Sequence record: NC_031010.1
Length of the DNA: 64,000 nucleotides
Strand: one strand, 5' to 3'
The notes under the pieces are model-generated. The model did no database searches and had not been told where the DNA came from. It saw only the letters and a list, made by a program, of their open reading frames with translations. Below are positions 1 through 64,000 of this stretch, one piece after another; position 1 is the stretch's first letter, and every line of letters begins with the position of its first letter. Made by a program: the position numbers and the translations under genes.

Positions 1-249
1 ATGAACTTGTATTTGCTGAAACGACTTGATTCCGTTGACTACGATGAGTTTGATTCCATAGTCGTGGCTGCCTCTAACCGGGGTGCCGCGCGGGTAACTC
101 GTCCGGCGTTCGGACATTGGACTAGCTCTGGCTGTTATGAAGACGACTGTGACGGTAGCTGCGAAGAGGGCATTCGCCTGAGCGTTACTTGTATCGGTCG
201 GACTGACTTGCCAGCGGGCGTTATCCATGAGTCATTTTGTGCAGGCTAG
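1..249 (+). CDS. small phage hypothetical protein
   Basis: 82-aa ORF from ATG at position 1, followed by a cUUCGg hairpin; the true start may lie upstream of the window. Confidence 0.7.
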   Translation: MNLYLLKRLDSVDYDEFDSIVVAASNRGAARVTRPAFGHWTSSGCYEDDCDGSCEEGIRLSVTCIGRTDLPAGVIHESFCAG

Positions 250-254
250 ATAAC

Positions 255-272
255 GGTGGGCTTCGGCCCACC
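255..272 (+). terminator. hairpin GGTGGGC-TTCG-GCCCACC
   Basis: 7-bp stem with cUUCGg loop just after the ORF1 stop; weak U-tract. Confidence 0.55.
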
Positions 273-301
273 AATCTCTTGACTCTCTTTTCGAGACTCG
301 A

Positions 302-472
302 ATGAAATTGAAGACCAAGTTGTATATCGCGGCGGCATTGTTTTTCATGCTGCTCGGTCACTTTGTTGGCCGAATCATGACACTGTTCGGTATCGTCATC
401 GCTATCGGCTTTGTTGTCGTTCTGGCTTGGCCTGTCATCAAACGCTTCTTGCCTAACCGTAAGCGCGTCTGA
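302..472 (+). CDS. 56-aa small membrane protein (below ORF-track cutoff)
   Basis: Hand translation MKLKTKLYIAAALFFMLLGHFVGRIMTLFGIVIAIGFVVVLAWPVIKRFLPNRKRV*: two hydrophobic segments, basic termini. Confidence 0.7.
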   Translation: MKLKTKLYIAAALFFMLLGHFVGRIMTLFGIVIAIGFVVVLAWPVIKRFLPNRKRV

Positions 473-533
473 TACGTACTGGGGTCGTTCCCTCCGTACG
501 CACTCTCTCAATCATCTAAGGTATAAATCAATC

Positions 534-1364
534 ATGAGAAAGTTACTCATTGGGGTATTGGCATTTTTAAGCTTTTCGGTCATGGCGGGCGAGAACGTCA
601 TCATCACCACAGGCCAGCAGGGTCTGACGTATAACTCCGTGTACGGGGTGAACTTAGCCGGTGCGTTGGCCGAGTTCGGTAACAAGTCGCAGGTCGTCCC
701 GTCCAAAGGGTCGCTGGATAACCTCGACAAAGTCGCGGCGAATGAAGCACAGGTTGGCTTCACGCAGGCAGATGCATTCCAGTTCTGGCGCGCTAAGCAC
801 CCGAACGAAGCGCAGAACGTAGACATCGTTGGCCAGTTAGCCCGCGAATGTGTCTGGGTAGCTGTGAAGCAGGATGGCAAAATTGGTAAAGCCGAAGAGC
901 TGACTAACGGTGCGAAGATTGCGGTCGGTGAGCCCGATAGCGGTTCGTACGCCAGCTGGCAGTATCTGCAGCAACTGGTAAAAGAATACGGTAAAGCTGA
1001 GACCTACGCCAAAGGCGGTATCCGTTCACTGGCCAAAGTGGCAACCGGTGAATACGATGCATTCCTGTGGGTGTCGGCTCCGGGCAAACCCAATAAGTTT
1101 CTGGATGCGGTCAACCAAGACGGCTCTGGCTTAAAACTGATTGATATGTCCACGTGGAACGTGAACGACAAACTGCCGAACGGCCAGTCTGTGTACACCA
1201 AAGAGTCTGCTAAGGTGAATAACAACATCTGGAATAGCTCGGTGGATGTTCCGTGCACCACGACGCTCGTTGTTGCCAACAACAACAGTAGCGAAGACCT
1301 GCTTGAAGCGGTGTCGACGATTCTGCTGAAGAATCAGTCCCGTGTCCTCGGCACTGCGAAATAG
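534..1364 (+). CDS. TAXI-family (TRAP-associated) periplasmic solute-binding protein
   Basis: Signal peptide MRKLLIGVLAFLSFSVMA; motifs TG..G.TY, SKGSLDNL, GFTQAD, IAVGEPDSGS typical of TAXI/type II periplasmic binding proteins; start moved to ATG 534. Confidence 0.8.
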   Translation: MRKLLIGVLAFLSFSVMAGENVIITTGQQGLTYNSVYGVNLAGALAEFGNKSQVVPSKGSLDNLDKVAANEAQVGFTQADAFQFWRAKHPNEAQNVDIVGQLARECVWVAVKQDGKIGKAEELTNGAKIAVGEPDSGSYASWQYLQQLVKEYGKAETYAKGGIRSLAKVATGEYDAFLWVSAPGKPNKFLDAVNQDGSGLKLIDMSTWNVNDKLPNGQSVYTKESAKVNNNIWNSSVDVPCTTTLVVANNNSSEDLLEAVSTILLKNQSRVLGTAK

Positions 1365-1960
1365 TTATCTGACAGTACGGCCGATGTGGGCTGATATCCC
1401 CATCGCGACGGAACGCGAGATTGCTGTTATCGCGAAGCGTAGACCGCAAGCAGACCCGTAAGCCTTGCGCAGCCGGGACACACAAAGCACTATTGCTTCG
1501 GCGGTAGGTGTCCCGTCCGTTCACAACTTATTCGATGAGCGAAACATGATTAGAGCCTTTGTGCAACATGCTCTTGGCCTTCTTCGGAATGTCATCAGCA
1601 ACATGCGCTTCTGGAGGCTCGATACTTATTGGTTATCAGGCTGTGGGACTGTACGCCATAAACCTGTTTCAGGACGCAAGTCCTCAACTCCGGCGCACGT
1701 CGTGAAGGACGAAGGTCAAGCACCAGCCCATTAAGCTGACTCGCTGACAAAAGCAACCTTCACCCACAATTTGAAAATAACTGATGGGATTGAGTTCCCA
1801 GATGCGAAAGAGTAGCTGTGTGCTACTGAGCACCTCCCCGGGACTGCTGAGCAGCGGGGGAATAGGGCCAACAAGAAAGTAATCGGAGGGGATGGCTCGA
1901 GAGACATTAGCCCGCGGGCACTGTTACTCACGACCTGCATCCCCTCCTGTTTAAAGATGA
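1365..1960 (+). ncRNA. candidate large structured ncRNA (~600 nt)
   Basis: No credible ORF; many helices, two cUUCGg loops (1497, 1583), GCAA tetraloop hairpin 1671-1684, 10-bp stem 1885-1894/1938-1947. Confidence 0.55.
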
Positions 1961-1975
1961 GTTAGTATATATGTT

Positions 1976-2051
1976 GCAGGCATAGCTCAGTTGGTAGAGC
2001 ATCTGATTTCCAATCAGAGGGTCGTCAGTTCGAACCTGACTGTCTGCTCCA
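1976..2051 (+). tRNA. tRNA-Gly(UCC)
   Basis: Cloverleaf: acceptor GCAGGCA/TGTCTGC, anticodon loop TTTCCAA, GTTCGAA T-loop, U73, encoded CCA. Confidence 0.95.
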
Positions 2052-2150
2052 GAAATGTAATTACAGGTTTACACTGTATTATGTACAAGACATGTGCGCT
2101 TAGCTAAACTGTTGCAAAAATAACAGGTTATCTCAGTACATATGTGCAAT

Positions 2151-2232
2151 GGTTGTGTCACGTTGGCGTGAGTTGGGTTTACGGCAGGCAAACGGACGTA
2201 AGCTCTTCGTGGTTCAATTCCACAGCACAGCC
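2151..2232 (+). ncRNA. tRNA-like RNA lacking a canonical anticodon arm
   Basis: 8-bp terminal stem GGTTGTGT/GCACAGCC, hairpin CACG-TTGG-CGTG, T-arm GTGG-TTCAATT-CCAC; no CCA. Confidence 0.55.
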
Positions 2233-2255
2233 CTCTTGTTATGTAAAAGAATTCT

Positions 2256-2340
2256 GGCGGGTTACTCAAGCGGCAACGAGAGCAGACTGTAAATCTGTTG
2301 ACTTCGGTCTTCGGTGGTTCGAGTCCACCACACGCCACCA
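2256..2340 (+). tRNA. tRNA-Tyr(GUA)
   Basis: Anticodon arm GCAGA-CTGTAAA-TCTGT, long variable arm, T-arm GGTGG-TTCGAGT-CCACC, CCA; one G-A mismatch in the acceptor stem. Confidence 0.93.
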
Positions 2341-2345
2341 GTTAT

Positions 2346-2420
2346 ACACCCATCGTCTAGCGGTTAGGACCGCTGCCTTTCGAGCAGTTAACCGGGGTTC
2401 AAATCCCCGTGGGTGTACCA
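2346..2420 (+). tRNA. tRNA-Glu(UUC) copy 1
   Basis: Acceptor ACACCCA/TGGGTGT, anticodon loop CTTTCGA, CCA. Confidence 0.92.
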
Positions 2421-2423
2421 AAC

Positions 2424-2499
2424 ATTCCCGTCATCTAGTTGGTAAGGATACGACACTTTCACTGTCGGTACACGAGTTCGAGTCTCGTCGGGAATACCA
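2424..2499 (+). tRNA. tRNA-Glu(UUC) copy 2
   Basis: Acceptor ATTCCCG/CGGGAAT, anticodon arm CGACA-CTTTCAC-TGTCG, CCA. Confidence 0.92.
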
Positions 2500-2622
2500 A
2501 ACACAAGACCGTAACCCTGCGGTGTGGTTAGTCGCCACTACTAGCGGTTACGCGATGCCCACTGCTGCGGGGTGTGTGATAGTGAGGTGGTTGACCCCAC
2601 CAAGCGAGCAGCGAGCAATTTT

Positions 2623-2698
2623 AGGGAAGTAGTTCAATTGGTAGAGCGTCGGTCTCCAAAACCGGTTGTTGGAGGTTCGAGTCCTCTCTTCCCTGCCA
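2623..2698 (+). tRNA. tRNA-Trp(CCA)
   Basis: Acceptor AGGGAAG/CTTCCCT, loop CTCCAAA, CCA. Confidence 0.95.
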
Positions 2699-2704
2699 AA
2701 CAGT

Positions 2705-2781
2705 AGGACTGTAGCTCAGACGGTTAGAGTGCCGCCCTGTCACGGCGGAGGTCGCGGGTTCGAAACCCGTCAGTCCTGCCA
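2705..2781 (+). tRNA. tRNA-Asp(GUC)
   Basis: Acceptor AGGACTG/CAGTCCT, arm CCGCC-CTGTCAC-GGCGG, CCA. Confidence 0.95.
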
Positions 2782-2786
2782 TATCT

Positions 2787-2876
2787 GGAGAATTGGATGA
2801 GTGGCTTAAGTCGCTCCCCTGCTAAGGGAGTGTATCCGAAAGGGTACCGTTGGTTCGAATCCAACATTCTCCGCCA
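2787..2876 (+). tRNA. tRNA-Ser(GCU)
   Basis: Arm CTCCC-CTGCTAA-GGGAG, long variable arm, G73, CCA. Confidence 0.95.
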
Positions 2877-2882
2877 TTACAA

Positions 2883-3036
2883 TGACACCCGCACCTCAAA
2901 ACCCTGGGTATTGCACCCAGAAAAAGAGTGCTGGCAGCCAATAAAGGCATCCGTTAGTAACCGTAGCCTTCGGGCGTAGATGGTGAAGACCGCCAAGTGC
3001 AGCCTTTAGAACTCCGTGGGATTCGGAGGGGTGTCA
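2883..3036 (+). ncRNA. 154-nt structured RNA with tRNA-like acceptor and T-arm top
   Basis: Terminal stem TGACACCC/GGGTGTCA, T-arm-like CTCCG-TGGGATT-CGGAG just before the 3' strand, nested internal helices. Confidence 0.55.
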
Positions 3037-3170
3037 CCTACACACGTTTAGAGAATCATCCTCTCTGGACGACCCCAATGGGCGCGCGGGGTGTTGATGT
3101 CTTAGGCCAGCAGCTTAAGACTAAGTCGTCTGACGTTAATTCGTCAGGGGGCGAGCGGCCACGCAATTTC

Positions 3171-3243
3171 TCAACGGTAAGCAAAACTGTGATGCACTGT
3201 GCTCGCGAACAGAATAGGTGGGTTAGAATCCCATAACCGTTGA
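3171..3243 (+). ncRNA. 73-nt tRNA-like RNA
   Basis: Stem TCAACGGT/ACCGTTGA, T-arm GTGGG-TTAGAAT-CCCAT; no D-arm or standard anticodon loop. Confidence 0.5.
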
Positions 3244-3252
3244 CCCTTTTAT

Positions 3253-3328
3253 TGGTGATTAGTTCAGTCGGTAGAACAGTGGACTGTTAATCCATATGTC
3301 GCAGGTTCGATTCCTGCATCACCAGCCA
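3253..3328 (+). tRNA. tRNA-Asn(GUU)
   Basis: Acceptor TGGTGAT/ATCACCA, loop CTGTTAA, G73, CCA. Confidence 0.95.
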
Positions 3329-3330
3329 CC

Positions 3331-3781
3331 TTTGCTCTGAGATAACTGTGAATGGCATTCCGGAAAAATTTCATTCAACCTAACACGTGCGGTCGTCTCA
3401 GCGCAAAACCCTTTCGGGATAGTGAACCCTGCAAACCGATGTGCTTGCATATCGGGTGTCCGCTATCCCGGACCTAATACAGACGGAAGCCGAATAGGTT
3501 TTTCTAACGCACTTACGCCCAGAGCCATTACGGGCTTCTGTCTGTACCAAATAGGGCATGGAGAGAGGTTGGCGATAATAGGCCGCCCTGTCTGTGTCCG
3601 TCCTTGTTTGTCGGGTAGGTAGTTCGCTTCCCCCCATGGATGCTGGCTGTGTCAGCCTGCCCGACAATCCACATTAGCGCGCTTGCTAATAGGTGTCTGA
3701 ACCTGACCCGTCGGATACTGCCCAGGTAGTTAGAAAGACTTCGACCACACCAGGGTACCCCCTCTCCGTTTTGGAGAGGGG
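3331..3781 (+). ncRNA. candidate structured ncRNA region (~450 nt)
   Basis: Consecutive long helices 3331-3407, 3415-3470, 3478-3546 (followed by CCA), 3608-3667, ending in a 9-bp hairpin 3759-3781. Confidence 0.5.
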
Positions 3782-3800
3782 AATACTCTATTTTATTTCG

Positions 3801-3820
3801 GATAGATATTATCTCTGTGA
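3801..3820 (+). promoter_or_regulatory. putative phage early promoter, RATAGATATTATY-N3-RTGA
   Basis: GATAGATATTATC-TCT-GTGA; the motif recurs 8 times upstream of genes. Confidence 0.7.
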
Positions 3821-3867
3821 ACGAAGATGTATTCACTTTAATCGACTGATCACAGAGGCCAGTAAAT

Positions 3868-4923
3868 ATGAAAAATCGTCACTTCAGTAATACCCGCAAC
3901 GGTGCACCTAAGATTGATGCACTGAGCAGCTTGCAAGGCTTAGGCTACACAGCACTCCAGGCAAAGAATATTCGCATGTGGCTTCCTCGCCAGTTCGGCA
4001 TGGGCGGTCTGGCATTACCTCGGGCTAACTACGAGTTCTGGAAAGCCTACGAGATTGTCAAGGACATGCAGCAGTACCGCAAGACCAATGCCCTCTCTTT
4101 ACAATTCGCGGGCTACGCAAAGGGCCGTACCGTATTCCAGTTCACGGATAACGAGTTCTTGGAGTACCGCAGTCCGACACTGCACTCAACGGTGTGGTCA
4201 CTCGAGTTTGTGCGTCACTTTGGCAACGGCCTGTGGCGCAGCAGCACGGATGCCTTTGAAGGTGGCCCACGCCAGCTTGAGTACATCGGGGATAACCTGC
4301 GTTTGAAGCGCGGTGAGTTGGCAACCCGTATTGTGGAGATGGAAGCCACACAGACGGTATACGACCTTAACGCAGACGGCGGCTATTTACCCCGTAACCT
4401 CGAACGCTATACCGAGAACGCGCGTGAGTCCATCGCTACGCTGTTCACCATGGCCGCGGTGTGTCACAGTAACCTGACGCTGAAAAGCGGCTGGAACCTC
4501 AACCCAGAGCGTCTGTGCTTCACCAAGTACCAGCACTGCGATTCACATCGCTTAGCGTTTGCCATCGGTAAACTCTGTGAGCTTTACCCACAGAAGGAAC
4601 AGTCGATTCGCAGTCACGTGATTCGGATTATGCAGACCCCGAACCACATTCAACTGATGAACGATGACTTTATCCCCGGGGTGTATCATGAAGGTGGAAA
4701 GGTACTCGCGGTTGAGCAACCGAGCTTCATTCTCAGTCCCGCCGGGGGTTTTATTCCGAGTGCCTTACAAGGAAGTCTGCCTGCCTTCTTTGTGAACCTG
4801 CCTTTCGCGTATGGGCCAAGTACCACCATCAACAAGCCGATGTTGTTTGTACCAAGAGAGTTGCGAGACGCCCACACCGAAGAAGAGTGGCTCCTCGGTG
4901 CTCGCCTGTTCTTTAAACTGTAA
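3868..4923 (+). CDS. hypothetical protein (351 aa)
   Basis: Long ORF between the promoter motif and a strong terminator; no family recognised. Confidence 0.85.
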   Translation: MKNRHFSNTRNGAPKIDALSSLQGLGYTALQAKNIRMWLPRQFGMGGLALPRANYEFWKAYEIVKDMQQYRKTNALSLQFAGYAKGRTVFQFTDNEFLEYRSPTLHSTVWSLEFVRHFGNGLWRSSTDAFEGGPRQLEYIGDNLRLKRGELATRIVEMEATQTVYDLNADGGYLPRNLERYTENARESIATLFTMAAVCHSNLTLKSGWNLNPERLCFTKYQHCDSHRLAFAIGKLCELYPQKEQSIRSHVIRIMQTPNHIQLMNDDFIPGVYHEGGKVLAVEQPSFILSPAGGFIPSALQGSLPAFFVNLPFAYGPSTTINKPMLFVPRELRDAHTEEEWLLGARLFFKL

Positions 4924-4929
4924 TACGAG

Positions 4930-4956
4930 AAAGAGCCTGCGGGCTCTTTTTTTTTT
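4930..4956 (+). terminator. intrinsic terminator
   Basis: AAGAGCC-TGCG-GGCTCTT plus long T-run. Confidence 0.85.
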
Positions 4957-5007
4957 CTTTTTTTTACTTCATGCATGATTTCTTATAGAAGGCGATAGGA
5001 GACCTCA

Positions 5008-5406
5008 ATGCAAACCACATCTAGTTTTTTCGAATTACTTGAAAAGGGCATCAAGCCAAACGACTTTATCGAACGTTCACGTATCGACGAGATTCACTCT
5101 GACGTCATGGAAGTCATGGGCAGTCTGCCTATGTTCCAGAGTTGGATTGCAAGCCTAAAGCTCAGCGATGAGATGGCAATGCGTGACGGGGCCGATGTGC
5201 CTGTTTATACCACACAGTACAATATTTCCACCGCCGAAGCCGGTGCAATGCGCAATAACCCGAAAGTGGGTTTACGTTTCTTTGCGTCCATGGCACAGGC
5301 GTTGGTCGATCGCGCGATTCCTTGTGATGAAGTTTTTGCTATCGTAACAGACTGCATCCATTCCTTGGCCTACGCTACGGGTAACCGTATCGAGAACGTC
5401 CACTAA
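5008..5406 (+). CDS. hypothetical protein (132 aa)
   Basis: AGGAG RBS before ATG. Confidence 0.8.
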   Translation: MQTTSSFFELLEKGIKPNDFIERSRIDEIHSDVMEVMGSLPMFQSWIASLKLSDEMAMRDGADVPVYTTQYNISTAEAGAMRNNPKVGLRFFASMAQALVDRAIPCDEVFAIVTDCIHSLAYATGNRIENVH

Positions 5407-5474
5407 GTTTTTTACGGCACCCGGTCTCATTATAGGGAAGTGTGTGCTGTAGCTTCTCTCAAGGAGACCTTATC

Positions 5475-5861
5475 ATGAGCATCAAAGTTCGACCGATGGA
5501 CGTTATACGCGCCCATCCGGATTCTTTGGCTAATATTGAGCCAACGTCAGAACTGGACAAAGAACTCCTGAATTCTATTCAGTGGGGTTTTGCTTTGCAT
5601 CCAGATGAAGCTGACAATACCCATCCAATGGAAATCCCGAAAGGGTCAACCATTGACTGGTCTGAAACAGACAATTGTGAAGACGTTACCCAATTCGTAC
5701 GTCAAGCAACTGTGCCCCCGCGGTATCCTATCGCCGGTGCGGCAGAGCACGTTATCTCCCTGCGTCGCGTTATCAACGCGCAGGAGGCAATCGTGCGTGA
5801 GGGTGTGGCGTGGCAGCATGGCACTACTGCACACCTTAAAGATATCTTTCAGCCCGGTTAA
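5475..5861 (+). CDS. hypothetical protein (128 aa)
   Basis: AAGGAG RBS before ATG 5475. Confidence 0.8.
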   Translation: MSIKVRPMDVIRAHPDSLANIEPTSELDKELLNSIQWGFALHPDEADNTHPMEIPKGSTIDWSETDNCEDVTQFVRQATVPPRYPIAGAAEHVISLRRVINAQEAIVREGVAWQHGTTAHLKDIFQPG

Positions 5862-5911
5862 GTGATACCCTGCTCACTGGGCAGGGTTTTCTTATTTCTA
5901 CTGACCGAGGA

Positions 5912-6130
5912 GTGTTTGTGCGTATCTTCAAAGTGATGTTCGTTTGGGGTCTGTTTAGTTTCTTTCTGACCGCGATAATCACTGTTCCGATTGGCTTTCG
6001 GTTATTGAATCCAGAGCGACCATTTGCCGCCACCTGTATTGGTGCACTGGTGAGTTTGTTGCTGGCCGATATCTTTCACCGCGTTTATAACTACTACACA
6101 TTTGCAATGTTAAAATACACCCGCATGTAA
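5912..6130 (+). CDS. small two-TM membrane protein
   Basis: GAGGAG RBS, GTG start, two hydrophobic stretches. Confidence 0.7.
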   Translation: MFVRIFKVMFVWGLFSFFLTAIITVPIGFRLLNPERPFAATCIGALVSLLLADIFHRVYNYYTFAMLKYTRM

Positions 6131-6185
6131 GACCTGTCTTCGGACAGGTCAACGTGTTTTTATTTTTTGCATTAAAAAAGAAAAG

Positions 6186-6209
6186 ACTGCCCACCTTTCG
6201 GCGGGCAGT
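6186..6209. terminator. hairpin between convergent genes
   Basis: ACTGCCC...GGGCAGT preceded by an A-run (U-tract on the minus strand). Confidence 0.7.
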
Positions 6210-6211
6210 GC

Positions 6212-7024
6212 TTAGGCGGTGAAACGACCACCGGACATGTAGTTGAAACGGTCACCGATGTCATCGTTGTGAACCATACAGCGACGCACTTTCGGTATCA
6301 GGTCATCGAACATTTGACCGGCATCGGAATACGTCTGAATCACATCCGCAAAGGCACCGAACTGCATACCGTTCTGTAACTGACCGGCATCCATATCGAA
6401 GATGAGCTTGCTGTGGATATAACCCTTACAAGCATACTCCGCCAGTTCCTCAACAATCGGGAAGAAGGCCGGTTTGATTTCGTTCAGCTCTTCGGTCATG
6501 GCGAACTGCGCCATAATCTTCGTGGCGTAAACAAACATCCCCGGGTCTTTTATCACGATAGCGTTCGGGCCTGCGATGCGCACCTCAGCAGAAGAGATGC
6601 GGGGCATTGCAGAGTTACTGTCAACGACTTTGTTAACCGAGGCTAGTACACCCGAAGACACCCCATCCAAATACGACCCTGCCGGGGGGAGCGTGTACGC
6701 TTGTCCAGCGACGGGGGTTACTGCAACGTGGGCGGCAACCAGTTCACGACCGCCGGTGATTTGCTCATCGATAAAGTACACACGACTGTACTGGTCAATC
6801 GGGTCGGGTTCGTACGTTGCCGAGGTCAGGTCGATTTCCATGTACTGACCAATTCGGGCCACTTCGGGAATAACATACTCGCGCAGTACGCGGTTCATTA
6901 TCTCATTGTCAACACTACTCGCAATCCCCAGAAGTTTTAAATTGTCGGGGACAAAAGCCGCCCGCAAGATAGGTTCGGGTATCTTGCGACGGATACGACG
7001 TAGGCAAGCATCTAACACATTCAT
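6212..7024 (-). CDS. conserved jumbo-phage protein, probably virion structural
   Basis: ~270-aa ORF starting MNVLDACLRR with GAGGAG RBS on the minus strand; structural role inferred from orientation and synteny. Confidence 0.65.
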   Translation of the reverse strand: MNVLDACLRRIRRKIPEPILRAAFVPDNLKLLGIASSVDNEIMNRVLREYVIPEVARIGQYMEIDLTSATYEPDPIDQYSRVYFIDEQITGGRELVAAHVAVTPVAGQAYTLPPAGSYLDGVSSGVLASVNKVVDSNSAMPRISSAEVRIAGPNAIVIKDPGMFVYATKIMAQFAMTEELNEIKPAFFPIVEELAEYACKGYIHSKLIFDMDAGQLQNGMQFGAFADVIQTYSDAGQMFDDLIPKVRRCMVHNDDIGDRFNYMSGGRFTA

Positions 7025-7147
7025 TGTACGCTCCTCAGAAACGTTTTGCGGGCACCATAGCAAAAGGCGAAGGGTCAGTACCTACCCATACTAAAATTAC
7101 ATTACAGTGCTATTCTGTGCGGCATGACGCAAGGTAAAAAAGATTTA

Positions 7148-7167
7148 GATAGATATTATTACCATGA
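7148..7167 (+). promoter_or_regulatory. putative early promoter motif
   Basis: GATAGATATTATT-ACC-ATGA. Confidence 0.7.
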
Positions 7168-7189
7168 TTAATCGTAAGGAGTATCTAAT

Positions 7190-7501
7190 GTGACCCATGT
7201 CGTGTTTGAGCTGTGCCAACAACAGAATCTCTGCACGCCGCTGATGTTAATCAATGCGATGCAGGAGCTGCTTTATCCGGGAATGCATCCCGATATTCCA
7301 AGTTGTGTCCTTGACCATGCCGAGCGCTATTTCGGCAGTTCTGCATGGTTTATGTTGTACTCACTTGGCCGAAATCATTATCAGCCGTTTTACTTTAGCA
7401 ATGGGGTTGTACTAACGTGGTCAAACTACACATCGAACCAATTGATGTCCATAATCAGATCTGGGAACCCATCAGCCTGTCACCGTACGGCCGATGTTTA
7501 A
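7190..7501 (+). CDS. hypothetical protein (103 aa)
   Basis: AAGGAG RBS, GTG start; first gene of a tightly overlapping operon. Confidence 0.6.
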   Translation: MTHVVFELCQQQNLCTPLMLINAMQELLYPGMHPDIPSCVLDHAERYFGSSAWFMLYSLGRNHYQPFYFSNGVVLTWSNYTSNQLMSIIRSGNPSACHRTADV

Positions 7502-8094
7502 ACCTGACTGAGAGTGAGCGCCAAAAGTTAACACTCCAATTCTTACACACAGCATTGGAGGATATCTTCCTCTCCATCCCACTGATGCAGCACACGAACT
7601 TTGAAGACCTCCTCGCCCCGTTTGTGAATCAGGAACAGCTTAATGCGTATCTGATGACCTACGGTATGGTCGGGGAACCTGACATTGTTACCACCAAGTC
7701 GACACTGACCCAAGAGAGTATTCTGGGTGTCACACCGACGGGTCAGGTGGAAAAGCAACGGCATGTGTTGATGTCAACCGAGTGTTTAGTACAGCTTGCC
7801 TTTGATGATATGTTCTTGGCATTTCGCGACGGCGTTGAGCAGCTTATCCGCACAGCGTGCCGACGTCTGGAACTTCGATTCAATCCGTACTCAACGGTTA
7901 CGCTCAATCCACTGATCAGTCGGAATGGGCGCTTATTAACTCTGGAGTTAATACTCGGTGAAGACATTCGACACATTTACTTCCGTGAGACCTTCCCCGG
8001 CGGACGATACCGTGAGGGTCACCAGTCTGAAGTTCGTGACCTTTCGGGCTTACGAGAATCTGCTGAAGACGGACATCTTAACAACGGGTTATGA
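7417..8094 (+). CDS. hypothetical protein (up to 225 aa)
   Basis: Long ORF in an overlapping operon; start uncertain. Confidence 0.7.
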   Translation: MVKLHIEPIDVHNQIWEPISLSPYGRCLNLTESERQKLTLQFLHTALEDIFLSIPLMQHTNFEDLLAPFVNQEQLNAYLMTYGMVGEPDIVTTKSTLTQESILGVTPTGQVEKQRHVLMSTECLVQLAFDDMFLAFRDGVEQLIRTACRRLELRFNPYSTVTLNPLISRNGRLLTLELILGEDIRHIYFRETFPGGRYREGHQSEVRDLSGLRESAEDGHLNNGL

Positions 8095-8401
8095 TTGCCA
8101 GTTCGCTATCAAACAAACCATCCTCGATGTCCTCGACTACTTGATTGATACCTTTAGCCCCCACGGGATGTGGGACGCGAAACACGTGCTGCTGTTGTGC
8201 CGGGTCTCGCGTCCTCAGACAACCATTGCCCAAGCCTTTCTCATTACCCGCACGGTGCGTGAGGTGTTATGTGAAGAGCTGGCGGTGCCACCCAAAGGCT
8301 TTCGGTTATTACTCAAGCGTCAAGGGGAATTCATTTACTACATTCCTGTAGAGGAAAACGGTTATGATTACTATTCTCCTGCACACGCCGGAGCTGTATA
8401 A
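7958..8401 (+). CDS. hypothetical protein (up to 147 aa)
   Basis: Fills the operon gap; start uncertain. Confidence 0.55.
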   Translation: MKTFDTFTSVRPSPADDTVRVTSLKFVTFRAYENLLKTDILTTGYDCQFAIKQTILDVLDYLIDTFSPHGMWDAKHVLLLCRVSRPQTTIAQAFLITRTVREVLCEELAVPPKGFRLLLKRQGEFIYYIPVEENGYDYYSPAHAGAV

Positions 8402-8795
8402 GGAAATCATGGCCGTCATTCGTCGGTTCACTCGCGTCGAGTATCAAGACGAGGCTGAGTTAATCGACTATTATGCCCAGCAGTTTATCTTAACGGAGAT
8501 TCGTCGTCGCCAGTTTCCAATCAGCGACAACCAAGCCCGGACAATGGTTTACTGTCAGATATGGGAGCATCCGCTGGTCACGGATTATCTCATTAACCAC
8601 TCGGTCATTCATCACATGGTGGACGAGCCGAAGGTGTGGCAAGCGGTCGAAGAAGAAGTCACTTTCTCTGTCGCCGGCGAACCCTGGATGTGGAGTCTCG
8701 GTGCCGGTGTCTGGAAAATATTAACCCTGGGGTACGTGCCATGTCAGAACAATACTTCCTTATCCACAACTACCAATTCAACGCTGGCCCACTGA
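8364..8795 (+). CDS. hypothetical protein (143 aa)
   Basis: ATG start, operon context. Confidence 0.7.
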   Translation: MITILLHTPELYKEIMAVIRRFTRVEYQDEAELIDYYAQQFILTEIRRRQFPISDNQARTMVYCQIWEHPLVTDYLINHSVIHHMVDEPKVWQAVEEEVTFSVAGEPWMWSLGAGVWKILTLGYVPCQNNTSLSTTTNSTLAH

Positions 8796-9247
8796 CAGAA
8801 TTCGATCCTAACTCGATTCTGCGGGAGATTAATACCGATGTGAACAACATCATTAATCAGGCCATCTCGTTTGTTCAAAACGGGACCGTCGGTCAGGTTG
8901 ACTACACCCTGCCGAACGCGATGCAGTTTGTTTCAACTGAACTCAACGCACAGGGCATCACCATTGAAGGTGAAACGCTGATAACGTATGGGCGCGCAAT
9001 ACAAGATATTGCCAAACTCTACGTCGTGTCCCTGTCGGAGTCACCGTTCTGGATTACGCGCTTCCCGCAGTTCTGTGGGGCGCGTTACAGTAACCAAGTG
9101 CCGGATGCCGTTGAGATGATGTTGGACTTTAACCAAATCAAGTTCCCGGAACTCGAGAACCAACAAACGCTGGATCAGATTGCCCCAATCATGATGAACG
9201 TTGTGATGGAGCTTATCGGGTCACTGGCCGGAGGGCTGAGACTATAA
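8741..9247 (+). CDS. hypothetical protein (168 aa)
   Basis: Start moved to MSEQYF; stop overlaps the next ATG (TAATG). Confidence 0.75.
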   Translation: MSEQYFLIHNYQFNAGPLTEFDPNSILREINTDVNNIINQAISFVQNGTVGQVDYTLPNAMQFVSTELNAQGITIEGETLITYGRAIQDIAKLYVVSLSESPFWITRFPQFCGARYSNQVPDAVEMMLDFNQIKFPELENQQTLDQIAPIMMNVVMELIGSLAGGLRL

Positions 9248-9816
9248 TGCGCGGTCTTTACGATATGCTCGACATCGTCAAAGGCTACGGGGTAGATAAA
9301 CTCTACGAGCATGTTCGTGAGCACATCTATAAAATCGTGGAGCGGTCACAGCTTAACTTCGTGGAAACGGATGAAGCGGTTGTTAACCTGTATCAGAAGT
9401 ACGCGTTTGCTTATGCAATTGCCACGAAAGCCCGTTGCGTTGACACGCTGGTCGATTTGTTGTTTGAGGACACCCACGACCCGATTGGGAACTGGCAAGT
9501 CCAAGAAGACAAAGGCCTGAATGAAATTATCGACAACCTCTCCAAGCCCATGCTCTTCGTTACCCAAGATGAGTTTGCGCTGGAGACGGATTCTTTACAG
9601 ACATTCCCTAACAGTTATGGTTCCGATGAGCAGCATCTTCAAGCGATGCAAGAGGTTCTGGAATTGTTCACGACGGAGATGGAAAGTCAGACTGGGCTGT
9701 TCGCCTTGTTTGACAGTTTACTCCCCGGTGAAATGGAACGCTACTTCGGTGACGATTACTTTAATTTAGTGGTGGTGTGTAATGCGAATGTATCTCAGCT
9801 TGGCGGACATTTATAA
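9247..9816 (+). CDS. hypothetical acidic protein (189 aa)
   Basis: Translationally coupled ORF. Confidence 0.8.
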   Translation: MRGLYDMLDIVKGYGVDKLYEHVREHIYKIVERSQLNFVETDEAVVNLYQKYAFAYAIATKARCVDTLVDLLFEDTHDPIGNWQVQEDKGLNEIIDNLSKPMLFVTQDEFALETDSLQTFPNSYGSDEQHLQAMQEVLELFTTEMESQTGLFALFDSLLPGEMERYFGDDYFNLVVVCNANVSQLGGHL

Positions 9817-10237
9817 TCCAGAGCCGATGCGGAACGCACTCGAACGAATGAGTCGCCTGTCGGTGGGCACCGCAGAACTCTTCTACATCTTTGTGAGTGA
9901 ATACGCTCGCGAGTGTTTAGAGTCTGTGGTGAGAAATAAATGCCACGGGATAGGTTTCCTAACCTACACCCGACCGGACATCTCTAAGGTGCTCCAGTTA
10001 CTGCGACAGTCGGGTATCCCGACTGATACGTGGATTGAGTTGAAAGACAATATTGATGAGTGGTGGAAGTCAGAAGGGCTAAGCGAGGATAGTTTGGTTC
10101 GTGCACAGCACCTGCTGCAACTCGCCGAAGCCGCTCGTGCCAATGCAGGCTTAACCTATGAAGCGTTTGCCGAGTCGGTAAAGGTCAAATTAGAAATGAA
10201 CGAGATAAGGACGGCGTATATCCTTGTTGAAGTTTAA
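9782..10237 (+). CDS. hypothetical protein (151 aa)
   Basis: Operon context. Confidence 0.75.
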   Translation: MRMYLSLADIYNPEPMRNALERMSRLSVGTAELFYIFVSEYARECLESVVRNKCHGIGFLTYTRPDISKVLQLLRQSGIPTDTWIELKDNIDEWWKSEGLSEDSLVRAQHLLQLAEAARANAGLTYEAFAESVKVKLEMNEIRTAYILVEV

Positions 10238-10246
10238 GGAGTAAGC

Positions 10247-10861
10247 ATGGTGTACAGAGTGCTCGCCCCGCAGGCCTACTCGATAGATTTAGGCGTTGTG
10301 GGATATATCGATCACGGTCAGGAATTCTTACAGGCTGTGAACGACGTGATTAAAGGTCTTGCACCTTTCTCGCTTGAAGTGAATCCAATTAACTTCACGC
10401 CAGAGGCTTTGTTCGACTCCGCTTACGACGGCTTGGTGCTGTCTGCCCAGTCCAAAACTCCTGTGCATTGGCCGACCAGTCGTCGGTCACAGCTCAAGGA
10501 TTTTCTGGCGAAGGTGTTTCGTGAGCATCGCCAGTGGAAGTTCCGCTCCAAATACGATGAGGGTTCGGTCAACGACCAAGTCTTCTACGAATTGGAACCG
10601 GTAGCGGAAATCTGTCAGGAGATGAACAAAGGCAGCTTCGACGTGGTGGACGGTATCGTGTCATTCACTATCAGCCGCTTTGCGCATGACCTGTCCATGA
10701 TTATCTTCAACGAGTTCGGTGACACCTTGGAGATGTTTACCAAGGCCCACCGTGCACGCATTAAAGCGGTTCGTGTGAAGGTGGATGCGGGCAGGTTGGA
10801 CAGCGCAATGCTGGACATGAAAATGCTCATTGAAGTTGAAGAGGGCGAAAATGACCGTTGA
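10247..10861 (+). CDS. hypothetical protein (204 aa)
   Basis: AAGGAG RBS. Confidence 0.8.
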   Translation: MVYRVLAPQAYSIDLGVVGYIDHGQEFLQAVNDVIKGLAPFSLEVNPINFTPEALFDSAYDGLVLSAQSKTPVHWPTSRRSQLKDFLAKVFREHRQWKFRSKYDEGSVNDQVFYELEPVAEICQEMNKGSFDVVDGIVSFTISRFAHDLSMIIFNEFGDTLEMFTKAHRARIKAVRVKVDAGRLDSAMLDMKMLIEVEEGENDR

Positions 10862-11261
10862 TGTTAAGCAGTTCGAACCAGGACAAATCGTTAACCTCAT
10901 CTACGACACGGAGGCTCTTGCACAGGAGTCCCGTGTGGTGGTGCAGGGGTACATCGGTTTTGCTCAGGCACAGAAAACAGAAGATGTTCGTGTTAAGCAC
11001 AGCAACATCTACTCGACGCTGGTCAGTAAGCCTGAGAATAAAATCGAAAAGAGTTTGTTCCTGCTCTACACCGACAGCAATAACAAGTTGCACGTGGCCG
11101 CCGATGTGTGGTTGCGTGAGGTGAAGATTATCAAGAACCTCCAAGTGAACTTTACCGTCACTTTGGACAATCGCGATGAGCTTGACCTGATGACGAAAGC
11201 GCTGGCAGCCCGTGGATTCAGTGATGTCAAATACGACATTGTTGATAACACGGCCGGGTGA
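10851..11261 (+). CDS. conserved jumbo-phage protein (136 aa) upstream of DNA polymerase
   Basis: ATG 10851 after GAGG, ends before a terminator. Confidence 0.75.
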   Translation: MTVDVKQFEPGQIVNLIYDTEALAQESRVVVQGYIGFAQAQKTEDVRVKHSNIYSTLVSKPENKIEKSLFLLYTDSNNKLHVAADVWLREVKIIKNLQVNFTVTLDNRDELDLMTKALAARGFSDVKYDIVDNTAG

Positions 11262-11264
11262 GAA

Positions 11265-11303
11265 AGGCCTACCGCTCCGGCGGTAGGTTCTTCTTTTTTT
11301 TTT
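11265..11303 (+). terminator. intrinsic terminator
   Basis: CCTACCGC-TCCG-GCGGTAGG plus T-run. Confidence 0.85.
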
Positions 11304-11351
11304 CACAGCAGCGTTATCTATTATAGATGAAGACTTGGACAGGAGTTAGCC

Positions 11352-13640
11352 GTGAGCTACCAAGAACCCTTCCGGCTAACGGAAGATGAGTACGACCGCG
11401 ATATTGATGTTCAAGACGCGTACCTGCAACAAGTTACCCATTATATCTTTACCATGCTTTGCGGTGAGTACACCGAAGAGTATATCCGTGCACAGCTCGA
11501 AAGCATGTTCGGGCCCGAGGGTGAACTGCAACACAGCTACCCGACCTGTAAGATGTGGGTGCGTAACCCACAGACTGGCGATCGTGAAGAGAAACACACC
11601 ACGGTCGATAAGCTGTTTCGTAAGGTTATCGAAAAGGACATTATCTTTGCTCCGTCGTTAACCTTCTACATGCCGGAGTCTGCTAAGCGTTCCAAGCTTT
11701 CGGAGTTTACTGCCGATAACGTGCGGAAACGTGGCGTGATCAAAGGCGAGATGCAAGACGCATACGCTGCCGGTAATCCGGTTCTGGGGACCAATAAAAA
11801 GAACGAGCAGAACGCCGTTAAGACCCTGAACAACGGTATGTCCGGTGCGTTCTCATCGCCATACACCATTCTCTTTAACCAGTCAGCACACTCCACGTTG
11901 ACCTCGACGTGTCGTACGGCCACCTCGTTTGGTAATGCCGGTAACGAACGTCTGTTGGGTGGTCGTCGTCATTACGACAATGCATCGCGTGTTATCGATC
12001 ACTTCCTCAGCATCTCGACACTCACCGACTTCGTTGAGTTCAAAGCGTGCATGGACAAATACGGTCTGCATGTACCGACCGTTGATGAAACCATGGAAGT
12101 CATCGAATACTCAGCGAATGACTACTGGCGTTCAACAGACAACATGGCGAAGGTACGCCACTACGTTGAACGGACGCATGACATGGCGCGTGCGGCCTTC
12201 GTCTACATGGGTGACTTCTTCCATCTGGCGAAGTACAACGACGAATTCATGCGTGGCTTTATCGGTGCCTTGATTGCCAAGGACATGGCCTGTGAAGAAG
12301 AAATCACAGACTGGAAAGCCGCTGAGAAATCGGTTGACGGGGACATGAAAATCATCATCTCCCAGTTCCGTACCGATATCGTGCCAAAAGGCAAGTCGTT
12401 CAAAGACGTGAAGTTGATTAACGATGAAACCAAGGTGCCGTTGCCGTGGGACGAGCAGGGCAAATACAAAGAGCTGATTCGCTCTGCGTTGTTCCTGCAA
12501 AAAACCATCGGGGAATACAGCTGCCTTATCAAAAACATCCTGACCACCAAAAACCTGCCAATCAACATCGCGCGTCTGCCAGATGTGATTCGTAATGTGG
12601 GTGTGGTGTCAGATACTGACTCAACCATGATGACCGCACAGTGGTGGGCACAGTGGTACACAGGCAAGCATTACGGTGAAGAGGCTACCCGTGTATCGGA
12701 TGCCATGATCTACATCGCTACGCAGCACCTGCGTCACCTGATGGCGAGTATGTCAGTGAACTTGGGCGTGGCAAAGAAACGTCTGTTCCTGTACGCCATG
12801 AAGAACGAGTATAAGTTTGACTCGTTTGCTTTGACCACGAAAGCCAAACACTACTTCTCCATTATCACGGGGCAGGAAGGTCAGCTGAAGAAAGAGCCGG
12901 AACTCGAAGTTAAGGGTGTATCCCTGCGTACCTCGAACATCCCGCCTGTCATCATGCGTGAGTTTAAGAAAACCATTAAGCAGTTGTGCATTCAGGTCGC
13001 TGCCGGTGAGAAGATTGAAATTGTGAAGCTGCTGGAGAAGGTCGCCAGTATCGAACACAACGTCATGGACTCCATCAAAGCCGGTAACGGTAACTTCTTG
13101 AAGACCACGAACATCAAAGACCGTTCTGCGTATACGGGCGACGAGAAGCAATACCATTACCACCGCATGTACAACACTATCTTCGGGCCGAAATACGGCA
13201 TGCTGCCAGAACCACCGTACGACTGCGTAAAACTTCCGGTTAACCTCCAGAACAAAACCGCAATCAACGACTGGCTGGAAAGCATCAAAGACCCGATTAT
13301 CAAAAACGGCGCGAAGGCTTGGTTTGAAGAAACCAACTATCGCAAATATACCACCTTGGTTATCCCGGGCCACCTGATTGAGAACTTCGGCCTGCCAGAA
13401 GATCTCAGCATCGTTGCCGACGTTCGTCGTTCTGCGTTTGCAACCGTAGAACCTTATTACCACGCACTGGAGTGTTTGGGTGTGTTCATGATTGATAAGA
13501 ACCGTACGCGTCTGTTGTCAGACTACTACGGTGCCTCTATCGAAGATGTCATGGCGCAACTGGAAGCTGCAGACGACGGTGAAGAGCTGTGGGAAGACGA
13601 GGAAGAAGAGGACGACGACGATGCTGTCGAAGAAGATTGA
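11352..13640 (+). CDS. family B DNA polymerase, polymerase part (phiKZ gp50-like)
   Basis: Motif B (EQNAVKTLNNGMSG), motif C (SDTDS), K.KHY and VKG motifs; no exonuclease domain; acidic tail. Confidence 0.9.
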   Translation: MSYQEPFRLTEDEYDRDIDVQDAYLQQVTHYIFTMLCGEYTEEYIRAQLESMFGPEGELQHSYPTCKMWVRNPQTGDREEKHTTVDKLFRKVIEKDIIFAPSLTFYMPESAKRSKLSEFTADNVRKRGVIKGEMQDAYAAGNPVLGTNKKNEQNAVKTLNNGMSGAFSSPYTILFNQSAHSTLTSTCRTATSFGNAGNERLLGGRRHYDNASRVIDHFLSISTLTDFVEFKACMDKYGLHVPTVDETMEVIEYSANDYWRSTDNMAKVRHYVERTHDMARAAFVYMGDFFHLAKYNDEFMRGFIGALIAKDMACEEEITDWKAAEKSVDGDMKIIISQFRTDIVPKGKSFKDVKLINDETKVPLPWDEQGKYKELIRSALFLQKTIGEYSCLIKNILTTKNLPINIARLPDVIRNVGVVSDTDSTMMTAQWWAQWYTGKHYGEEATRVSDAMIYIATQHLRHLMASMSVNLGVAKKRLFLYAMKNEYKFDSFALTTKAKHYFSIITGQEGQLKKEPELEVKGVSLRTSNIPPVIMREFKKTIKQLCIQVAAGEKIEIVKLLEKVASIEHNVMDSIKAGNGNFLKTTNIKDRSAYTGDEKQYHYHRMYNTIFGPKYGMLPEPPYDCVKLPVNLQNKTAINDWLESIKDPIIKNGAKAWFEETNYRKYTTLVIPGHLIENFGLPEDLSIVADVRRSAFATVEPYYHALECLGVFMIDKNRTRLLSDYYGASIEDVMAQLEAADDGEELWEDEEEEDDDDAVEED

Positions 13641-13986
13641 AACGCACATTCGTAACTCGGTTGAGCAGTATCTGAATAAGCTGCGCAGTTGCCCGGGGAT
13701 TACCCGGGTGGATTGTGAGTTCGACGGTAAAGACGGTCTGGTGATGCGGGCGGTGCACGAAGTCAATACGCAGGTGGTTAAACTTACTCCTGCGGAGATG
13801 GAGCATCTGACCCGCACTGCGTACGAATACGTCGCAGCGAAAGGTTTCCCTCAGTTAGGCGCTGTCTACGAGGAGAAGGTGCGTGTCGCGGCGTTGGAGT
13901 ACGCAAGCCAAGGTGTGCAAATCAAGGAAGTCGTCCTGCGGGGCGATGCCCATCCGTTTCGTGTCACGTATTTGGCGAAGCAATGA
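13621..13986 (+). CDS. hypothetical protein (121 aa)
   Basis: ATG 13621 overlapping the polymerase end; coupled to the next ORF. Confidence 0.65.
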   Translation: MLSKKIETHIRNSVEQYLNKLRSCPGITRVDCEFDGKDGLVMRAVHEVNTQVVKLTPAEMEHLTRTAYEYVAAKGFPQLGAVYEEKVRVAALEYASQGVQIKEVVLRGDAHPFRVTYLAKQ

Positions 13987-14180
13987 ACTACAACGATCAG
14001 AAGGCCATTGCCAAAGCCCAAGCGGCGGCGTCAGAGATGCGGCGTGAATTAGAGGAGCGTGGACTCGAACAGGTTATCTGTCACCACGTTTCCCCAACTA
14101 ACATTCGATTTACAGCGTACAACCCCAAGAAGAAAAGAACGATTGAATCTCATGGGGTTGTGCGGGAGGACACAGAATGA
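13983..14180 (+). CDS. hypothetical protein (65 aa)
   Basis: ATGA overlaps on both sides. Confidence 0.7.
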   Translation: MNYNDQKAIAKAQAAASEMRRELEERGLEQVICHHVSPTNIRFTAYNPKKKRTIESHGVVREDTE

Positions 14181-14476
14181 AGATGTATGCCTTCAGATTT
14201 AAAGACGGTGGTCAGCACCAACACTTTGCCTACGAGACCGAAGAGGAAGCATTCCTCGAGTTTCTCAAGGGGCATTTGAAACAAGGCGACATCCCGACGT
14301 TTGAATACGACGAGGGGGTGCCGCACTTCCGCCACTCATCTGATATCCAGTTGCCGGATTTCTTCTACTGGGAAATCGAAGATGGGCACGCCAAAGATCA
14401 AGTCGGGTACACAGGCTACACCCTGCGCAAGTGGCTTGAAAAACGATTCATGAAGTTCACCGAAAACAAAACGTAA
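14177..14476 (+). CDS. hypothetical protein (99 aa)
   Basis: GGAGG RBS, ATGA overlap. Confidence 0.75.
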   Translation: MKMYAFRFKDGGQHQHFAYETEEEAFLEFLKGHLKQGDIPTFEYDEGVPHFRHSSDIQLPDFFYWEIEDGHAKDQVGYTGYTLRKWLEKRFMKFTENKT

Positions 14477-14485
14477 GGAGTTGCC

Positions 14486-14863
14486 ATGGGTTCTGTTCGT
14501 AAATTGCATTACTGTGCCATCCCGGGAGATTCTACTGTGCCTGTTGGTACGCCGCTCTATCGTACCTCGTATGCCGCTGCCCGCGAGTTCCTAAGAGAGC
14601 ATCCGGACTTCAGCGAAGACCAAGGTAGCTACTTTGGCAAGCAGGTCTTTATCGGTAACGACACTGACAAAAAGTACAGTGTGGTGATTGGAACGGTTAC
14701 CGTTTCATCCGATGAAGCCGATCCGAAGGTATTGCTGGAGGAGCACTGCGTGAACCAGATGGTGTATTGCGATATGGCGTACGACGATTTCGTTTCCGGC
14801 TTACCGGTGCTGACTGTCCGCAAGGATAATCACGAAAAGCTGATCACGAAAGCTGCAGGCTAA
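14486..14863 (+). CDS. hypothetical protein (125 aa)
   Basis: AAGGAG RBS. Confidence 0.8.
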   Translation: MGSVRKLHYCAIPGDSTVPVGTPLYRTSYAAAREFLREHPDFSEDQGSYFGKQVFIGNDTDKKYSVVIGTVTVSSDEADPKVLLEEHCVNQMVYCDMAYDDFVSGLPVLTVRKDNHEKLITKAAG

Positions 14864-14875
14864 TAAAAAGAAAGC

Positions 14876-14899
14876 CCTGCACCGTGAGGTGCAGGTTTT
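14876..14899. terminator. bidirectional terminator
   Basis: CCTGCAC-CGTGAG-GTGCAGG flanked by A- and T-runs between convergent genes. Confidence 0.75.
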
Positions 14900-14954
14900 A
14901 TTACCCTATTATATGAAGCATCCTAACGGGTGTTTCGTGCAGGGGAAAGAATTG

Positions 14955-16052
14955 CTAATTTTGTTCGAGGATACGATACAGCGGATACAGGAGACTGTGC
15001 TTGTAGTGGTTCTGTACGGGACGCTTGAGTTTATCAAGCACGCGCAGGTCCTCAAAGCGCTCAAGGTCAACCTTTAGGTTAGACTTGTCTTTTTGCATCG
15101 CTGGGTTGTCGTACTGATAACAGAACAGTGCCCATTCCCAATTCACAATCTCCCGTGGCCAGTTTGATTGCAGCGTAGACCCGCTTTCTCTAAAGAGGAT
15201 ACGGTCCAATGCGGTTGACGGTTCAAAGGTAGAGAAGAACTGGGGGACGTGTCGCAGTACCACACCGGGAAGTGGCGTGCCTTTCTTAAGGGCTTCGTCT
15301 ATCTTGGTGGCGTGACGCACTGCAAGGTCGCGTAACGGAGGTACAGGCACAACACGGCTAGGAGCATCTTTCTCAACCTCCAGTCCTGTGGCAACCCGAC
15401 GGTGGATATTCAGAAAGGCAATATCCATGTACGAGGGAAGCATACGGTACACGACGTGTTGCTGTGCGTAGACCGGAGACGTTATAGGTGTTTTGGTTCG
15501 CTGGTAGTATTCCACCCCTTTGGCGTATTGCCAGAGCAGGGCCACCAGGTTAATCTCAATGATACTTACACCCTGCGGTTTGTCCGTACCCAGTTGCCAG
15601 TTCAGATTGGTATACTCGTGGTAAAGGTAGACAGCCGGGGTGTAATCCTGAAAAGGCAGATTGGGATCAACCGGGCGTGCAACCAGCGAAATGATCTCAT
15701 CTTGGCCGGTGATGAATTTGCCATTGTGTACTTGGCCGAATTCTCCCACCGAGGAAAGTTTTAGCGCGTTACCGATTCCGGCGAGTTTTCTCATGCAGGC
15801 CCATTCGACATTGTCGTACGTTATCTCTCCTGCGTAGCCTACATTGGTGATTAACTCGAGAATCAAATGGTTCGATACCACTCGGGTACCTGAGCGTTCC
15901 AGAAAGTTGCGGATACGTTGTTGGTTATTTTTTACAGCAGCGGCAATCTGTATAGCGGACGGGTCCGCGTAGATGCCTTTGATTGCGGCCTGATTTAAAT
16001 CGGCGTGACTGAACATGACTGTCTCCTTTGGTTGCACATAGGAAATCCCCAA
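14955..16052 (-). CDS. conserved virion structural protein divergent from chimallin (phiKZ gp52 position)
   Basis: Long ORF, likely start MFSHADL (16016) after AAGGAG; identity by synteny. Confidence 0.7.
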   Translation of the reverse strand: MGISYVQPKETVMFSHADLNQAAIKGIYADPSAIQIAAAVKNNQQRIRNFLERSGTRVVSNHLILELITNVGYAGEITYDNVEWACMRKLAGIGNALKLSSVGEFGQVHNGKFITGQDEIISLVARPVDPNLPFQDYTPAVYLYHEYTNLNWQLGTDKPQGVSIIEINLVALLWQYAKGVEYYQRTKTPITSPVYAQQHVVYRMLPSYMDIAFLNIHRRVATGLEVEKDAPSRVVPVPPLRDLAVRHATKIDEALKKGTPLPGVVLRHVPQFFSTFEPSTALDRILFRESGSTLQSNWPREIVNWEWALFCYQYDNPAMQKDKSNLKVDLERFEDLRVLDKLKRPVQNHYKHSLLYPLYRILEQN

Positions 16053-16066
16053 TCTAAATAATTACA

Positions 16067-16086
16067 GATTGATATTATCTATGTGA
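16067..16086 (+). promoter_or_regulatory. putative early promoter motif (chimallin, copy 1)
   Basis: GATTGATATTATC-TAT-GTGA. Confidence 0.65.
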
Positions 16087-16153
16087 CAGAACGGTGAAAC
16101 TGTCTGTATATGTGTTCATAAGCGACGGCTTACCCACATTGTAAAATATCACA

Positions 16154-16173
16154 GGCAGATATTATTCCCGTGA
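16154..16173 (+). promoter_or_regulatory. putative early promoter motif (chimallin, copy 2)
   Basis: GGCAGATATTATT-CCC-GTGA. Confidence 0.6.
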
Positions 16174-16213
16174 TGCACTACATTACTCTATTAATCCTTA
16201 AGGAATATATACC

Positions 16214-18025
16214 ATGGTCAAAGAAGTTACTCCTACTCAAACTGCACAGTCTACTACTACTCAGCAGACTACTCAGACTACCCAGTCAGCTCCACTGAAC
16301 ACCGGCGCAAGCTCGCTGGACTTCGGTTCTCTGGGTGCAGCAGTTACGATGGACCAGGCCTTCGGCTGGCAGTCCGTCTCTTCCATGGCGAATGATTTCG
16401 TCACCCGTATTGCGAACCACGCCAAAGAAAATCCAAACGCTCGTCTGGACCGTTTCAAAGTTGGCATGGTCGAAGCTATCTCTCAGTCTGACTTTGCCTC
16501 CGGTGCCTACGTTGCGCTGCAGTACAAAGACCAGTGGCTGTACGGCATCATCCTGTTCGAGAAAGGCGACAGCATGCGTGTTGTGGTTAACAACAACGTT
16601 GAGTCGTACTACACCGTTGCCGGTCTGGTAAACAAAGACGTGCTGCGCAGCGTTGAAGCGGCAGCCGGTGAAAAGCATGGCATCGGTAACATGGCCTTCA
16701 TCTCCCTGAACGCTGTGCCGGATCTCGGCAAGCAGATGGACGATGCATGGGCACTGCAGCTGATGGGTCAGATGCTGACCGGTATCGCTGGTCGTATCGC
16801 CGGTGCACTGGGCGACGCTAAGCTGTCTAAATCTGACCGCTTTGCCATCAACGTGGCTGGCGTTCCATCTGGTGTTGTAGTTGATACCAATGCTCACCCA
16901 CAGCGTGCTGGTTTCGCACTGTCTGTGAACCATCAGCAGCAGACCCAGAACGAAGCAGGCCCAACCCTGCTGAGTAATGGTGGTGACCGTACACTGCCTA
17001 AGACCGTTGCAACTGGTTTCGTTAACCTGCGCTACACCGGTCTGAAGCCACAGGTTCAGGGCGTTACTGACCTGAAACAGCTGCAGGGCGAAGTGGTGGT
17101 CTCTCTGGTCGATTCTCAGATGGCCGGTTCTAAAGCACCGTACGAACGTCACCTGCTGGCACTGGCTGCCTTCGCTGACATTGCACAGATCGGTGGATGG
17201 CGCAGTGAGCTGAAGAACTCTCTGAACAACAGCGACCGTAAGTTCTCTGCGGTAGCATCGTACCTGAGCTGGGGCGGTGAGAAAGTTGATGTTAAGAAGT
17301 TGGACGGCAACCGCGATGCAATCGACATGGCACTGGATACCTTCTGCCCGGCTCAGGCTGCGCTGGTTGTATCACATCGTGCAGGTAACGGTCTGGGTGG
17401 TCTGTCAACTCTGCTGGCAGAAATCGCAGTGGGCAACGTGAACTCTCTGGCACAGCTGCTGAACATCGCAGACGCCATGTTCCCGGGCGACACCAAGTTC
17501 CGTAACATCCTGGCTACCAATCTCGGCGGCGTGACTGAAATCAAAACCAGCCACATCGTTGCAGCTGCAGTACCGACTATCGCTGGCCTGTACGTAGGTA
17601 CCGGTGAGAAGCGTTCTGCTGCTGATATGGATCTGGTATCTGTGCTGACCCACCTCGGCGACAAACAGTCTGATGCGTACCGCTACATGCATGCGCAGTC
17701 ATTCTCTAACCGTCAGATGGATCAGAAAGAACAGCGTATCTACCTGCTGAAACTGGCAGCGTCCATGTACGGCGGTCGTGAGTTCCGTCCTACTGGCGAA
17801 TCACTGGATATGGCTATCCATCCGGTGTTCGCTAAGACTGTACTGGATTGCGTACGCGGTTCTGTATCTGCATGGCAGCTGAACGGTGTCGAAGCGCACG
17901 ACGCGATGACCAACAGCCTGTTCACCAACAACGGCAACGAAACCTTCGTTCTGTCTGGCGGCGGCAGCAATGGTTCATTCAACAACTTCGACCTGAGCCT
18001 GACTACCAACTCCTTCACCCTGTAA
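16214..18025 (+). CDS. chmA: chimallin, major phage nuclear shell protein
   Basis: 603 aa, low-complexity T/Q N-terminus, highly biased codons, immediately upstream of the nvRNAP beta' N-part, the conserved chmA position; assigned by size and synteny. Confidence 0.8.
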   Translation: MVKEVTPTQTAQSTTTQQTTQTTQSAPLNTGASSLDFGSLGAAVTMDQAFGWQSVSSMANDFVTRIANHAKENPNARLDRFKVGMVEAISQSDFASGAYVALQYKDQWLYGIILFEKGDSMRVVVNNNVESYYTVAGLVNKDVLRSVEAAAGEKHGIGNMAFISLNAVPDLGKQMDDAWALQLMGQMLTGIAGRIAGALGDAKLSKSDRFAINVAGVPSGVVVDTNAHPQRAGFALSVNHQQQTQNEAGPTLLSNGGDRTLPKTVATGFVNLRYTGLKPQVQGVTDLKQLQGEVVVSLVDSQMAGSKAPYERHLLALAAFADIAQIGGWRSELKNSLNNSDRKFSAVASYLSWGGEKVDVKKLDGNRDAIDMALDTFCPAQAALVVSHRAGNGLGGLSTLLAEIAVGNVNSLAQLLNIADAMFPGDTKFRNILATNLGGVTEIKTSHIVAAAVPTIAGLYVGTGEKRSAADMDLVSVLTHLGDKQSDAYRYMHAQSFSNRQMDQKEQRIYLLKLAASMYGGREFRPTGESLDMAIHPVFAKTVLDCVRGSVSAWQLNGVEAHDAMTNSLFTNNGNETFVLSGGGSNGSFNNFDLSLTTNSFTL

Positions 18026-18052
18026 GGTGCTGTGTAGTTAAACTGTAAGAAA

Positions 18053-18091
18053 AAAAGCAGGGGTTAACGCCCCTGCTTTTCCCTCTTTTTT
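18053..18091 (+). terminator. intrinsic terminator
   Basis: AAAAGCAGGGG-TTAACG-CCCCTGCTTTT. Confidence 0.85.
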
Positions 18092-18107
18092 TGTTAGTGA
18101 GGAATCT

Positions 18108-19697
18108 GTGCATAAAACCCCTAAGTTCTACGGCATCTCGGGCCGACTGGACTGCCAAGATAATTATCTGAAGGATTTGTTCATCGAGGCTGCTGCGAAG
18201 AACATTAAACCTCCGACAGTTATCAATGATGTGGCGCGTTCTGGTGACCCGATTAAAGTCGCTGAAGAAATTGACTTGTTGGTGCAAAACCGCATACGCG
18301 ATGAGCAGCTCAACAGTGCACCGATTTGCAGCATCACCTGTGAGCGTCCGATTGCCCATCGTTATAACTTGGGTGTCGTCTGCCCAACCTGCGGGTACGC
18401 TGTAACCGAACACCGCATTGAGTCCGAAGTCTGGATTCGTGCCCCAGAAGAGATGGAGTTCTTTGTCAGTCCCCGCTTCTGGGCAATGTTCAACGCCTTC
18501 TTCGGCGGTAAGATGAAGAAGTTTGACCGTAACAAAGTCACCGTGCAACGTGGCTCGGATTTGATGATGTGGATGCTCGACCCGTATTACCGTCCAGAAG
18601 ATTCAGATTCGAAACGTATGCAGGTGGTGAAGCGGATCTTATTGGAACGCGGCTTTGAGCGTGGGATCAGAAACTTCGTTGACCGTCACCAGTCCGTATT
18701 TGCTGTTCTGACGGACCCAGAAGTCTGGAAGGAGATTTATCCGAGCAACCGTAATACGTCGGGTGCCAGTGAGATACTCCGCCAGCAATGGAAGACGTTC
18801 TTTGAAACCCAAGCACACGGCATGTTCACCCGCCATCTCCCGATTATCTCACCAAAGCTGATTGTGTCGGAAGAAGGGCGTCGTGGAATAATGATTGACC
18901 CGGTCTTTACCGGTGCAATTGATGCAGTGAAGAACATCAGCTTACTGTATACCCGCGGTAAGATGATTGAGCCTCGCTTCTTAATCAGCCGTGCGATCAA
19001 AGCCAACCAACAGCTGGCGTATTTCCACATGGACTTCCGTCGTGAAGTGCTGGAACAGAAACCCGGTTATTATCGTGGTAAGGTCAGTGCAACGCATATC
19101 CCGTTCTCGGGTCGTGCGACTATCTCACCTATCTCTGAACCGCACGATGCGTGGAAGCTCAAAGCGCCGTGGCGTTGGATGGTTGGGTTGATGTCGGTTG
19201 ACATCGAAAACAAACTGATGCGTCGTGGGTATTCACCACGGGAATGTGAACGCGTCATTGCAATGGCCTGCATGCAGTTTATGCCGGAAGTCAAAGAGAT
19301 TCTCGATGAGTTGATTCGTGAGTCACCGGGCGGCATTGGTATTCCTGTTGTGCCTCTGCGTAACCCAACGCTTGTGCAGTTGTCAGTGCAGTTGCTGTAC
19401 ATTGATGAAGTTGTAACCGATGTGAACCAGTGTTCTATCCGAATCTCCGACCGCGTTATCAAATGTGCGAACGGCGACTTCGATGGCGACCAGTTCATGG
19501 TGTACCGTCCAGTTGACAAACTCGAGATGGATCTTGCCGAAGCGTATCGTCCTGATAACGGCTTCATGTCTTCGACCAATGTGGATAAGGTAGAAGGTGG
19601 CATGATTTTACATAACGAGCTCATCAGTATGCAGAACCAGTTCCTCATTGAAGCGGATGAGGATGACGAAGTCGGTGTGGCTTTAGAAGATCTTTAG
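18108..19697 (+). CDS. non-virion RNA polymerase beta' N-terminal subunit (phiKZ gp55/56.1-like)
   Basis: Zn-ribbon CxC..CPTC, FSGRATI, LRNPTL, catalytic NGDFDGD. Confidence 0.92.
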   Translation: MHKTPKFYGISGRLDCQDNYLKDLFIEAAAKNIKPPTVINDVARSGDPIKVAEEIDLLVQNRIRDEQLNSAPICSITCERPIAHRYNLGVVCPTCGYAVTEHRIESEVWIRAPEEMEFFVSPRFWAMFNAFFGGKMKKFDRNKVTVQRGSDLMMWMLDPYYRPEDSDSKRMQVVKRILLERGFERGIRNFVDRHQSVFAVLTDPEVWKEIYPSNRNTSGASEILRQQWKTFFETQAHGMFTRHLPIISPKLIVSEEGRRGIMIDPVFTGAIDAVKNISLLYTRGKMIEPRFLISRAIKANQQLAYFHMDFRREVLEQKPGYYRGKVSATHIPFSGRATISPISEPHDAWKLKAPWRWMVGLMSVDIENKLMRRGYSPRECERVIAMACMQFMPEVKEILDELIRESPGGIGIPVVPLRNPTLVQLSVQLLYIDEVVTDVNQCSIRISDRVIKCANGDFDGDQFMVYRPVDKLEMDLAEAYRPDNGFMSSTNVDKVEGGMILHNELISMQNQFLIEADEDDEVGVALEDL

Positions 19698-19724
19698 TAA
19701 CAACTGTAAGGAGTAACCAACGAA

Positions 19725-20315
19725 ATGGGCATGTGGAATCAGGCACTGAGCCCGTGGCATCAGCAAACCGAGGGCGGAGGGTTCTTTGATATCATCAAGG
19801 ACACTTTCGACTTAAGTAAGTTATCCCCGGGGCTGTTGGAACGAGTGACAGAGCACGATAACGAATTAGTCTCACTGGACACATTCCGTAAGACGAACGC
19901 TGCAGCGCGTAAAGTGCTGTACGATGGTCTGGACGATGTCATCCGGATTCTGGACAACTTGGGCGAGTTCCAGTTTGCACCAGAATCTGTACAGGGGTAT
20001 CTGGTTGCAATGCCAGAGTACCGCAACCTGTATAACCAGAACATGGCGGCTGGCTTTGAGAATGGATTTGCGAAAGTAGACCCGTACCGTGGTAATGCGT
20101 ATATGCACACGGATACCAACTACCGAGAAATCACCAGTGACCTCCAGACCGAATACGATGAAGACCGTATTTGGCACTGGGCAGGTGACGAAGCGCGCAC
20201 CAAACGACCCACGATGGTTGAGAAGCATATCGTGGTCAACATGAACTGGGCGAAGATGCGTGACATGGATTGGGAAGATGATGACCCACTGTCACAACTT
20301 GGCGCGTCCTGCTAA
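19725..20315 (+). CDS. conserved jumbo-phage core protein (196 aa)
   Basis: AAGGAG RBS; core-block position. Confidence 0.8.
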   Translation: MGMWNQALSPWHQQTEGGGFFDIIKDTFDLSKLSPGLLERVTEHDNELVSLDTFRKTNAAARKVLYDGLDDVIRILDNLGEFQFAPESVQGYLVAMPEYRNLYNQNMAAGFENGFAKVDPYRGNAYMHTDTNYREITSDLQTEYDEDRIWHWAGDEARTKRPTMVEKHIVVNMNWAKMRDMDWEDDDPLSQLGASC

Positions 20316-20361
20316 ATAAAGAGAGGGGTTGGTCGCCCCTCTTTTTTTGCTGGAGTTTGAA

Positions 20362-20736
20362 ATGGGAAAAGCAGTTGGCACCCTATCAGTCCGCGGCTGG
20401 GCGAAAACACCTGAAGACATGATTCGTGAGCTGATGAATCATTATACTGAAGCAGGTGCAAGTCAATCGGTTATCTACCGCGGCAAAATTAAGTCGCTGG
20501 CCTACACCAAAGCAATGCTGGCACAAAGCCCGGATGCGATGGCAGAACAGGTCAAGCAAGATTTGACGGATTTGTACGGCGTGTACTTCGACAGTGTCGA
20601 GTGTAACGTGGATGTCACGTACGAACCCGATTCCGATGTTCGGTTCAATCTCAACATTCAGTTAAGCGTGGTCTATAACGGTGTGCGTATGGATGCGGTG
20701 AACTACGTTGAGACTGTTGATGGAGAAAGTGCATGA
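20362..20736 (+). CDS. conserved jumbo-phage protein (124 aa), possibly gp25-like
   Basis: GGAG RBS before ATG 20362; fold is a guess from size and pattern. Confidence 0.6.
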   Translation: MGKAVGTLSVRGWAKTPEDMIRELMNHYTEAGASQSVIYRGKIKSLAYTKAMLAQSPDAMAEQVKQDLTDLYGVYFDSVECNVDVTYEPDSDVRFNLNIQLSVVYNGVRMDAVNYVETVDGESA

Positions 20737-21392
20737 GTCACGAATACGATGCAATAAAAGATAAGCTGACCGCCGAAGGTCGCTTTCACGTTGAACGCCT
20801 GTTAGAGATGGAGGAAGAAATGGCACCTGCAATCAGTGGGGCAAGCCGTTTCCCTGAATCCCACTTCCGTCGTCAGGGCTTACCCCTGCTGGCGATGATG
20901 TTGGACGACACCTTCGATCCGCAGTTGTGGGCGCAATACGTGGGCTCGATGTTTGTGCCGTTGGAAGTGGTATCTGACAACGACTACGACGACGTGCTGT
21001 TTACGTTCCCCCCTGTGCTCTATACCGGGCCGTCACTGCGTCAGGTTGAAGGGCAGGCGTCACTCTCTGAAGAGTCGAATGAAATCTACAACCAAACCCT
21101 GATCATGTCGAGCACCGGTCACAGCATGATGGCGAGTCTTATCAAAGACACGCTGGGTGGGATTGAAGATTTGTCGTTCCGTGAAAACACGGTGCGGGCC
21201 TACAACACCATCAAGACACTGAACTTCGTGTTCGAGCGCTACGGCTTAACTGGCCGTGTTCCGATGCCGGAAGGATTGGAAGAAACAGCACTGCGCATTG
21301 CCGGTAAAGCAACACCGACAAAAGCCGCAGCCGCAGGCACAAGCGCAGGATCAGAAGGTGGGTATCATGGTGGTGGCGGAGAAGATCTTTAG
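20733..21392 (+). CDS. conserved jumbo-phage protein (219 aa)
   Basis: ATGA overlap, core block. Confidence 0.75.
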   Translation: MSHEYDAIKDKLTAEGRFHVERLLEMEEEMAPAISGASRFPESHFRRQGLPLLAMMLDDTFDPQLWAQYVGSMFVPLEVVSDNDYDDVLFTFPPVLYTGPSLRQVEGQASLSEESNEIYNQTLIMSSTGHSMMASLIKDTLGGIEDLSFRENTVRAYNTIKTLNFVFERYGLTGRVPMPEGLEETALRIAGKATPTKAAAAGTSAGSEGGYHGGGGEDL

Positions 21393-22533
21393 TTTTCGGC
21401 CAATTGCAAAGGCAGCCAGCCTGACGCGTATGTTGGTTTTCAGTGATGTGCATCTATTGCATCGCCGGGTACCGACGTGGCACATGGTGACTTACCTGCG
21501 CGATATGATTGAAGCCTGTGGTAACACAGTTGACGCCATTTATATAGCAGGGGATCTATTTGACGATTCCCGCTATCTGCGCCAATCCGATTCGCAAGAG
21601 TCCGTTGGCTTTGTGACTTGGCTGTTGTGGTGGTGCAAGTCGACCAACACCGCCCTGCGTATCCTTGAAGGCACACCTTCTCATGACCACGGTCAATCAA
21701 AAATTGTCGAAACTCTAAACCTCGCGATAGGGGCAGAGTGTCTTTATTTAGACAAAATCGGCATCTTTTACGATGAGGTGATTAACGCCACAGTTGGCTG
21801 GGTGCAAGACGAGTACAAGGCCAATGGTGCAGATAGTATAAATGCGGTTGCTACGGAACAAGAGATGGCCGAACTCATGGCCACCCGGTGTTTGGATAAG
21901 GTTGATTTCTTCTTCATGCACGGTTGTTTCAAGTTTCAACTTCCCATGATTGACTCACCAAGAAGTTTTGATGAGGCTTTCTGGCTGTCCCGTACCCGAC
22001 ATGGCATCTATATCGGCCATGACCATCGGCGTAAGACGTTGGATAAAATCACCGTTACCGGTTCTACGGACCGATTAACTGTGGGGGAAGAAGAACCCAA
22101 AGGCATGACCATCGTGGACTTTAATGACACGTTGAGTCGCAACTGGTTCTACGAGAATCCGTACGCATGTCCGCAACGCAAGGTGCGGCATAACGATGAC
22201 CAAGACGCGCACTACGAGGCGTGTATTGAAGCATTGCGGTTTATCGATGAACACCCAGCGTCACAAATCGGTTGGCTTGAGATTGAATATCAGGCCGGCT
22301 CTCCGATAGCGGGACATATCGCCCGCTGGAAGAAGCAATACTCCTTTCACATCGAGGGGAGCAAGGTTGCAACTGCCGAAGAGAAAGAGTTGCTCACGCA
22401 GGCCTTTTCAAACGAGGCAAGTGTGGTCGAAGCGATTACGCCCGAGAATACCGAGCGTATCTTGTTGGAAGAGATGGCTGGGATGAAATACAACCCCACT
22501 ATCGTTTCTGAGATAATCAGGAAGGTCTTATGA
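21367..22533 (+). CDS. SbcD/Mre11-like metallophosphoesterase nuclease
   Basis: Motifs FSDVH, AGDLFD, GTPSHD, FMHG, GHDH. Confidence 0.88.
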   Translation: MVVAEKIFSFRPIAKAASLTRMLVFSDVHLLHRRVPTWHMVTYLRDMIEACGNTVDAIYIAGDLFDDSRYLRQSDSQESVGFVTWLLWWCKSTNTALRILEGTPSHDHGQSKIVETLNLAIGAECLYLDKIGIFYDEVINATVGWVQDEYKANGADSINAVATEQEMAELMATRCLDKVDFFFMHGCFKFQLPMIDSPRSFDEAFWLSRTRHGIYIGHDHRRKTLDKITVTGSTDRLTVGEEEPKGMTIVDFNDTLSRNWFYENPYACPQRKVRHNDDQDAHYEACIEALRFIDEHPASQIGWLEIEYQAGSPIAGHIARWKKQYSFHIEGSKVATAEEKELLTQAFSNEASVVEAITPENTERILLEEMAGMKYNPTIVSEIIRKVL

Positions 22534-23348
22534 CACCCATTAGCACTGACCGTGTTTTTGGGCATTATCCTGTCTCTATCGCCAGTTCGCTGGCGATCGA
22601 AGGTTTAACACACACTGGTGAATTTGCCAGTTGGGGGCCAAAGCCTCCGATTCATGACTATCAGGTATTGTACCTGAACCTCCGGACTCTGTTCCGTAAC
22701 GCTTTCTACGCGTTTGAAGATAATCGTGAAAGATTGACACCCGACGTTATACTGACATCGATTGAAGAAGATATTAAAAATATTCTGGCTGCGGCATCGT
22801 CCGCGGCCCCTTCGATGTTATGTGTCCCGTACCTGTGTCAGTACAATTCAGTGAACAAAACGTTCCCTGAAGCGGCGTTTCGCAATGCGAATACCCCGTC
22901 ACAGATTTTCTACAATTCGCTGGAGCAAGACGTTTACAAACAGGTCGTGGGGCAACAGTTGTGGGGTGTTGAATTGTTCGACTGTGCGCCGAAGGGCGAA
23001 CATGACACGGTACTGCTCACCCATATGCCGTCGGACTTATTAGCCCGATCGGAGTTCCCGAAACTCGCCCTGATTGAATCCCATACAGGCAAACTGAAAA
23101 CCCATCTGGAATGGTACACCAAGGTAAACGGCAAGTCCGCTCAGATTCCGTTTAACAAGGCATTCCTGACGTTGTTCGGTGACGGGGTAATGTTCCATCC
23201 GCTTGACAGGAAGGTTCGTAGTGTGGTGACAAAGACAGCGGAGAAATACCACTGGACTCAAACCACGACCATGGACCGCATTAACAATTGCCTGAGACTG
23301 GTGAACGAGCCGCACGTGGTGGATTACCTGCGCAAACTCGCTCGCTAG
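22530..23348 (+). CDS. conserved core protein, possibly PIN/5'-nuclease-like
   Basis: YLNLRTLFRN, LLTHMPSDL and LFGD segments; function uncertain. Confidence 0.55.
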   Translation: MTPISTDRVFGHYPVSIASSLAIEGLTHTGEFASWGPKPPIHDYQVLYLNLRTLFRNAFYAFEDNRERLTPDVILTSIEEDIKNILAAASSAAPSMLCVPYLCQYNSVNKTFPEAAFRNANTPSQIFYNSLEQDVYKQVVGQQLWGVELFDCAPKGEHDTVLLTHMPSDLLARSEFPKLALIESHTGKLKTHLEWYTKVNGKSAQIPFNKAFLTLFGDGVMFHPLDRKVRSVVTKTAEKYHWTQTTTMDRINNCLRLVNEPHVVDYLRKLAR

Positions 23349-23411
23349 TTTTTTACATTACCGGGTCTTAATTTGAAGGTAAGACCTAGAGTATTTACGA
23401 AGGATAAAATA

Positions 23412-24116
23412 ATGAACGCACAAATCTTTAACGAACGCACGCTCTTTCCCCTGTCAGAGCCGGATAATCAGGGCAAGCAACGCAAGTTTAACATTGAGCC
23501 GAACGTCTTCAATGGTGACTGCGAAGGCTTGAAGTTTTCTTACAGCTGGGGCAAAGGCGAAGGCGTGTACTTCGATGCGCCGTATGGCACCTGCCGTCAG
23601 ATTATCGAAGCGTTCCATGACGCACTGAAAAAGCCTGAGAAGTCTACCCTCTCGTTTGAGAACGGTCGTGGTAACAAAGCTCCGAGCGTTGTGCACGTGG
23701 GTCGCGGTGAAGATCTGGTTCCGTTTATGGCACTGTCCGGCGAAGTCAACGGCCAGAAGCGCACCAAGAAGTTCTTCTTCTACCCGGCGAAAGGTTTCCG
23801 TATCCTGCGTGACGGTCAGCCACTGAGCGATCTGGAAATCCGTGAGCGTTGTGCCCGTTCGTTCATCACTGATTTCGAACTGTTCCTGCAACACCTGATT
23901 GAAGTCTATAAACCGCGTGATTTCAATAACGCCGGTGGCTTCGGTAAAGGTGGTGGCGGTGGTTATCAGCGTGGCGGTCAGTCACAGGGTAACGGCAATC
24001 AGGGCGGTGGCTACCAGAACAACCAAGGTGGTGGCCAGCAAGGCGGTTATCAGAACAACAATAACAACAATCGTCAGGCACCGCCTGACCAGTCGTTTGA
24101 CGACATTATGCTTTAA
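23412..24116 (+). CDS. chmC: ChmC-like nucleus-associated nucleic-acid-binding protein (phiKZ gp67 position)
   Basis: Folded N-domain plus G/Q/N-rich disordered tail; directly upstream of the nvRNAP specificity subunit; assigned by synteny and composition. Confidence 0.65.
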   Translation: MNAQIFNERTLFPLSEPDNQGKQRKFNIEPNVFNGDCEGLKFSYSWGKGEGVYFDAPYGTCRQIIEAFHDALKKPEKSTLSFENGRGNKAPSVVHVGRGEDLVPFMALSGEVNGQKRTKKFFFYPAKGFRILRDGQPLSDLEIRERCARSFITDFELFLQHLIEVYKPRDFNNAGGFGKGGGGGYQRGGQSQGNGNQGGGYQNNQGGGQQGGYQNNNNNNRQAPPDQSFDDIML

Positions 24117-24125
24117 TAAAGCGAT

Positions 24126-24153
24126 GGGTGTGACCTACGGGTCACACCCCTTT
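24126..24153 (+). terminator. hairpin terminator
   Basis: GGGTGTGACC-TACG-GGTCACACCC-CTTT. Confidence 0.75.
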
Positions 24154-24201
24154 AGCAGTTATGTGTACTGCTAGCATTTAGACCCACTCGATAAGATCTG
24201 A

Positions 24202-24221
24202 AATAGATATTATCATCGTGA
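24202..24221 (+). promoter_or_regulatory. putative early promoter motif
   Basis: AATAGATATTATC-ATC-GTGA. Confidence 0.7.
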
Positions 24222-24248
24222 ACAATCAACTGGTATCGGAGTTTTCGC

Positions 24249-25862
24249 ATGAAAATCAAAAAGGTCAAAGACGAGATTACGATTTCGCGTAATGGTCAGA
24301 CCCTCACGTTCGACGGCCTGCCCGCCATTAACCGCAAGCGTAATACGATCCAGACCGATTTGAGTCGCGATGATTTATTGTTCCTCGAACTCGAACGTTA
24401 CTGGAGTACGCTGCCGGCAAAAAGTCTCGATGAGCTGTGGGAAGCTTACGAGATGGTTCAGGACTTAACTGCGGTCGATTCTTCTGTATTAGAAGAGCAT
24501 CTGCCAAAGGTCATCCGTGTGATTGACCGCTTGCACCCGCCTGAGGTGTTCAAGCAGTTGTACCCCATGAATAAGGTGTGGATTCCTGAGAAGCTCCAAG
24601 AGAACTTTGACGGCCTCCCGCCAAACTACCCGGAGGCGATGACCTATATCCGTCCGGAGTATTACGAACTGCTGATTGAGACCTTGGCCATCAAACCGTT
24701 CCTGCCGGTGTTTAACCTGCTGGGTGCGTATATCGGCGGTAAAGGCCTCTCTCAGGACACCAAGCGTAAAGTGGTGCTGAGTATGGTTCGTTGCTTCAGC
24801 GTCATCTCTGACACCGCTGTGGCGCGCTCTCCGGCCATTGATAAGCTGCGGGTGTTCCTGAACTGTCTGGTTGAGAAGTTCCAGCGGGAATCGAACAAAG
24901 GGATGGGTGGTACCAGCCTGTCGGTACTGGCGTCGGTTCGGGGTTACGGTTCGGATATGTTAGAAGAGTATCTTCTGGCGTACACCGTGGTCTACGTACT
25001 GGGGCTGCATCCAGTGGGGGCAGACTTCGCCACCGCGGATCTCAACGACAACAACACCATCTCGCAAATCTTCTACGCGATTCGCAGTGAAGTAGACGGT
25101 GGCTTTGCCTCTAAGATTTCTGGACAGTCGGTTATCTTAAAGCAGCACCCAAGCAACACGGTGTTTAATGGTGAGAAGGGTAAGACGAACGCCATTGACT
25201 TGGTGCAGGCACGTAGCCCCGCACCGGTGAAGGAGTTTGTCCGAACGGCGGTTGGGTTCAAAGATTACCGGCGCTTTATCAAGACATTGAACATCGACAT
25301 CGCACCGGCTACGGTGAAGACGTTGATTGATTCGATTCTGGTGAACCACACCGGACCTATCTACGAACTGCACGAGTGGTTAGTGGCAGCAGCCCTGCAT
25401 TCGAAAGCACATCGTCAGACGTACAAAGATATCGAAGTCGAATTCAAATACGGCATGGGTATCGCACAAGCCGTGTATCTGCATTACGGCATGTACGAAG
25501 TGGCGGCCTTGCTTAGCTGTCAGATGTTACCGGGCAATGTCTCGGGTCATCCCATCTACGCAATCGAGCCTGACATCAAAATTAAGATGGATAGATATTA
25601 TCCTCATGACTATCGCACAGTTAAAGGCGGTGGCAGCAATGAAAGTCCGGCACGTGAATCGTTGCGTCTTCTGTTAGACCAGCATATCGCGCCGTACTAT
25701 TTCAACTTCAACTGTACCGAAGAGGCCAGGGTACATTTGAAAAGCGACTCCACGACGGTGGAACGCATGCGGCTGGGTGGACGCATCCAAACGCAACTGG
25801 CCGAATTCTTGACCATCCAAGCCCGACGTAAGCTGGATGAAGTCGCATTCTTTGTATCGTAA
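24249..25862 (+). CDS. nvRNAP promoter-specificity subunit (phiKZ gp68-like)
   Basis: 537 aa at the conserved position between chmC-like and picA-like genes; no motif independently verified. Confidence 0.65.
   Translation: MKIKKVKDEITISRNGQTLTFDGLPAINRKRNTIQTDLSRDDLLFLELERYWSTLPAKSLDELWEAYEMVQDLTAVDSSVLEEHLPKVIRVIDRLHPPEVFKQLYPMNKVWIPEKLQENFDGLPPNYPEAMTYIRPEYYELLIETLAIKPFLPVFNLLGAYIGGKGLSQDTKRKVVLSMVRCFSVISDTAVARSPAIDKLRVFLNCLVEKFQRESNKGMGGTSLSVLASVRGYGSDMLEEYLLAYTVVYVLGLHPVGADFATADLNDNNTISQIFYAIRSEVDGGFASKISGQSVILKQHPSNTVFNGEKGKTNAIDLVQARSPAPVKEFVRTAVGFKDYRRFIKTLNIDIAPATVKTLIDSILVNHTGPIYELHEWLVAAALHSKAHRQTYKDIEVEFKYGMGIAQAVYLHYGMYEVAALLSCQMLPGNVSGHPIYAIEPDIKIKMDRYYPHDYRTVKGGGSNESPARESLRLLLDQHIAPYYFNFNCTEEARVHLKSDSTTVERMRLGGRIQTQLAEFLTIQARRKLDEVAFFVS
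25590..25609 (+). promoter_or_regulatory. intragenic copy of the promoter motif upstream of picA
   Basis: GATAGATATTATCCTCATGA, identical to 29292-29311. Confidence 0.6.
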
Positions 25863-25876
25863 GGAGTAATTAATAA

Positions 25877-27550
25877 ATGAAATTAGTCAACATGTTGATG
25901 TACCCGGTCTATGGTATCCCAGAGCAAATCCGTCGTCGTATGGCGTACAGCTCTTCTCTCTCAGCGATGGATGAACTGAAAGAGATTGTTTCGCGTGAAG
26001 GCCGTAACGCGATTGCAACCCCAATGTATCAGCAGGCGCTGTCTGATGTGGTTTCCTTTGACTCAACGCCAAACGGTATTGAGCGTCCACTGGTTAACGT
26101 GGGCGAAGGGAACATGGTCGACCGCTTTAACTACAACAGTGACAGCACCGATGTGTATAACTTCATCGCTGTCCTGGTGGCTGACCCGGTTAACGATACC
26201 CGCAGCCAAGAAACCCAATTCATCATCACCGGTTATACCAGTCGTGCGGAGCAATCATTAACGGGCTTACTGCCTGATGACATGGTGCTTTATATCAACG
26301 ACGTGTTCGGTCTGCAGCAGACCTACGGTGCGCCGGATCTGTTCGGTCAGCGTCAGGTTATCCCGGGCAGTGAGCGCATGGTGGACAACTACGTGTTGTC
26401 GCAGGCACTGAGTGTTGACAACTATCAGGAATCGACCATCGATCTTATCTCGATTGCAAAATCGGCAGATATGGTGCGTAAGATTCAACTGGGTGCCAAT
26501 GAGCAGTTCGTGCCAGATGCCAACACCATCTTCTCACCGGTGGCGTCAACGCAGGCGCAGCTGATGTCTTCTCGCCTGACCAACCCGGGTGAGTTCGTCA
26601 GTGCCATGTCAACGAGCTATCTGAAGTCGCGTGGTCAGGATGACACACTGACCGCAGTGGATTCCTTCTTTGACTCTGACGGCGCAAACGGCGTGCAGCG
26701 TGAACTGAATGGCATGGGTGTGATGCGCAGCTTTGCGTCATTCCCGTTCATCCGTTCGCTGCGTGAATCGCTGCAGCGCAACACCGGGCTGGGCAGTGAA
26801 GCGTGGCGTAATGCCCAGAAGGCAAACTTCCGCCTGATGGATATCCGTGCGGCTATCTCAAACCCTGAGAAGCTGAACGTGGATATCAGCACCTCGCTGC
26901 ACGATGCGTTCATGAACCGTACCGGCATTATCGAGAAGACCGATAACTGGCTGTCCATGAATGATTACTCGACGCCGGGCTCGCTGGTTGCGTTCGACAT
27001 CGCCATGCAGCTGTCTCAGGTAATGGCCCGCAGTAAAGTGGGTGCCTGTGCTATCACATTTGACAACATGATGGCTGACTTCGTGACGGAACCGACACTC
27101 ATGGTGAACCCACGTTCTGTCGAAGGGATCATGAAGACGCAGTTACCTGCCGCGTTAGCACAACAGTTGCTGTCGGATCTGAAGCGTTTGTTCATCACCG
27201 TGAGCAAGCACAACAGTCTGCGCTTTGAAGTGTTTATCGTTGCACGTCTGGGCACGGTTAACCGTATTGAGATCAGAATGGATGGCGACCTCGTAAAAGA
27301 GTTCTTCACCTTCGCCTCCTTTATGTCTAACCGCCTGCACATGGGTAACACCACTGACTTGAAATACGTAGGCCAGCTGGCAAAAGACACCGAACGCCTG
27401 TTCTCCAGCATCGACGAAGCGTACGTGGATAACGAACGTGCTGTTGGTAAGAGCAATCTCCAATTCAACATTCCTGATGCACCGGGTACGGGCAACGCGG
27501 GACTGGGCGGTCTGGGGTTATCTTCCGACTTCGATAACTTCAAACTCTAA
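25877..27550 (+). CDS. picA: PicA/Imp1-like nuclear import protein (phiKZ gp69 position)
   Basis: 557 aa, AAGGAG RBS, immediately after the gp68-like gene; assigned by synteny. Confidence 0.65.
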   Translation: MKLVNMLMYPVYGIPEQIRRRMAYSSSLSAMDELKEIVSREGRNAIATPMYQQALSDVVSFDSTPNGIERPLVNVGEGNMVDRFNYNSDSTDVYNFIAVLVADPVNDTRSQETQFIITGYTSRAEQSLTGLLPDDMVLYINDVFGLQQTYGAPDLFGQRQVIPGSERMVDNYVLSQALSVDNYQESTIDLISIAKSADMVRKIQLGANEQFVPDANTIFSPVASTQAQLMSSRLTNPGEFVSAMSTSYLKSRGQDDTLTAVDSFFDSDGANGVQRELNGMGVMRSFASFPFIRSLRESLQRNTGLGSEAWRNAQKANFRLMDIRAAISNPEKLNVDISTSLHDAFMNRTGIIEKTDNWLSMNDYSTPGSLVAFDIAMQLSQVMARSKVGACAITFDNMMADFVTEPTLMVNPRSVEGIMKTQLPAALAQQLLSDLKRLFITVSKHNSLRFEVFIVARLGTVNRIEIRMDGDLVKEFFTFASFMSNRLHMGNTTDLKYVGQLAKDTERLFSSIDEAYVDNERAVGKSNLQFNIPDAPGTGNAGLGGLGLSSDFDNFKL

Positions 27551-27568
27551 GCAAGGATCAATTAACCG

Positions 27569-28906
27569 ATGAACATTTTAGACTTCTATACTGGCCAGAT
27601 GGGTTCGTGGGGTTTTGACCGTGATGGCGATAAGTTCGTCTATCGGGATGACAAGACCCCAGCGTATTTCACGTACAATAAAGTGCGTCGTCGTCTGGTG
27701 CTGCCAACCACGGCCATGCTGAAAGCGGGCATGGAAGATGAAGACGGTACCGAGTGCCATGCGTATCACCCGCTGTGCGAATCTGTGATGTACGGCGAAT
27801 CGGGTACCAACCGTTTCATGAAGAAAGCCATCATGAACCAACTGTGGCTGCGTTCGATTGAGCTTATCGAGTACGTACTCGATACAGCCGCCGAAGGTAA
27901 GAAGGTGCGTCTGGCGGGTTACACCAACTGGTTAGCCGGTATCTGCGAAGGGATTAAAGACCCGAAGCTTGATAAGGTGCTCCAGCAAAGCTTCACCACG
28001 CTCATGAACTACGTGCGCGATAACATGGATGAAAAGAAACGTCTGCAGCTGTTTATCGCAACGGATCTGGTTATCGATGGGGTGAAGTACGTGCGTGCAG
28101 CGAACTTCCGTCACTGCTTTGAAGAAGAAGGCGAAGACGGAACCGCAACGTACTTTGGTGCAACCCTGCGCCGTAAGCAGGATAAGGTGATTCTGCATCG
28201 CCTGCTGACTGCGGTGTTTGGCTGGTATCCACCGGTCACGGGTTCTAATGATGACCGTCCGTACTTCGGTTGTCTGGCACGTGGTTGGGCGAACTATGTC
28301 ATCAACTACAACCAGATTGTCCGGGGCTTAAAGGATCACACGCCACTGCGTCCACTGGACGATGAGTGGATCTCAGAGCTGGACTCGCTGGAGAAGTATA
28401 ACGATAAAATCCAAACGCTGCCGTATAACGTTGGTCCGCGTGGGGAGAACGAGCAGGATACGTCTGCTCGTGAATATCGTCTGAAGCCATCACAGGGCCA
28501 CATCGAGAAAGCGGCACCCACTGCATCCAGCAGTGAGGAACCAGCGAAAGATGACCCGATGGCATTCTTCTCACGGCATGGCGTTGCCCGTCGCGGAAAC
28601 AACTCTATCCTCGCGGCACCGGACCCGTCTCGCATGACACCGGTACAGCAGGCAGAGTACGAACGTACGGGCCGTGTCAATGCACAGGGTGAAACCATCA
28701 GCAGCATGTCACTGGCATCGGCTGTGGGTAACAACACCACGCTGAACACCAACAACGGTGGCAGCTTGCTGAGCAATAACAACGGCGGTGGTCTGTTGGG
28801 TGGTGGTTCATTACTGGGCGGTGGGTCGCTCTTGGGTGGCGATAGCAACAGCGGGTCATTGTTAGGCGGGTCATCTAACAACGGCATCTGGGGCTTGGGC
28901 ATCTAA
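27569..28906 (+). CDS. conserved core protein (phiKZ gp70 position) with Gly/Leu/Asn repeat tail
   Basis: 445 aa; C-terminal GGSLLG repeats. Confidence 0.75.
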   Translation: MNILDFYTGQMGSWGFDRDGDKFVYRDDKTPAYFTYNKVRRRLVLPTTAMLKAGMEDEDGTECHAYHPLCESVMYGESGTNRFMKKAIMNQLWLRSIELIEYVLDTAAEGKKVRLAGYTNWLAGICEGIKDPKLDKVLQQSFTTLMNYVRDNMDEKKRLQLFIATDLVIDGVKYVRAANFRHCFEEEGEDGTATYFGATLRRKQDKVILHRLLTAVFGWYPPVTGSNDDRPYFGCLARGWANYVINYNQIVRGLKDHTPLRPLDDEWISELDSLEKYNDKIQTLPYNVGPRGENEQDTSAREYRLKPSQGHIEKAAPTASSSEEPAKDDPMAFFSRHGVARRGNNSILAAPDPSRMTPVQQAEYERTGRVNAQGETISSMSLASAVGNNTTLNTNNGGSLLSNNNGGGLLGGGSLLGGGSLLGGDSNSGSLLGGSSNNGIWGLGI

Positions 28907-28908
28907 GC

Positions 28909-28947
28909 AAAAAAAATAAAGGGGTCGCAGTGGCCCCTTCTTTTTTT
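28909..28947. terminator. bidirectional terminator
   Basis: A-run, AAGGGG/CCCCTT stem, T-run between convergent genes. Confidence 0.75.
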
Positions 28948-29266
28948 ATAGAATGGTGGAGATAATGGAGTTCACCAGTGGGGCACTGGGGACTTTCAGC
29001 ATCGTGTACTTTTCAGGCGTGAAAGCAAGCGGGTTGGTGATACCGTTCAATAACATCGTGGGATAGATTTGAATATCTTCTAAACCAATGGCCTTACAAA
29101 AGGTGTAGAAGGAGTGGACCTCCGGGTAGCTGTGAGCAGGGTCAACCAGCATATCCGCGGTATCTGCGTGATTACGCATAAAGGCGATGTGATCGCGCAG
29201 CACACGATTCCTATCCGTCTCCGGTGGAGGGATAATATTTCCTAGGGTGATAAACGATTCTAACAC
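28946..29266 (-). CDS. small protein, possibly LysM-like baseplate component (gpX/gp53 type)
   Basis: AAGGAG RBS plus GTG; IYPTMLLNGITNP..F..LKVP pattern resembles LysM-type baseplate proteins. Confidence 0.5.
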   Translation of the reverse strand: MLESFITLGNIIPPPETDRNRVLRDHIAFMRNHADTADMLVDPAHSYPEVHSFYTFCKAIGLEDIQIYPTMLLNGITNPLAFTPEKYTMLKVPSAPLVNSIISTIL

Positions 29267-29291
29267 GGGTGTCTCCTTAAAAGAAACTAGA

Positions 29292-29311
29292 GATAGATAT
29301 TATCCTCATGA
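29292..29311 (+). promoter_or_regulatory. putative early promoter motif
   Basis: GATAGATATTATC-CTC-ATGA. Confidence 0.7.
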
Positions 29312-29337
29312 TGCTACACGAAAGGAGTAATTCATAA

Positions 29338-31557
29338 ATGCAGTCGAATGTCGAATTTAAGGGCGTATCCGCCGACCGTGAACCGTTAATCGATCACGTT
29401 TCTGGTTCGCGCGCAGCAATGGTTGGTGGTCATATGAAATCGGCGGTACCGATTGACCATCCAACACCCTCCCCCCATTTTACCGGAGCTGATTCCGAGT
29501 ACGCGAAGTACATGTTCAATGACATTATCGAAGACGATGGCGAAGTTGCCACCTTTGACGATAAAGGTCGCCAACGTCGTGCTGTGTTTGCCCGTCATGC
29601 CAAACGCGGTGATCCGAATGTGTTGCAGTATGCCATCTTCTTTCGCCGTAGCGAAAAGGGTGCCGGTACGCAGCACAAGACGATGATTGATTTGGCGATG
29701 ACCAGTAACTACACCCATCACGATCATATCTTCACCTCAGAGTTGCGTCCGACCGATAAACTGCGTGGCATTGCCCGTGGTGAAATCAAAGAGGTGTTGC
29801 GTGATGATGTGCTGACCGAATTCAATGCGGTTCAGGACGGTGAGCTGGTTGACGGTGTGGCACTGCCCACGGTTGCAATGTCACATCCGGACATTATCGA
29901 GGACTCCTACACGATTTCTGAAACTGCGGCACATCTGATGCACGGTTGGGGTTATCGTGAGATAATGTTATCGCTACGTGAAGACGAGTATCTGCTCGAC
30001 ACGTACGGCACCTTTATTAATGGTGTGCGTCGTCCACAGTATTTCCCGGAATACGGACAGGCGATTCGTGATGACGGTTTGGTGATTGCTGCTCGTCGTC
30101 ATGACCCGCTCTACGCGGCAATTGATTCTCACTTAGGTGAGACCATGCACGCCAGTCCGTTCTTTGACCATTGTGAGTACGTGGATGCAGACCCGGAGCA
30201 TTACATGCGTCCGAGTGAATTCAACGGCAGTCGCGTAATTGACATTCAGGTCTGGCGTGATGAGTCGTCGATTAACAACGGACAGAACAACATCCGTTGT
30301 ACCACAGAAAACAAAACGGTGCTGGATCTCTACGCCGGTGCACTGAAAGATTTCTATCGGGAACTGGTGCGCTTCTACTTTACCATGAGCAAAGACGACA
30401 ACATCGTCTGGTCGCCTAAGGCAGCCGAGCTTCTGGATAAAGCGTTCGCCTCGGAAACCTACGAAGTCTATTCGGAGTTCCAGCGTGAGATGCGTCGTGA
30501 GATTGATGAAGCCGTTAAACGTGGCGAGTACAAACGTGACCAAGCGGACACGCGTATTCTGCAGCGCTTAAAGGAGCCGGTTCAGCGTTCACTGAAAGAC
30601 CCTATCAACACGTACACCGTGAAGATTGTGGTACGCTACCCGATTCCGGTTACGGTCTCGTCCAAAATCACCGACCGTTCAGGCACCAAGGGTATCGTGG
30701 GTCGGGTGTTGCCTGACGATCAGATGCCAATTAACAAACTGGGCCAGCGTGTACACGTCATTCGCTCTCAGAACGCCGTGGTACGTCGCTCGACCTATTC
30801 CGGATTATTCCACATCTATTGGTCTGCGGCCAGTGAGCAGTTGAAGCTGCGGCTCAAACCGATGCTGGAACAGGATCAGGTGAATGAAGCGTTTGATATT
30901 CTTATCGACTATCTCTCGCGCTACAACATCGACTGGGCGAACTACATGCAGGAGGAGCACACAACGGAAGTGCAGCGCGTGGAACTCTTCAAAGAGATCT
31001 TCGACTTCACCATCCGTATTTGGCTTCCGCATGAACTCGATACCACACCGATGGACATCGTACACAATCTGGGTGAGTATGCGCCACAGAAATCGGAGCT
31101 GCTCATTACCAACTACGACGGTGTGCAGGAGTGGACGAAGAACAAATTCTACGTGGGTCACGTGGAAACCCTTCGTCTGGATAAGACCGGTCGTGAGTTC
31201 TCGTGTATCTCCTCGATGCACTTGAACTACCTCGGTACCATCGATGCGTCCCACGCAGGCCGTGGCGGTTATCCGATTAACTTCTCTGCGAAGAAGTGGA
31301 TGGGGGAATCCGAACGTCGTCTGTTATCCGGCTACGGTAATCTGGCGGATGAGGTGCACAACCGTGCGAACTCAAACGTGGTGCACCGTACGGTCGTGGA
31401 GGCGATGTACGAATCAGACACGCCAACTAACCCGGGGTATATCATCGACAGGAAGAAATTCCCACTCGGTGAATCTCAGGTGGATAAGATGATTCGTAAC
31501 ATTCACCGTTGCGAAGGTTTTGAATTGATTAGACCAGTCCGGGAGGATGCAGAATGA
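29338..31557 (+). CDS. non-virion RNA polymerase beta C-terminal subunit (phiKZ gp71-73-like)
   Basis: RAAM..HM, SKITDRSGTKGIV (cf. GDK..RHG.KG) and K.MGESE motifs. Confidence 0.9.
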   Translation: MQSNVEFKGVSADREPLIDHVSGSRAAMVGGHMKSAVPIDHPTPSPHFTGADSEYAKYMFNDIIEDDGEVATFDDKGRQRRAVFARHAKRGDPNVLQYAIFFRRSEKGAGTQHKTMIDLAMTSNYTHHDHIFTSELRPTDKLRGIARGEIKEVLRDDVLTEFNAVQDGELVDGVALPTVAMSHPDIIEDSYTISETAAHLMHGWGYREIMLSLREDEYLLDTYGTFINGVRRPQYFPEYGQAIRDDGLVIAARRHDPLYAAIDSHLGETMHASPFFDHCEYVDADPEHYMRPSEFNGSRVIDIQVWRDESSINNGQNNIRCTTENKTVLDLYAGALKDFYRELVRFYFTMSKDDNIVWSPKAAELLDKAFASETYEVYSEFQREMRREIDEAVKRGEYKRDQADTRILQRLKEPVQRSLKDPINTYTVKIVVRYPIPVTVSSKITDRSGTKGIVGRVLPDDQMPINKLGQRVHVIRSQNAVVRRSTYSGLFHIYWSAASEQLKLRLKPMLEQDQVNEAFDILIDYLSRYNIDWANYMQEEHTTEVQRVELFKEIFDFTIRIWLPHELDTTPMDIVHNLGEYAPQKSELLITNYDGVQEWTKNKFYVGHVETLRLDKTGREFSCISSMHLNYLGTIDASHAGRGGYPINFSAKKWMGESERRLLSGYGNLADEVHNRANSNVVHRTVVEAMYESDTPTNPGYIIDRKKFPLGESQVDKMIRNIHRCEGFELIRPVREDAE

Positions 31558-33653
31558 AAGGGTGTCCTGTTCACATTCGCGATTTAAGGATGTTACCTGC
31601 GGAGAAAGTCTGGAAGATGCGCGGTCGTTACGACGTGACCTTCGATGATGGCGTGACCTTACCGGTGTCTTCACGACACGTTAAGTTGAGTTGGCCATAC
31701 TGGGCTCTGTCGCGTTACTATCCGCAAGTCTCGACACCCTCGTCTCTGTGCTTTAAACCGGGTGATGTGTCAACGGATGACCGTCACATTGACTTCATGT
31801 CGATTGCGGCCGTGCTGGCACGTGAGGCCGGTGTTGATCTGGGGGATACGCGTTATATCCTCTCGCAGCATGTGTACGCAGATGCTTTTAACTTAACCGT
31901 TAAGCACCTGCTGCCGTATTGCACCACGATTGACATCGATACCATGCGTGACATCTACGACCACCCGGACTTCCAGATTATTCTGCAGTGGGCCGTTGAG
32001 CACCCAACGGGTTACGACTCGGAAGGTAACGACAAAGTTGAAGATGCCTATCAGATCATCGAAAAGATACTGCTGCTTGACCCGAACCTCTCCATGAACC
32101 CGTTGGCGATGTCGGTGAAAGACGGTACCATGAAGATGAACCAGATACTGCAAGCGTACGTGCGCGGGAAGACGTCAGAGATTGACTCGCGTGTCTACAC
32201 TAATCAGGTTTGGGAAGGTTTCTTCAACGGTCTGCACAAACTGGCTTCACGTCTCAAGGAAGCGGGTGCCACCTCGCGTTCGCATCTGTATAACACGGAT
32301 AACATCGCCGAAGCGGAGTACGGTTCACGTAAGCTGCAGCTGGTAGCCAACGTGCTCATGAACTTCAGTTACGACGACTGTGGTACTACAGATGCACACG
32401 AGTTCACCTTCACCGAGCTCGAACATCACAAGCAAGCGTTCAAAGCCATGAAAGGCATGCGCTATCGCTTTGAGAACGAGGGCGGGCCTTGGCGTCGGTT
32501 TGAACCTGAAGACTTTGAAAAGGTGAAAGACCGTCCGCTGTTGTTCCGCAGTGCGATGACGTGTAAGCATCTGGCCAAGCAAGGGCTCTGTGCGGGATGT
32601 ATGGGTGATCTCATCTTCAACCTGTCCGAAGACACCTCGCCGGGTCACCTCGCCTCGACCTCTATCTCAGAGAAGGGATCGCAGGGCATTCTCTCGACCA
32701 AGCACTTAGACTTCCTGCGTGCGTTGCTGAAGTTAATTCTGACGCCACCGATGCAGCAGTATCTGGACAAGTTCGAGAAGGATTCCCAGAAAGGCTTGAA
32801 GCTCAAGGGCAAACCGCTGAACGGTGCGTGGAGCGAATACGAGCTGGTGATTTCTGATAAGCTGTATTCTGAGCTGAGTCAGATTGCGTACCACGAGAAC
32901 ATGGACGATGTCGATGAGACGGCGCTGCCGGAAATCAACGACCTCACGTTCCAGCGGTACGACAAAGAGGGCGAGTTGCAGTTCGAAGAGTCGGTGGATG
33001 CGCGTATGGGTGTGTGCGGTAACTTCTCGAAGGCGTTCTTACGTTTCTTCTTGAAGCATCGCGACAGCCTGCGTTTTGTGAAGAAGCTCGTTCACATTCC
33101 ACTGGCCCAATGGCACACCGCTCAACCCTTGCTTATCTACACCAACCGTTCTGAATCGATGGCAGAGTTCGTAGCCGGTCTTGAGACCAAGCTGCGTTCT
33201 GTTGCTGCCGATAAGAACGACGAAGCCGATGATGTTATCAGCGTCGACAACTCGGTGAAGATGAACAAGAAAGGCAAGGTGAAAACCTTAACGCTGGTTG
33301 AGATGGGTGGCGCAACTGAGCGGCAATGTACGTATGCGTTGTTTGATACCTTCCGTTACATCAGTCGTAAGCTTAACGGCGTCCCGATGTGTCACGTGGG
33401 TATCATGTTAGCGGTCTCGCGTGTTGAATCCCCAACCGATTCTTTCCCGGCGGTGGGCTTTGACCGTGAAGAAGCTAACGAGGTGAGCGGCAAACGTTTC
33501 GTGGATCACAACACCCTCATCGGGATTCGTAGTGGTGCACCGATGTTGCTGTTCCAAGGTCAACAAGACTACCTCAATAACGTCGGCTTCTGGGTAAATG
33601 AGAAACGTCCTGCCAGTCTTTATGATGGGGCGTTTCCTACGCTACCTAAGTAA
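31554..33653 (+). CDS. non-virion RNA polymerase beta' C-terminal subunit (phiKZ gp74-like)
   Basis: AEAEYGSRKL, DDCGT, RSAMTC...LCAGCMG Zn site, SQGILSTKH. Confidence 0.9.
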   Translation: MKGCPVHIRDLRMLPAEKVWKMRGRYDVTFDDGVTLPVSSRHVKLSWPYWALSRYYPQVSTPSSLCFKPGDVSTDDRHIDFMSIAAVLAREAGVDLGDTRYILSQHVYADAFNLTVKHLLPYCTTIDIDTMRDIYDHPDFQIILQWAVEHPTGYDSEGNDKVEDAYQIIEKILLLDPNLSMNPLAMSVKDGTMKMNQILQAYVRGKTSEIDSRVYTNQVWEGFFNGLHKLASRLKEAGATSRSHLYNTDNIAEAEYGSRKLQLVANVLMNFSYDDCGTTDAHEFTFTELEHHKQAFKAMKGMRYRFENEGGPWRRFEPEDFEKVKDRPLLFRSAMTCKHLAKQGLCAGCMGDLIFNLSEDTSPGHLASTSISEKGSQGILSTKHLDFLRALLKLILTPPMQQYLDKFEKDSQKGLKLKGKPLNGAWSEYELVISDKLYSELSQIAYHENMDDVDETALPEINDLTFQRYDKEGELQFEESVDARMGVCGNFSKAFLRFFLKHRDSLRFVKKLVHIPLAQWHTAQPLLIYTNRSESMAEFVAGLETKLRSVAADKNDEADDVISVDNSVKMNKKGKVKTLTLVEMGGATERQCTYALFDTFRYISRKLNGVPMCHVGIMLAVSRVESPTDSFPAVGFDREEANEVSGKRFVDHNTLIGIRSGAPMLLFQGQQDYLNNVGFWVNEKRPASLYDGAFPTLPK

Positions 33654-33699
33654 ATAGAGAGAGGGGCACCCGCCCCTCTTTTTTTCTCAGAGGGGCCTT

Positions 33700-36423
33700 A
33701 TGCGCTATACGATTCACATTACCCACACGAGCATGGGTATACGTGTGGAGGTGCCTGTCCGCCAGATGGAAGTGGCGATACTGGACTGGGCACAGGCGAA
33801 TCTGCACGCCCCGAAGATGGGCAAAGACCATGGAAGGATAGTGACGGAGAAAGGGGATGGCTTTTATGTCCACATGCCAACCATCCACACCTTTATCTTT
33901 CACAAAACATTCTTGAATCGCATTCAGTCCATCCTCAATCACGTGGGTGTAGAGTATAAGGTTGACTACGAAATCCGGGAACATCATTACCCCCGCGCAG
34001 AACCGTATCGGTGTGAATTCGCCAACTACGGTTTTGAGATGGTGGTAACGGATGAGACCTCACGTTTCTTTTACCAGAACGAAGTGGTGGACACGGCCTG
34101 TTCCGACGGGCAGGAACAAACCATCTTCGCGATACAGACCGGAAGGGGGAAAGTCGCGAGGCACGATGTGCCTGTGCGTATCCCCGGCGGTTGGAAACCA
34201 CATGGCGAACTTGCCGTGGGGGATCAGGTAATTGGACGTAACGGAAAACCTACCAATGTTACTGCGGTGTTTCCGCATGAGAATTGGGAATTCTACCGCA
34301 TCACGTTTGGAGATGGCCGGAGTACGGTTGTCGGTAAGGAACACCTGTGGCAGTCATTCTACGTAAATACGACTGAACACAAACGGTGGCAGGTTCGCAG
34401 TACCGAGGAACTTAAACGACTTATTTCGAAACCTAACCCGCGTGTCTATATCCCGCTGCCAGAGCCGGAGGAGACAAGCGAAAAATCTTTCCCTGTCCCC
34501 CCTTATCTGCTGGGTGCCCTCATTGGCAACGGCTCACTAAGCGGTAGGTCTATCTTCTTCTCAACAAACGATGTTGAAACACTGGAAGCAGTGCGTGCCC
34601 AACTGCCCGTTGGTTACGAGATGAAGCATGCCGGGGCGTATGATCACTATTTGACCTGTAACAAGGAGAGAAGTCTTCATTTGGAACTTCAGGACTTGGG
34701 TCTCCTTAATACCAAAGCCAATCAGAAGTTCATCCCGGACATATATCTCGAAGGGTCTATTGCGCAGCGCTGGGAAATCCTACGCGGTCTAATGGACACC
34801 GACGGCACAGTCAACAAGGATGGTGGCCAACCTTCGTATTGCACGGTCAGCCGTGATTTGGCGTTGGGGGTGCAGGAGCTGGTTCGTTCACTGGGCGGCA
34901 TTGCAAAAATCAGTGAGAAGCAACCGACCTACACGTACAAAGGGGAACGCAGATTGGGCCAGACGGCGTATATTGTTTTCATCCGCCACAAGACCCCGTC
35001 GATGCTGTTTAACTTGCCACGCAAGAAAGTCCTGTGTCGCGACGATGGCCAGTACACTGACACTTTGAAATTGAGAGTGACTTCCATTGAATTTGAAGGC
35101 GTGAGTCACGGTTCATGCATCACAGTGGATAACGAAGACAGTCTGTATGTCCTCGGTCAGTGGATTGTCACCCACAACACCAAAACCTTCCAGAAAGTCA
35201 TGGTGAGAAAAGGTGTCAGGACAGCGTTGATACACCGAGCCTCTTACGTTGATAAGTGGAAGTTTGACTGTAGCGAAGACCCCACCGGTCTGCAAGAGCC
35301 CGCAGAAGGCGTGCACGTTTGTAAAGGAGTTGAAGGGATATACGAAGCCTACCAGATGGGCCTCAACGGGGAACTGGATGCGAAGGGGATAAAGATAATC
35401 ATCTTCTCAACCACCTCACTCATGATGTTCTTGAAAGAGTACATCAATACCGCCCACTCCAACGCCGTGTGCTTAGAGAAGTTCTACGACGTGATGGGTG
35501 TCGGGCTGGTTGGGTGTGATGAGGTGCACGAACATTTCTATCTGGTGTATCTGGCCGGGATCATGCTGAACCCGCCGGCAACCGTCGAGATGTCCGCAAC
35601 CTTAACCCCGGGTGCCAGCAAGCAGTTTATTGGTGAACGCTACTTAGAGCGCTTCCCGATGAATTGTCGTGTGTCGGTGCCGTTTATCCCGGTTGTTGAT
35701 GTGCGTGCTTTGTACTACAGCATCGAGAACAAGAAGCTTGTGACATACGGATCGAAGATGACCCCGTATAACCACAAGATGCTTGAGAAGGCGTTTGTTA
35801 AGTACAATGCACACGAGTCGTTCGCCGAGATGGTGTGGGACTTGATGGTTAAAACCTACCTCAAGAACTATGAGGTGGGTCAGAAGGCACTGGTGTTCTT
35901 TGCCACTGTTGACATGTGTGCGTTCTTTACTGAATTCTTGCAACGTAAGCTCGCGGCAACCGAGTGGGACTACTTGCAGGTGTTCAAGTATAATGCGGGG
36001 GATTCGTATGATGACTTCATCGCAGCCGATATCGGAGTGTCGACGCCGGGTAAAGCCGGTACCGCTATCGATATCCCGGGATTAATGCACGCGTACGTGA
36101 CTATCCCAATTGATGACCAGCAGCTCAACGAGCAGATTGCCGGTCGTCCACGCGCAACAACACGCTGGCCGATTGACCCGCGTGTCTGGTTCCTGCACTG
36201 CAATGATATCCCTAAACACGGGACGTACCTGAGCTCACGCAAGAAGTCGTTGGGTGAGAAAGTCAAGTCGTTCCAAATCGCATTTTCGCCCTACGTTATC
36301 AGGAGCAGCAATGCTAGTACCTCCTACTCCTTCGCTTCCCAAACCCCCGTACGCCGGATTGAACTTAGCAAGTTTTCTCCAAAACGTTCTAAGGGCGTAT
36401 CCCGGCGCAGAAGACGTCGCTAA
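33700..36423 (+). CDS. SF2 helicase (phiKZ gp75-like) containing an intein
   Basis: Walker A QTGRGK|T split by an insert, DEVH, MSAT, EQIAGRPR motif VI. Confidence 0.9.
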   Translation: MRYTIHITHTSMGIRVEVPVRQMEVAILDWAQANLHAPKMGKDHGRIVTEKGDGFYVHMPTIHTFIFHKTFLNRIQSILNHVGVEYKVDYEIREHHYPRAEPYRCEFANYGFEMVVTDETSRFFYQNEVVDTACSDGQEQTIFAIQTGRGKVARHDVPVRIPGGWKPHGELAVGDQVIGRNGKPTNVTAVFPHENWEFYRITFGDGRSTVVGKEHLWQSFYVNTTEHKRWQVRSTEELKRLISKPNPRVYIPLPEPEETSEKSFPVPPYLLGALIGNGSLSGRSIFFSTNDVETLEAVRAQLPVGYEMKHAGAYDHYLTCNKERSLHLELQDLGLLNTKANQKFIPDIYLEGSIAQRWEILRGLMDTDGTVNKDGGQPSYCTVSRDLALGVQELVRSLGGIAKISEKQPTYTYKGERRLGQTAYIVFIRHKTPSMLFNLPRKKVLCRDDGQYTDTLKLRVTSIEFEGVSHGSCITVDNEDSLYVLGQWIVTHNTKTFQKVMVRKGVRTALIHRASYVDKWKFDCSEDPTGLQEPAEGVHVCKGVEGIYEAYQMGLNGELDAKGIKIIIFSTTSLMMFLKEYINTAHSNAVCLEKFYDVMGVGLVGCDEVHEHFYLVYLAGIMLNPPATVEMSATLTPGASKQFIGERYLERFPMNCRVSVPFIPVVDVRALYYSIENKKLVTYGSKMTPYNHKMLEKAFVKYNAHESFAEMVWDLMVKTYLKNYEVGQKALVFFATVDMCAFFTEFLQRKLAATEWDYLQVFKYNAGDSYDDFIAADIGVSTPGKAGTAIDIPGLMHAYVTIPIDDQQLNEQIAGRPRATTRWPIDPRVWFLHCNDIPKHGTYLSSRKKSLGEKVKSFQIAFSPYVIRSSNASTSYSFASQTPVRRIELSKFSPKRSKGVSRRRRRR
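34153..35178 (+). mobile_element. class 3 intein with LAGLIDADG homing endonuclease (342 aa)
   Basis: Starts VARHDVPVRIPGGW after the P-loop K; block B EHLW, block F SCITVD, ends VTHN/T; motifs LLGALIGNG and LRGLMDTDG. Confidence 0.9.
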
Positions 36424-36691
36424 AGCATTATGCACCGATCCGGTGATTGGCCCGGCGTTTCATTACTACATGGTGATGGAACACAAAGCCGGGCTGATGA
36501 TTCAGCAACGGGGCAAGACGTACTACGTAACGCGTCAGTCCTCCATTCGGGGGACGGCGTCTTACGAGCTGTATAGCTTTGTGCTGTACCGTGATGACCC
36601 ATCAGGCAATGTGGATCAGAACCCCAAGGTCGCCTATCGTTTGTACGACAACGAATGGAACCCGTGGGTAACGGTGCCGCACGATATTTAA
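36311..36691 (+). CDS. hypothetical protein (126 aa) overlapping the helicase end
   Basis: AGGAG at 36301, ATG 36311. Confidence 0.5.
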   Translation: MLVPPTPSLPKPPYAGLNLASFLQNVLRAYPGAEDVAKALCTDPVIGPAFHYYMVMEHKAGLMIQQRGKTYYVTRQSSIRGTASYELYSFVLYRDDPSGNVDQNPKVAYRLYDNEWNPWVTVPHDI

Positions 36692-36750
36692 TAAAAACGT
36701 TACGGGTATATGGTGTGTAAACCACACAACCCCTCGGTAAGGAATTAACA

Positions 36751-37353
36751 ATGTCACAGCGCAAAAAGAAACCCGCTTATAATCCACGTAAACTTGCACG
36801 TGAGCGTTTAGAGAAGCTGATGGCGAGCATCTTCTACGTTCAGGATATGTTCACCGCCGAGTCGGGTAAAATCGCAAAACGTTTGGATATGGACTTAGCC
36901 GAAATCACCGGCACCACCGAACTGGATGCGTACAAGCGTGAACAGACTGAGCGTTCGAAAGCCGCCTACATCGGCCTTATCAGTCAGGTCAGTAAAGACC
37001 TGTCAGCCGTCATCGTCGCTGCCGACAATGCTGCGGGTCAGGTTGTTGCTGACTTGAAAGTGCGTCCGTGGAAAGAGATGAAGGATGCGGCGTTTATCGC
37101 TGAATTGGCATTGGAGCACCACTCCACGGAAGCTGCAATCGCCGGTCAGAAATACACCGGTCTGATTCTGGAAATCATGCAGGACTACTTCCGCAACATC
37201 GAATTCGTCTCCCGTGAAGTCAAAGCGGGCCGTTCGGTTGAAGATGCGAAGAAGACCCTGACTGAAAACATCGCGAAAGAAGCAGAAGTTGCTACGGCAG
37301 CCGCTGCTGAAGTTGCGTCTGCTGAAAAGGAAACTGTCGATGTCGCAGAATGA
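36751..37353 (+). CDS. hypothetical helical protein (200 aa)
   Basis: AAGGA RBS, biased codon use. Confidence 0.8.
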   Translation: MSQRKKKPAYNPRKLARERLEKLMASIFYVQDMFTAESGKIAKRLDMDLAEITGTTELDAYKREQTERSKAAYIGLISQVSKDLSAVIVAADNAAGQVVADLKVRPWKEMKDAAFIAELALEHHSTEAAIAGQKYTGLILEIMQDYFRNIEFVSREVKAGRSVEDAKKTLTENIAKEAEVATAAAAEVASAEKETVDVAE

Positions 37354-39358
37354 AGGGCGTCCGGGCTCCGGTCGCGTTGCGCCGTCAGAGAGCAATGATA
37401 CTGCTCAACTGATGGCCATCATGGAAGCTAACCCGTCTCTGGGCATTACTCAGGCGCGGGTGTTGCTCGACGAACAACGTGGGATCGCTAAGCTGGAAGA
37501 GCAAGAGAACGCTCAGCCAGTAGTCGCCCCTCCTCAACCTACTGTGCGTGAAGATATCGCTCCGGCAAACATCACACACCAACACGTTCACGTGGAGCCG
37601 CCTGAACCACTGCAAGCTGCTCCGCTGGACGTGAAGCCGCAGGAACAAGCGGTGCAGCCGCTTCATCCCCCTATTCGCTCTACAGCGTTTATGGATGCGG
37701 CGGTGGCCGCCGCTGCGCCTGCTGCCCCTTCTTTTTTGCCTCCGGAAGAGCCACAGCCTGCCCCTGAGCCGTTGACTGCCCAACCGGTAGCCCAACCTGC
37801 TCAGACCGCAGAGCCACTCTTGCCAGAGCAGGAAGAAGAACGTGTGCCGGATTATCAAAAAGCGGGTAAGCCGACCATCCGTCTGGGCAAGTCACTGGCC
37901 ACCAGTGAAATCAACGCTATCGATTCTGAAGACCAAGAACTCCTGCTACTCGGCATGGGTGATCTGGTGGGGCCGATGCAATCCCTGCCGGAAATGCAAA
38001 AGCACGTGAATCAGTTCTTCTCAAGTTTGGAACGTGACCCGCGCACCAATGCGCCACTGTTCCGTTCTGAGGAAGAAGAAAGCACGTTCTCACGCCTGCA
38101 AGCGGCACTGGCAAATACCCCGCCGACTGCCCCGGGTACGCGTAGCGCCAGCTTCGACATGGCAATGGGTCGTGAAGACACGGTGTGGAACCAAGGCATT
38201 CAGCCTGACGGTCAACCGTACCGTGGTGTGGTCAGTGTGAACACCGGCGGTAAAGGTGCTATCGCTGCACTGCGCCGTAAACGTAAGTCAGGTTCGCCGT
38301 CTACGGTCTTCCTGCCTGCGTCCGGTTTCTGCATTAGCTTCCGTGCCCCACACGAACGTGACTTCTGTGACTTCGATATTCGCATGGCGCTGGAAACCGC
38401 GAAAGTGGGCATGAGTTCCTACGGGTTGCTGATGTCTGCCTCGTCCGGTATCTACGTGCGTAACATCGTTGAGTTCTGTCTGCTGTTTGTTGAAGGCTGT
38501 TCACTGGAACTCGGCGGGGATGACCTGAAGACCACCCTTATCGATCGTATCGATAAAGATGACTACTGGTTCATTATCGTCGGCATGTTGGCGGCGAAAT
38601 TCCCATCGGGTATTCCGTGGGGCTTAAGCTGCCTGAACCCGGCGTGTGACCACGTGCAGGAAGGGCGTCTGAATCTGGCCCGTGCGATTCGCATGGGAAC
38701 CAGCTTACTGGCTGATGAGCAGCGCCAGCTGTATTACCGTCAGCGCAGTGAAGATGCCTCTGAAAACACCATCACGTACGAAGAGCAAACGCAGTACCGC
38801 CAGCAGCACAAGTCGGTGGCCGCGTCTATCTTTGAGAAAGACGGTGTGACGATTGAGTTCGGTCGTTCTTCGCTGGGTGACTTCTTTGATGTTACCGAAG
38901 AGTGGGCGGATGAAATCAACGAAACCACTACGCGGGCGTTGACTGACTATGCCACCGAAAAAGACCGTGAGACCCATCTGCGTGTGAACGCGGAGTCTCG
39001 TCGTCTGACGCGTTACCTGCACATGGTGAAATCCATTTCGATTGATGAAGGCGAAGGTCGGGTGTCGAAAGCCACCAACCGGGCTGAAATCAAAACCATG
39101 CTGGCAGAGATGTCGTCTGACCGTCTGTACGTGACCGAGTTCGAAGCGGCGGTAACGAAGTTCACCGAGATGTCTCGCTTGGCGGTGTTTGGCTACATGG
39201 GCAAGAAGTGTCCACAGTGCCAGCATTCGCAGGGTGAGGCCGACGGTGACTTCCGCGGTATCGTGACCATCTCACCGGACAGGGTTTTTTTCGCGCTATC
39301 TCGTGCGGTGTCCGCAATGCAGAGGCTTTGGCTCAGTCAATACGCCGATATTGGCTAG
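37340..39358 (+). CDS. tail/baseplate assembly chaperone-like protein (T4 gp26-like domain) with Pro/Gln-rich N-terminus
   Basis: D..D..F.I..M.A...G.....C..PAC...L.L pattern and terminal CPQC...FF. Confidence 0.6.
   Translation: MSQNEGRPGSGRVAPSESNDTAQLMAIMEANPSLGITQARVLLDEQRGIAKLEEQENAQPVVAPPQPTVREDIAPANITHQHVHVEPPEPLQAAPLDVKPQEQAVQPLHPPIRSTAFMDAAVAAAAPAAPSFLPPEEPQPAPEPLTAQPVAQPAQTAEPLLPEQEEERVPDYQKAGKPTIRLGKSLATSEINAIDSEDQELLLLGMGDLVGPMQSLPEMQKHVNQFFSSLERDPRTNAPLFRSEEEESTFSRLQAALANTPPTAPGTRSASFDMAMGREDTVWNQGIQPDGQPYRGVVSVNTGGKGAIAALRRKRKSGSPSTVFLPASGFCISFRAPHERDFCDFDIRMALETAKVGMSSYGLLMSASSGIYVRNIVEFCLLFVEGCSLELGGDDLKTTLIDRIDKDDYWFIIVGMLAAKFPSGIPWGLSCLNPACDHVQEGRLNLARAIRMGTSLLADEQRQLYYRQRSEDASENTITYEEQTQYRQQHKSVAASIFEKDGVTIEFGRSSLGDFFDVTEEWADEINETTTRALTDYATEKDRETHLRVNAESRRLTRYLHMVKSISIDEGEGRVSKATNRAEIKTMLAEMSSDRLYVTEFEAAVTKFTEMSRLAVFGYMGKKCPQCQHSQGEADGDFRGIVTISPDRVFFALSRAVSAMQRLWLSQYADIG
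39286..39292 (+). promoter_or_regulatory. -1 frameshift slippery heptamer T TTT TTC
   Basis: In frame with the upstream ORF; the -1 frame is open into the 39328-39771 ORF. Confidence 0.65.
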
Positions 39359-39771
39359 ACAGCGAGCACGTTTCAACCGAGACCATCATCACGACCTTAA
39401 AGCTTGATGCCACGTCACTCTTTAAAAGTCGTAAAGGCAAACCCATCACGTATCAGGAAGCACACGACACGTTGTTGGGGGCGTTCGACGATGCCATTGA
39501 ACACGACACCGGGCCAAACTCGGTGTTCTTCTCTGACTTCGACGACCCGCTGACCGGTTCTCTGTTGGACATCTGGTTGGACACGTACATCCGTGAGCGA
39601 ATCGGTGAGCGGTTCAACCTGTCGTTTGATGAATTCCTTGACCGACCCCGTTATGAAATCATGCGCATGATAAGTGTCGTTGGGCGTTATAACGCGGTGG
39701 TCAATCGGGAAATCAACAAAGCAGGGAAAGATGTTGACTCGTTGGAACAACAGTTGCACGGGAAAACGTAG
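39328..39771 (+). CDS. gp51/gpT-like extension, probably expressed by -1 frameshift
   Basis: TTG start only, no clear RBS; FNLSFDEFLDRPRYEI pattern like tail-chaperone extensions. Confidence 0.6.
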   Translation: MAQSIRRYWLDSEHVSTETIITTLKLDATSLFKSRKGKPITYQEAHDTLLGAFDDAIEHDTGPNSVFFSDFDDPLTGSLLDIWLDTYIRERIGERFNLSFDEFLDRPRYEIMRMISVVGRYNAVVNREINKAGKDVDSLEQQLHGKT

Positions 39772-39777
39772 CATCGT

Positions 39778-39804
39778 GGGGGCTTCGGCCCCCTTTCTTT
39801 TTTT
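39778..39804 (+). terminator. intrinsic terminator
   Basis: GGGGC-TTCG-GCCCC plus T-run. Confidence 0.8.
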
Positions 39805-39843
39805 GTCAGGGCGATGTTATGAACCCTTTGAAGGACACACACC

Positions 39844-40689
39844 ATGAATATCTACGACGATGTCGCTGACCAGCTCATTGCCCATCGGCATGAGACCCGT
39901 GCTGCGGCAATGTTAGACCTGACCACTATCTTGATTGACAACGGCTATGAGCCGGCGTTGACTGAGATTTACCATCAGCCGATTCCTGACCCGAACGAAG
40001 AGACGGTACGTTACGAAGAGATTATCATTCGCTGTGCTAAAAACTTTGGGTCGAAATGCGGCATCGCGTTTAACCCACAGGTAGCATGGCACAAACCCAA
40101 AGAGACGGGGTTGATTCTCCATGGTCTCTTAGAAGGCTTTGAGGCCAACGAAGATGTGGACACCCTCTACGGTATCGTGCTCTCGGGTGAGCCGCCTATC
40201 TTTGTACTGGAAAACCTGATTCGCTACGTCTTCGGTGATGACAACCTGCATGTTGAGGATTTAATCATCAACGTCGAGAACCGGGTGATGACGGTACTTC
40301 AAAACTTCCTCTCTGCGGCGACCATTGAGAAGAACAATCTCAACACCAACGATCGCATGGCACACATTGCGGCCTACCTGCGATACTACCCGCAGAACCC
40401 CAGTGCATGGGTCTTTATGAACCTGCCACCGGAAGTCGAGGAGAAAGTCCTTATTCAGCAGCTTGACTTCGGGGAAGACAACGGGGTAAGTGCCCTAGAA
40501 TTACTGGCCATCTACAGCGTGGGCTTGTGTGTTGCCCAGTGTGATGATTTTGACAGCGCTTACACGCAGCTGGAGAAGTCTTTTGAAGCATTGAATACAG
40601 ATGGGTACCCTGCGACCCCAACGCTTCAGGAAGGCTTACAGGCGCTTAAAACCATATACGGGGTAACAGTGGAACATGAACAAGCTTGA
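39844..40689 (+). CDS. conserved protein, probably virion-associated (281 aa)
   Basis: AAGGA RBS; overlaps the vRNAP gene. Confidence 0.7.
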   Translation: MNIYDDVADQLIAHRHETRAAAMLDLTTILIDNGYEPALTEIYHQPIPDPNEETVRYEEIIIRCAKNFGSKCGIAFNPQVAWHKPKETGLILHGLLEGFEANEDVDTLYGIVLSGEPPIFVLENLIRYVFGDDNLHVEDLIINVENRVMTVLQNFLSAATIEKNNLNTNDRMAHIAAYLRYYPQNPSAWVFMNLPPEVEEKVLIQQLDFGEDNGVSALELLAIYSVGLCVAQCDDFDSAYTQLEKSFEALNTDGYPATPTLQEGLQALKTIYGVTVEHEQA

Positions 40690-41980
40690 TTACCTGATTG
40701 CCGCCTGTAAAAGTGGGGCGTGGCGCAGACTGGTCTGGCGGTTGAGTATCTTCAACGTTTGCCAGTTTCCGGCCAATGAAGTACCCGAGCAGTACGACCT
40801 GAATTACCTCGACGGCTACCCGCACTATTGGGAAGCGGCAGATGAAGACAGCCCGGGTGAGTGGATTAAAATCGAGGGAGCGGATAAGGACAAGGAGTTG
40901 TTCTACGCAGAAGACCGCTTCACCCTGATACCTGACCACTATCCGGGATTCGAAGGGAAGGTTGAGACGGGTGTGGGACGCTACGTCTTTAACTGGATTG
41001 TCATCTATTACGCCTTTGGGACACGCATGCCGTATTTGGCTGATGCGCCGACGGCAATGGTTTACCAGTCGGAGATTTACAAACGCTGTCTGGACACCGA
41101 AGATGAAGACCCGGAGAACGAAGAGGCGATTCGTCCGAGCATGGTTGGGAAGTTTATTCAGGGCTTGAGCGAGATTGCCCCGATGACCATTGCCATTGCC
41201 CCGACCGGTACGCTGCGTTCGCTCTCGGTTCACCCTGACACGTACAAGATGCGTGATGCGCTCTTGCTCAAGCACAAAGACGAGCTGGATAACCCGGCGG
41301 TTATCGTTGAGATTGAGAAGGCGTTGGATGCACTGGATACCGAGTGGTTGTCCGGTGACCAATCCATTCAGTTCTACGCCTCCAAGAAATCGCGTATGCG
41401 TCGCCGTAAACTGTTCCTGATGTACGGCATCGAAACCGCCTTTAAAGAAGGTGCGGACTTTACCCTGATTCCGACTTCCCTGATGGAAGTGGACAAAACG
41501 GGAATGGAGTATCTGGTTGACAAGTACAACTCGACGCGTGAAGGCTCGTTCATGCGCGGTGCAGAAACCGCCAAAGGTGGTGAACAGGTACGTATCATCC
41601 AGATGATTTTCCAGAACCACCGTATCGTCGAAGGTGACTGCGGGACGAAGTTAACCCACGCGGTTCAAATCACACCGGCCAACCAATTCATGTACGTCGG
41701 CATGAACTCCGTGGAGAACGGCAAGTATGTGCTCCTGAGTAAAGACGCACTGAAAGGCATGATCGGTAAAACTGTTCGTATTCGTCGACCTATTTTATGC
41801 CAACGGGGGCACGTGGACTGCTGCGCGGCTTGTGCGTCTCCTGACAAAGCAAAAGAAGAACGCGCGATTGCCGCCGATATTGCAACCGGGATGTCCAACA
41901 TCATGTTGAACGCCATGGGTGCGATGCACGGCCGTGAAACCGTCGTTGAAGAATACGATCCCCTAATCCACATTACGTAA
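40676..41980 (+). CDS. virion RNA polymerase beta' middle subunit (phiKZ gp80-like)
   Basis: REGSF.RG.ETAKGG, EGDCGT, RRPILC...CAAC Zn site. Confidence 0.88.
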   Translation: MNKLDYLIAACKSGAWRRLVWRLSIFNVCQFPANEVPEQYDLNYLDGYPHYWEAADEDSPGEWIKIEGADKDKELFYAEDRFTLIPDHYPGFEGKVETGVGRYVFNWIVIYYAFGTRMPYLADAPTAMVYQSEIYKRCLDTEDEDPENEEAIRPSMVGKFIQGLSEIAPMTIAIAPTGTLRSLSVHPDTYKMRDALLLKHKDELDNPAVIVEIEKALDALDTEWLSGDQSIQFYASKKSRMRRRKLFLMYGIETAFKEGADFTLIPTSLMEVDKTGMEYLVDKYNSTREGSFMRGAETAKGGEQVRIIQMIFQNHRIVEGDCGTKLTHAVQITPANQFMYVGMNSVENGKYVLLSKDALKGMIGKTVRIRRPILCQRGHVDCCAACASPDKAKEERAIAADIATGMSNIMLNAMGAMHGRETVVEEYDPLIHIT

Positions 41981-41990
41981 GGACTGAATC

Positions 41991-42512
41991 ATGGGTTCTG
42001 CTACCAACGATACCAATACCAACGCTGTGCGCGTTGATGCACCAAAGCGTGACAACGATGTTGTCTCCACTGCGGGTTATACGCAGGATGAAAAGTACGC
42101 AGTGAAGTTAATCACTGAGCTGTTGGATGAAGCCGGCAAAGCCACTGCGCCGGGCAAACCAACCGGTACGCAGGAAGAGAAGCAAGCCATCGCCAAAGTG
42201 CAACAGGCGTGGCGTAAGCTGTGGGAACTGCGTGGTGATGCGTTTATGGATGCCTTCGGTGTGTTTGTGACCTCGGCCACGAAATACAGCAAAGGGCTGT
42301 TCAGCCTGACCACCATTAACCGCTTTATGGAAAGCTTCCCGGACCAGTCGGAGCGTGAAGTGTACCTTATCTTCATTAACAACGTGGCCCGGTTTGCGAA
42401 GTCCCAGAACAAAGCGGATTACGGTCAGCGTAACAACATCGACCGCCTGATTCGCCGTCTGGTGGATAATGACCTGAAGCAGTTGGTTGCCCACGCCTTC
42501 AACGTCATTTAA
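41991..42512 (+). CDS. hypothetical protein (173 aa)
   Basis: AAGGA RBS. Confidence 0.8.
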   Translation: MGSATNDTNTNAVRVDAPKRDNDVVSTAGYTQDEKYAVKLITELLDEAGKATAPGKPTGTQEEKQAIAKVQQAWRKLWELRGDAFMDAFGVFVTSATKYSKGLFSLTTINRFMESFPDQSEREVYLIFINNVARFAKSQNKADYGQRNNIDRLIRRLVDNDLKQLVAHAFNVI

Positions 42513-42522
42513 AAAGTAAAGG

Positions 42523-42556
42523 CCCTACTACTCGAAGGAGTAGTAGGGTTTCTTTT
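42523..42556. terminator. bidirectional terminator
   Basis: CCCTACTACTC-GAAG-GAGTAGTAGGG flanked by A/T runs. Confidence 0.85.
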
Positions 42557-42767
42557 ATTTGCGGCTTAGTCGTCCGATGAGGAACGCGGCGGTAAGTTGG
42601 ACTTCTTGGCTCGGGCCCGTCTCCTCCTCTTCCTCGCAGACCTCTCTTCGCGTCTCTTCTCGCACATGCGTGCTAGGTCGTGCTTCGGTACGCCGCGCCA
42701 ATTGCGGATTAATTGTCTGAGCCAAGCCCAGCGTGGTTTCAAGGATAGCAAACATAACTCCTCCCGA

Positions 42768-44540
42768 TTAATGGGTTGTGTGTTCAGCGTTGTCGGCCAT
42801 ACGCTTCATAAAGGTTTCGAGTACGGTGTCTTTGTCTGGCAGCAAGAAGAAGTCCGTGGCAATCTCCATGGCATTGATACGTCCCGCAGTCAGGTTCACC
42901 CCGACACGACGACGCACTTCTTCGGTTACCCCGTCAACGTAGATAAGCTCAATCAACGTTGTCTCACGCGATTGGTTTAACATATTCGTTGCCGATGGGT
43001 AGGCCTGCGTTAAGTCGGCATCCGCGGTTTGACCACGGAAGGCAGAATGGAAATCGCTAATCTCTGCCAGTATGTTACGCAAACCGTTCTCTTGGTTCAT
43101 GTGTGCGGGCAGGGTAACAATCCAGCCGTCGGTGCCGATAACCTCCTCATCCTTCTCGTTACGCATCTCCTTACCGGTTGCTCCGATGACCAGCCCTTGG
43201 TCGTACAGGTAAAAGGTGTAGGCATTACAGATACGTTTGGGTAGGGAGGGGAAGATATCGAACATCGACACACCGGCCAGCACCGAGAACGCCGAGGCCA
43301 AGTCTTTGGTCTTGTGGTCCAACAGGATAATCAACAGGTTATCCATGATGTTGTAGACCGCATACTCCGCCGGGAAGTCTCGCTGGGCCTTATCGTGCCA
43401 GCTCAGCTTGTCTTCGTAGTCCAGACCCGGAATGCTTAACTTACCAACACCGATTTCGGTTTCCAGAATCGAACTGAGTTTGTAGTTCGGACGGTTACCT
43501 TCGTGCGTACGGATTTTCTTAAACAAGCACATGGCATCAACACAATAGAACGACGCCATGCAGTACATCACATGCCACTGGTCAGCTGGGGATTTGGTCA
43601 GTGACTTGGACTCGGTCTTTTTGTTGGCCTGGTCTTCTTTGAACCAGCAACGACGATATTTAACCGGGACATCAGGATGACAGTAAACATCCTCAGCAGG
43701 AATACCTTCAGCCGCTAACTGGTTGACGATGCAGTTGTGGTCGAACTGGTGGTTCCACGCCACAACCAAGTCCGGCAGACGTTCGTGAATCTTCTGGAAC
43801 ATCGAGACGATACACGCCCCCGGTGTTGCACAGGTATAAACAAAGAGTTGGTAATCGCCAAGCACATCTTTTTCGACCCACTTCTCTTCCCCGGTGGCTT
43901 TGTCCTTTTCCAAGAACGGAACCCGGGTTAAGAGCTCTTTGGCTTTCTTGGCAATAATCTGGTCAGCATCTTTACCGATGCGATCCATGTACGGCTTGTC
44001 GCCAAAGAAGTGAATCTCATCATCCAGCACAAAGCTCATGATGTTCGGTTCACGGTCACGCCCTTCCCGCACGTTGGTTTCCACGTCGATAACGCAGATG
44101 CGGTTTTCAGAAACGAACTGTGACCACTTCTTGAGGTACTGGTTTTTGATGTACGTGGGCAGGGTTAAGTCTGCCCAATAAACAAACGGACTGCTGCACA
44201 CCTGACGCAGGCTTTTCTTTTTGTCAACGAAACGATAACCCAGCCCGAGTTGAATGGTGGCTGCCATGTTCACATCGGTGGTCATGAATTCCTGACACTT
44301 GCCGCGCTCTTCGTACTCTTTCTTTTCTTGGTGATTCCGGTGCTGTGGCAGAGTAATGTAGATGGGGCGTTTAACGTTCTCTGCAATGCGGATTGCCGGT
44401 ATCTGCCGACCATCATTAGTATGGATGACCTCTTTGACGAGGACACAGTCATTCTCTTTTTCTTCGTCTGTGGCGTACGTAATGTTTTTACATTCACGTC
44501 CCGCGATATCAGAGGGACTGTAATACTGATTCTGTTCCAT
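42768..44540 (-). CDS. family B DNA polymerase, 3'-5' exonuclease plus motif A part (phiKZ gp82-like)
   Basis: ExoI DVET, ExoII AWNHQFD, ExoIII YNIMD, motif A DADLTQAYPS. Confidence 0.88.
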   Translation of the reverse strand: MEQNQYYSPSDIAGRECKNITYATDEEKENDCVLVKEVIHTNDGRQIPAIRIAENVKRPIYITLPQHRNHQEKKEYEERGKCQEFMTTDVNMAATIQLGLGYRFVDKKKSLRQVCSSPFVYWADLTLPTYIKNQYLKKWSQFVSENRICVIDVETNVREGRDREPNIMSFVLDDEIHFFGDKPYMDRIGKDADQIIAKKAKELLTRVPFLEKDKATGEEKWVEKDVLGDYQLFVYTCATPGACIVSMFQKIHERLPDLVVAWNHQFDHNCIVNQLAAEGIPAEDVYCHPDVPVKYRRCWFKEDQANKKTESKSLTKSPADQWHVMYCMASFYCVDAMCLFKKIRTHEGNRPNYKLSSILETEIGVGKLSIPGLDYEDKLSWHDKAQRDFPAEYAVYNIMDNLLIILLDHKTKDLASAFSVLAGVSMFDIFPSLPKRICNAYTFYLYDQGLVIGATGKEMRNEKDEEVIGTDGWIVTLPAHMNQENGLRNILAEISDFHSAFRGQTADADLTQAYPSATNMLNQSRETTLIELIYVDGVTEEVRRRVGVNLTAGRINAMEIATDFFLLPDKDTVLETFMKRMADNAEHTTH

Positions 44541-44612
44541 GGGTGTCTCTCAAGCTATATAGGGCTTCTATAGTTATCCAGCGGAGACGTAATTTTATTA
44601 GAAGGAAAGATA

Positions 44613-45968
44613 ATGAAAGGTTACTGGGCTAAACGCGCCAAGACGGTGGCTGAGCATAAGCTCGTTGCCGCGGAGTCAATTCGATTCCAAGATAAAAAGA
44701 AGCTTGCGGCATTAGCGGAATTGGTTGAAGCCTTTCGGCGTGCCGGTGACTTCTCTCCTGCCGGGTATGAAAACTCCGGCATTGAAAAGTGGGTATTAGA
44801 AAACTGTGGTATCACCATCTTCTTTCGCAACGGCTCTGAAATCGGCTTAGCCGCTTATGCCTTTGCCGGTGTTGAGCCACCTAAGCTCGATGCCAACAAC
44901 CCAATTGTCTCCAACCTCCATCGCCAGTATTACCGTGGCAACAATGACTTGGATGCTTACACCAAGTTCATTAAAGAGAACGAACTGGCAGGCTCGTTTG
45001 ATGACAGCAACGCCAAAATCTCCGGTGACCTGTCGAAGGTCTCAAGCCCGCTGTATGTGACGCCTGTCCTGATGGACGGTCTGAAGATGACGGACTACGA
45101 GATTGCCGCCATCATCCTGCATGAAGTGGGCCACGTTTATTACTACTTCCGCAGCCTGATGCGTGGGGTGGTAGTGAACCTGATTGCTGACGCTGCGGCG
45201 AACCGCATGATGGGGATGGAGTCGGATGTGGAGAAGCTGCGCGTTATCAAAGACGTCGAGCGCATGCTGAACACCAAAATCGACCAGCCGGAAACCATCT
45301 GCAAAGAGTTCAAGAAAGAGAACATCTATATCCACTTGGTGACCGCGACCCTCTTAGAGCGTCCGAACATCACCGGGGGTGAAGGGTTTGGTAACCGTTC
45401 GTGGGAACGTGCGGCCGATGACTACGCTGCCCGCTTTGGCGCAGCTCCGCATCTGGCAACCGGTCTGTACAAACTGGAAACCGCGCCGATGTATCTGCTG
45501 CGCAGCAGCTCGTACATGAACATGGGTGTGCACCTGACGCTGGAGCTCGGCCGGGTATCCCTGTTGGTGTTGTGGTCAACCACGCCAATGGGTCTGCTGC
45601 TGGCTACCGCCTCCATCGCCTTTGGCCTGCTGGCCAATGACCCGTCAGCCACTATCTACGATCCACCGCAAGAGCGCTTTGAAACCATGCGTCGTGCATT
45701 GGTTGAAGAACTCAAAACACTGGAAGGGGCGAACACCAAAGCAGCGAACGCCCACCGCCAGCGTATCTTGGAAGGTATCTCGCAGATTGATGATTTGCTC
45801 AAAGTCGTGAAAGACAAAGACAATCTCTACGCGTTTATCTACAAGAATCTCATCCCATCCGGTCGCCGTGAACGTGATGCGGTGGACTACCAGCGCGATG
45901 TGGAATCGTATCTGTCTAACGACCTGACTGTTGCCATGAACAAACTGAAGGCGTCTTCCGCAAAGTAG
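44613..45968 (+). CDS. virion protein with zinc-metallopeptidase motif
   Basis: ILHEVGH plus downstream ERAADDYA; hydrophobic segment near the C-terminal third; N-terminal VAAES site. Confidence 0.7.
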   Translation: MKGYWAKRAKTVAEHKLVAAESIRFQDKKKLAALAELVEAFRRAGDFSPAGYENSGIEKWVLENCGITIFFRNGSEIGLAAYAFAGVEPPKLDANNPIVSNLHRQYYRGNNDLDAYTKFIKENELAGSFDDSNAKISGDLSKVSSPLYVTPVLMDGLKMTDYEIAAIILHEVGHVYYYFRSLMRGVVVNLIADAAANRMMGMESDVEKLRVIKDVERMLNTKIDQPETICKEFKKENIYIHLVTATLLERPNITGGEGFGNRSWERAADDYAARFGAAPHLATGLYKLETAPMYLLRSSSYMNMGVHLTLELGRVSLLVLWSTTPMGLLLATASIAFGLLANDPSATIYDPPQERFETMRRALVEELKTLEGANTKAANAHRQRILEGISQIDDLLKVVKDKDNLYAFIYKNLIPSGRRERDAVDYQRDVESYLSNDLTVAMNKLKASSAK

Positions 45969-45979
45969 CAACCGAGTCT

Positions 45980-46447
45980 GTGGGCCGCGGGCAATCCCTC
46001 TGGATGGTATTACCCTTCCATTGGAGCCCGCTCTCACCCGTGCAGATAGACCATGACCTCAACGGTATGCGTTACGGCGTGGAGACTCCGCCGTTAATTG
46101 CGTACAGCAGTAAAGTTGAGGCCATCAAGGCCGGAATTGAATGGGCGTCATTTAAAAATCGGTCAGCCGATTCAGAAAATTCCGTGGGGTCTTCTTCTGC
46201 ACCAATGAAGGTAGAGCAGCGTGGAAATACGTTATACTTGAAGGCACTGGGTTCGAGTAACACCCTCGTCAGTCAAGACACCATCTATCTTTATCGGCTT
46301 GACCCGAATGCCGCCTCTGAAGCGTGGCAACAGTCTTACGAAGGGTCCTTGCAATACTTCACGCACGGCGTAACCCCGTACGCGGAAGTCACGCACGACT
46401 CACTTCTCAATCTTATCAAAGACGCCGGTCTCACCGTCGCTTACTGA
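45980..46447 (+). CDS. hypothetical protein (~150 aa)
   Basis: Fills the operon; start uncertain. Confidence 0.6.
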   Translation: MGRGQSLWMVLPFHWSPLSPVQIDHDLNGMRYGVETPPLIAYSSKVEAIKAGIEWASFKNRSADSENSVGSSSAPMKVEQRGNTLYLKALGSSNTLVSQDTIYLYRLDPNAASEAWQQSYEGSLQYFTHGVTPYAEVTHDSLLNLIKDAGLTVAY

Positions 46448-46458
46448 AAGGTATTATC

Positions 46459-46902
46459 ATGACACACAAAGTTTCTTTAGGCGGACTCGTCTACGATTTC
46501 AAACGTGCGAACGAAGGCCAAGGTGTGCAGGCCACGCGTGCCTTGACTGCACTGGTGGCGTTCTCCATTGCGTTCTCTACACCGGTTCCGGACAACGGCA
46601 TCAATGGCTCACTGGAAGCGGCTAACCAGTTGCTGCGCCCACTGATGAGTTCGGTTATCTCTGATGTCAACGAAATCATGCAGGTTGACTTAGGGTCGAT
46701 TCAAGACCTGACGTCGGGCCTGTACCTGAACCGTTACGACTCCGCGTGGGGCCGCTACAAAGCACTGGAAGCGTTCACCATCAAACAAATCTTTGATGAC
46801 GCTGTCGGTAGCGATGTCTGGGCAACCGTGACCCTGTGGGCAGAGCGCTTCTTGGAAGCGGTTGGTTTCTACATGCAGGAACTGAAAGGACAGGCAGCAT
46901 GA
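46459..46902 (+). CDS. probable virion protein (147 aa)
   Basis: ATG 46459 after AAGGT; ATGA overlap with the next gene. Confidence 0.7.
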   Translation: MTHKVSLGGLVYDFKRANEGQGVQATRALTALVAFSIAFSTPVPDNGINGSLEAANQLLRPLMSSVISDVNEIMQVDLGSIQDLTSGLYLNRYDSAWGRYKALEAFTIKQIFDDAVGSDVWATVTLWAERFLEAVGFYMQELKGQAA

Positions 46903-48596
46903 CTTCAATGACTGGGCCTTCGGGCACCGTCAGTGTTCACCCGAAATGGCGTCTGGGTGAGATTGGCGCTTTGTTAAAAGACCGCATGGACGAGAAGGTT
47001 GATTCCGTTGACCAGCTTTCTTTGTACATGCAACGCAACGATGCTGACTTGGTGTACGGTGCGCGTCTGATGACGCAGATTGAAGCCGTTATCGAGCAAG
47101 TCAAACGTCAGGGGTTAAGCCGCGACCAAGCCGTGGCGGTGGAGTCGGTTCGCCCGGGGACTATCCCAAGCAACGTGCAAAAGTTGCTGACCTCCAACTA
47201 CAGCCGTACGCACCAGAAAGAAACACTGGTGGCGCTGGAGTCGTGGGCCAAAGCCGGTCGCATGGGACTTATCGTATTGGCCATCACTGCCCTGTTGAAA
47301 GTGGTGTCGTGGATTATCGAGAACGGAAAACCGTTTGGGGGGAAAGGCGATGCGGATGCGAGCGGGTATGCTTCGAAAGTCAAAGAGAAAGTTGATGCGG
47401 TTGAAGTGGGCGGACGGAGTGTTCTCGGTTCTCTGACTATCACCACGGTGAAAGATGCGTATCTGGCGTATGCCAAAGATGCGTCGTCAGTTGACCACTA
47501 CAACCTCTCTGTGGCCCAGCTGGACAAAGTGCTGGCTGACCTCAAAGCTGAAGACTTCCTGAACAAAGTTGCTGCTGCCAATGGCGGTAAGTCCCCTTTC
47601 ATGGCAATGTTCTCTGAATATGCCAAAGGCGGCAAGAAAGCTGAAAACGAAGTGCTGTTTGATGCCATCGATGCCCTGCTGGGTCTGTGCGTCACCTCGG
47701 CGGTGTTTGATGCGCGCACCTCTAAAGCCGCGTACGACCGTTTACCAAAAACGGTTCAGGCCACAGGCATGAAGTTTGCGTGTGACTTGGTGTACAAACG
47801 CTACGGCGGAACAGTGAAAGACCTTATCGACTACTTCAACGTGATGATGCGTGGCTTTGCGGCCATGGATCGTAAAACCCTGTTGGACAACTACCGCGAC
47901 CCACGCGGCGTGTTCACCAAAGGCCAGCGTTCGGTATTCCCGGCAGGTGATATCGCGGTAGGGTTGTTTGCAGAAGGTCTGGAGCAGTTGAACAACGCCT
48001 CAATGGGGATTGTTGACGACGCCACCCGTGGCTTCTCGTTCGACATGGGCCCTGCGGTGTTAATCGGTCCTGCGCAGTCCCGTGACTTGGTCGGTTACGA
48101 CGAAGGGATTGACATGGTGAACGGCATTCGCCTGCACACCACGCAAGAAGGGGCGTACTTTACCCGCAGCTCGTTCCAAACCCTGCGTGAGAAAATCAAA
48201 CTCACTGCAACCGATGCGCGTGGTATCTTAGCGGCCCTCGTGTGTTTGAATCCAGAAGGCTACACCAAGGATGCGAACCGTGGGGCACTGAGTAACTACA
48301 CGGCATTGCGTCAGCAGATTGACCAGTTCATGAAAGTGTTTGAAGCGTGGGCCGAGGGTGTGAATAAACTCGAGCCTGACTTCTTCAAATACCTCGCGGA
48401 TGCAATCCAGCGTGACGTCGGTCAGGGTAAACGTGGGAGCGGTGACGGTCGTGAGTTGTCACTGGTGTACATGAAGTCCGATGACTTCGTGACAGGTCTG
48501 CGTGCGAACATGGATGTGGTGCGCCGCATCTGTATTGCCGGTGCGTCGTTACAAGCGGTGGCGAACACCTCCACGCGTAACAAGATGGCAAAATAA
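46899..48596 (+). CDS. internal head protein, protease-processed (565 aa)
   Basis: AVE|S and ALE|S sites followed by a hydrophobic helix. Confidence 0.7.
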   Translation: MTSMTGPSGTVSVHPKWRLGEIGALLKDRMDEKVDSVDQLSLYMQRNDADLVYGARLMTQIEAVIEQVKRQGLSRDQAVAVESVRPGTIPSNVQKLLTSNYSRTHQKETLVALESWAKAGRMGLIVLAITALLKVVSWIIENGKPFGGKGDADASGYASKVKEKVDAVEVGGRSVLGSLTITTVKDAYLAYAKDASSVDHYNLSVAQLDKVLADLKAEDFLNKVAAANGGKSPFMAMFSEYAKGGKKAENEVLFDAIDALLGLCVTSAVFDARTSKAAYDRLPKTVQATGMKFACDLVYKRYGGTVKDLIDYFNVMMRGFAAMDRKTLLDNYRDPRGVFTKGQRSVFPAGDIAVGLFAEGLEQLNNASMGIVDDATRGFSFDMGPAVLIGPAQSRDLVGYDEGIDMVNGIRLHTTQEGAYFTRSSFQTLREKIKLTATDARGILAALVCLNPEGYTKDANRGALSNYTALRQQIDQFMKVFEAWAEGVNKLEPDFFKYLADAIQRDVGQGKRGSGDGRELSLVYMKSDDFVTGLRANMDVVRRICIAGASLQAVANTSTRNKMAK

Positions 48597-48600
48597 AGAA

Positions 48601-48640
48601 AAGTCCCACCTCCCGTAAAGGAGGTGGGTACTTCATTTTA
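48601..48640. terminator. bidirectional terminator
   Basis: CCCACCTCC-CGTAAA-GGAGGTGGG between convergent genes. Confidence 0.8.
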
Positions 48641-51592
48641 TTTGGCGTCGGTGTCGTGGCGGTTAAAGGCCAAGACGATGTCGTCCTTGAGTTTCATGGT
48701 GCCGTCCACGTCGAGCGTCAGTACCTTACCAATGGTGGCTTGTGAGGCATCGCCGACCACGGTGAAGATACGCCAGTCGCTGTCTGGTCCCATGCCACCC
48801 ATCTCAACCGCAATCACGGATTCCAGCAACTCTGACTTCAGTGCCTCGCCCAGCTTGGTGGCTGAGACGGTTTTGTTGGCAATGAGGTAATCGTTGATGA
48901 CCTTCGAGGTTTTGGTGCGGATGATTTTCAGCAGGTCGGTGTTCTGACGGTTTGCTGCGGTCAAGTAGTAACTCACCGTGAAACGGTTCTCTGCCTGAAT
49001 CGGAGTAACGGTACCGTCCTCGGTACGGGCTTGGATGTAACCCATGGTGGTGACCGGCACAAAGTACGCTTCGGTCTGGTCTAACAGGCTACCCGCAATC
49101 GCAGGAATCTTAACCGTTACCACACCCACAATGTAGTCAATCACCGAACGCAGGTACGCCTGCACTGTGGGGTCAGTGGCAAACATGTACCGGGCATCGT
49201 AGACTGACATCTCACTGCGGAAGATAAGGCTACGCGGTTTATCAATAATCGGTTGGTTATTGTTGTCGCGCATCAGGTCACCTTTGGTGTAGCGGATTTC
49301 CTGATTGCCGTTCTCATCCAACACCGGGTCACCTTTGCGGTGCAGGTAGACGAACTCGATGGTGTTGGTGTCTTTGTCGTACGTGTACTCGGGAATGGAG
49401 TCCGAGCCTTCCTTGTACTTGATGACATCCGATTCGTAGAACGCCAGCACATCCTCTTGGTAGTATTTGTAGTTAATCCCATCCGTCTGAGGACGGGCCT
49501 TACGCCAATACGCCGAGAGGGCCTTACCGAGTTGCAGGGTATAAATCTCCTGCGTAACACCGATAGCATCACGGGTCGGTGGGACAATAATCGCATCCAT
49601 GGAGGCACGCTCGTAGTTGCCCGGGTAGTAACCAGTGACACCAAAGAACACGTTGAACTCCGATTCAAGGGCAACCGGTACTGGTGTGGCATTGGCCGAG
49701 GCTAAACGGGTGTTGGTCAGAATCAGCTCATCGTTACGGTCAACGTCGAGGTTCGTTTCCAGTGGGAACTCCCACACACGTTCATCATCACGGTAGCCAA
49801 TTAAGGTGCCGTTGATATACGCGTACTGGTCGGTGTAGCCGCGAGGCACGTACGAGATTTGGGCAAAGCATTGCTCATCCGCGATAGCCTTGTAGGATGC
49901 TTCTGACTTCGTTACAACGCGTAATGCAAACCCTTTCTCGGTGGCCACCAGTTCGTAGTTACCCGACACCACACTCAGCGCGGTTGACACATTGGTTGAG
50001 ACAAAGCGTTTGCCGGTAACCTGCGGGCTGTCCAGCTGATAGATACGCACGTCGATTGCGGTGTTGTTGATGTCCACAACGTAATGGAACGGGGTGAACA
50101 TGTACGGCACCGCATTGGCGAGGTTAATCAGTTGGTCAGGTGCAAGGTTCTTGGCGAGCTCCGTCATCTGCGCATCCACCGTAATCGACCCGTTGGTGTA
50201 GCGGTAGATAGTCGAGGGCAGAATGGTCAGGCGGTTATCGTTAACGCGCACGGTCGACAGGTTCGCCAACTCATCCCAGCTAAACAGCAGCGGGGCCGTC
50301 AGGGCACCGATCGGGGAACTCACCCCTTTCACCGTCGAGGCAGGTAACGGCGAGGACAGGTGGAACGTGCGGCCGGTCACGTAGTCAATCGGTACCGACA
50401 GGTCCAAGCCGTAATCGTTCGCGGTTGATTTCACCTGTGCCAAGGTCACCGGTAGCTGGCGTTGACCAACGGCGTTGTTCACCACCCGGTCACGCAGCTC
50501 TGCAAAGGTCAGTGGCAGTCGACCCCCGGTGGTTACTGAACCGGACTCCGCGGTGAGCTGACGAATGGAGAAGTCTTTAATCGGGTTCGAGTAAGTCTCA
50601 TCCACTTCGCCATTGAAATCCCGCAGACCAAAGGTAAACTGGTCACCGGTGTACGAGGAGATGTCCACACTCAGCGGGCCTAAGGTGGTGTAGATGTCAA
50701 GGCGAATCTCACCCGACACCAATCCCGTTTGCAGATAGATAGACGGAATCGTCATCCGTACGTTCTGCCCGTTCACCTGAATCAACGCCGTGGCCACCTG
50801 TGGGTCGTACACGTCACGGGAGTGGGTATGTTTAATCTCAACCCACGTCCGGCTACCTGATGCTTTCATCCACACACGGGCGTAGAAGAAGTTGTTGGTA
50901 AACGGACGCTCCATGACGTACTGACTGTTACCGGCCACGGTGTCGTGGTTGTTATCCGAGGAGACCGAATACTGCAGCATTGGGATACGGATACCCAGCA
51001 GCATCGAGGTGGTGTTCGGCGCACTGGTCAGAATCCAATCCAGTGCATTGGTGGAGACCGGGGTAATCGGTGATTGGTTCTCGGTTAACCACACCACCTG
51101 AAACGCCGGTTGGTCCACGGTGCCGTAGGGCAGCACACGAATCTCAAGTGGGTACTGAATAGCAAACTCGTAACCGGCCACCTTAAACACCGTGTCACGC
51201 GGGAAGGTCACGCGGCGCACACCGTCTGAAATCAGCGGCATGGCTTTTGACATCACCGAGTCCACATCCAAGACCAACAGCATCTGCACACTGGATGGCT
51301 GGGCAAACACATCCACGTAATCCACATCCGACATGTGACGGAACAGGTCATCGTAGTCGTTGGCCATCGATGGGTACACTTTGGGCAGCATCTCACGCTG
51401 GCCTTGGATACTGGCGTGGGCTAACATCACCCCCATCTCTGCCACAAACACCACGGGGTCAGTGGGGTCCATCAAAACGACTTGGTTGTTCTCTTCTACC
51501 GCCGCCAGCTGGTTTAACATCAACGTCTGCATGGCAGCCGGATTGTGTGCCATTAGCAGCATGTTCTTTTTAAGCGTGTTGTAAGTATCCAT
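48638..51592 (-). CDS. large virion structural protein, probably baseplate wedge (984 aa)
   Basis: Start at TGATG overlap; beta-rich; GGRLPLTFAELR...AVG motif like gp6/baseplate-J proteins. Confidence 0.65.
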   Translation of the reverse strand: MDTYNTLKKNMLLMAHNPAAMQTLMLNQLAAVEENNQVVLMDPTDPVVFVAEMGVMLAHASIQGQREMLPKVYPSMANDYDDLFRHMSDVDYVDVFAQPSSVQMLLVLDVDSVMSKAMPLISDGVRRVTFPRDTVFKVAGYEFAIQYPLEIRVLPYGTVDQPAFQVVWLTENQSPITPVSTNALDWILTSAPNTTSMLLGIRIPMLQYSVSSDNNHDTVAGNSQYVMERPFTNNFFYARVWMKASGSRTWVEIKHTHSRDVYDPQVATALIQVNGQNVRMTIPSIYLQTGLVSGEIRLDIYTTLGPLSVDISSYTGDQFTFGLRDFNGEVDETYSNPIKDFSIRQLTAESGSVTTGGRLPLTFAELRDRVVNNAVGQRQLPVTLAQVKSTANDYGLDLSVPIDYVTGRTFHLSSPLPASTVKGVSSPIGALTAPLLFSWDELANLSTVRVNDNRLTILPSTIYRYTNGSITVDAQMTELAKNLAPDQLINLANAVPYMFTPFHYVVDINNTAIDVRIYQLDSPQVTGKRFVSTNVSTALSVVSGNYELVATEKGFALRVVTKSEASYKAIADEQCFAQISYVPRGYTDQYAYINGTLIGYRDDERVWEFPLETNLDVDRNDELILTNTRLASANATPVPVALESEFNVFFGVTGYYPGNYERASMDAIIVPPTRDAIGVTQEIYTLQLGKALSAYWRKARPQTDGINYKYYQEDVLAFYESDVIKYKEGSDSIPEYTYDKDTNTIEFVYLHRKGDPVLDENGNQEIRYTKGDLMRDNNNQPIIDKPRSLIFRSEMSVYDARYMFATDPTVQAYLRSVIDYIVGVVTVKIPAIAGSLLDQTEAYFVPVTTMGYIQARTEDGTVTPIQAENRFTVSYYLTAANRQNTDLLKIIRTKTSKVINDYLIANKTVSATKLGEALKSELLESVIAVEMGGMGPDSDWRIFTVVGDASQATIGKVLTLDVDGTMKLKDDIVLAFNRHDTDAK

Positions 51593-52845
51593 CAGCGTAG
51601 TATTCCTGCTTTGGTCAGCACAGTACGGTAGTCGGCTTGGTAAACGTACCAAGTGATGCGACGACGCACTGAGTCAAGATAAGGATAGCCGTAGTAGTTA
51701 AACAGCGGCAGTAGTTCAGCCGGGATAGGCACCAGTGAGTTGCCCCCCATCGGCGTGAACGTTTCCTGTCGAGGGTCAGGCGTCATGTCCGGGTTAAAGA
51801 TGGCCACCGTGCGGTTAAACATTTCCATGTAGAGCGGGTCATTGTAACGCGCCCCAAACATCTGCCAGTTAATGGTCACGGTGGTGTCATCATCCAGTGA
51901 CGGTTTGGAGTTGTCGACCTGCGCCATGGAACCGGCGTTGTTGTTCGTTGGGAAGCCCACACACATCGTCCAGAAACGGGAGATGTTGCCAAGGGCGTCG
52001 TAGCGAATCCCGTAGATGCGACTGAAGTAGTCCATGCGCCGTTGAATGGAGTTGCGAATCTTGGGCTTGAACTTGCCCATCTTCACGCCGGCCATGTATT
52101 CCAACCACACGGACATCATTCTCATGATGGGGTCGCCGTACGGGTTATTCAACGACGCAGACACCGTGTAGCCGTTGTTGACCTCGTTGGTGGAGTCCAC
52201 CATACCCCACTGTTCACGCATCAAGCCTTCCTGCGAAGTCCACACGTCCACCGACTCATCTGGCGGGGCGGAGAGGCTCATCAGCTGCGTGCTGAGTAAT
52301 GGTATGAAAGCCTGTAGGTTATCGAACGGAATGTCTGGGTGGAAAGGTGTCCCCAGACGGTTTTTTCGCTGACCATTAGCATTGCGTGGTGAATCCGAAA
52401 ACCCGAGCTCAAAGTCCGGGTCCAGTGCCGCCAGAATCGAGTAATCGAGCGACCCCTTCGGTTGTGCCGCCATGTTCGAGAAACGCCGCGAGTTGGCTAA
52501 ATTGTCGAACTCGAGGTTAAAGTCTGGACGGCTAAAGAATGTCAGTCCCCCGTATTCCTTATTAATAGGAACCGGGCTGGAGGCCATTCTATGGTTGAAA
52601 CCCATGAGGGGGTTTGTCATGCGTTGTGCAGCCAAACCTTGGCCGCTAAGCAAACGTAAGCGGGACGTCCATGCTGTTAACTCGTCACCGAGATTAAACG
52701 CAGTGATCGGGTTAGCGGTAGACCGGCGTGCATCAATGTATCCCGCGACTGAGGGCACGGCGTCCGCGTTGTTCGGATTGCTATAGCCGGAGTCCTCCGG
52801 GGTATTGGGATCATATCCCGGATCGTTTTCAGTCTCGTTACTCAT
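51592..52845 (-). CDS. virion structural protein, possibly tube-fold baseplate protein
   Basis: GGAG RBS before MSNETEND; coupled to the downstream baseplate gene. Confidence 0.6.
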   Translation of the reverse strand: MSNETENDPGYDPNTPEDSGYSNPNNADAVPSVAGYIDARRSTANPITAFNLGDELTAWTSRLRLLSGQGLAAQRMTNPLMGFNHRMASSPVPINKEYGGLTFFSRPDFNLEFDNLANSRRFSNMAAQPKGSLDYSILAALDPDFELGFSDSPRNANGQRKNRLGTPFHPDIPFDNLQAFIPLLSTQLMSLSAPPDESVDVWTSQEGLMREQWGMVDSTNEVNNGYTVSASLNNPYGDPIMRMMSVWLEYMAGVKMGKFKPKIRNSIQRRMDYFSRIYGIRYDALGNISRFWTMCVGFPTNNNAGSMAQVDNSKPSLDDDTTVTINWQMFGARYNDPLYMEMFNRTVAIFNPDMTPDPRQETFTPMGGNSLVPIPAELLPLFNYYGYPYLDSVRRRITWYVYQADYRTVLTKAGILR

Positions 52846-52871
52846 TATTAACTCCGGAGTTAGAAAAAAAG

Positions 52872-54035
52872 ATGATACAGAGAACCGTAGAGTCAAGCGT
52901 AATTACGTTCTTAGCTGCCTTCCCCTCGCTGTTTCGTCAGCGGGCGGACTCGCTGGAGGAGTTCAACTCCGTTCTACAGAATGACTACACTACGCTGGTC
53001 GAAGATAGCTTGCTGGGTCTGGACTACCTGCCCGGCATTATGGAAAAGATGCAGTTACTGTTGGCAGGGCAAACCCTGACCGCCATTTCACTGCTGACCG
53101 GTGTTCCAGAAGTTGACGTTATCGGCACGCTGGACAAAATCTCCACCAAACGTAGCGCATTGGATGCTGCGGTTCGTACCGGGAGTGCACTGGGTGCATT
53201 GGCAATCGGCGAGTCGTCACGTCCGGGTCGCTTTGCGCTGCCGTCATACGATAACCTCGCTTTGGCGGTCGGTGAATCTTCTCGTCGTAAAGTGGCGCGT
53301 GAATCGCGTGATGACAAGAGCAAAGAGCGCACCGGCGTGGCCCTGCAAAGTGATTTCGCTAAGCGTCTGAGCGAGCAGGAAAGCCTGTCCAGCGGTAAGC
53401 AATTCAGCGTGACCTTTGAGCGTAATGGTAACAAGCTCGAAGTGCCCATGCGTGTGCGTCTGGAAGTCAGCTCCACCGATACCGGGTCTATCGAAAACAT
53501 CATCCTGCTGGGCGAAGAGAACCGTAGCCTGTGGGAACGTTGGATTCGTCGCTCTACCGGCAAGAACGGTGGTTCGTCTGCCGTGGATAAAATCCGCGCA
53601 ACGAAAGACATCGCCTTCTCCAACGACCTTATCGACGAGTACCGTAAGAATCGCTTCCGCGACAAATCGGGCTACTACTCGAAGATGATGGAGAAGAGAA
53701 ACGGCAACTGGCTGTCAGGCATGCTGACGCTGTCACCGTCCATCAACAATGCCTCCGCGCTGATGATTGTCTCGCAGGAAACCATCGACGGCTTAGAAGC
53801 GCGTCTGGGTGGTGACTTCGATGACTTCAACGTGCGCAAACGTGTGTTCGAAAACACACTGACCATGTACTACGTCGTGGTTGACCAGACGTGGGGCCGT
53901 GTCACTATTTACACTCGCGGTCAGAACGGTTCACAGCAGCTGGATAAGAACGATTTCAGCAAGGCTAAAGCTGGCTCTGCCGACGTGAACAAAATCATCG
54001 AAGCGTATCGCTCCGGTGCTCAACCGGTGCTTTAA
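52872..54035 (+). CDS. internal head (inner-body-type) protein, phiKZ gp89 position
   Basis: Three tandem sites AIGE|S, AVGE|S, VARE|S. Confidence 0.7.
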   Translation: MIQRTVESSVITFLAAFPSLFRQRADSLEEFNSVLQNDYTTLVEDSLLGLDYLPGIMEKMQLLLAGQTLTAISLLTGVPEVDVIGTLDKISTKRSALDAAVRTGSALGALAIGESSRPGRFALPSYDNLALAVGESSRRKVARESRDDKSKERTGVALQSDFAKRLSEQESLSSGKQFSVTFERNGNKLEVPMRVRLEVSSTDTGSIENIILLGEENRSLWERWIRRSTGKNGGSSAVDKIRATKDIAFSNDLIDEYRKNRFRDKSGYYSKMMEKRNGNWLSGMLTLSPSINNASALMIVSQETIDGLEARLGGDFDDFNVRKRVFENTLTMYYVVVDQTWGRVTIYTRGQNGSQQLDKNDFSKAKAGSADVNKIIEAYRSGAQPVL

Positions 54036-54045
54036 GGGGTCTTTC

Positions 54046-54981
54046 ATGCCTATTCCGAACATGCTGGCAATGTTACTGCCAAGCTTTGAGTCCATTAACC
54101 TGAAGAACCAGCTCTCGTCCAACTGCGACGCGATTGGGGAAGCCCTGCTGCCGCGTTTCCAAACGTTGCAGGAAGTGGTGGGTACCCAAGAGGGCAAACA
54201 CTTCAAGAACAGCACCGTGCAAGAGATGAGCGAAGACATCGTCTCTAGCCTGCGTAGCAGTTCCCTGAACGTGAAAGGCCTGCGTGTTGCCTCGATGCTG
54301 GAGTATATCATTCCATCATTGGAGAACGTGCTGACCCTGCGCAGCTTCTTAGAGCAGCACATCACCAAAGACATCGGTAAGTCACTGGTGACCTCGGCGC
54401 TGACCTTTAACAAGCAGACCCTGCTGCAGATGCTGGACATCATTGACTTTGCCACCAAGTACAGCAGTGTTCTGCTGAACTACGTCACAGCCGTTGAGCT
54501 GAACGCGGTGGAAGGGTCAAACATTGATGGCGGCGCTATCGCACCAAACGACCTGCAATACCTGAAGACGCAGAGCACGGTCTTCTGTATCGCCCTGCGG
54601 GTGCTGGGGACGCCTATCAATAAACTGAAAGCGGACTACGCTGAGATTCCAGAGGCTATCTTCGATGAAGACACCTACAACGATCTCGTCGCCTCTTTCG
54701 GTTCTGGCACCACCGACCCACTCGGCATGCGTTCGGTTCCATTCCCACTGACGATTGTCTATCGCGTTCGTCTGAACTTCGCTGAATGGCAGATGGATCG
54801 CTACGACGAATGTGTGGCTGCCGGTAAAGCGGCAGAGCTACGTATTCTGCTGTGGAAAAAGCAGCAGGCAGAAGGCAGTGGTGATGCGGCTATTGAGCGT
54901 CTGATTAAAGACCAGGAAAAACGCTTGATGGACCTCAAGTACAAGCGTGAAAAACTGGAGAAGAAGTATGGACTTCAATAA
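54046..54981 (+). CDS. head/virion protein, phiKZ gp90 position
   Basis: Operon context, coiled-coil C-terminus. Confidence 0.7.
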   Translation: MPIPNMLAMLLPSFESINLKNQLSSNCDAIGEALLPRFQTLQEVVGTQEGKHFKNSTVQEMSEDIVSSLRSSSLNVKGLRVASMLEYIIPSLENVLTLRSFLEQHITKDIGKSLVTSALTFNKQTLLQMLDIIDFATKYSSVLLNYVTAVELNAVEGSNIDGGAIAPNDLQYLKTQSTVFCIALRVLGTPINKLKADYAEIPEAIFDEDTYNDLVASFGSGTTDPLGMRSVPFPLTIVYRVRLNFAEWQMDRYDECVAAGKAAELRILLWKKQQAEGSGDAAIERLIKDQEKRLMDLKYKREKLEKKYGLQ

Positions 54982-55510
54982 CGCCGAACAGACCATCAAA
55001 GAGTACATGGACTTGCTCAGCCAAAACGCTGTGCTGGTTCACGATGACAAAGTCATTCACGGTGTCCTGCCGGCCTGTGCGGTGGTTCTGGCGCGTTTTC
55101 GTCTGTGTGCCCTGTCAAGTGTGCAGGAAGTATTATATGACGAATACCCGCAAATCGGGTTTACTTTCAATACGTTTTATAATGAAACGGTTAAGTTCAT
55201 TCTCGATGGAAAGCGTCGCGATATCTCAGTTGGGCAATACTCAGTTCTGATGCAACAGTATATGAACGATGTTCATGGTACTAAGTACGTGCGTCAGACC
55301 GGTAGCCTCGGTAGTCGAATGATGGCTGCTTCGTTCGGAGACTCCGGACAAGTGCGTAATCTGGGCGCTTCGCATCAAACGCAGCAACCGGACACCCGTC
55401 TGCTATCTTATGCAGACCACGAACTGCTGGCGCAGTGGCTTACGCGTGTCAATGGATTGTCAGACATGGTATCCTCGCTTGCAGTATTTTTAAAGATCGC
55501 ACGTCCCTGA
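54968..55510 (+). CDS. probable virion protein (180 aa)
   Basis: ATG 54968 after GGAG/AAG. Confidence 0.7.
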   Translation: MDFNNAEQTIKEYMDLLSQNAVLVHDDKVIHGVLPACAVVLARFRLCALSSVQEVLYDEYPQIGFTFNTFYNETVKFILDGKRRDISVGQYSVLMQQYMNDVHGTKYVRQTGSLGSRMMAASFGDSGQVRNLGASHQTQQPDTRLLSYADHELLAQWLTRVNGLSDMVSSLAVFLKIARP

Positions 55511-55568
55511 GGGGGCCCCTTAATCAGGGGCGTGTGGGTATTTGGTTATAACCAATAGGAACTGAAGC

Positions 55569-56837
55569 ATGAACTTTATCCAACAGCGCATCGCGCGTGA
55601 GTCAGTTGAATCTGATCCAAGCGCAATTGACGGCCTGAGCAACGTTGAGACTTCTGAAGATAACCTCGACGTGCAACTGACCGAAGTGGCTTCCATCGAT
55701 GGTCAGCTGGACCGTCTGGACAATGACCAGGAAACGCTGGCCATTGACGCCGTTCGTACTGATGATGCAATCGACCAGGCCAGCGAAGCTGTCGAAAACG
55801 GCGAAGAGCTGCCTGAAGAAACCATCGCCAAAACTGAAGTGGCGCAGGAATCTATCCGTCGCCGCTGGGCTCTGGATACACCTAAGCTGGCGCGTGAAAG
55901 CTTCCGTCGTGGCCGTGGCATGACCATCGCTGCGCAGGAAGGCTGGAAAGAAACCTTCAAAGACCTGATGAAGCGTTTCATCGACTTCTGCAACATGGTC
56001 ATTGATAAGATCAAAGATGCCAAGCTGAAATACCTGAACGTGGGTAAAACCGCACAGGCGCGTGCCAAGAAATATCAGGCTGCGATTAAAACGCTGGGCA
56101 AAAAGAACAAAGAGCAGATCTCTGGCGGCTTCATCAGCAAGCTGGCTATTGAAGGTCAGTTCAATCTGGAACAGTCTATCGCTGCGGCGAAAGAAGTGGC
56201 CGGCGGCAAAGCGAAATCTGCCATCAGCCATCTGCAAGGCCAGGCCTCTGCAGCTGAAACCGTTGTGACCAAAGCGTCTAAGTCCGATGCTGCTGTAGCG
56301 ACCTCTGGTTTCTACGACACCATCGAGCTGTTCGGTTCTGCTGCTAAGAAGATGAAGAACCTGCCGCAGTTTGACAACGAAGAAGCACAGCGTCTGTACG
56401 CACTGCCGGGCAATGCCTATATCCAGTGTGGTAAGAAAGCTGTTAACGGCGTTGACTTCACTGCTGTTGGCTTCCTGTCAACTGGCGATCGCAGCGACAC
56501 CAAAGAAGTCCCAACTCCGGACATCGCGAAACTGAACTCTTCTGCTCAGGCGCTGGATGCTATCGGTAAAGGCTTCGAAGGTACGCTGAAAGATTTCCGC
56601 AGCTACGATGACGAAATCGGCAAACTGCGTTCAGCAGCACAGGCAGCGGTTCAGGCGATCGATAAAGCAGCGGATAACGCTGAGCACAAAACTCTGAGCG
56701 CAGCACGTTCTGCAGCTGACCAAGCGGTCCGTAACTACCAGACTCTGCATCGCGCAGTGTCTTACGTAGCGAACACCGTTATCAGCGGCCTGAATGGCTA
56801 CATCGGTGCGGGCATCGGCGCTTACGCTAAAGGCTAA
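55569..56837 (+). CDS. abundant internal head protein, paralog 1 (SPN3US gp53-like)
   Basis: Acidic propeptide with ARE|S and AQE|S sites; C-terminus GLNGYIGAGIGAYAKG. Confidence 0.8.
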   Translation: MNFIQQRIARESVESDPSAIDGLSNVETSEDNLDVQLTEVASIDGQLDRLDNDQETLAIDAVRTDDAIDQASEAVENGEELPEETIAKTEVAQESIRRRWALDTPKLARESFRRGRGMTIAAQEGWKETFKDLMKRFIDFCNMVIDKIKDAKLKYLNVGKTAQARAKKYQAAIKTLGKKNKEQISGGFISKLAIEGQFNLEQSIAAAKEVAGGKAKSAISHLQGQASAAETVVTKASKSDAAVATSGFYDTIELFGSAAKKMKNLPQFDNEEAQRLYALPGNAYIQCGKKAVNGVDFTAVGFLSTGDRSDTKEVPTPDIAKLNSSAQALDAIGKGFEGTLKDFRSYDDEIGKLRSAAQAAVQAIDKAADNAEHKTLSAARSAADQAVRNYQTLHRAVSYVANTVISGLNGYIGAGIGAYAKG

Positions 56838-56914
56838 TCCCCCTTAGCGTCGCAAGGCTTTCCAGTTTCTAAATTAAAGGGGGTGGCGTTGTCCACCCCA
56901 GAGGAAAAGAGAAC

Positions 56915-58186
56915 ATGAACTTTATTCAACAGAAACTCGCGCGTGAGTCCATCGAAGGAACCGGCACCGTCGTTCCAGACGGTCTGGAACTGCCAGCTGA
57001 GTCGGTAGAGGGTATCCTCGCTGACCTGGCCCACGACGACCGCGTAATCGACAGTAACGACGCTGATGCTGCTGTACTGGCTGCTGATGCTGACGAAACT
57101 GATGCGCAGCTGGACGACGTTGACGCTGCTGTCGACGCTGCTGACCCGGATAGCGAAACGCCGGCTGACGAAAAGATGGAAGCCGAAGAAGACATGCCTG
57201 ACTCCGCTGCGGAAGCACTGGACGTTGCGCAGGAGTCTATCCGTCGTCGTTGGGGTCTGGATGCTCGCCAGTCAGTTGCCCGCGAAAGCTACGGCTCGTC
57301 TAACCGCCGTCAGGTTGCTCGTGAATCCCTGTGGACCGATATCAAAGGTTTCCTGCAGCGTATCCTCGAGTGGCTGCAAGAGCAGGGCCGTAAGCTGAAA
57401 GACCGTTGGCTGAAATTCAGCAACGTCGGCAAGTCCATTCAGGGCCGTGCGGCTAAGTACGAAGCGCAGATCCGTGCACTGGGCAAGCAGAACAAAGACA
57501 CCATCTCTGGTCCATTCGTTAAGCAACTGTCTATCAATGGCAAGTTCATCGGTAACGACAGCGCTAAACTGAACGAGCAGCTGGCTGTTTGTACTGGTCT
57601 GGTTGACCTGCTGGCTGAAGTGACTGGCGTGGGTGAAGAGATGGTATCGGCACTGGAAGGCGCAGGCAATCCAGAAACTGCAACCACCGCGAATGCCAAG
57701 AAGCTGATTACGATGATCCGTACCCGTGTGGACGGTGAAGAAGAAATGCTGGGCGGCAACAAAATGGTTATCAAAACCGAAGGCGAAGGCGACGACACCA
57801 CGGCAACTCTGTCGTATGTTGCTTCCGAAGCTGAAGGTGAAGCCTCTGTTCCTACTCCTAATGCCGGTCAGCTGGCCTCTGCTAACACCTTCTACAAGAA
57901 AGTGGGCGTGGAGCTGGAGAAACAGGTTCAGAACTACCGCAAAGTCGACGCTGCCCGTAGCAAGTTCGAAAGCGAACTGCAGAAACTGGTTAAGCGTGTT
58001 GACGGCGTTAAGATCGATGAGAAACCGGGTCTGGCTCGCGCCGTCCGTGTTATCCGTCGTGGCGTAACTGGCATCAATGCGACCGTGTCCTCTTCTGAGC
58101 GCGCGATTGCCATGATCCAGAAAAACCTGACCGCTGGCCTGAACGGCTACATCGCGTCTGGTATTGCTGCACACGCCAAAGGTTAA
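56915..58186 (+). CDS. abundant internal head protein, paralog 2 (SPN3US gp54-like)
   Basis: Same MNFIQQ..ARES start, AQESIRRRW.LD motif and GLNGYI.SGI.A.AKG end as paralog 1. Confidence 0.8.
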   Translation: MNFIQQKLARESIEGTGTVVPDGLELPAESVEGILADLAHDDRVIDSNDADAAVLAADADETDAQLDDVDAAVDAADPDSETPADEKMEAEEDMPDSAAEALDVAQESIRRRWGLDARQSVARESYGSSNRRQVARESLWTDIKGFLQRILEWLQEQGRKLKDRWLKFSNVGKSIQGRAAKYEAQIRALGKQNKDTISGPFVKQLSINGKFIGNDSAKLNEQLAVCTGLVDLLAEVTGVGEEMVSALEGAGNPETATTANAKKLITMIRTRVDGEEEMLGGNKMVIKTEGEGDDTTATLSYVASEAEGEASVPTPNAGQLASANTFYKKVGVELEKQVQNYRKVDAARSKFESELQKLVKRVDGVKIDEKPGLARAVRVIRRGVTGINATVSSSERAIAMIQKNLTAGLNGYIASGIAAHAKG

Positions 58187-58203
58187 TTCCTTTACGTGTC
58201 GGG

Positions 58204-58239
58204 AAACCCCACTCTTCGGAGTGGGGATTCTTTCTTTTA
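58204..58239 (+). terminator. intrinsic terminator
   Basis: CCCCACTC-TTCG-GAGTGGGG plus T-run. Confidence 0.85.
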
Positions 58240-58254
58240 TTCGACCGAATCTGA

Positions 58255-58274
58255 GATAGATATCATTTAGGTGA
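58255..58274 (+). promoter_or_regulatory. putative early promoter motif (variant)
   Basis: GATAGATATCATT-TAG-GTGA. Confidence 0.6.
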
Positions 58275-58339
58275 GGTTACGCTATGACCTTTTTTACACG
58301 AGACCCATTCAATTATGTAATCGTAAGGAGAATTTACCC

Positions 58340-58960
58340 ATGAACTATAACCTGCTCTCTGTAATCGACGTAACGGGCAACACTGCAAACCTGAGTGATG
58401 CTAAAGTCTTTGAGTTGCATTTCGAACATCAAGCACCATTACGTGTACCGCGTCCGGTTATGCTTGGCATCGCTTCCTTCGTACAAGCCTGCTACGCTCG
58501 CAACACTGAGCACGCTACCCTCCACTACAACAGCCGTACCTTCACACTGGGCCAGAAGTGTGACTTCGATACATACAAGCGCCTACAGCCGCTTTACAAG
58601 TGGGCTATCGCCGCCGGTATGGAATACATGCACAAAACCGCCAGCCGTGACTACAGTAAGTTTGAACACTTCTACCGTAAACATGTTGCCCGTGTGCCGG
58701 AAGTCATGGACGGTTATCTGACCGTCGTAACCGAAGTGTGCTTTGATAAAACCGACATGCAAATGGTGTTGGATATCGAGCAGCGCATGATGAACGAACA
58801 TCTGCTGGATGAGGCCAACGGTGCCGTTGAGCCTGAGCAGATTACCCATGCACGGGTTACGCATTTGTCCAGTGCGAAGGAACGACTGATTACGGCCCAA
58901 CCACTGACGATGCCACAGTTGGTGATTCACCGTAAGAGTTCAGTTCAGTCGCAGTTCTAA
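58340..58960 (+). CDS. hypothetical protein (206 aa)
   Basis: AAGGAG RBS before ATG 58340. Confidence 0.8.
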   Translation: MNYNLLSVIDVTGNTANLSDAKVFELHFEHQAPLRVPRPVMLGIASFVQACYARNTEHATLHYNSRTFTLGQKCDFDTYKRLQPLYKWAIAAGMEYMHKTASRDYSKFEHFYRKHVARVPEVMDGYLTVVTEVCFDKTDMQMVLDIEQRMMNEHLLDEANGAVEPEQITHARVTHLSSAKERLITAQPLTMPQLVIHRKSSVQSQF

Positions 58961-59008
58961 TTAACACGCCCCACTTCGGTGGGGTTAGTTTTTTTGTAAG
59001 GAGTAATC

Positions 59009-59353
59009 ATGCCACACGTCATGTTAGACTTTCCAGACGAAGCTTTGCATCAATCACGCGGCCTGCTGTTTAGACTCGGGGACATCACCTACGATTTAAA
59101 AATCGAGTCTGTCAAAGAAGCGATTGAGCAGCTTGCCGACAAAGATTTCCAAGGTCAGATTACCGTGAAGTTGCACCGTAGCGTTCACGGTCTGGGTCGC
59201 CTCATCCACATTGAGGTCCATGCACTGAGTCTCGAGGTTGAGCCGCGTTATGTTCAACTCATCGATTTTAGCGATACCGTGCAGGTGCACAAATTCGAAC
59301 GTCGTATTATCCTCGCCGCCCTGCGCGGTACTTTAGAGAAACTCCGCAAATGA
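59009..59353 (+). CDS. hypothetical protein (114 aa)
   Basis: AAGGAG RBS; ATGA overlap with DHFR. Confidence 0.8.
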   Translation: MPHVMLDFPDEALHQSRGLLFRLGDITYDLKIESVKEAIEQLADKDFQGQITVKLHRSVHGLGRLIHIEVHALSLEVEPRYVQLIDFSDTVQVHKFERRIILAALRGTLEKLRK

Positions 59354-59868
59354 AAATCACCGTCATCGCTGCTGTAGACAACCAATGGGGTCTGGGCAAA
59401 GACAATAAACTGGCATGGCGTTTACCGCGCGACTTCCAATGGTTTAAAGAACAGACCATGGGTAAGATGGTGGTCATGGGGCGTAAGACCTTTGAGTCTA
59501 TCGGTTCTAAGCCATTGCCGAATCGCCGTAACTGGGTGATTACCCGTGACAGCCGTAACGTCGTTCCAGCCCAAGGCACGGAATACGGTGTGGGGATTAT
59601 CACCAAGCCCGATGAGCTCCTGCTGATTGCCGACAGCTGGAAAGAGAAAGAGGTGGTCATCATCGGTGGCGCTGAGGTGTACGAGATGTTTCTCGAGCAC
59701 GCTGACCGTATTCTGATTACCCACGTGGATACGGAGATTGAAGGCGGAGCGGATGCGGTCTTCCCGCAGTTTGACCGTAACCTGTACAACCAGCGTAGCC
59801 TGCTGCACGTCCCAGCCGACGATAAACACGCGCACGACTTCACCGTTGTGGAGTACACCAAGAAGTAG
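59350..59868 (+). CDS. folA: dihydrofolate reductase
   Basis: IAAVD..WGLGKDNKLAWRLPRD, VVMGRKTFESIG..PLPNRRN, IIGGAEVY. Confidence 0.97.
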   Translation: MKITVIAAVDNQWGLGKDNKLAWRLPRDFQWFKEQTMGKMVVMGRKTFESIGSKPLPNRRNWVITRDSRNVVPAQGTEYGVGIITKPDELLLIADSWKEKEVVIIGGAEVYEMFLEHADRILITHVDTEIEGGADAVFPQFDRNLYNQRSLLHVPADDKHAHDFTVVEYTKK

Positions 59869-59920
59869 ACAGTTACGTGCAGAGGGTTGATACTATGTCA
59901 CTGGTCACGAGGACAAACAC

Positions 59921-60358
59921 ATGTATCGGCCCGAAGAAGGTTTAGGCACGTCGTTGAATCACCTGATAATCGAAGTGGGGTTGGGTACCGATTTGATTCG
60001 GCACTTTAACTCGCTGCCGCAGGTGCATTTCTCTGAAGCGCAATACCTGAGCATCGCCCTCTGGTTTCGACTGGTGTACGAGGGCAAGACTGCGAAGCCA
60101 CTTGCCATTCCCCGTAAAGGGCCAACCATCACGGTCGGTGTCCCGATGAACCTCAACAAGTTTATCTGGCTGTACGACTTTGTGAAGGCAGGTACCGTGG
60201 TCTCGACCTCGGTAGACCGTCACGCGGAATACGGACGGGGTGAGAACTGGCATCTTTTGGATGCACAGGGTGTGAAGTGGCGCAAGCAGAATCAGTTGGT
60301 GCAGCTTTGGCACTATCCGAATCTGGACCACGTGCTGCTGTTGGGTGTTGACAACTAA
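59921..60358 (+). CDS. hypothetical protein (145 aa)
   Basis: GAGGA RBS. Confidence 0.75.
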   Translation: MYRPEEGLGTSLNHLIIEVGLGTDLIRHFNSLPQVHFSEAQYLSIALWFRLVYEGKTAKPLAIPRKGPTITVGVPMNLNKFIWLYDFVKAGTVVSTSVDRHAEYGRGENWHLLDAQGVKWRKQNQLVQLWHYPNLDHVLLLGVDN

Positions 60359-60361
60359 CAC

Positions 60362-60385
60362 AGGGGACTTCGGTCCCCTTTTTTA
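60362..60385 (+). terminator. intrinsic terminator
   Basis: AGGGGAC-TTCG-GTCCCCT plus T-run. Confidence 0.85.
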
Positions 60386-60398
60386 TTTGCAAGGATTA

Positions 60399-61025
60399 AT
60401 GATGAAAAAGATGTTAAAGCGTAAAGACTTTATTGAACACCTCTGCGAGTTCGAGGGCATTGACCTTGATATCGTAGGCAGTCCAGACGACGAATTCAAA
60501 CAGTACGATGGTGGCTGCAACATGGGCAAGCTCAACCTCAGAGCACGCGCGGTGAAGCTCTTAGAACGCCTACAGTTGCATCAGGAGATTGACCCGAAGA
60601 CGGTCTACATCGAGATGCCCGGCGGTGCAACTCGGGGCGACGTCATGATTGCTTGCGAAAGCGATGTCCGGATGGGGGCATTGCGTAAACTCAGAACGGA
60701 TTTGAAAGATCAGACCCGCGACTTACGTAAAGGCCGCGAGATACTGATAACTCAGGCAGTGCGTGATGAGTTTAAAGACATCCGCAACGGCTTTATTTCG
60801 ATGTACCTTTTCCCAGACGCCTTTGTTATTGTCATGAAAGACAGACACGACGGTTCCGATGTTTTCGACCTTCAGCGTAATATGATTCCGGTAGTAATCG
60901 GTCTGTCCTCGGTTAAAGAAGAGCTCGTCCTGCTGCGTGAGGTTAGCGCCAAGCTCACTGAGGATGTGTTCATCCTTGGAGGCAAAGCCTATAACCGGGC
61001 CAAGGTCTTCTTCAGAGAGGATTAA
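60399..61025 (+). CDS. hypothetical protein (208 aa)
   Basis: AAGGA RBS before ATG 60399. Confidence 0.75.
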   Translation: MMKKMLKRKDFIEHLCEFEGIDLDIVGSPDDEFKQYDGGCNMGKLNLRARAVKLLERLQLHQEIDPKTVYIEMPGGATRGDVMIACESDVRMGALRKLRTDLKDQTRDLRKGREILITQAVRDEFKDIRNGFISMYLFPDAFVIVMKDRHDGSDVFDLQRNMIPVVIGLSSVKEELVLLREVSAKLTEDVFILGGKAYNRAKVFFRED

Positions 61026-61026
61026 T

Positions 61027-61060
61027 AAGAGAGGGCCTTCGGGCTCTCTGTTTTTTTTTT
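61027..61060 (+). terminator. intrinsic terminator
   Basis: AGAGGGCC-TTCG-GGCTCTCT plus T-run. Confidence 0.85.
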
Positions 61061-61103
61061 TGCGTTACCAGCCAGTTTTATGAGCTAATGAGGAGACACC
61101 CCA

Positions 61104-62606
61104 ATGCAACAGTATTTTGAGATTCCTTCATTAGACCAGACCATTCGAAAAGCCATCGTGGACGGTATTGTTCATCGAGCGTTAAATGAATCGGGAATCG
61201 CGAAAGCAGAAATCATCTATAACGATGAACGCTTCAAGACAACCCATCAGGTCGGGTCTACCGAAGGCGAGGAAACCACCGCCGCCTATGCAGGCACCGA
61301 CCGTGTCTACATCGGTGTGGTGGAAGAGCGTGACGAGTACGCACGTATCAATCGCCAAATCGGCATGAACGTCAATATCCCGTTCTTTGCAAACGACGAT
61401 GATCAAGTACACGCGGTGGCCGGTACCTGCGGTTATGATGTAACCATCACCCTAACGCGCCACAATCAATCAGAAGACGAGTTACACCGTTGGGTGAACC
61501 GTCTCAACGCTTTGCAGGATATGGGCCGCTACAGCCTGATGGCGGAGTCTGAGGCCTACTACATCATCCCTAAGCCTGCCCTGCAATTGCTGAACGCGTG
61601 TTATGTGGCTGCCAATACCCGGGTACCGAAGCATGAAAGCTTCCCGGAGTACCTGAGGGCGTACTTCGGTAAAGAAGTCACCCGAGTCTCGAACGTGGCC
61701 GGTGGACAGGAGTCACTGGCGGTGCGCTTTGCACCAACCCGTGTGGAGCTTGTGTATTCAACTGAACCCCCAACGTGGGATAAGGATGAAAATCACTATG
61801 AAGCCGCTTTTAACATCAAGTTCTTTTACCAGCCGCCAGAAGAGGTGGTGGTCTCGTGCCCGTACATTATTAATCAAACGCCACTACCGGACGAATGGTG
61901 GCCGGACATTGACGGACCGTGGGTAAGCAACGAGGAGTTCGTGCGTCGCTCCCAGCAGCAACAGAATCTCGATGGGACGTGGTGGGTCAATGAGAAACGC
62001 CCCCTGATTCAACTGCCGTACCTGCTGGCACCCAAAGAGCAGTTCCTGCGTCTGCACTACCCAGCAAAGCACGCCCCGTTACCTATCTTCGGTACCGATG
62101 TCGCTTTTGAAGAAGACAACATGGTTGACCCGGTTGTCTTTAACGTTGCTGACCTGCCCTACCGGTGGAACGATGCACTGCTGCCCTATATCGAGCACTG
62201 TCGCCGTATTGACCGCACCGGGATGACCGGGATGTTCCGCTTCCTTGCGTTTGAGGAAGGGGCACTTATCGAGCCACGCCTCTACCATTGGGATAACGGT
62301 AACTTCCAGTTGCTGCGTCGTCAAAACGTCACCAAGAACTATTTCGTGCTGGAGACGGTACTCTCTGATTGGCGGGATCTGGACTTGTGGCCCTTGCACC
62401 TGTACCCCAAAGCGGCAGAGGTCTTAATCAAGTGGTTGTTCCCGGATTGGGATACCCCGGATTGGTGGTGGGACTTACCGCGCTTACCGCCGTCAGTGAT
62501 TGACAAAATCCCACGGGATAAATACAGAGACCGGGACTATTACCTGACCATCTTTAACACGGGCATCCTGACTGTCGAAGGAGTAGAAGATGCTGAAGTC
62601 GAGTAA
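61104..62606 (+). CDS. virion structural protein, probably neck/tail (500 aa)
   Basis: GAGGAG RBS; position after the head-protein paralogs as in SPN3US-like phages. Confidence 0.65.
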   Translation: MQQYFEIPSLDQTIRKAIVDGIVHRALNESGIAKAEIIYNDERFKTTHQVGSTEGEETTAAYAGTDRVYIGVVEERDEYARINRQIGMNVNIPFFANDDDQVHAVAGTCGYDVTITLTRHNQSEDELHRWVNRLNALQDMGRYSLMAESEAYYIIPKPALQLLNACYVAANTRVPKHESFPEYLRAYFGKEVTRVSNVAGGQESLAVRFAPTRVELVYSTEPPTWDKDENHYEAAFNIKFFYQPPEEVVVSCPYIINQTPLPDEWWPDIDGPWVSNEEFVRRSQQQQNLDGTWWVNEKRPLIQLPYLLAPKEQFLRLHYPAKHAPLPIFGTDVAFEEDNMVDPVVFNVADLPYRWNDALLPYIEHCRRIDRTGMTGMFRFLAFEEGALIEPRLYHWDNGNFQLLRRQNVTKNYFVLETVLSDWRDLDLWPLHLYPKAAEVLIKWLFPDWDTPDWWWDLPRLPPSVIDKIPRDKYRDRDYYLTIFNTGILTVEGVEDAEVE

Positions 62607-63915
62607 GTCGGGTGCCGAATGGCAACCTATCAAACAGCCTACCCCGGAATTGGCACAAGCCCAAGACGGGATAAAGGAAGCCTCGAACATTGTGACCGAG
62701 CCATTACGCACCACGGTAATGGACTTGCAGCGTGTGTCGAAGCAGCACCTGTTACAGTACGTAACCGGTTCCTCGTGGTCGGTGACGTTCTACCACTTCC
62801 TGCGGGGCAAGAATGACCCGTTGAAGATTATCGACCCTAAGGTTGATAACTCCACCCAACAGCTGGAGAAAATCCACAACCTCGAGCTGCGTGTCACCAC
62901 CGCACTGCAGCGTAGTCAGCAGTCCGACAACCGCACCTTTGAAATCACCGGGGCTGCGACGGTAGTCAACTCGATTCCGCCGAATGTCACCGACTGCTTT
63001 GTGGCCGAGATGGATGGCGGTCGACTGGGCCTGTTTAACATCACATCCTCCATCCGTGGGTCTGACAATAAAATCGCCACCTACGAGATTGAGTACGCGA
63101 TGCTCTACGAGGTCACGCCGGATATTGCGAACATCCTGAAAGCGTGTACGGTCCGTGAGTATTACTACGTCCGGGAACGTGCGTGGTGGGGCGAGGACAC
63201 CCTCTTACAGCCGGATGAGTGGAATGAGTTTCTACGGGTGGAACGTTTACTGCTGGATATCGAGCAGACGTATGTTAAACGCTTCTACGACCACGAAACC
63301 CAAACGCTGAAGTTCCCTGAGGATGAGTACCGGGTCTACGATGTGTTCTTGGCACGATTCGTTCGGGCAATTGGCCTGACCATGCCGGGTCACGATATCC
63401 GTATCTACCCGCACCCACCCAAACAGGTGAACGATGTCGAAACCTTCTGGGACGCTATCATTAACCAAAGCGGAACCTTCCTTGAGGACTTCAACCGCCG
63501 CTGTGCGTGTTTCTCTGTGAAGACGTTCCGGGTATTGCAGATGATGAACACCATTGGCTGGTCAAAGTTCCATGCCACACTGTTCTTCACTGCGGATAAC
63601 AAGTACGCGACCTACCCGTACAACTTCCCGGGCTTTGCTGGTTTTGTACCAGAGAGCATTAACTACCGCGGCAACGTAGGGGAAACCTTACCGGCCTTCG
63701 GTGTTCCAACTCTCACGCCGTATATCCTGAGTGAAGAGTTTTACAAGGGCAGTTACACCAACGTGCTTGAGTGGGCGTTGCACCTCTTTATCAAACAGCA
63801 GCCGATTTCTCCCCAGCCGATCATTATCTTGGCTGAGATGTTACGTACGCTGCCGAAGACGGCGCAGTTCTACTACACCCCGCTGGTTTACGTGCTCCTC
63901 CGTTACGTGAGGTAG
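62590..63915 (+). CDS. virion structural protein, probably neck/tail (441 aa)
   Basis: Overlaps the previous gene, operon context. Confidence 0.65.
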   Translation: MLKSSKSGAEWQPIKQPTPELAQAQDGIKEASNIVTEPLRTTVMDLQRVSKQHLLQYVTGSSWSVTFYHFLRGKNDPLKIIDPKVDNSTQQLEKIHNLELRVTTALQRSQQSDNRTFEITGAATVVNSIPPNVTDCFVAEMDGGRLGLFNITSSIRGSDNKIATYEIEYAMLYEVTPDIANILKACTVREYYYVRERAWWGEDTLLQPDEWNEFLRVERLLLDIEQTYVKRFYDHETQTLKFPEDEYRVYDVFLARFVRAIGLTMPGHDIRIYPHPPKQVNDVETFWDAIINQSGTFLEDFNRRCACFSVKTFRVLQMMNTIGWSKFHATLFFTADNKYATYPYNFPGFAGFVPESINYRGNVGETLPAFGVPTLTPYILSEEFYKGSYTNVLEWALHLFIKQQPISPQPIIILAEMLRTLPKTAQFYYTPLVYVLLRYVR

Positions 63916-63917
63916 TA

Positions 63918-64000
63918 ATGAGCAAGAAGTTTACCCCCGCCTTCCATTTGTTTCACAGCTGGGTAAGCTGGCGTGTGCCGGCTTATGCAACGTTGACCGA
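63918..64000 (+). CDS. 5' fragment of the next gene
   Basis: GAGG RBS, ATG 63918 (MSKKFTPAFHLF...), runs off the window. Confidence 0.7.
   Translation, partial: MSKKFTPAFHLFHSWVSWRVPAYATLT

Follow-up and report, generated by a model that had tools for sequence, protein, structure and literature searches.

The leucine-pair tail of the Kwan gp64-family protein and its likeness to the tails of ChmA and PicA

The gene next to picA in the Erwinia jumbo phage Kwan encodes a protein that ends in leucine-pair stickers set in Gly/Ser/Asn spacers. What is new here is that, as far as sequence comparison goes, the tail of each phage's gp64-family protein matches the tails of that phage's own ChmA and PicA, both in composition and in words of three and four residues; neither the gp64-family tail nor its likeness to ChmA or PicA was found described in the searchable literature. 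We propose, tentatively and at somewhat less than an even chance, that the tail serves for docking at the nuclear shell, as a multivalent element resembling the tail of ChmA.

Identity and setting of the gene

The window (the whole stretch analysed, 64,000 nt of NC_031010.1) comes from Kwan, and its features are collected in Table 1. The product of the ORF at 27569-28906 matches phrog_3520 (E 1.9e-128) and gave no match in Pfam. An HMM of residues 1-290 matches PhiKZ gp70 (8e-12), Goslar gp173 (2.4e-17) and nine further distant orthologs (E <= 3e-7), and when the globular domain is aligned to PhiKZ gp70 with hhalign, the probability is 96% over 237 columns. The match in SPN3US, YP_009153326.1, is named among the gp64 homologs in PMC10643120. 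Judged by these matches, the product is the Kwan member of the PhiPA3 gp64 / PhiKZ gp70 / Goslar gp173 family.

The order gp68 – PicA – gp64-family gene – small reverse gene – nvRNAP beta is kept in 26/26 related loci whose sequence was read over this stretch (Goslar, PhiKZ, Deimos-Minion, Noxifer, 2050HW, LucasX, Xoo-sp14, SA002, FLC9, Aphrodite1 and PhiEaH1, plus 7 SPN3US-like phages and 8 metagenomic contigs): in all 26 the gp64-family gene lies directly 3' of PicA/Imp1 and ahead of the nvRNAP beta genes. The PhiKZ gene order gp67-gp68-gp69-gp70 is described in preprint 10.1101/2024.03.27.586873. Asesino gp39, used here as a reference for Kwan ChmA, was shown to be chimallin by GFP (PMC11724907); among the distant phages Pfam PF25677 locates ChmA in 9/11, with none found in 2050HW and Aphrodite1. 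In the ChmC/Imp6-like protein of Kwan, the tail is of Gly/Gln/Asn/Tyr composition and its tip is acidic.

Table 1. Features of the Kwan window around the gp64-family gene
Feature	Position	Strand	Remarks
ORF, 445 aa + stop	27569..28906	+	Assigned as Kwan ortholog of PhiPA3 gp64 / PhiKZ gp70 / Goslar gp173
Globular domain, residues 1-285	27569..28423	+	AF2 pLDDT ~90
Linker, residues 286-385	28424..28723	+	Mostly disordered, charged; pLDDT 38-63
Low-complexity tail, residues 386-445	28724..28903	+	Gly/Ser/Asn spacers, five [GS]LL[GS] stickers
Five [GS]LL[GS] motifs	28766-28771, 28793-28798, 28811-28816, 28829-28834, 28859-28864
C-terminal tip NGIWGLGI	28880..28903	+	Sole aromatic of Kwan tail
Terminator-like hairpin, 9 pairs, then T run	28919..28939	+	Between gp64-family gene and convergent small gene
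PicA/Imp1 ortholog, 557 aa	25877..27550	+	phrog_3141; syntenic with PhiKZ gp69, Goslar gp174
PicA short tail, last 21 residues, GTGNAGLGGLGLSSDFDNFKL	27485-27547	+	Flavour like gp64-family tail
ChmA (chimallin), 603 aa	16214..18025	+	48% identity to Asesino gp39; close homologs with Pfam PF25677 Chimallin
ChmA C-terminal tail, ~residues 565-603, NSLFTNNGNETFVLSGGGSNGSFNNFDLSLTTNSFTL	17906-18022	+
ChmC/Imp6-like, 247 aa	23373..24116	+	phrog_3284; position as PhiKZ gp67, Goslar gp176
PhiKZ gp68-type nvRNAP subunit homolog, by position	24249..25862	+	phrog_3209
Small convergent conserved gene, 106 aa	28946..29266	-	phrog_3455; same location in all examined chimalliviruses
Two nvRNAP beta/beta'-like subunit genes, end of conserved block	29338-31557, 31554-33653	+	Pfam RNA_pol_Rpb2_6, syntenic annotations

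The gp64 family has been listed among conserved chimallivirus nuclear-shell-associated proteins without assigned function (Enustun et al. 2023, PMC10643120); PhiPA3 gp64 localises to the nuclear shell, which it decorates, and belongs to the ChmA/ChmB interaction network (PMC10643120). PhiKZ gp70 is called nuclear rather than shell-bound, was not recovered in import selections and did not co-purify with Imp1/PicA, which itself forms one or two puncta (preprint 10.1101/2024.03.27.586873). The failure to co-purify speaks against an adaptor that binds PicA, which we disfavour; the first-pass annotation had suggested a phase-separating gate or adaptor for the phage nucleus. In PhiKZ, the transposon insertion index of PHIKZ070 is 0.00096; the dispensable gene beside it, PHIKZ070.1, scores 0.0219, while imp1 and the nvRNAP genes score 0 (PMC12676376 supplement). 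The family is early-expressed and nuclear-shell-associated (as known from orthologs) and probably essential and, being conserved across chimalliviruses and located at the shell, bears on how accessory proteins are anchored and on the passage of protein and mRNA.

Goslar gp173 is classed as nuclear, and a fragment of it serves as a nuclear-targeting tag that by itself takes a passenger domain into the nucleus of Goslar, the wording on the construct being ambiguous as to the part used. The same protein bears the nickname 'Taileboi' in one preprint only, which gives no explanation of it, and is not mentioned in the CRISPRi-ART supplements. If the tail were a cargo or targeting signal, by which the protein is carried or threaded across the shell, and not an anchor, then gp70 and gp173 should end in the nucleus, as they do, and the likeness of the tail to PicA's own would be in keeping. 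This we regard as very unlikely: cargo is recognised via folded surfaces, not terminal signals (PMC11087766), the ambiguity of the gp173 construct weakens the passenger result, and no binding of gp70 to Imp1 was seen in vitro.

The globular domain of the Kwan protein (residues 1-285) is modelled by AF2 as a helical bundle with beta sheets. It holds an F-H-P-x-x-E motif that is invariant in 22/22 family sequences (H67, P68 and E71 in Kwan), and further family-wide invariant positions at S78, R176 and N248. Searches for a related fold gave no match in the PDB (Foldseek best E 0.085), a designed helical protein/bundle as best hit of a wide VIA search (Z 6.0), jumbo-phage orthologs alone in BFVD, nothing usable in the ESM Atlas, and no entry in sequence-profile searches of the PDB (profiles A1 and A2; Kwan ChmA included). 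The linker has three short predicted helices, DPMAFF, TPVQQAEYER and SLASA (DSSP helices at 332-336, 358-367 and 382-385 of the AF2 model), and SPN3US-like orthologs keep S381 and L382 almost without exception.

The tail in Kwan and across orthologs

Translation of 27569..28906 ends in ...NNGGSLLSNNNGGGLLGGGSLLGGGSLLGGDSNSGSLLGGSSNNGIWGLGI, identical to the first-pass reading, which had placed nucleoporin-like repeats beside picA at 28751-28906 (residues ~395-445 and the stop codon). The last 60 residues comprise G20, L12, N11 and S9, with D425 as the sole charged residue and W440 as the sole aromatic; 72% are G/S/N/T/Q and 27% are hydrophobic, Phe is absent, and with a single Asp there is no acidic segment. 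The repeats stand up to statistical scrutiny as well as to translation: shuffling the tail 200,000 times at constant composition gives a p-value of ~1e-5 for five [GS]LL[GS] motifs and of ~0.0025 for five LL pairs. The five LL pairs use different codons throughout (TTG CTG, CTG TTG, TTA CTG, CTC TTG, TTG TTA) and Tandem Repeats Finder reported no DNA repeat at 28500-28950; the repetition is therefore at the level of protein, and origin by DNA tandem repeat or slippage is rejected. AlphaFold2 pLDDT is ~33 for residues 386-445 and ~90 for residues 1-280. The Kwan tail is thus a genuine sticker-and-spacer low-complexity region, and it is under protein-level constraint. Its signature (G/S/N/T making up 50% or more of the final 30 residues, together with an aromatic among the final eight) recurs in few Kwan ORFs: 3 of 276 carry it, namely the 445-aa protein, ChmA and one 69-aa ORF.

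A long low-complexity C-terminal region is present in 38/38 SPN3US-like and 11/11 distant orthologs, which disposes of the possibility that most orthologs lack it. Its chemistry takes the form of LL/LG, FG, NPF, literal GLFG/SLFG, Met/Gln/Pro (PhiKZ, Deimos-Minion, SA002), Arg/Asp mixed charge (2050HW, Xoo-sp14, PhiEaH1) or Gly/Trp/Arg; the Goslar gp173 tail is Trp/Met/Pro/Arg-rich, that of PhiKZ gp70 Met/Gln/Pro-rich. Leu is the dominant sticker in 32/38 SPN3US-like tails and Phe in 6/38, and nucleoporin-type motifs are found in P0035 (SLFG/GLFG) and in P0016 and P0026 (SFGG repeats), with NPF repeats in P0027-31. Across the orthologs surveyed, then, the tail is conserved as a type while its chemistry is widely variable.

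The tail diverges faster than the rest of the protein: tail identity is 80, 58 and 60% where that of the globular domain is 96, 84 and 85%, and the tail has many indels. The number of hydrophobic residues within the last 60 is nevertheless steady at 11-17 among orthologs, and an aromatic lies within the last eight residues in 37/38 SPN3US-like orthologs. Of the 63 aromatics that the 31 Leu-type tails have in their last 60 residues, 51 fall within the last eight, against 13% expected. These figures bear on the simplest reading of the tail, as a flexible spacer or entropic bristle whose repeats and likeness to neighbours would come from drift in weakly constrained low-complexity DNA. Rapid divergence, frequent indels and chemistry that differs greatly between clades are what drift would give, and composition controls with globular regions (see below) are partly positive; yet the motif arrangement is non-random with varied codons and no DNA repeat, hydrophobic content and aromatic tip are kept, the equally disordered ChmC tail does not co-vary, and gene conversion is absent. 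We consider a mere spacer highly doubtful.

Uncharged polar spacers with hydrophobic stickers are also the architecture of nuclear-pore proteins, and tails that condense, alone or with those of PicA and ChmA, might form a nucleoporin-like selective gate through which proteins enter (or mRNA leaves). The literal SLFG/GLFG, SFGG and NPF repeats named above would agree with such a gate, as would the shell position of PhiPA3 gp64, the place of the gene within the PicA/ChmC block, the matching flavour of the PicA tail and the ability of the ChmC tail to drive condensates with RNA (PMC11077065). Engineered domains point both ways: GLLG 52x12 does not phase-separate at 10 µM, and it took an extra Leu per repeat for the Phe-free GLLG//L to do so, which is then still selective (preprint 10.1101/2022.10.14.512266). 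The Kwan tail, however, offers ~5 weak stickers in 60 residues as against tens of repeats in Nup98, its chemistry gives way in other clades to Arg/Asp or Met/Gln/Pro, gp70 was neither pulled down with Imp1 nor present in import selections, and the one or two puncta of PicA differ from the decoration of the shell by gp64. The first-pass interpretation is supported in part: by the genuine sticker-and-spacer tail, its presence in every ortholog examined, the literal motifs of P0035 and P0016, a shell-localised ortholog and the related tails of PicA and ChmA. Five stickers and the behaviour of GLLG 52x12 tell against a permeability phase of nucleoporin type, which is also disfavoured by the switching of tail chemistry between chimallivirus clades. 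Attractive as the analogy is, the present evidence makes it a minority reading, and the gate itself is distinctly unlikely.

Shared wording among tails of the same phage

Tails were compared in same-phage pairings against permuted pairings, with one phage per close pair and with the disordered tail of ChmC, encoded at the same locus, as negative control. Exact 4-mers common to the gp64-family tail and the tail of the same phage's PicA number 29 (8.2 ± 3.9 in permuted pairings, p ~5e-5), and those common to the gp64-family and ChmA tails number 14 (5.1 ± 2.5, p ~0.002); these permutation p-values overstate independence, since the sequences share descent and independent changes of tail flavour number perhaps 6-10. 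For exact 3-mers the count with ChmA is 62 against 34.1 ± 6.6. The ChmC tail shows no k-mer co-variation with the gp64-family tail (p 0.98 for 3-mers, 0.81 for 4-mers). Tail co-variation is likewise absent at the C-terminus of the PhiKZ gp68-type nvRNAP subunit.

The composition cosine between ChmA and gp64-family tails is 0.51 (0.00 ± 0.09 in permuted pairings). Globular parts of PicA and ChmA correlate with gp64-family tail composition too (0.25-0.32, as against 0.41-0.54 for the tails), so that a genome-wide or lineage effect accounts for some of the composition signal; stronger evidence comes from the k-mer test and its ChmC control. At the extreme C-terminus, the tips of gp64-family proteins and ChmA score 5.6 against 3.1 ± 0.95 in permuted pairings (p ~0.008-0.017). 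PicA and gp64-family tips, anchored at the C-terminus, are not significantly alike (p 0.09-0.13), and PicA and ChmA tips show no excess over permuted pairings because all tips follow one general pattern.

The shared wording can be read directly from individual phages, and in some lineages the last residues of the tails are identical. In P0036 ChmA ends ...GGGNGFTW and the gp64-family protein ...LGGGFTW; P0032/P0033 have ...TFNY/TFNF in PicA and ...SFNY/SFNF in the gp64-family protein; in P0004 the three tails end ...SSFNF (ChmA), ...DSFNF (PicA) and ...GGFSF (gp64 family). Asesino pairs IGSLDLGL of ChmA with LGSLDGGL, and Derbicusvirus pairs xPF(Y/F)N of ChmA with four NPF. All three tails are Arg/Asp-rich in Xoo-sp14, whereas in LucasX and FLC9 the ChmA and gp64-family tails are Gly/Trp/Arg-rich and those of PicA merely Gly-rich with few aromatics. 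Four phages, Goslar, Deimos-Minion, SA002 and Aphrodite1, have a PicA that lacks a low-complexity tail. As for Kwan itself, PicA and ChmA had been said to end in related low-complexity tails: PicA does end ...GTGNAGLGGLGLSSDFDNFKL, and the tails are statistically related, but ChmA does not end at ...LSGGGSNGSFNNF; it continues to DLSLTTNSFTL. Copying between genes is rejected as the source of such likeness: the longest exact DNA matches between tails are 8.6-8.9 nt within a phage, barely exceeding the 8.2-8.3 nt between phages, which leaves gene conversion out.

The ChmC control also bears on the possibility that the protein acts inside the nucleus on transcription or mRNA, the tail being a disordered region of the kind found in RNA-binding proteins and forming RNA condensates as ChmC does. 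In all genomes examined the gene is flanked by PicA on one side and the nvRNAP beta genes on the other, PhiKZ gp70 and Goslar gp173 are classed as nuclear, and the flavours of other clades (RGG/GW, Arg/Asp, Gln/Met/Pro/Tyr) are typical of RNA-binding proteins. But the Kwan tail has no Arg, Lys or suitable aromatics and just one charged residue in 60; it varies with the tails of the shell proteins, not with that of the RNA-binding ChmC; gp70 lies outside the five nvRNAP subunits as described; and the globular domain is unlike any nucleic-acid-binding fold (Foldseek, VIA). A nuclear role in RNA metabolism is accordingly rated as unlikely. Of what would mark a ChmC-type RNA-condensate tail, the Kwan protein has neither the acidic end nor a known RNA-binding fold nor the co-variation.

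Shell docking and comparison with known systems

A docking element calls for a flexible Gly-rich stretch and an aromatic or hydrophobic C-terminal tip, and the Kwan protein has both; there is, besides, lineage-specific co-variation with the ChmA tail beyond that seen with the disordered tail of ChmC, to be read with shared ancestry and the composition controls in mind. In chimallin structures, the terminal tails of the ChmA lattice are laid onto neighbouring protomers. The schematic in PMC10643120 is likewise taken as a basis for docking of ChmA tails on neighbours.

The Kwan protein consists of a globular domain (1-285), a charged linker of ~100 residues and an uncharged sticker tail of 60 residues with an aromatic tip; if docking is the function, the tail would act as a low-affinity multivalent dock in imitation of the ChmA C-terminal tail. 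Written in ChmA's lineage-specific 'dialect', the tails of PicA and of the gp64-family protein could hold the lattice, or each other, so that both proteins stay concentrated at the shell; repeated stickers would provide avidity and the aromatic tip a defined contact, while the protein's actual job would fall to the globular domain, where the invariant His-Pro-x-x-Glu site lies. We infer from the shared wording that the tail may physically dock on ChmA or PicA, and such a shell-docking "velcro" fits better than a nuclear-pore-like gate. If true, tail mimicry would be a way into the chimallin lattice for accessory proteins, the frequent inactivation of these proteins by end fusions would be explained, and a portable shell-targeting tag might result. 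A slim chance, much below that of docking, is left to a bolder version in which ChmA, PicA and gp64-family tails interlock as a hydrophobic-sticker meshwork at a shell transport site – a convergent miniature FG phase – and the lineage dialect helps to decide passage.

Among known systems, PhiPA3 gp64, PhiKZ gp70, Goslar gp173 and SPN3US YP_009153326.1 have a globular domain homologous to that of the Kwan protein and the same gene position. Family members are of similar length (426-514 aa), with a disordered C-terminal region of 109-218 residues in each; the Gly/Ser/Asn tails of Kwan and SPN3US-like phages, with Leu or Phe stickers, are unlike those of PhiKZ gp70 and Goslar gp173. The cohesive FG domain of Nup98 resembles the Kwan tail in its charge-depleted polar spacers and regularly spaced hydrophobic motifs, and some orthologs even have GLFG, SLFG or SFG. 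It differs in having ~40-50 motifs against ~5 in Kwan and Leu-Phe in place of Leu-Leu, and the gp64 family as a whole has no conserved tail chemistry. By the standards of a nucleoporin-like FG domain, the Kwan tail has the charge-depleted spacers and lacks high valency and Phe-Gly motifs; we know of no transport receptors for phage-nucleus tails.

ChmC/Imp6 is a nucleus-associated protein from the same gene block whose C-terminal tail is likewise disordered and Gly/Asn-rich; in contrast to the Kwan tail it has Tyr/Gln/Arg, an acidic end and few aliphatic stickers, it is attached to an RNA-binding Whirly domain, and it does not co-vary. The tail of ChmA has each motif once and is joined to a lattice-forming core, where the Kwan protein has ~5 degenerate copies on an unrelated domain. 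Like the tail of the Kwan protein, it consists of a flexible Gly-rich stretch with short hydrophobic or aromatic motifs and an aromatic or hydrophobic tip, and the two have their lineage wording in common.

Family and setting of the gene next to picA

Coordinates in the window are identical to those of KX397369 (Erwinia phage vB_EamM_Kwan, first 64 kb). The protein encoded beside picA matches PHROG 3520 and no Pfam domain; tblastn and word searches find orthologs in all SPN3US-like phages, with weak matches across Chimalliviridae, and an HMM of the globular domain matches PhiKZ gp70 (8e-12; 96% probability by hhalign), Goslar gp173 (2.4e-17) and nine further distant proteins. The local order – ChmC-like protein, gp68-like nvRNAP subunit, PicA, gp70 ortholog, small reverse gene, nvRNAP beta – is identical in PhiKZ (gp67-gp74), Goslar (gp176-gp171) and every other phage compared. 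The Kwan protein is a member of the known PhiPA3 gp64 / PhiKZ gp70 / Goslar gp173 family. Homologs of PhiPA3 gp64 include PhiKZ gp70, Goslar gp173 and the matched SPN3US protein; GFP-gp64 was found at the nuclear shell, and gp64, expressed early and without predicted function, was recovered by proximity labelling and in ChmB pulldowns (Enustun et al., PMC10643120). PhiKZ gp70 is classed as a nuclear protein, and gp67 co-purifies with Imp1/PicA whereas gp70 does not (Kokontis et al., preprint 10.1101/2024.03.27.586873). PHIKZ070, like its essential neighbours, is nearly devoid of insertions in a PhiKZ transposon screen (PMC12676376). A gp173 fragment serves as a nuclear-targeting tag in a Goslar preprint; that the tail is a handle by which the protein itself gains entry seems to us very doubtful.

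The small convergent gene is kept beside the gp70 ortholog in every chimallivirus examined, and in the trimmed table its PhiKZ counterpart, PHIKZ070.01, is free of transposon insertions. In several records of Salmonella SPFM phages (proteins P0038-P0042; search matches H79, H80, H93) segments of the gp70 ortholog stand in permuted order and tblastn matches are split into 4-6 pieces, which has the look of an artefact of assembly or annotation.

Coordinates of features in Kwan (window, or further Kwan DNA L028 and L029)
Feature	Coordinates	Strand	Description
ChmA tail	17906-18022		tip SFNNFDL...SFTL
ChmC-like protein	23373-24116		Gly/Gln/Asn/Tyr tail, acidic-hydrophobic tip SFDDIML
PicA tail	27485-27547		tip DFDNFKL
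gp70 ortholog	27569-28906	+	ORF translation, 445 residues
Invariant residues at the F-H-P-x-x-E motif	27767-27802		residues 67-78
Small convergent gene	28946-29266	-	phrog_3455
KWAN_94	L028:15672-17279		535 aa, phrog_8185
KWAN_126	L028:37722-38354 (KX397369 101722-102354)		orphan, 210 aa, no PHROG match
Two small proteins	L029:30511-31337 (KX397369 143510-144336)	-	142 and 129 aa, phrog_6085

Domain and tail

In an AlphaFold2 model built from 38 sequences, residues 1-280 of the Kwan protein form a confidently predicted globular domain (pLDDT ~90); after it come a linker of low order, containing three short helices, and a tail at pLDDT ~33. Structure and sequence searches found no PDB counterpart of the fold, and BFVD matches were jumbo-phage orthologs only. 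Across the gp70/gp64 family, F-H-P-x-x-E and a few further positions are invariant. The motif, together with S78, R176, N248 and N287 (all 22/22 or nearly so), is a candidate for an active or binding site. A terminator-like hairpin lies 3' of the stop codon.

Translation reproduces exactly the C-terminal sequence given in the first-pass annotation, which had read it as nucleoporin-like repeats. The last 60 residues (G20, L12, N11, S9, 1 charged, 1 aromatic) hold five [GS]LL[GS] motifs (p ~1e-5 by composition-preserving shuffles of the Kwan tail). Since Tandem Repeats Finder saw no DNA repeat under the tail, and no two of the five Leu-Leu pairs share a codon pair, the periodicity is a feature of the protein rather than of recent slippage.

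Far from being absent in most orthologs, a tail extending 109-218 residues beyond the globular domain, with a low-complexity end, occurs in 38/38 SPN3US-like and 11/11 distant orthologs. In SPN3US-like orthologs the final 60 residues hold 45-72% G/S/N/T/Q and 15-30% hydrophobic residues and are poor in charge; Leu prevails as sticker in 32/38 and Phe in 6/38, in such variants as LLG, LGG, SFGG and NPF (one ortholog, P0035, has literal SLFG and GLFG), and an aromatic stands within the last eight residues in 37/38. Compared with the globular domain, the tail changes faster and has many indels, but 11-17 hydrophobic residues are still kept; that it is an unconstrained spacer is, in our view, improbable. 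Orthologs beyond the SPN3US-like phages have wholly different tail chemistries: Met/Gln/Pro in PhiKZ, Deimos-Minion, SA002 and Aphrodite1, Arg/Asp mixed charge in 2050HW, Xoo-sp14 and PhiEaH1, Gly/Trp/Arg in LucasX and FLC9, and Gly/Ala/Val in Noxifer. A nucleoporin-like composition is not conserved as a family trait; the conserved feature is a disordered, repetitive tail. This variation counts against a nucleoporin-like selective phase formed by the tail, as do the low valency in Kwan, the failure of an engineered GLLG 52x12 domain to phase-separate at 10 uM (preprint 10.1101/2022.10.14.512266) and the lack of a genetic or physical link between PhiKZ gp70 and Imp1 (preprint 10.1101/2024.03.27.586873), and we regard such a phase as quite unlikely. 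A tail for an intranuclear condensate, linked to RNA or transcription, we hold to be unlikely.

Likeness of tails within each phage

The C-termini of ChmA, PicA, ChmC, gp68 and the gp70 ortholog were compared side by side, phage by phage: the gp70-ortholog tail resembles the PicA and ChmA tails of its own phage.

Tail features by phage (P-numbers are orthologs that stand for their phages)
Phage	ChmA	PicA	gp70 ortholog
Parshik		GNSLL	GNSLL
Caitlin		SGNSIL	SGNSIL
Asesino	IGSLDLGL	GGGLGGGLGGG	GGGLGGGLGGG; LGSLDGGL
Derbicusvirus	xPF(Y/F)N	F-x-F	four NPF
P0016	SFGS	SFGS	SFGS
P0036	end GFTW		end GFTW
P0032/P0033		end FNY/FNF	end FNY/FNF
P0004	end SFNF	end SFNF	end GFSF
Xoo-sp14	Arg/Asp-rich	Arg/Asp-rich	Arg/Asp-rich
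LucasX/FLC9	Gly/Trp/Arg-rich	only Gly-rich, few aromatics	Gly/Trp/Arg-rich

The relatedness of the three tails, proposed from Kwan, is borne out by exact 4-mers common within each phage. When each close pair is represented by a single phage, the gp70-ortholog tail has 29 in common with its own PicA tail (8.2 +/- 3.9 in permuted pairings) and 14 with its own ChmA tail (5.1 +/- 2.5), and no excess with the disordered ChmC tail, a control from the same locus and genomes; the p-values for co-variation overstate independence because the sequences are related by descent. Composition cosines agree, although composition alone is not clean evidence, given that globular-region controls are partly positive (0.25-0.32). 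The DNA bears no sign of gene conversion between tails. Among Kwan's 276 ORFs the tail signature marks the gp70 ortholog, ChmA and one 69-aa ORF; a genome-wide scan for Gly/Ser/Asn-rich segments also found ChmC and a few unrelated items.

Our preferred reading, to which we give somewhat less than an even chance, is that the tail serves for multivalent docking by imitating the lattice-forming C-terminal tail of ChmA. Repeated stickers would supply avidity and the aromatic tip a defined contact, together holding the gp70 ortholog, and likewise PicA, at the shell, while activity would reside in the globular domain. The sole published binding test relevant to docking, of PhiKZ gp70 with Imp1, was negative (preprint 10.1101/2024.03.27.586873). 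The family itself is already known; no description of its sticker-and-spacer tail, or of the lineage-specific match to ChmA and PicA tails, was found in the literature searched.

PicA and ChmA tips are also alike (Kwan window and loci L037, L038, L035, L039): Kwan has DFDNFKL in PicA against SFNNFDL...SFTL in ChmA, both end ...SFNF in the P0004 lineage, and SPN3US ChmA ends ...NFKL where PicA of Kwan and Derbicusvirus has ...FKL. From this likeness, of which the literature searched held no mention, PicA itself may be anchored in the lattice by imitation of the ChmA tail.

Other repetitive proteins and known disordered tails

Elsewhere in Kwan, KWAN_126 ends TSSLLGGSSLLSPCGSSQSFRL, the same type of SLL-repeat tail with aromatic tip, a likeness that hints at a portable tail module. 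KWAN_94, which adjoins an RNAP beta-like gene, has an internal linker (SGGLLGGGNTGTSILGAPNGGG...) of the same flavour. The phrog_6085 proteins consist largely of Cys/Gly/Ser repeats (CSGGCSGSCG...) and adjoin two radical-SAM genes (KWAN_179/180), an arrangement hinting that a jumbo phage may encode a modified-peptide system.

Disordered tails have precedents among phage-nucleus proteins, the tails of the ChmA lattice being one. ChmC is another (PMC11077065). In all relatives compared, the tip of the ChmC-like protein keeps the pattern [FY]-D-[DE]-x-x; it resembles the tips at the C-termini of single-strand-binding proteins.

Follow-up and report, generated by a model that had tools for sequence, protein, structure and literature searches.

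A conserved T run and a start-less overlapping frame point to probable -1 frameshifting in the gp77-family gene of phiKZ-like phages

How is a reading frame expressed that overlaps the end of a longer gene, continues well beyond it and has no evident start of its own? The question is raised by a locus of Erwinia phage Kwan (NC_031010.1), of which bases 1-64000 were analysed; this 64,000-nt stretch is referred to below as the window. On the plus strand, positions 37340..39771 read as one unit composed of two overlapping frames, which GenBank splits into two genes, gp51 and gp52, and the same unit was recognized in all relatives examined. The upstream frame (ORF1, Kwan gp51; 37340..39358), with its ATG at 37340 and its stop at 39356-39358, has a 0-frame product of 672 aa that belongs to the phiKZ gp77 family (PHROG 8054/4585). 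The downstream frame (ORF2; 39250..39771, stop at 39769-39771) lies in the -1 frame on the same strand and was assigned by profile matches to PHROG 7580/12109. Both frames are open in the stretch 39250..39358 (plus strand), which holds a T7-C slippery run in the context AGGG-T7-C; here the 0-frame codons GTT TTT TTC give T_TTT_TTC, a phase-correct heptamer of the X_XXY_YYZ type. Downstream of the run 64 nt are readable in both frames, the 0 frame reaches its stop 21 codons past the run and the -1 frame goes on for 159 codons. A sequence-only reading of this DNA had proposed the in-frame heptamer, the -1 frame open to 39771, products of 672 and about 810 aa and a location away from any tape-measure gene, and all of these hold, the second length being the arithmetic sum 651 + 159 = 810 aa. 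It had also seen no ATG in the -1 frame, which is correct up to the last 36 codons before the stop, where the first one is found. In-frame TTGs are present 37 nt past the run and at 39472, the latter being the GenBank start of gp52 (39472-39771); in Wellington a 147-aa version of ORF2, also with a TTG start, is annotated. The neighbours of the pair are helicase, RNA-polymerase-subunit and DNA-polymerase genes, in Kwan as well as in relatives. There is no promoter-like site between ORF1 and ORF2 in Kwan, and an intrinsic terminator (GC hairpin and T tract; 39778..39803, plus strand) lies directly 3' of ORF2, so the two ORFs have a common 3' end. Comparable sequences of a hairpin followed by a T tract were seen in SPN3US, Asesino, CR5 and SNUABM_11.

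We consider it probable, at roughly two chances in three, that ORF1 and ORF2 are one gene joined by a -1 ribosomal frameshift at the T run. Four observations stand behind this reading: the anatomy just described, the fact that relatives keep it, a -1 frame that lacks a start yet evolves like coding sequence, and a 0-frame protein that is complete. The majority of ribosomes would stay in the 0 frame, terminate at the stop described above and release the complete 672-aa protein. In a minority, tRNA-Phe would slip one base back on U_UUU_UUC and reading would go on in the -1 frame, giving a product of about 810 aa with the 159-residue ORF2 domain in place of the last helix of ORF1. As ORF2 has no start of its own, it would be made solely as an extension of ORF1. 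How much of each product is made would depend on how slippery the run itself is; as in lambda G/GT, no dedicated RNA structure would take part. What we infer beyond these observations is that the shift takes place on the ribosome, how efficient it is and what the products do. The sequence-only reading had likewise joined ORF1 to a start-less ORF2 by a programmed -1 frameshift; strong comparative evidence speaks for the joining, and "programmed" is an interpretation placed upon it. No prior report of a gp77-family frameshift was found: neither the literature nor the annotations searched mention a trans-frame protein or a frameshift at a gp77-family gene. All records examined except SEGD1 carry two genes, and a frameshift is annotated in none.

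A run of six to eight T's occupies the same two Phe codons in about 40 distinct sequences from at least 12 named genera, among them those of SPN3US, Asesino, Machina, CR5, phiKZ, 201phi2-1, Ea35-70, RSF1, Klebsiella phage N1M2 and Aeromonas phages PS2 and D3, together with the unclassified Bacillus phage AgentSmith. All 31 Kwan-clade loci, 24 of them distinct, have T7-C, and this in a set in which ORF1 identity falls to about 40% and synonymous sites near the run vary. The set of distant relatives consisted of phiKZ, 201phi2-1, Ea35-70, RSF1, seven distinct metagenomic lineages, AgentSmith, N1M2, PS2, D3 and Halocynthia phage JM-2012, and every one of those fetched has T6-T8 on its Phe-Phe codons. 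Checking heptamer and frame in orthologues, as the sequence-only reading had suggested, revealed the run and an open -1 frame in all relatives examined: the frame is open across the run and then for 148-171 codons past it. The 0 frame ends 8-22 codons past the run in the distant relatives fetched, and the +1 frame is shut after 1-5 codons in the five phages checked. In tblastn, 65 records matched ORF2; in each of the 64 that were checked the match starts from residue 1 of the query, and the overlap of 64 nt is identical.

The motif alone is not beyond chance: the window has six copies of TTTTTTTC where 2.7 are expected, and six or more were counted in 4 of 100 shuffles. In 19 of 20 lineages the heptamer has the correct phase, as T_TTT_TTC, T_TTT_TTT or T_TTT_TTA. 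Two lineages, L046 and L049, have G_TTT_TTT only. Five lineages have a T6 run, the exact minimum for T_TTT_TTC, and T8 is found in others. The Phe codon favoured elsewhere in most of these genes is TTC (TTC:TTT 18:6 in Kwan, 14:2 in RSF1 and 20:2 in Aeromonas D3), and the T run thus opposes local usage. A naive product of chance probabilities is about 1e-20, a figure which overstates independence because the lineages are related. What far exceeds chance, judging from these comparisons, is that relatives have kept both the run and the arrangement of the frames. It could be argued that there is no recoding, that the run merely encodes Phe-Phe and that ORF2 is a separate small protein with a variable non-ATG start or reinitiation; the Phe-Phe pair is indeed near-invariant in the family and sits in a confidently modelled helix. 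However, Phe-Phe requires neither TTT nor a preceding codon ending in T, and TTC is the locally preferred codon. With T7-C in 31 of 31 loci, T6-T8 in distant relatives and codon preference pointing the other way, the comparison indicates that the site is kept at the nucleotide level beyond the need of the protein.

The same comparison bears on the possibility that a homopolymer sequencing error, or a recent inactivating mutation, has split a gene that is in truth continuous or dead. Homopolymers are error-prone, and SEGD1, which is of the same species as SPN3US, is annotated with a single CDS of 795 aa. On the other hand, the two-frame arrangement is present in more than 60 genomes and metagenome contigs that were sequenced independently, and SEGD1 itself retains the T run and differs from SPN3US in this span by 16 mismatches and two indels with a net change of 1 nt, a pattern suggestive of local sequence error. 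No in-frame extension of ORF2 size, and hence no fused version, was found among the best 150 of 970 representatives of the gp77 family, nearly all of which end within about 15 residues of the match end and a few within 46. Together with the purifying selection on both frames described below, this makes error or decay extremely improbable. The frameshift arrangement is, in the records compared, much more widespread than one phage.

No start codon in the -1 frame is conserved across the relatives compared. In the Kwan clade 37-184 nt separate the run from the first ATG, GTG or TTG, and elsewhere the distance reaches 300 nt; the ORF2 lengths proposed by gene callers range from 89 to 136 aa. In CR5, L045 and JM-2012 the -1 frame opens just 3-17 nt before the run, and in CR5 this short opening contains no start or near-cognate codon. 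Ten distinct Kwan-clade sequences have no ATG, GTG or TTG before +154, that is for at least 51 codons past the run. In these ten the entropy at codon positions 1/2/3 is 0.62/0.34/1.23, and the start-less stretch contains most of the invariant residues of ORF2. A comparison of L042 with L043 over 61 start-less codons gave 9, 9 and 28 differences at codon positions 1, 2 and 3. Conservation of ORF2 residues begins at the first codon past the run, which is CGC, CGG, CGT or CGA and always encodes Arg in the -1 frame; read in the 0 frame, the same base gives Ala, Gly, Val or Glu. Where both frames are open, nucleotides vary less than elsewhere at each of the three codon positions. By these patterns the start-less stretch evolves as coding sequence and both frames are under purifying selection.

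The lack of a start in CR5 and in the ten Kwan-clade sequences, the coding periodicity and invariant residues of the latter and the onset of conservation directly at the run all speak against independent expression of ORF2 without recoding, which we regard as very unlikely. What remains in its favour is the two-gene annotation of the GenBank records (SEGD1 excepted) and the situation in some relatives, where an ATG or GTG follows right after the ORF1 stop (the RSF1-like subclade) or a TTG overlaps it (201phi2-1). In these phages ORF2 may have independent or coupled initiation. A start of its own for ORF2 had been named by the sequence-only reading as an outcome that would count against a frameshift; none is conserved among the relatives compared, and candidates lie at or near the ORF1 stop in these phages. 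ORF2 is homologous to small genes annotated separately downstream of gp77 homologues in distant relatives (hhalign 96.5%, E 9e-10); its homologues include PHIKZ076.4 in phiKZ, gp135 in 201phi2-1 and gp40 in SPN3US. Two TTGs were considered as possible ORF2 starts in Kwan. The one 37 nt past the run has a GAGG just 2 nt upstream and is absent from most relatives, and the one at 39472 would lose the most conserved 60 residues; on this evidence an own start for ORF2 was rejected as a general mechanism. A structure model of ORF2 was of low confidence (pLDDT 48).

RNA signals around the run were sought by folding the sequence that follows it, in segments of 44, 69 and 99 nt for 16 Kwan-clade sequences and of 60 nt for 17 lineages; the folding covered structures free of pseudoknots. 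A small hairpin of 5 bp with a 3-nt loop does exist at 39304..39316 (plus strand), as the sequence-only reading had noted. Its proposed part in the signal did not hold up: it is weak, is kept in the Kwan subclade only, shows no covariation, has an alifold consensus of about -1 kcal/mol and is no stabler than shuffled sequence. Other clades have different weak pairings, and the minimum free energy z-scores of the segments past the run are about 0. With such z-scores, no consensus structure and clade-specific weak pairings, the hairpin was rejected as a stimulator. The AGGG upstream of the run was rejected as a Shine-Dalgarno-like stimulator, for it is replaced by AGAC, CGGG, CGAC or CGCG in others. 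No Rfam family matches at the site. Since a conserved or unusually stable downstream RNA structure and an Rfam match are absent, the efficiency of the shift may be low. It is known that a hairpin or pseudoknot 5-9 nt downstream is a common and not an obligatory component of programmed -1 sites.

The same fusion could arise by transcriptional slippage, with the phage or host RNA polymerase adding one U at the T run in a part of the mRNAs. The signal is a pure homopolymer of 6-8 T's that suits polymerase slippage, no downstream stimulatory structure is conserved, and by sequence alone ribosome and polymerase are inseparable as the agent. Phages of the chimallivirus type moreover transcribe with their own unusual multisubunit RNA polymerases. 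For bacterial RNA polymerases, however, appreciable slippage is largely limited to runs of at least about 8-9, and five lineages have just six T's. The run is also always in the phase of a canonical heptamer, a point of limited force as the Phe-Phe codons impose this phase anyway. We regard slippage of the polymerase as unlikely, and a shift on the ribosome as the probable route to the fusion.

What the 0-frame product represents can be judged from its family. Kwan ORF1 matches PHROG 8054 over the full length of the profile (E 2e-272) and is matched to PHIKZ077 by tblastn. In alignments of the family a core with Cys pairs and Phe-Phe is conserved, the near-invariant residues being C431, C436, C624, C627, F650 and F651; the family search found 970 representatives. 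The structured core, approximately residues 181-672 (37880..39355, plus strand), was delimited by pLDDT, mostly above 90, and by conserved columns. It is preceded by a Pro/Ala/Gln-rich low-complexity linker, approximately residues 57-180 (37508..37879, plus strand), predicted to be disordered with pLDDT below 50 over most of 69-175; the linker is lineage-specific and absent or unalignable in phiKZ-type homologues. The C-terminal tail of the 0 frame is modelled by AlphaFold2 as a confident helix (residues 646-667) and aligns with the natural C-termini of phiKZ gp77, 201phi2-1 gp136, Ea35-70 gp263 and RSF1 ORF196. By this alignment and model the 0-frame product is a complete gp77-like protein.

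The sequence-only reading had called this protein chaperone-like, a description without basis in the sequence itself, to which the searches added weak fold and PHROG similarity to T4-type baseplate-hub proteins. Neither ORF matches Pfam. PDB sequence profiles gave nothing for ORF1 and only an insignificant primase small subunit for ORF2 (E 0.17), and Foldseek against PDB with ORF1 returned only spurious proteasome or actin matches (E 0.14 or higher). Against BFVD, Foldseek matched, after the chimallivirus orthologues, many proteins of about 250 aa (E 7e-5 to 2e-2, probability 0.9-1.0) named baseplate hub assembly protein (T4-like), baseplate hub subunit or hub assembly chaperone; their target-normalised TM-score is about 0.5, their structures are predictions and their names were assigned automatically. 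Two of 82 family members match PHROG 150, "baseplate hub", with E 1.6e-5, and P0135 matches it with E 0.009; the Kwan protein itself does not. In two GenBank records the orthologue is labelled "putative baseplate hub assembly protein". Comparison by hhalign of the family profile with the DLP6 "baseplate hub subunit", one T4-like protein, and with its neighbouring ORF gave no match. The split "hub assembly catalyst" annotation of DLP6 was rejected as a parallel, as it has an ordinary ATG start and no slippery run. No hub, spike or tape-measure gene lies near the Kwan pair, and a literature search yielded no function for phiKZ gp77, SPN3US gp39 or SPN3US gp40. These structural and profile links are a weak lead that the gp77-family pair might act in baseplate-hub or tail assembly.

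Few phages are studied as intensively today as the nucleus-forming ones related to phiKZ, and every record examined except SEGD1 presents the pair as two hypothetical genes unrelated to each other, with starts chosen arbitrarily. If the frameshift is real, the gene models in every record examined, and probably in hundreds more relatives, need correction, and proteome lists lack a protein of about 700-810 aa. Screens based on knock-down, interaction or localisation would then have to count PHIKZ076.4, 201phi2-1 gp135, SPN3US gp40 and other ORF2 homologues as a gp77 domain and no longer as small proteins in their own right, and the site would be among the most deeply conserved phage recoding sites outside tail-chaperone genes. 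A role in hub or tail assembly, if true, would offer a testable lead for gp77, a core gene of undescribed function.

The closest comparison is with phiKZ gp77, 201phi2-1 gp136 and SPN3US gp39 and the ORFs downstream of them, which are direct orthologues with the same run, frames and ORF2 homology. The N-terminal disordered extension is found in phages of the Kwan and SPN3US type only, unlike in phiKZ gp77 and 201phi2-1 gp136, and the run of phiKZ-type orthologues is T_TTT_TTT, whereas that of Kwan is T_TTT_TTC. Among known -1 frameshifts are E. coli dnaX (tau/gamma) and orfA-orfB of IS elements, which likewise have a homopolymer-type heptamer and yield two products in a fixed ratio from one gene. 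In dnaX, however, the shifted frame stops at once and the shifted product is the shorter one, and the shift relies on a Shine-Dalgarno-like element before the site and a hairpin after it, neither of which is conserved at the gp77-family site. T4 gp26 and gp51 are assembly chaperones of the baseplate hub (Leiman et al. 2010, PMC3004832, Table 2). The gp77 family is linked to them weakly through Foldseek/BFVD and PHROG 150; the Kwan protein itself has no match in PHROG 150 or Pfam, and no hub or spike genes lie nearby. To our knowledge, T4 gp26 and gp51 are not produced by frameshifting.

The tail-assembly-chaperone frameshift of lambda G/GT is reportedly conserved in long-tailed phages, as Xu, Hendrix and Duda are said to have described in 2004. 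The logic of G/GT, which the sequence-only reading had invoked, is matched by the frame arrangement: a heptamer close to the end of the first of two overlapping ORFs, where reading shifts by -1, a short 0-frame product that is the major one (as proposed for Kwan), a longer product carrying a downstream domain of about 150 aa with no start of its own, no involvement of a strong stimulatory RNA structure, and conservation of the arrangement, not of the sequence, across very divergent phages. It is not matched in ORF1 size, location and family: ORF1 of the gp77 family has 500-700 aa and a probable zinc site compared with about 100-150 aa, the Kwan pair does not lie between tail-tube and tape-measure genes, and its ORFs have no Pfam or profile match to tail-chaperone families. 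Jumbo myoviruses have been regarded as lacking the tail-chaperone frameshift. We can tentatively suggest, while holding it rather doubtful, that the gp77 protein and its frameshift extension are the phiKZ-like counterpart of the G/GT pair, built on a hub-assembly scaffold resembling T4 gp26/gp51. If this is true, the "universal" tail-chaperone frameshift would be present in jumbo myoviruses as well, disguised and far from the tail genes.

The genome under study, that of Erwinia phage vB_EamM_Kwan (NC_031010.1 / KX397369; the window covers bases 1-64000, numbered as in the record), belongs to a phiKZ-like jumbo phage of the genus Wellingtonvirus. Its gp51 gene (ORF1; 37340-39358, + strand), annotated as coding for a hypothetical protein, carries near its 3' end a run of seven T and a C which is read in the 0 frame as GTT TTT TTC, i.e. 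as a phase-correct slippery heptamer T_TTT_TTC. From 39250 the -1 frame stays open up to a stop codon at 39769-39771, 159 codons past the run, and in it the Kwan record places gp52 (39472-39771, + strand) with a TTG start; the counterpart in phage Wellington (99.7% identical) is annotated as a 147-aa gene, also starting with TTG. The sequence-only reading had proposed a programmed -1 frameshift here, and its heptamer, its open frame, its lengths for the two products (672 and about 810 aa) and its 5-bp hairpin at 39304-39316 were all correct. Its statement that the -1 frame has no ATG is true up to a point: the first in-frame ATG lies just 36 codons before the stop, but in-frame TTG codons are present. 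As the bare slippery motif is not rare (six copies in the window, 2.7 expected), the weight of evidence lies in comparison with relatives. Directly 3' of ORF2, as we call the -1-frame ORF, is a strong intrinsic terminator (39778-39803; 6 GC pairs, GNRA-like loop, T tract), and hairpin-plus-T-tract sequences of similar type stand 3' of ORF2 in SPN3US, Asesino, CR5 and pEa_SNUABM_11.

ORF1 and the -1-frame piece, used as two independent tblastn queries, gave one picture in all 64 genomes checked of the 65 matching ORF2: the ORF1 match ends 64 nt past the start of the ORF2 match, and ORF2 matches start at query residue 1, the first codon past the run. For the Kwan clade 31 loci (24 distinct sequences) were fetched, from Kwan, Wellington, pEa_SNUABM_11, SPN3US, SPAsTU, Asesino, phiEaH2, Machina, Huxley, Caitlin, ChrisDB, CR5, EarlPhillipIV, Derbicus and Phobos as well as from Logan, JGI and IMG/VR metagenome contigs. 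Both heptamer and frame are conserved in these orthologs: T7-C is present in 31/31 loci while surrounding codons vary at synonymous sites, the 0-frame stop lies constantly 65 nt past the run, and the -1 frame continues for 151-163 codons past it throughout the clade. With so many independent genomes sharing this arrangement, a sequencing error is ruled out as the origin of the frameshift. The records examined each contain two annotated hypothetical genes, except that of Enterobacteria phage SEGD1 (KU726251.1, locus 596-2983), where ORF1 and ORF2 form a single 795-aa CDS. Compared over this span with SPN3US, which is of the same species, SEGD1 has 16 mismatches and 2 indel events (net 1 nt), most closely spaced around the run, which itself is unchanged; the fused CDS is probably a local sequence error, a natural in-frame fusion being possible.

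The first ATG, GTG or TTG of the -1 frame is found anywhere from 37 to 184 nt past the run in the Kwan clade and differs in type among genomes, which is why the ORF2 lengths given by gene callers spread from 89 to 136 aa. Ten distinct sequences possess no such codon in the first 51 codons past the run. Variability in this start-less stretch is 0.62, 0.34 and 1.23 bits at -1-frame codon positions 1, 2 and 3, a pattern which, judged from sequence comparison, is the signature of a translated frame. Periodicity follows the 0 frame 5' of the run (1.04 at its third position) and the -1 frame 3' of the ORF1 stop (1.36), with variability damped at all three positions in the 64-nt overlap. Elsewhere in the family, L042 and L043 share 61 start-less codons and differ there 9, 9 and 28 times by codon position. 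Conservation of ORF2 begins with its very first codon, which is CGC, CGG, CGT or CGA and thus Arg in the -1 frame every time, the variable base giving Ala, Gly, Val or Glu in the 0 frame, and in several genomes the majority of invariant ORF2 residues sit 5' of any possible start.

The same arrangement was found far beyond the Kwan clade. The ORF1 family (970 cluster representatives at E <= 1e-3) takes in phiKZ gp77, 201phi2-1 gp136, Ea35-70 gp263 and RSF1 ORF196, and ORF2 is homologous to the small genes annotated 3' of distant gp77 homologues (hhalign 96.5%, E 9e-10). In these four phages the Phe-Phe codons lie within a T7 or T8 run and the small gene is in the -1 frame, open from 5' of the run; its annotated start is TTG, CTG, GTG, or an ATG 219 nt past the ORF1 stop. 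An IMG/VR scan added 12 distant loci, 12/12 with the run and the -1 ORF. The arrangement is likewise present in Bacillus phage AgentSmith (T_TTT_TTA), Klebsiella phage N1M2, Aeromonas phages PS2 and D3 and Halocynthia phage JM-2012, the +1 frame closing after 1-5 codons and the -1 frame running for 148-171. This gene combination extends to jumbo phages that do not belong to the classified phiKZ-like genera, one of which, AgentSmith, infects a Gram-positive host. In total, it holds without exception in about 40 distinct sequences, which represent at least 12 named genera besides unclassified phages and metagenome lineages. The canonical heptamer is present in 19/20 lineages, and two related contigs (L046 and L049) carry G_TTT_TTT. 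Elsewhere, most of these genes prefer TTC for Phe; for a previous codon ending in T together with TTT as the first Phe codon, naive multiplication of the chance probabilities gives ~1e-20, a figure that overstates independence and yet is decisive as to direction. Independent initiation of ORF2 leaves this codon-usage anomaly at the run unexplained and does not account for coding in the start-less stretch, although in RSF1-like phages and 201phi2-1, where start codons occur at the ORF1 stop, it may coexist with the frameshift. Polymerase stuttering on the T run would yield the same fusion protein and is less likely, because several lineages carry six T's only.

The 0-frame ORF1 protein is complete, its tail past Phe-Phe aligning with natural C-termini of distant homologues. 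The run-encoded Phe-Phe and the Leu two residues on are invariant in 10/10 aligned sequences, and the pair is nearly invariant in an 82-sequence alignment. An in-frame ORF2 extension is absent from the 150 best of the 970 family representatives. The AlphaFold2 model built on the 82 sequences (mean pLDDT 82) is confident for residues ~181-672, the tail forming a helix at 646-667, while residues ~57-180 are predicted to be disordered and are lineage-specific. C431, C436, C624 and C627, two pairs ~190 residues apart, are nearly invariant across the 82 family members (window 37340-39355), which suggests a structural zinc site.

No match came from Pfam, from sequence searches of PDB or from Foldseek against PDB. 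In BFVD, Foldseek placed chimallivirus orthologues first, followed by many ~250-aa proteins named baseplate hub assembly protein (T4-like), baseplate hub subunit or hub assembly chaperone, and three ORF1 family members weakly matched PHROG 150 'baseplate hub'. T4 gp26 and gp51 appear as hub assembly chaperones in PMC3004832. These links lend weak support to the earlier description of ORF1 as chaperone-like; as Kwan ORF1 itself does not match the baseplate-hub profiles, profile comparison of the family with one T4-like hub subunit was negative and the gene neighbourhood is that of replication and transcription, not tail, we keep an assembly chaperone role as a lead and not a finding. The ORF2 family profile (window 39292-39768) gave marginal, not significant matches to the eukaryotic DNA primase small subunit (residues 13-79, E about 0.17-0.2), probably by chance. 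Flanking gp51 and ORF2 are gp50 (36751-37353) and gp53 (39844-40689), both without Pfam match and by position counterparts of phiKZ gp78 and gp79; in most phages examined such counterparts keep their order beside the gp77-like gene and the virion RNA polymerase subunit gene (phiKZ gp80). Nearby, the Kwan DNA helicase gp48 (33700-36423) has 907 aa with a LAGLIDADG_3 homing-endonuclease domain at residues 359-409 (E 1e-11), while that of the near-identical Wellington has 565 aa, and a 1027-nt coordinate offset between the genomes fits the extra 342 codons. The extra segment looks like an intein or homing-endonuclease insertion polymorphic within one species. Metagenome relatives show the long form (L013, L015) or the short one (L012, L016).

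From these comparisons, the best explanation is -1 ribosomal slippage on the run: tRNA-Phe would slip by -1 on U_UUU_UUY. The major product would then be the 672-aa protein, the minor one an ORF1-ORF2 fusion of about 810 aa. The hairpin noted in the sequence-only reading is not a conserved stimulator, being confined to the Kwan subclade; SPN3US-, Machina- and CR5-type sequences allow other 5-6-bp stems at the same place. MFE z-scores are ~0 in the Kwan clade and in 17 wider lineages (mean -0.15), the alifold consensus energy is about -1 kcal/mol, and an Rfam search of the site gave no match. The first ~35 nt past the run are strongly conserved at the nucleotide level, and double coding explains this better than an RNA stimulator would. 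We found no report of this frameshift, nor a function for phiKZ gp77, SPN3US gp39 or SPN3US gp40, in the literature searched, mostly the main texts of open papers. While the kind of mechanism is known, what is new, as far as this search reaches, is the gene family and the breadth of occurrence. Phage lambda G/GT also works without RNA structure, which suits a low, fixed shift rate, and the Kwan-family site, having no conserved structural stimulator, resembles it in this respect.
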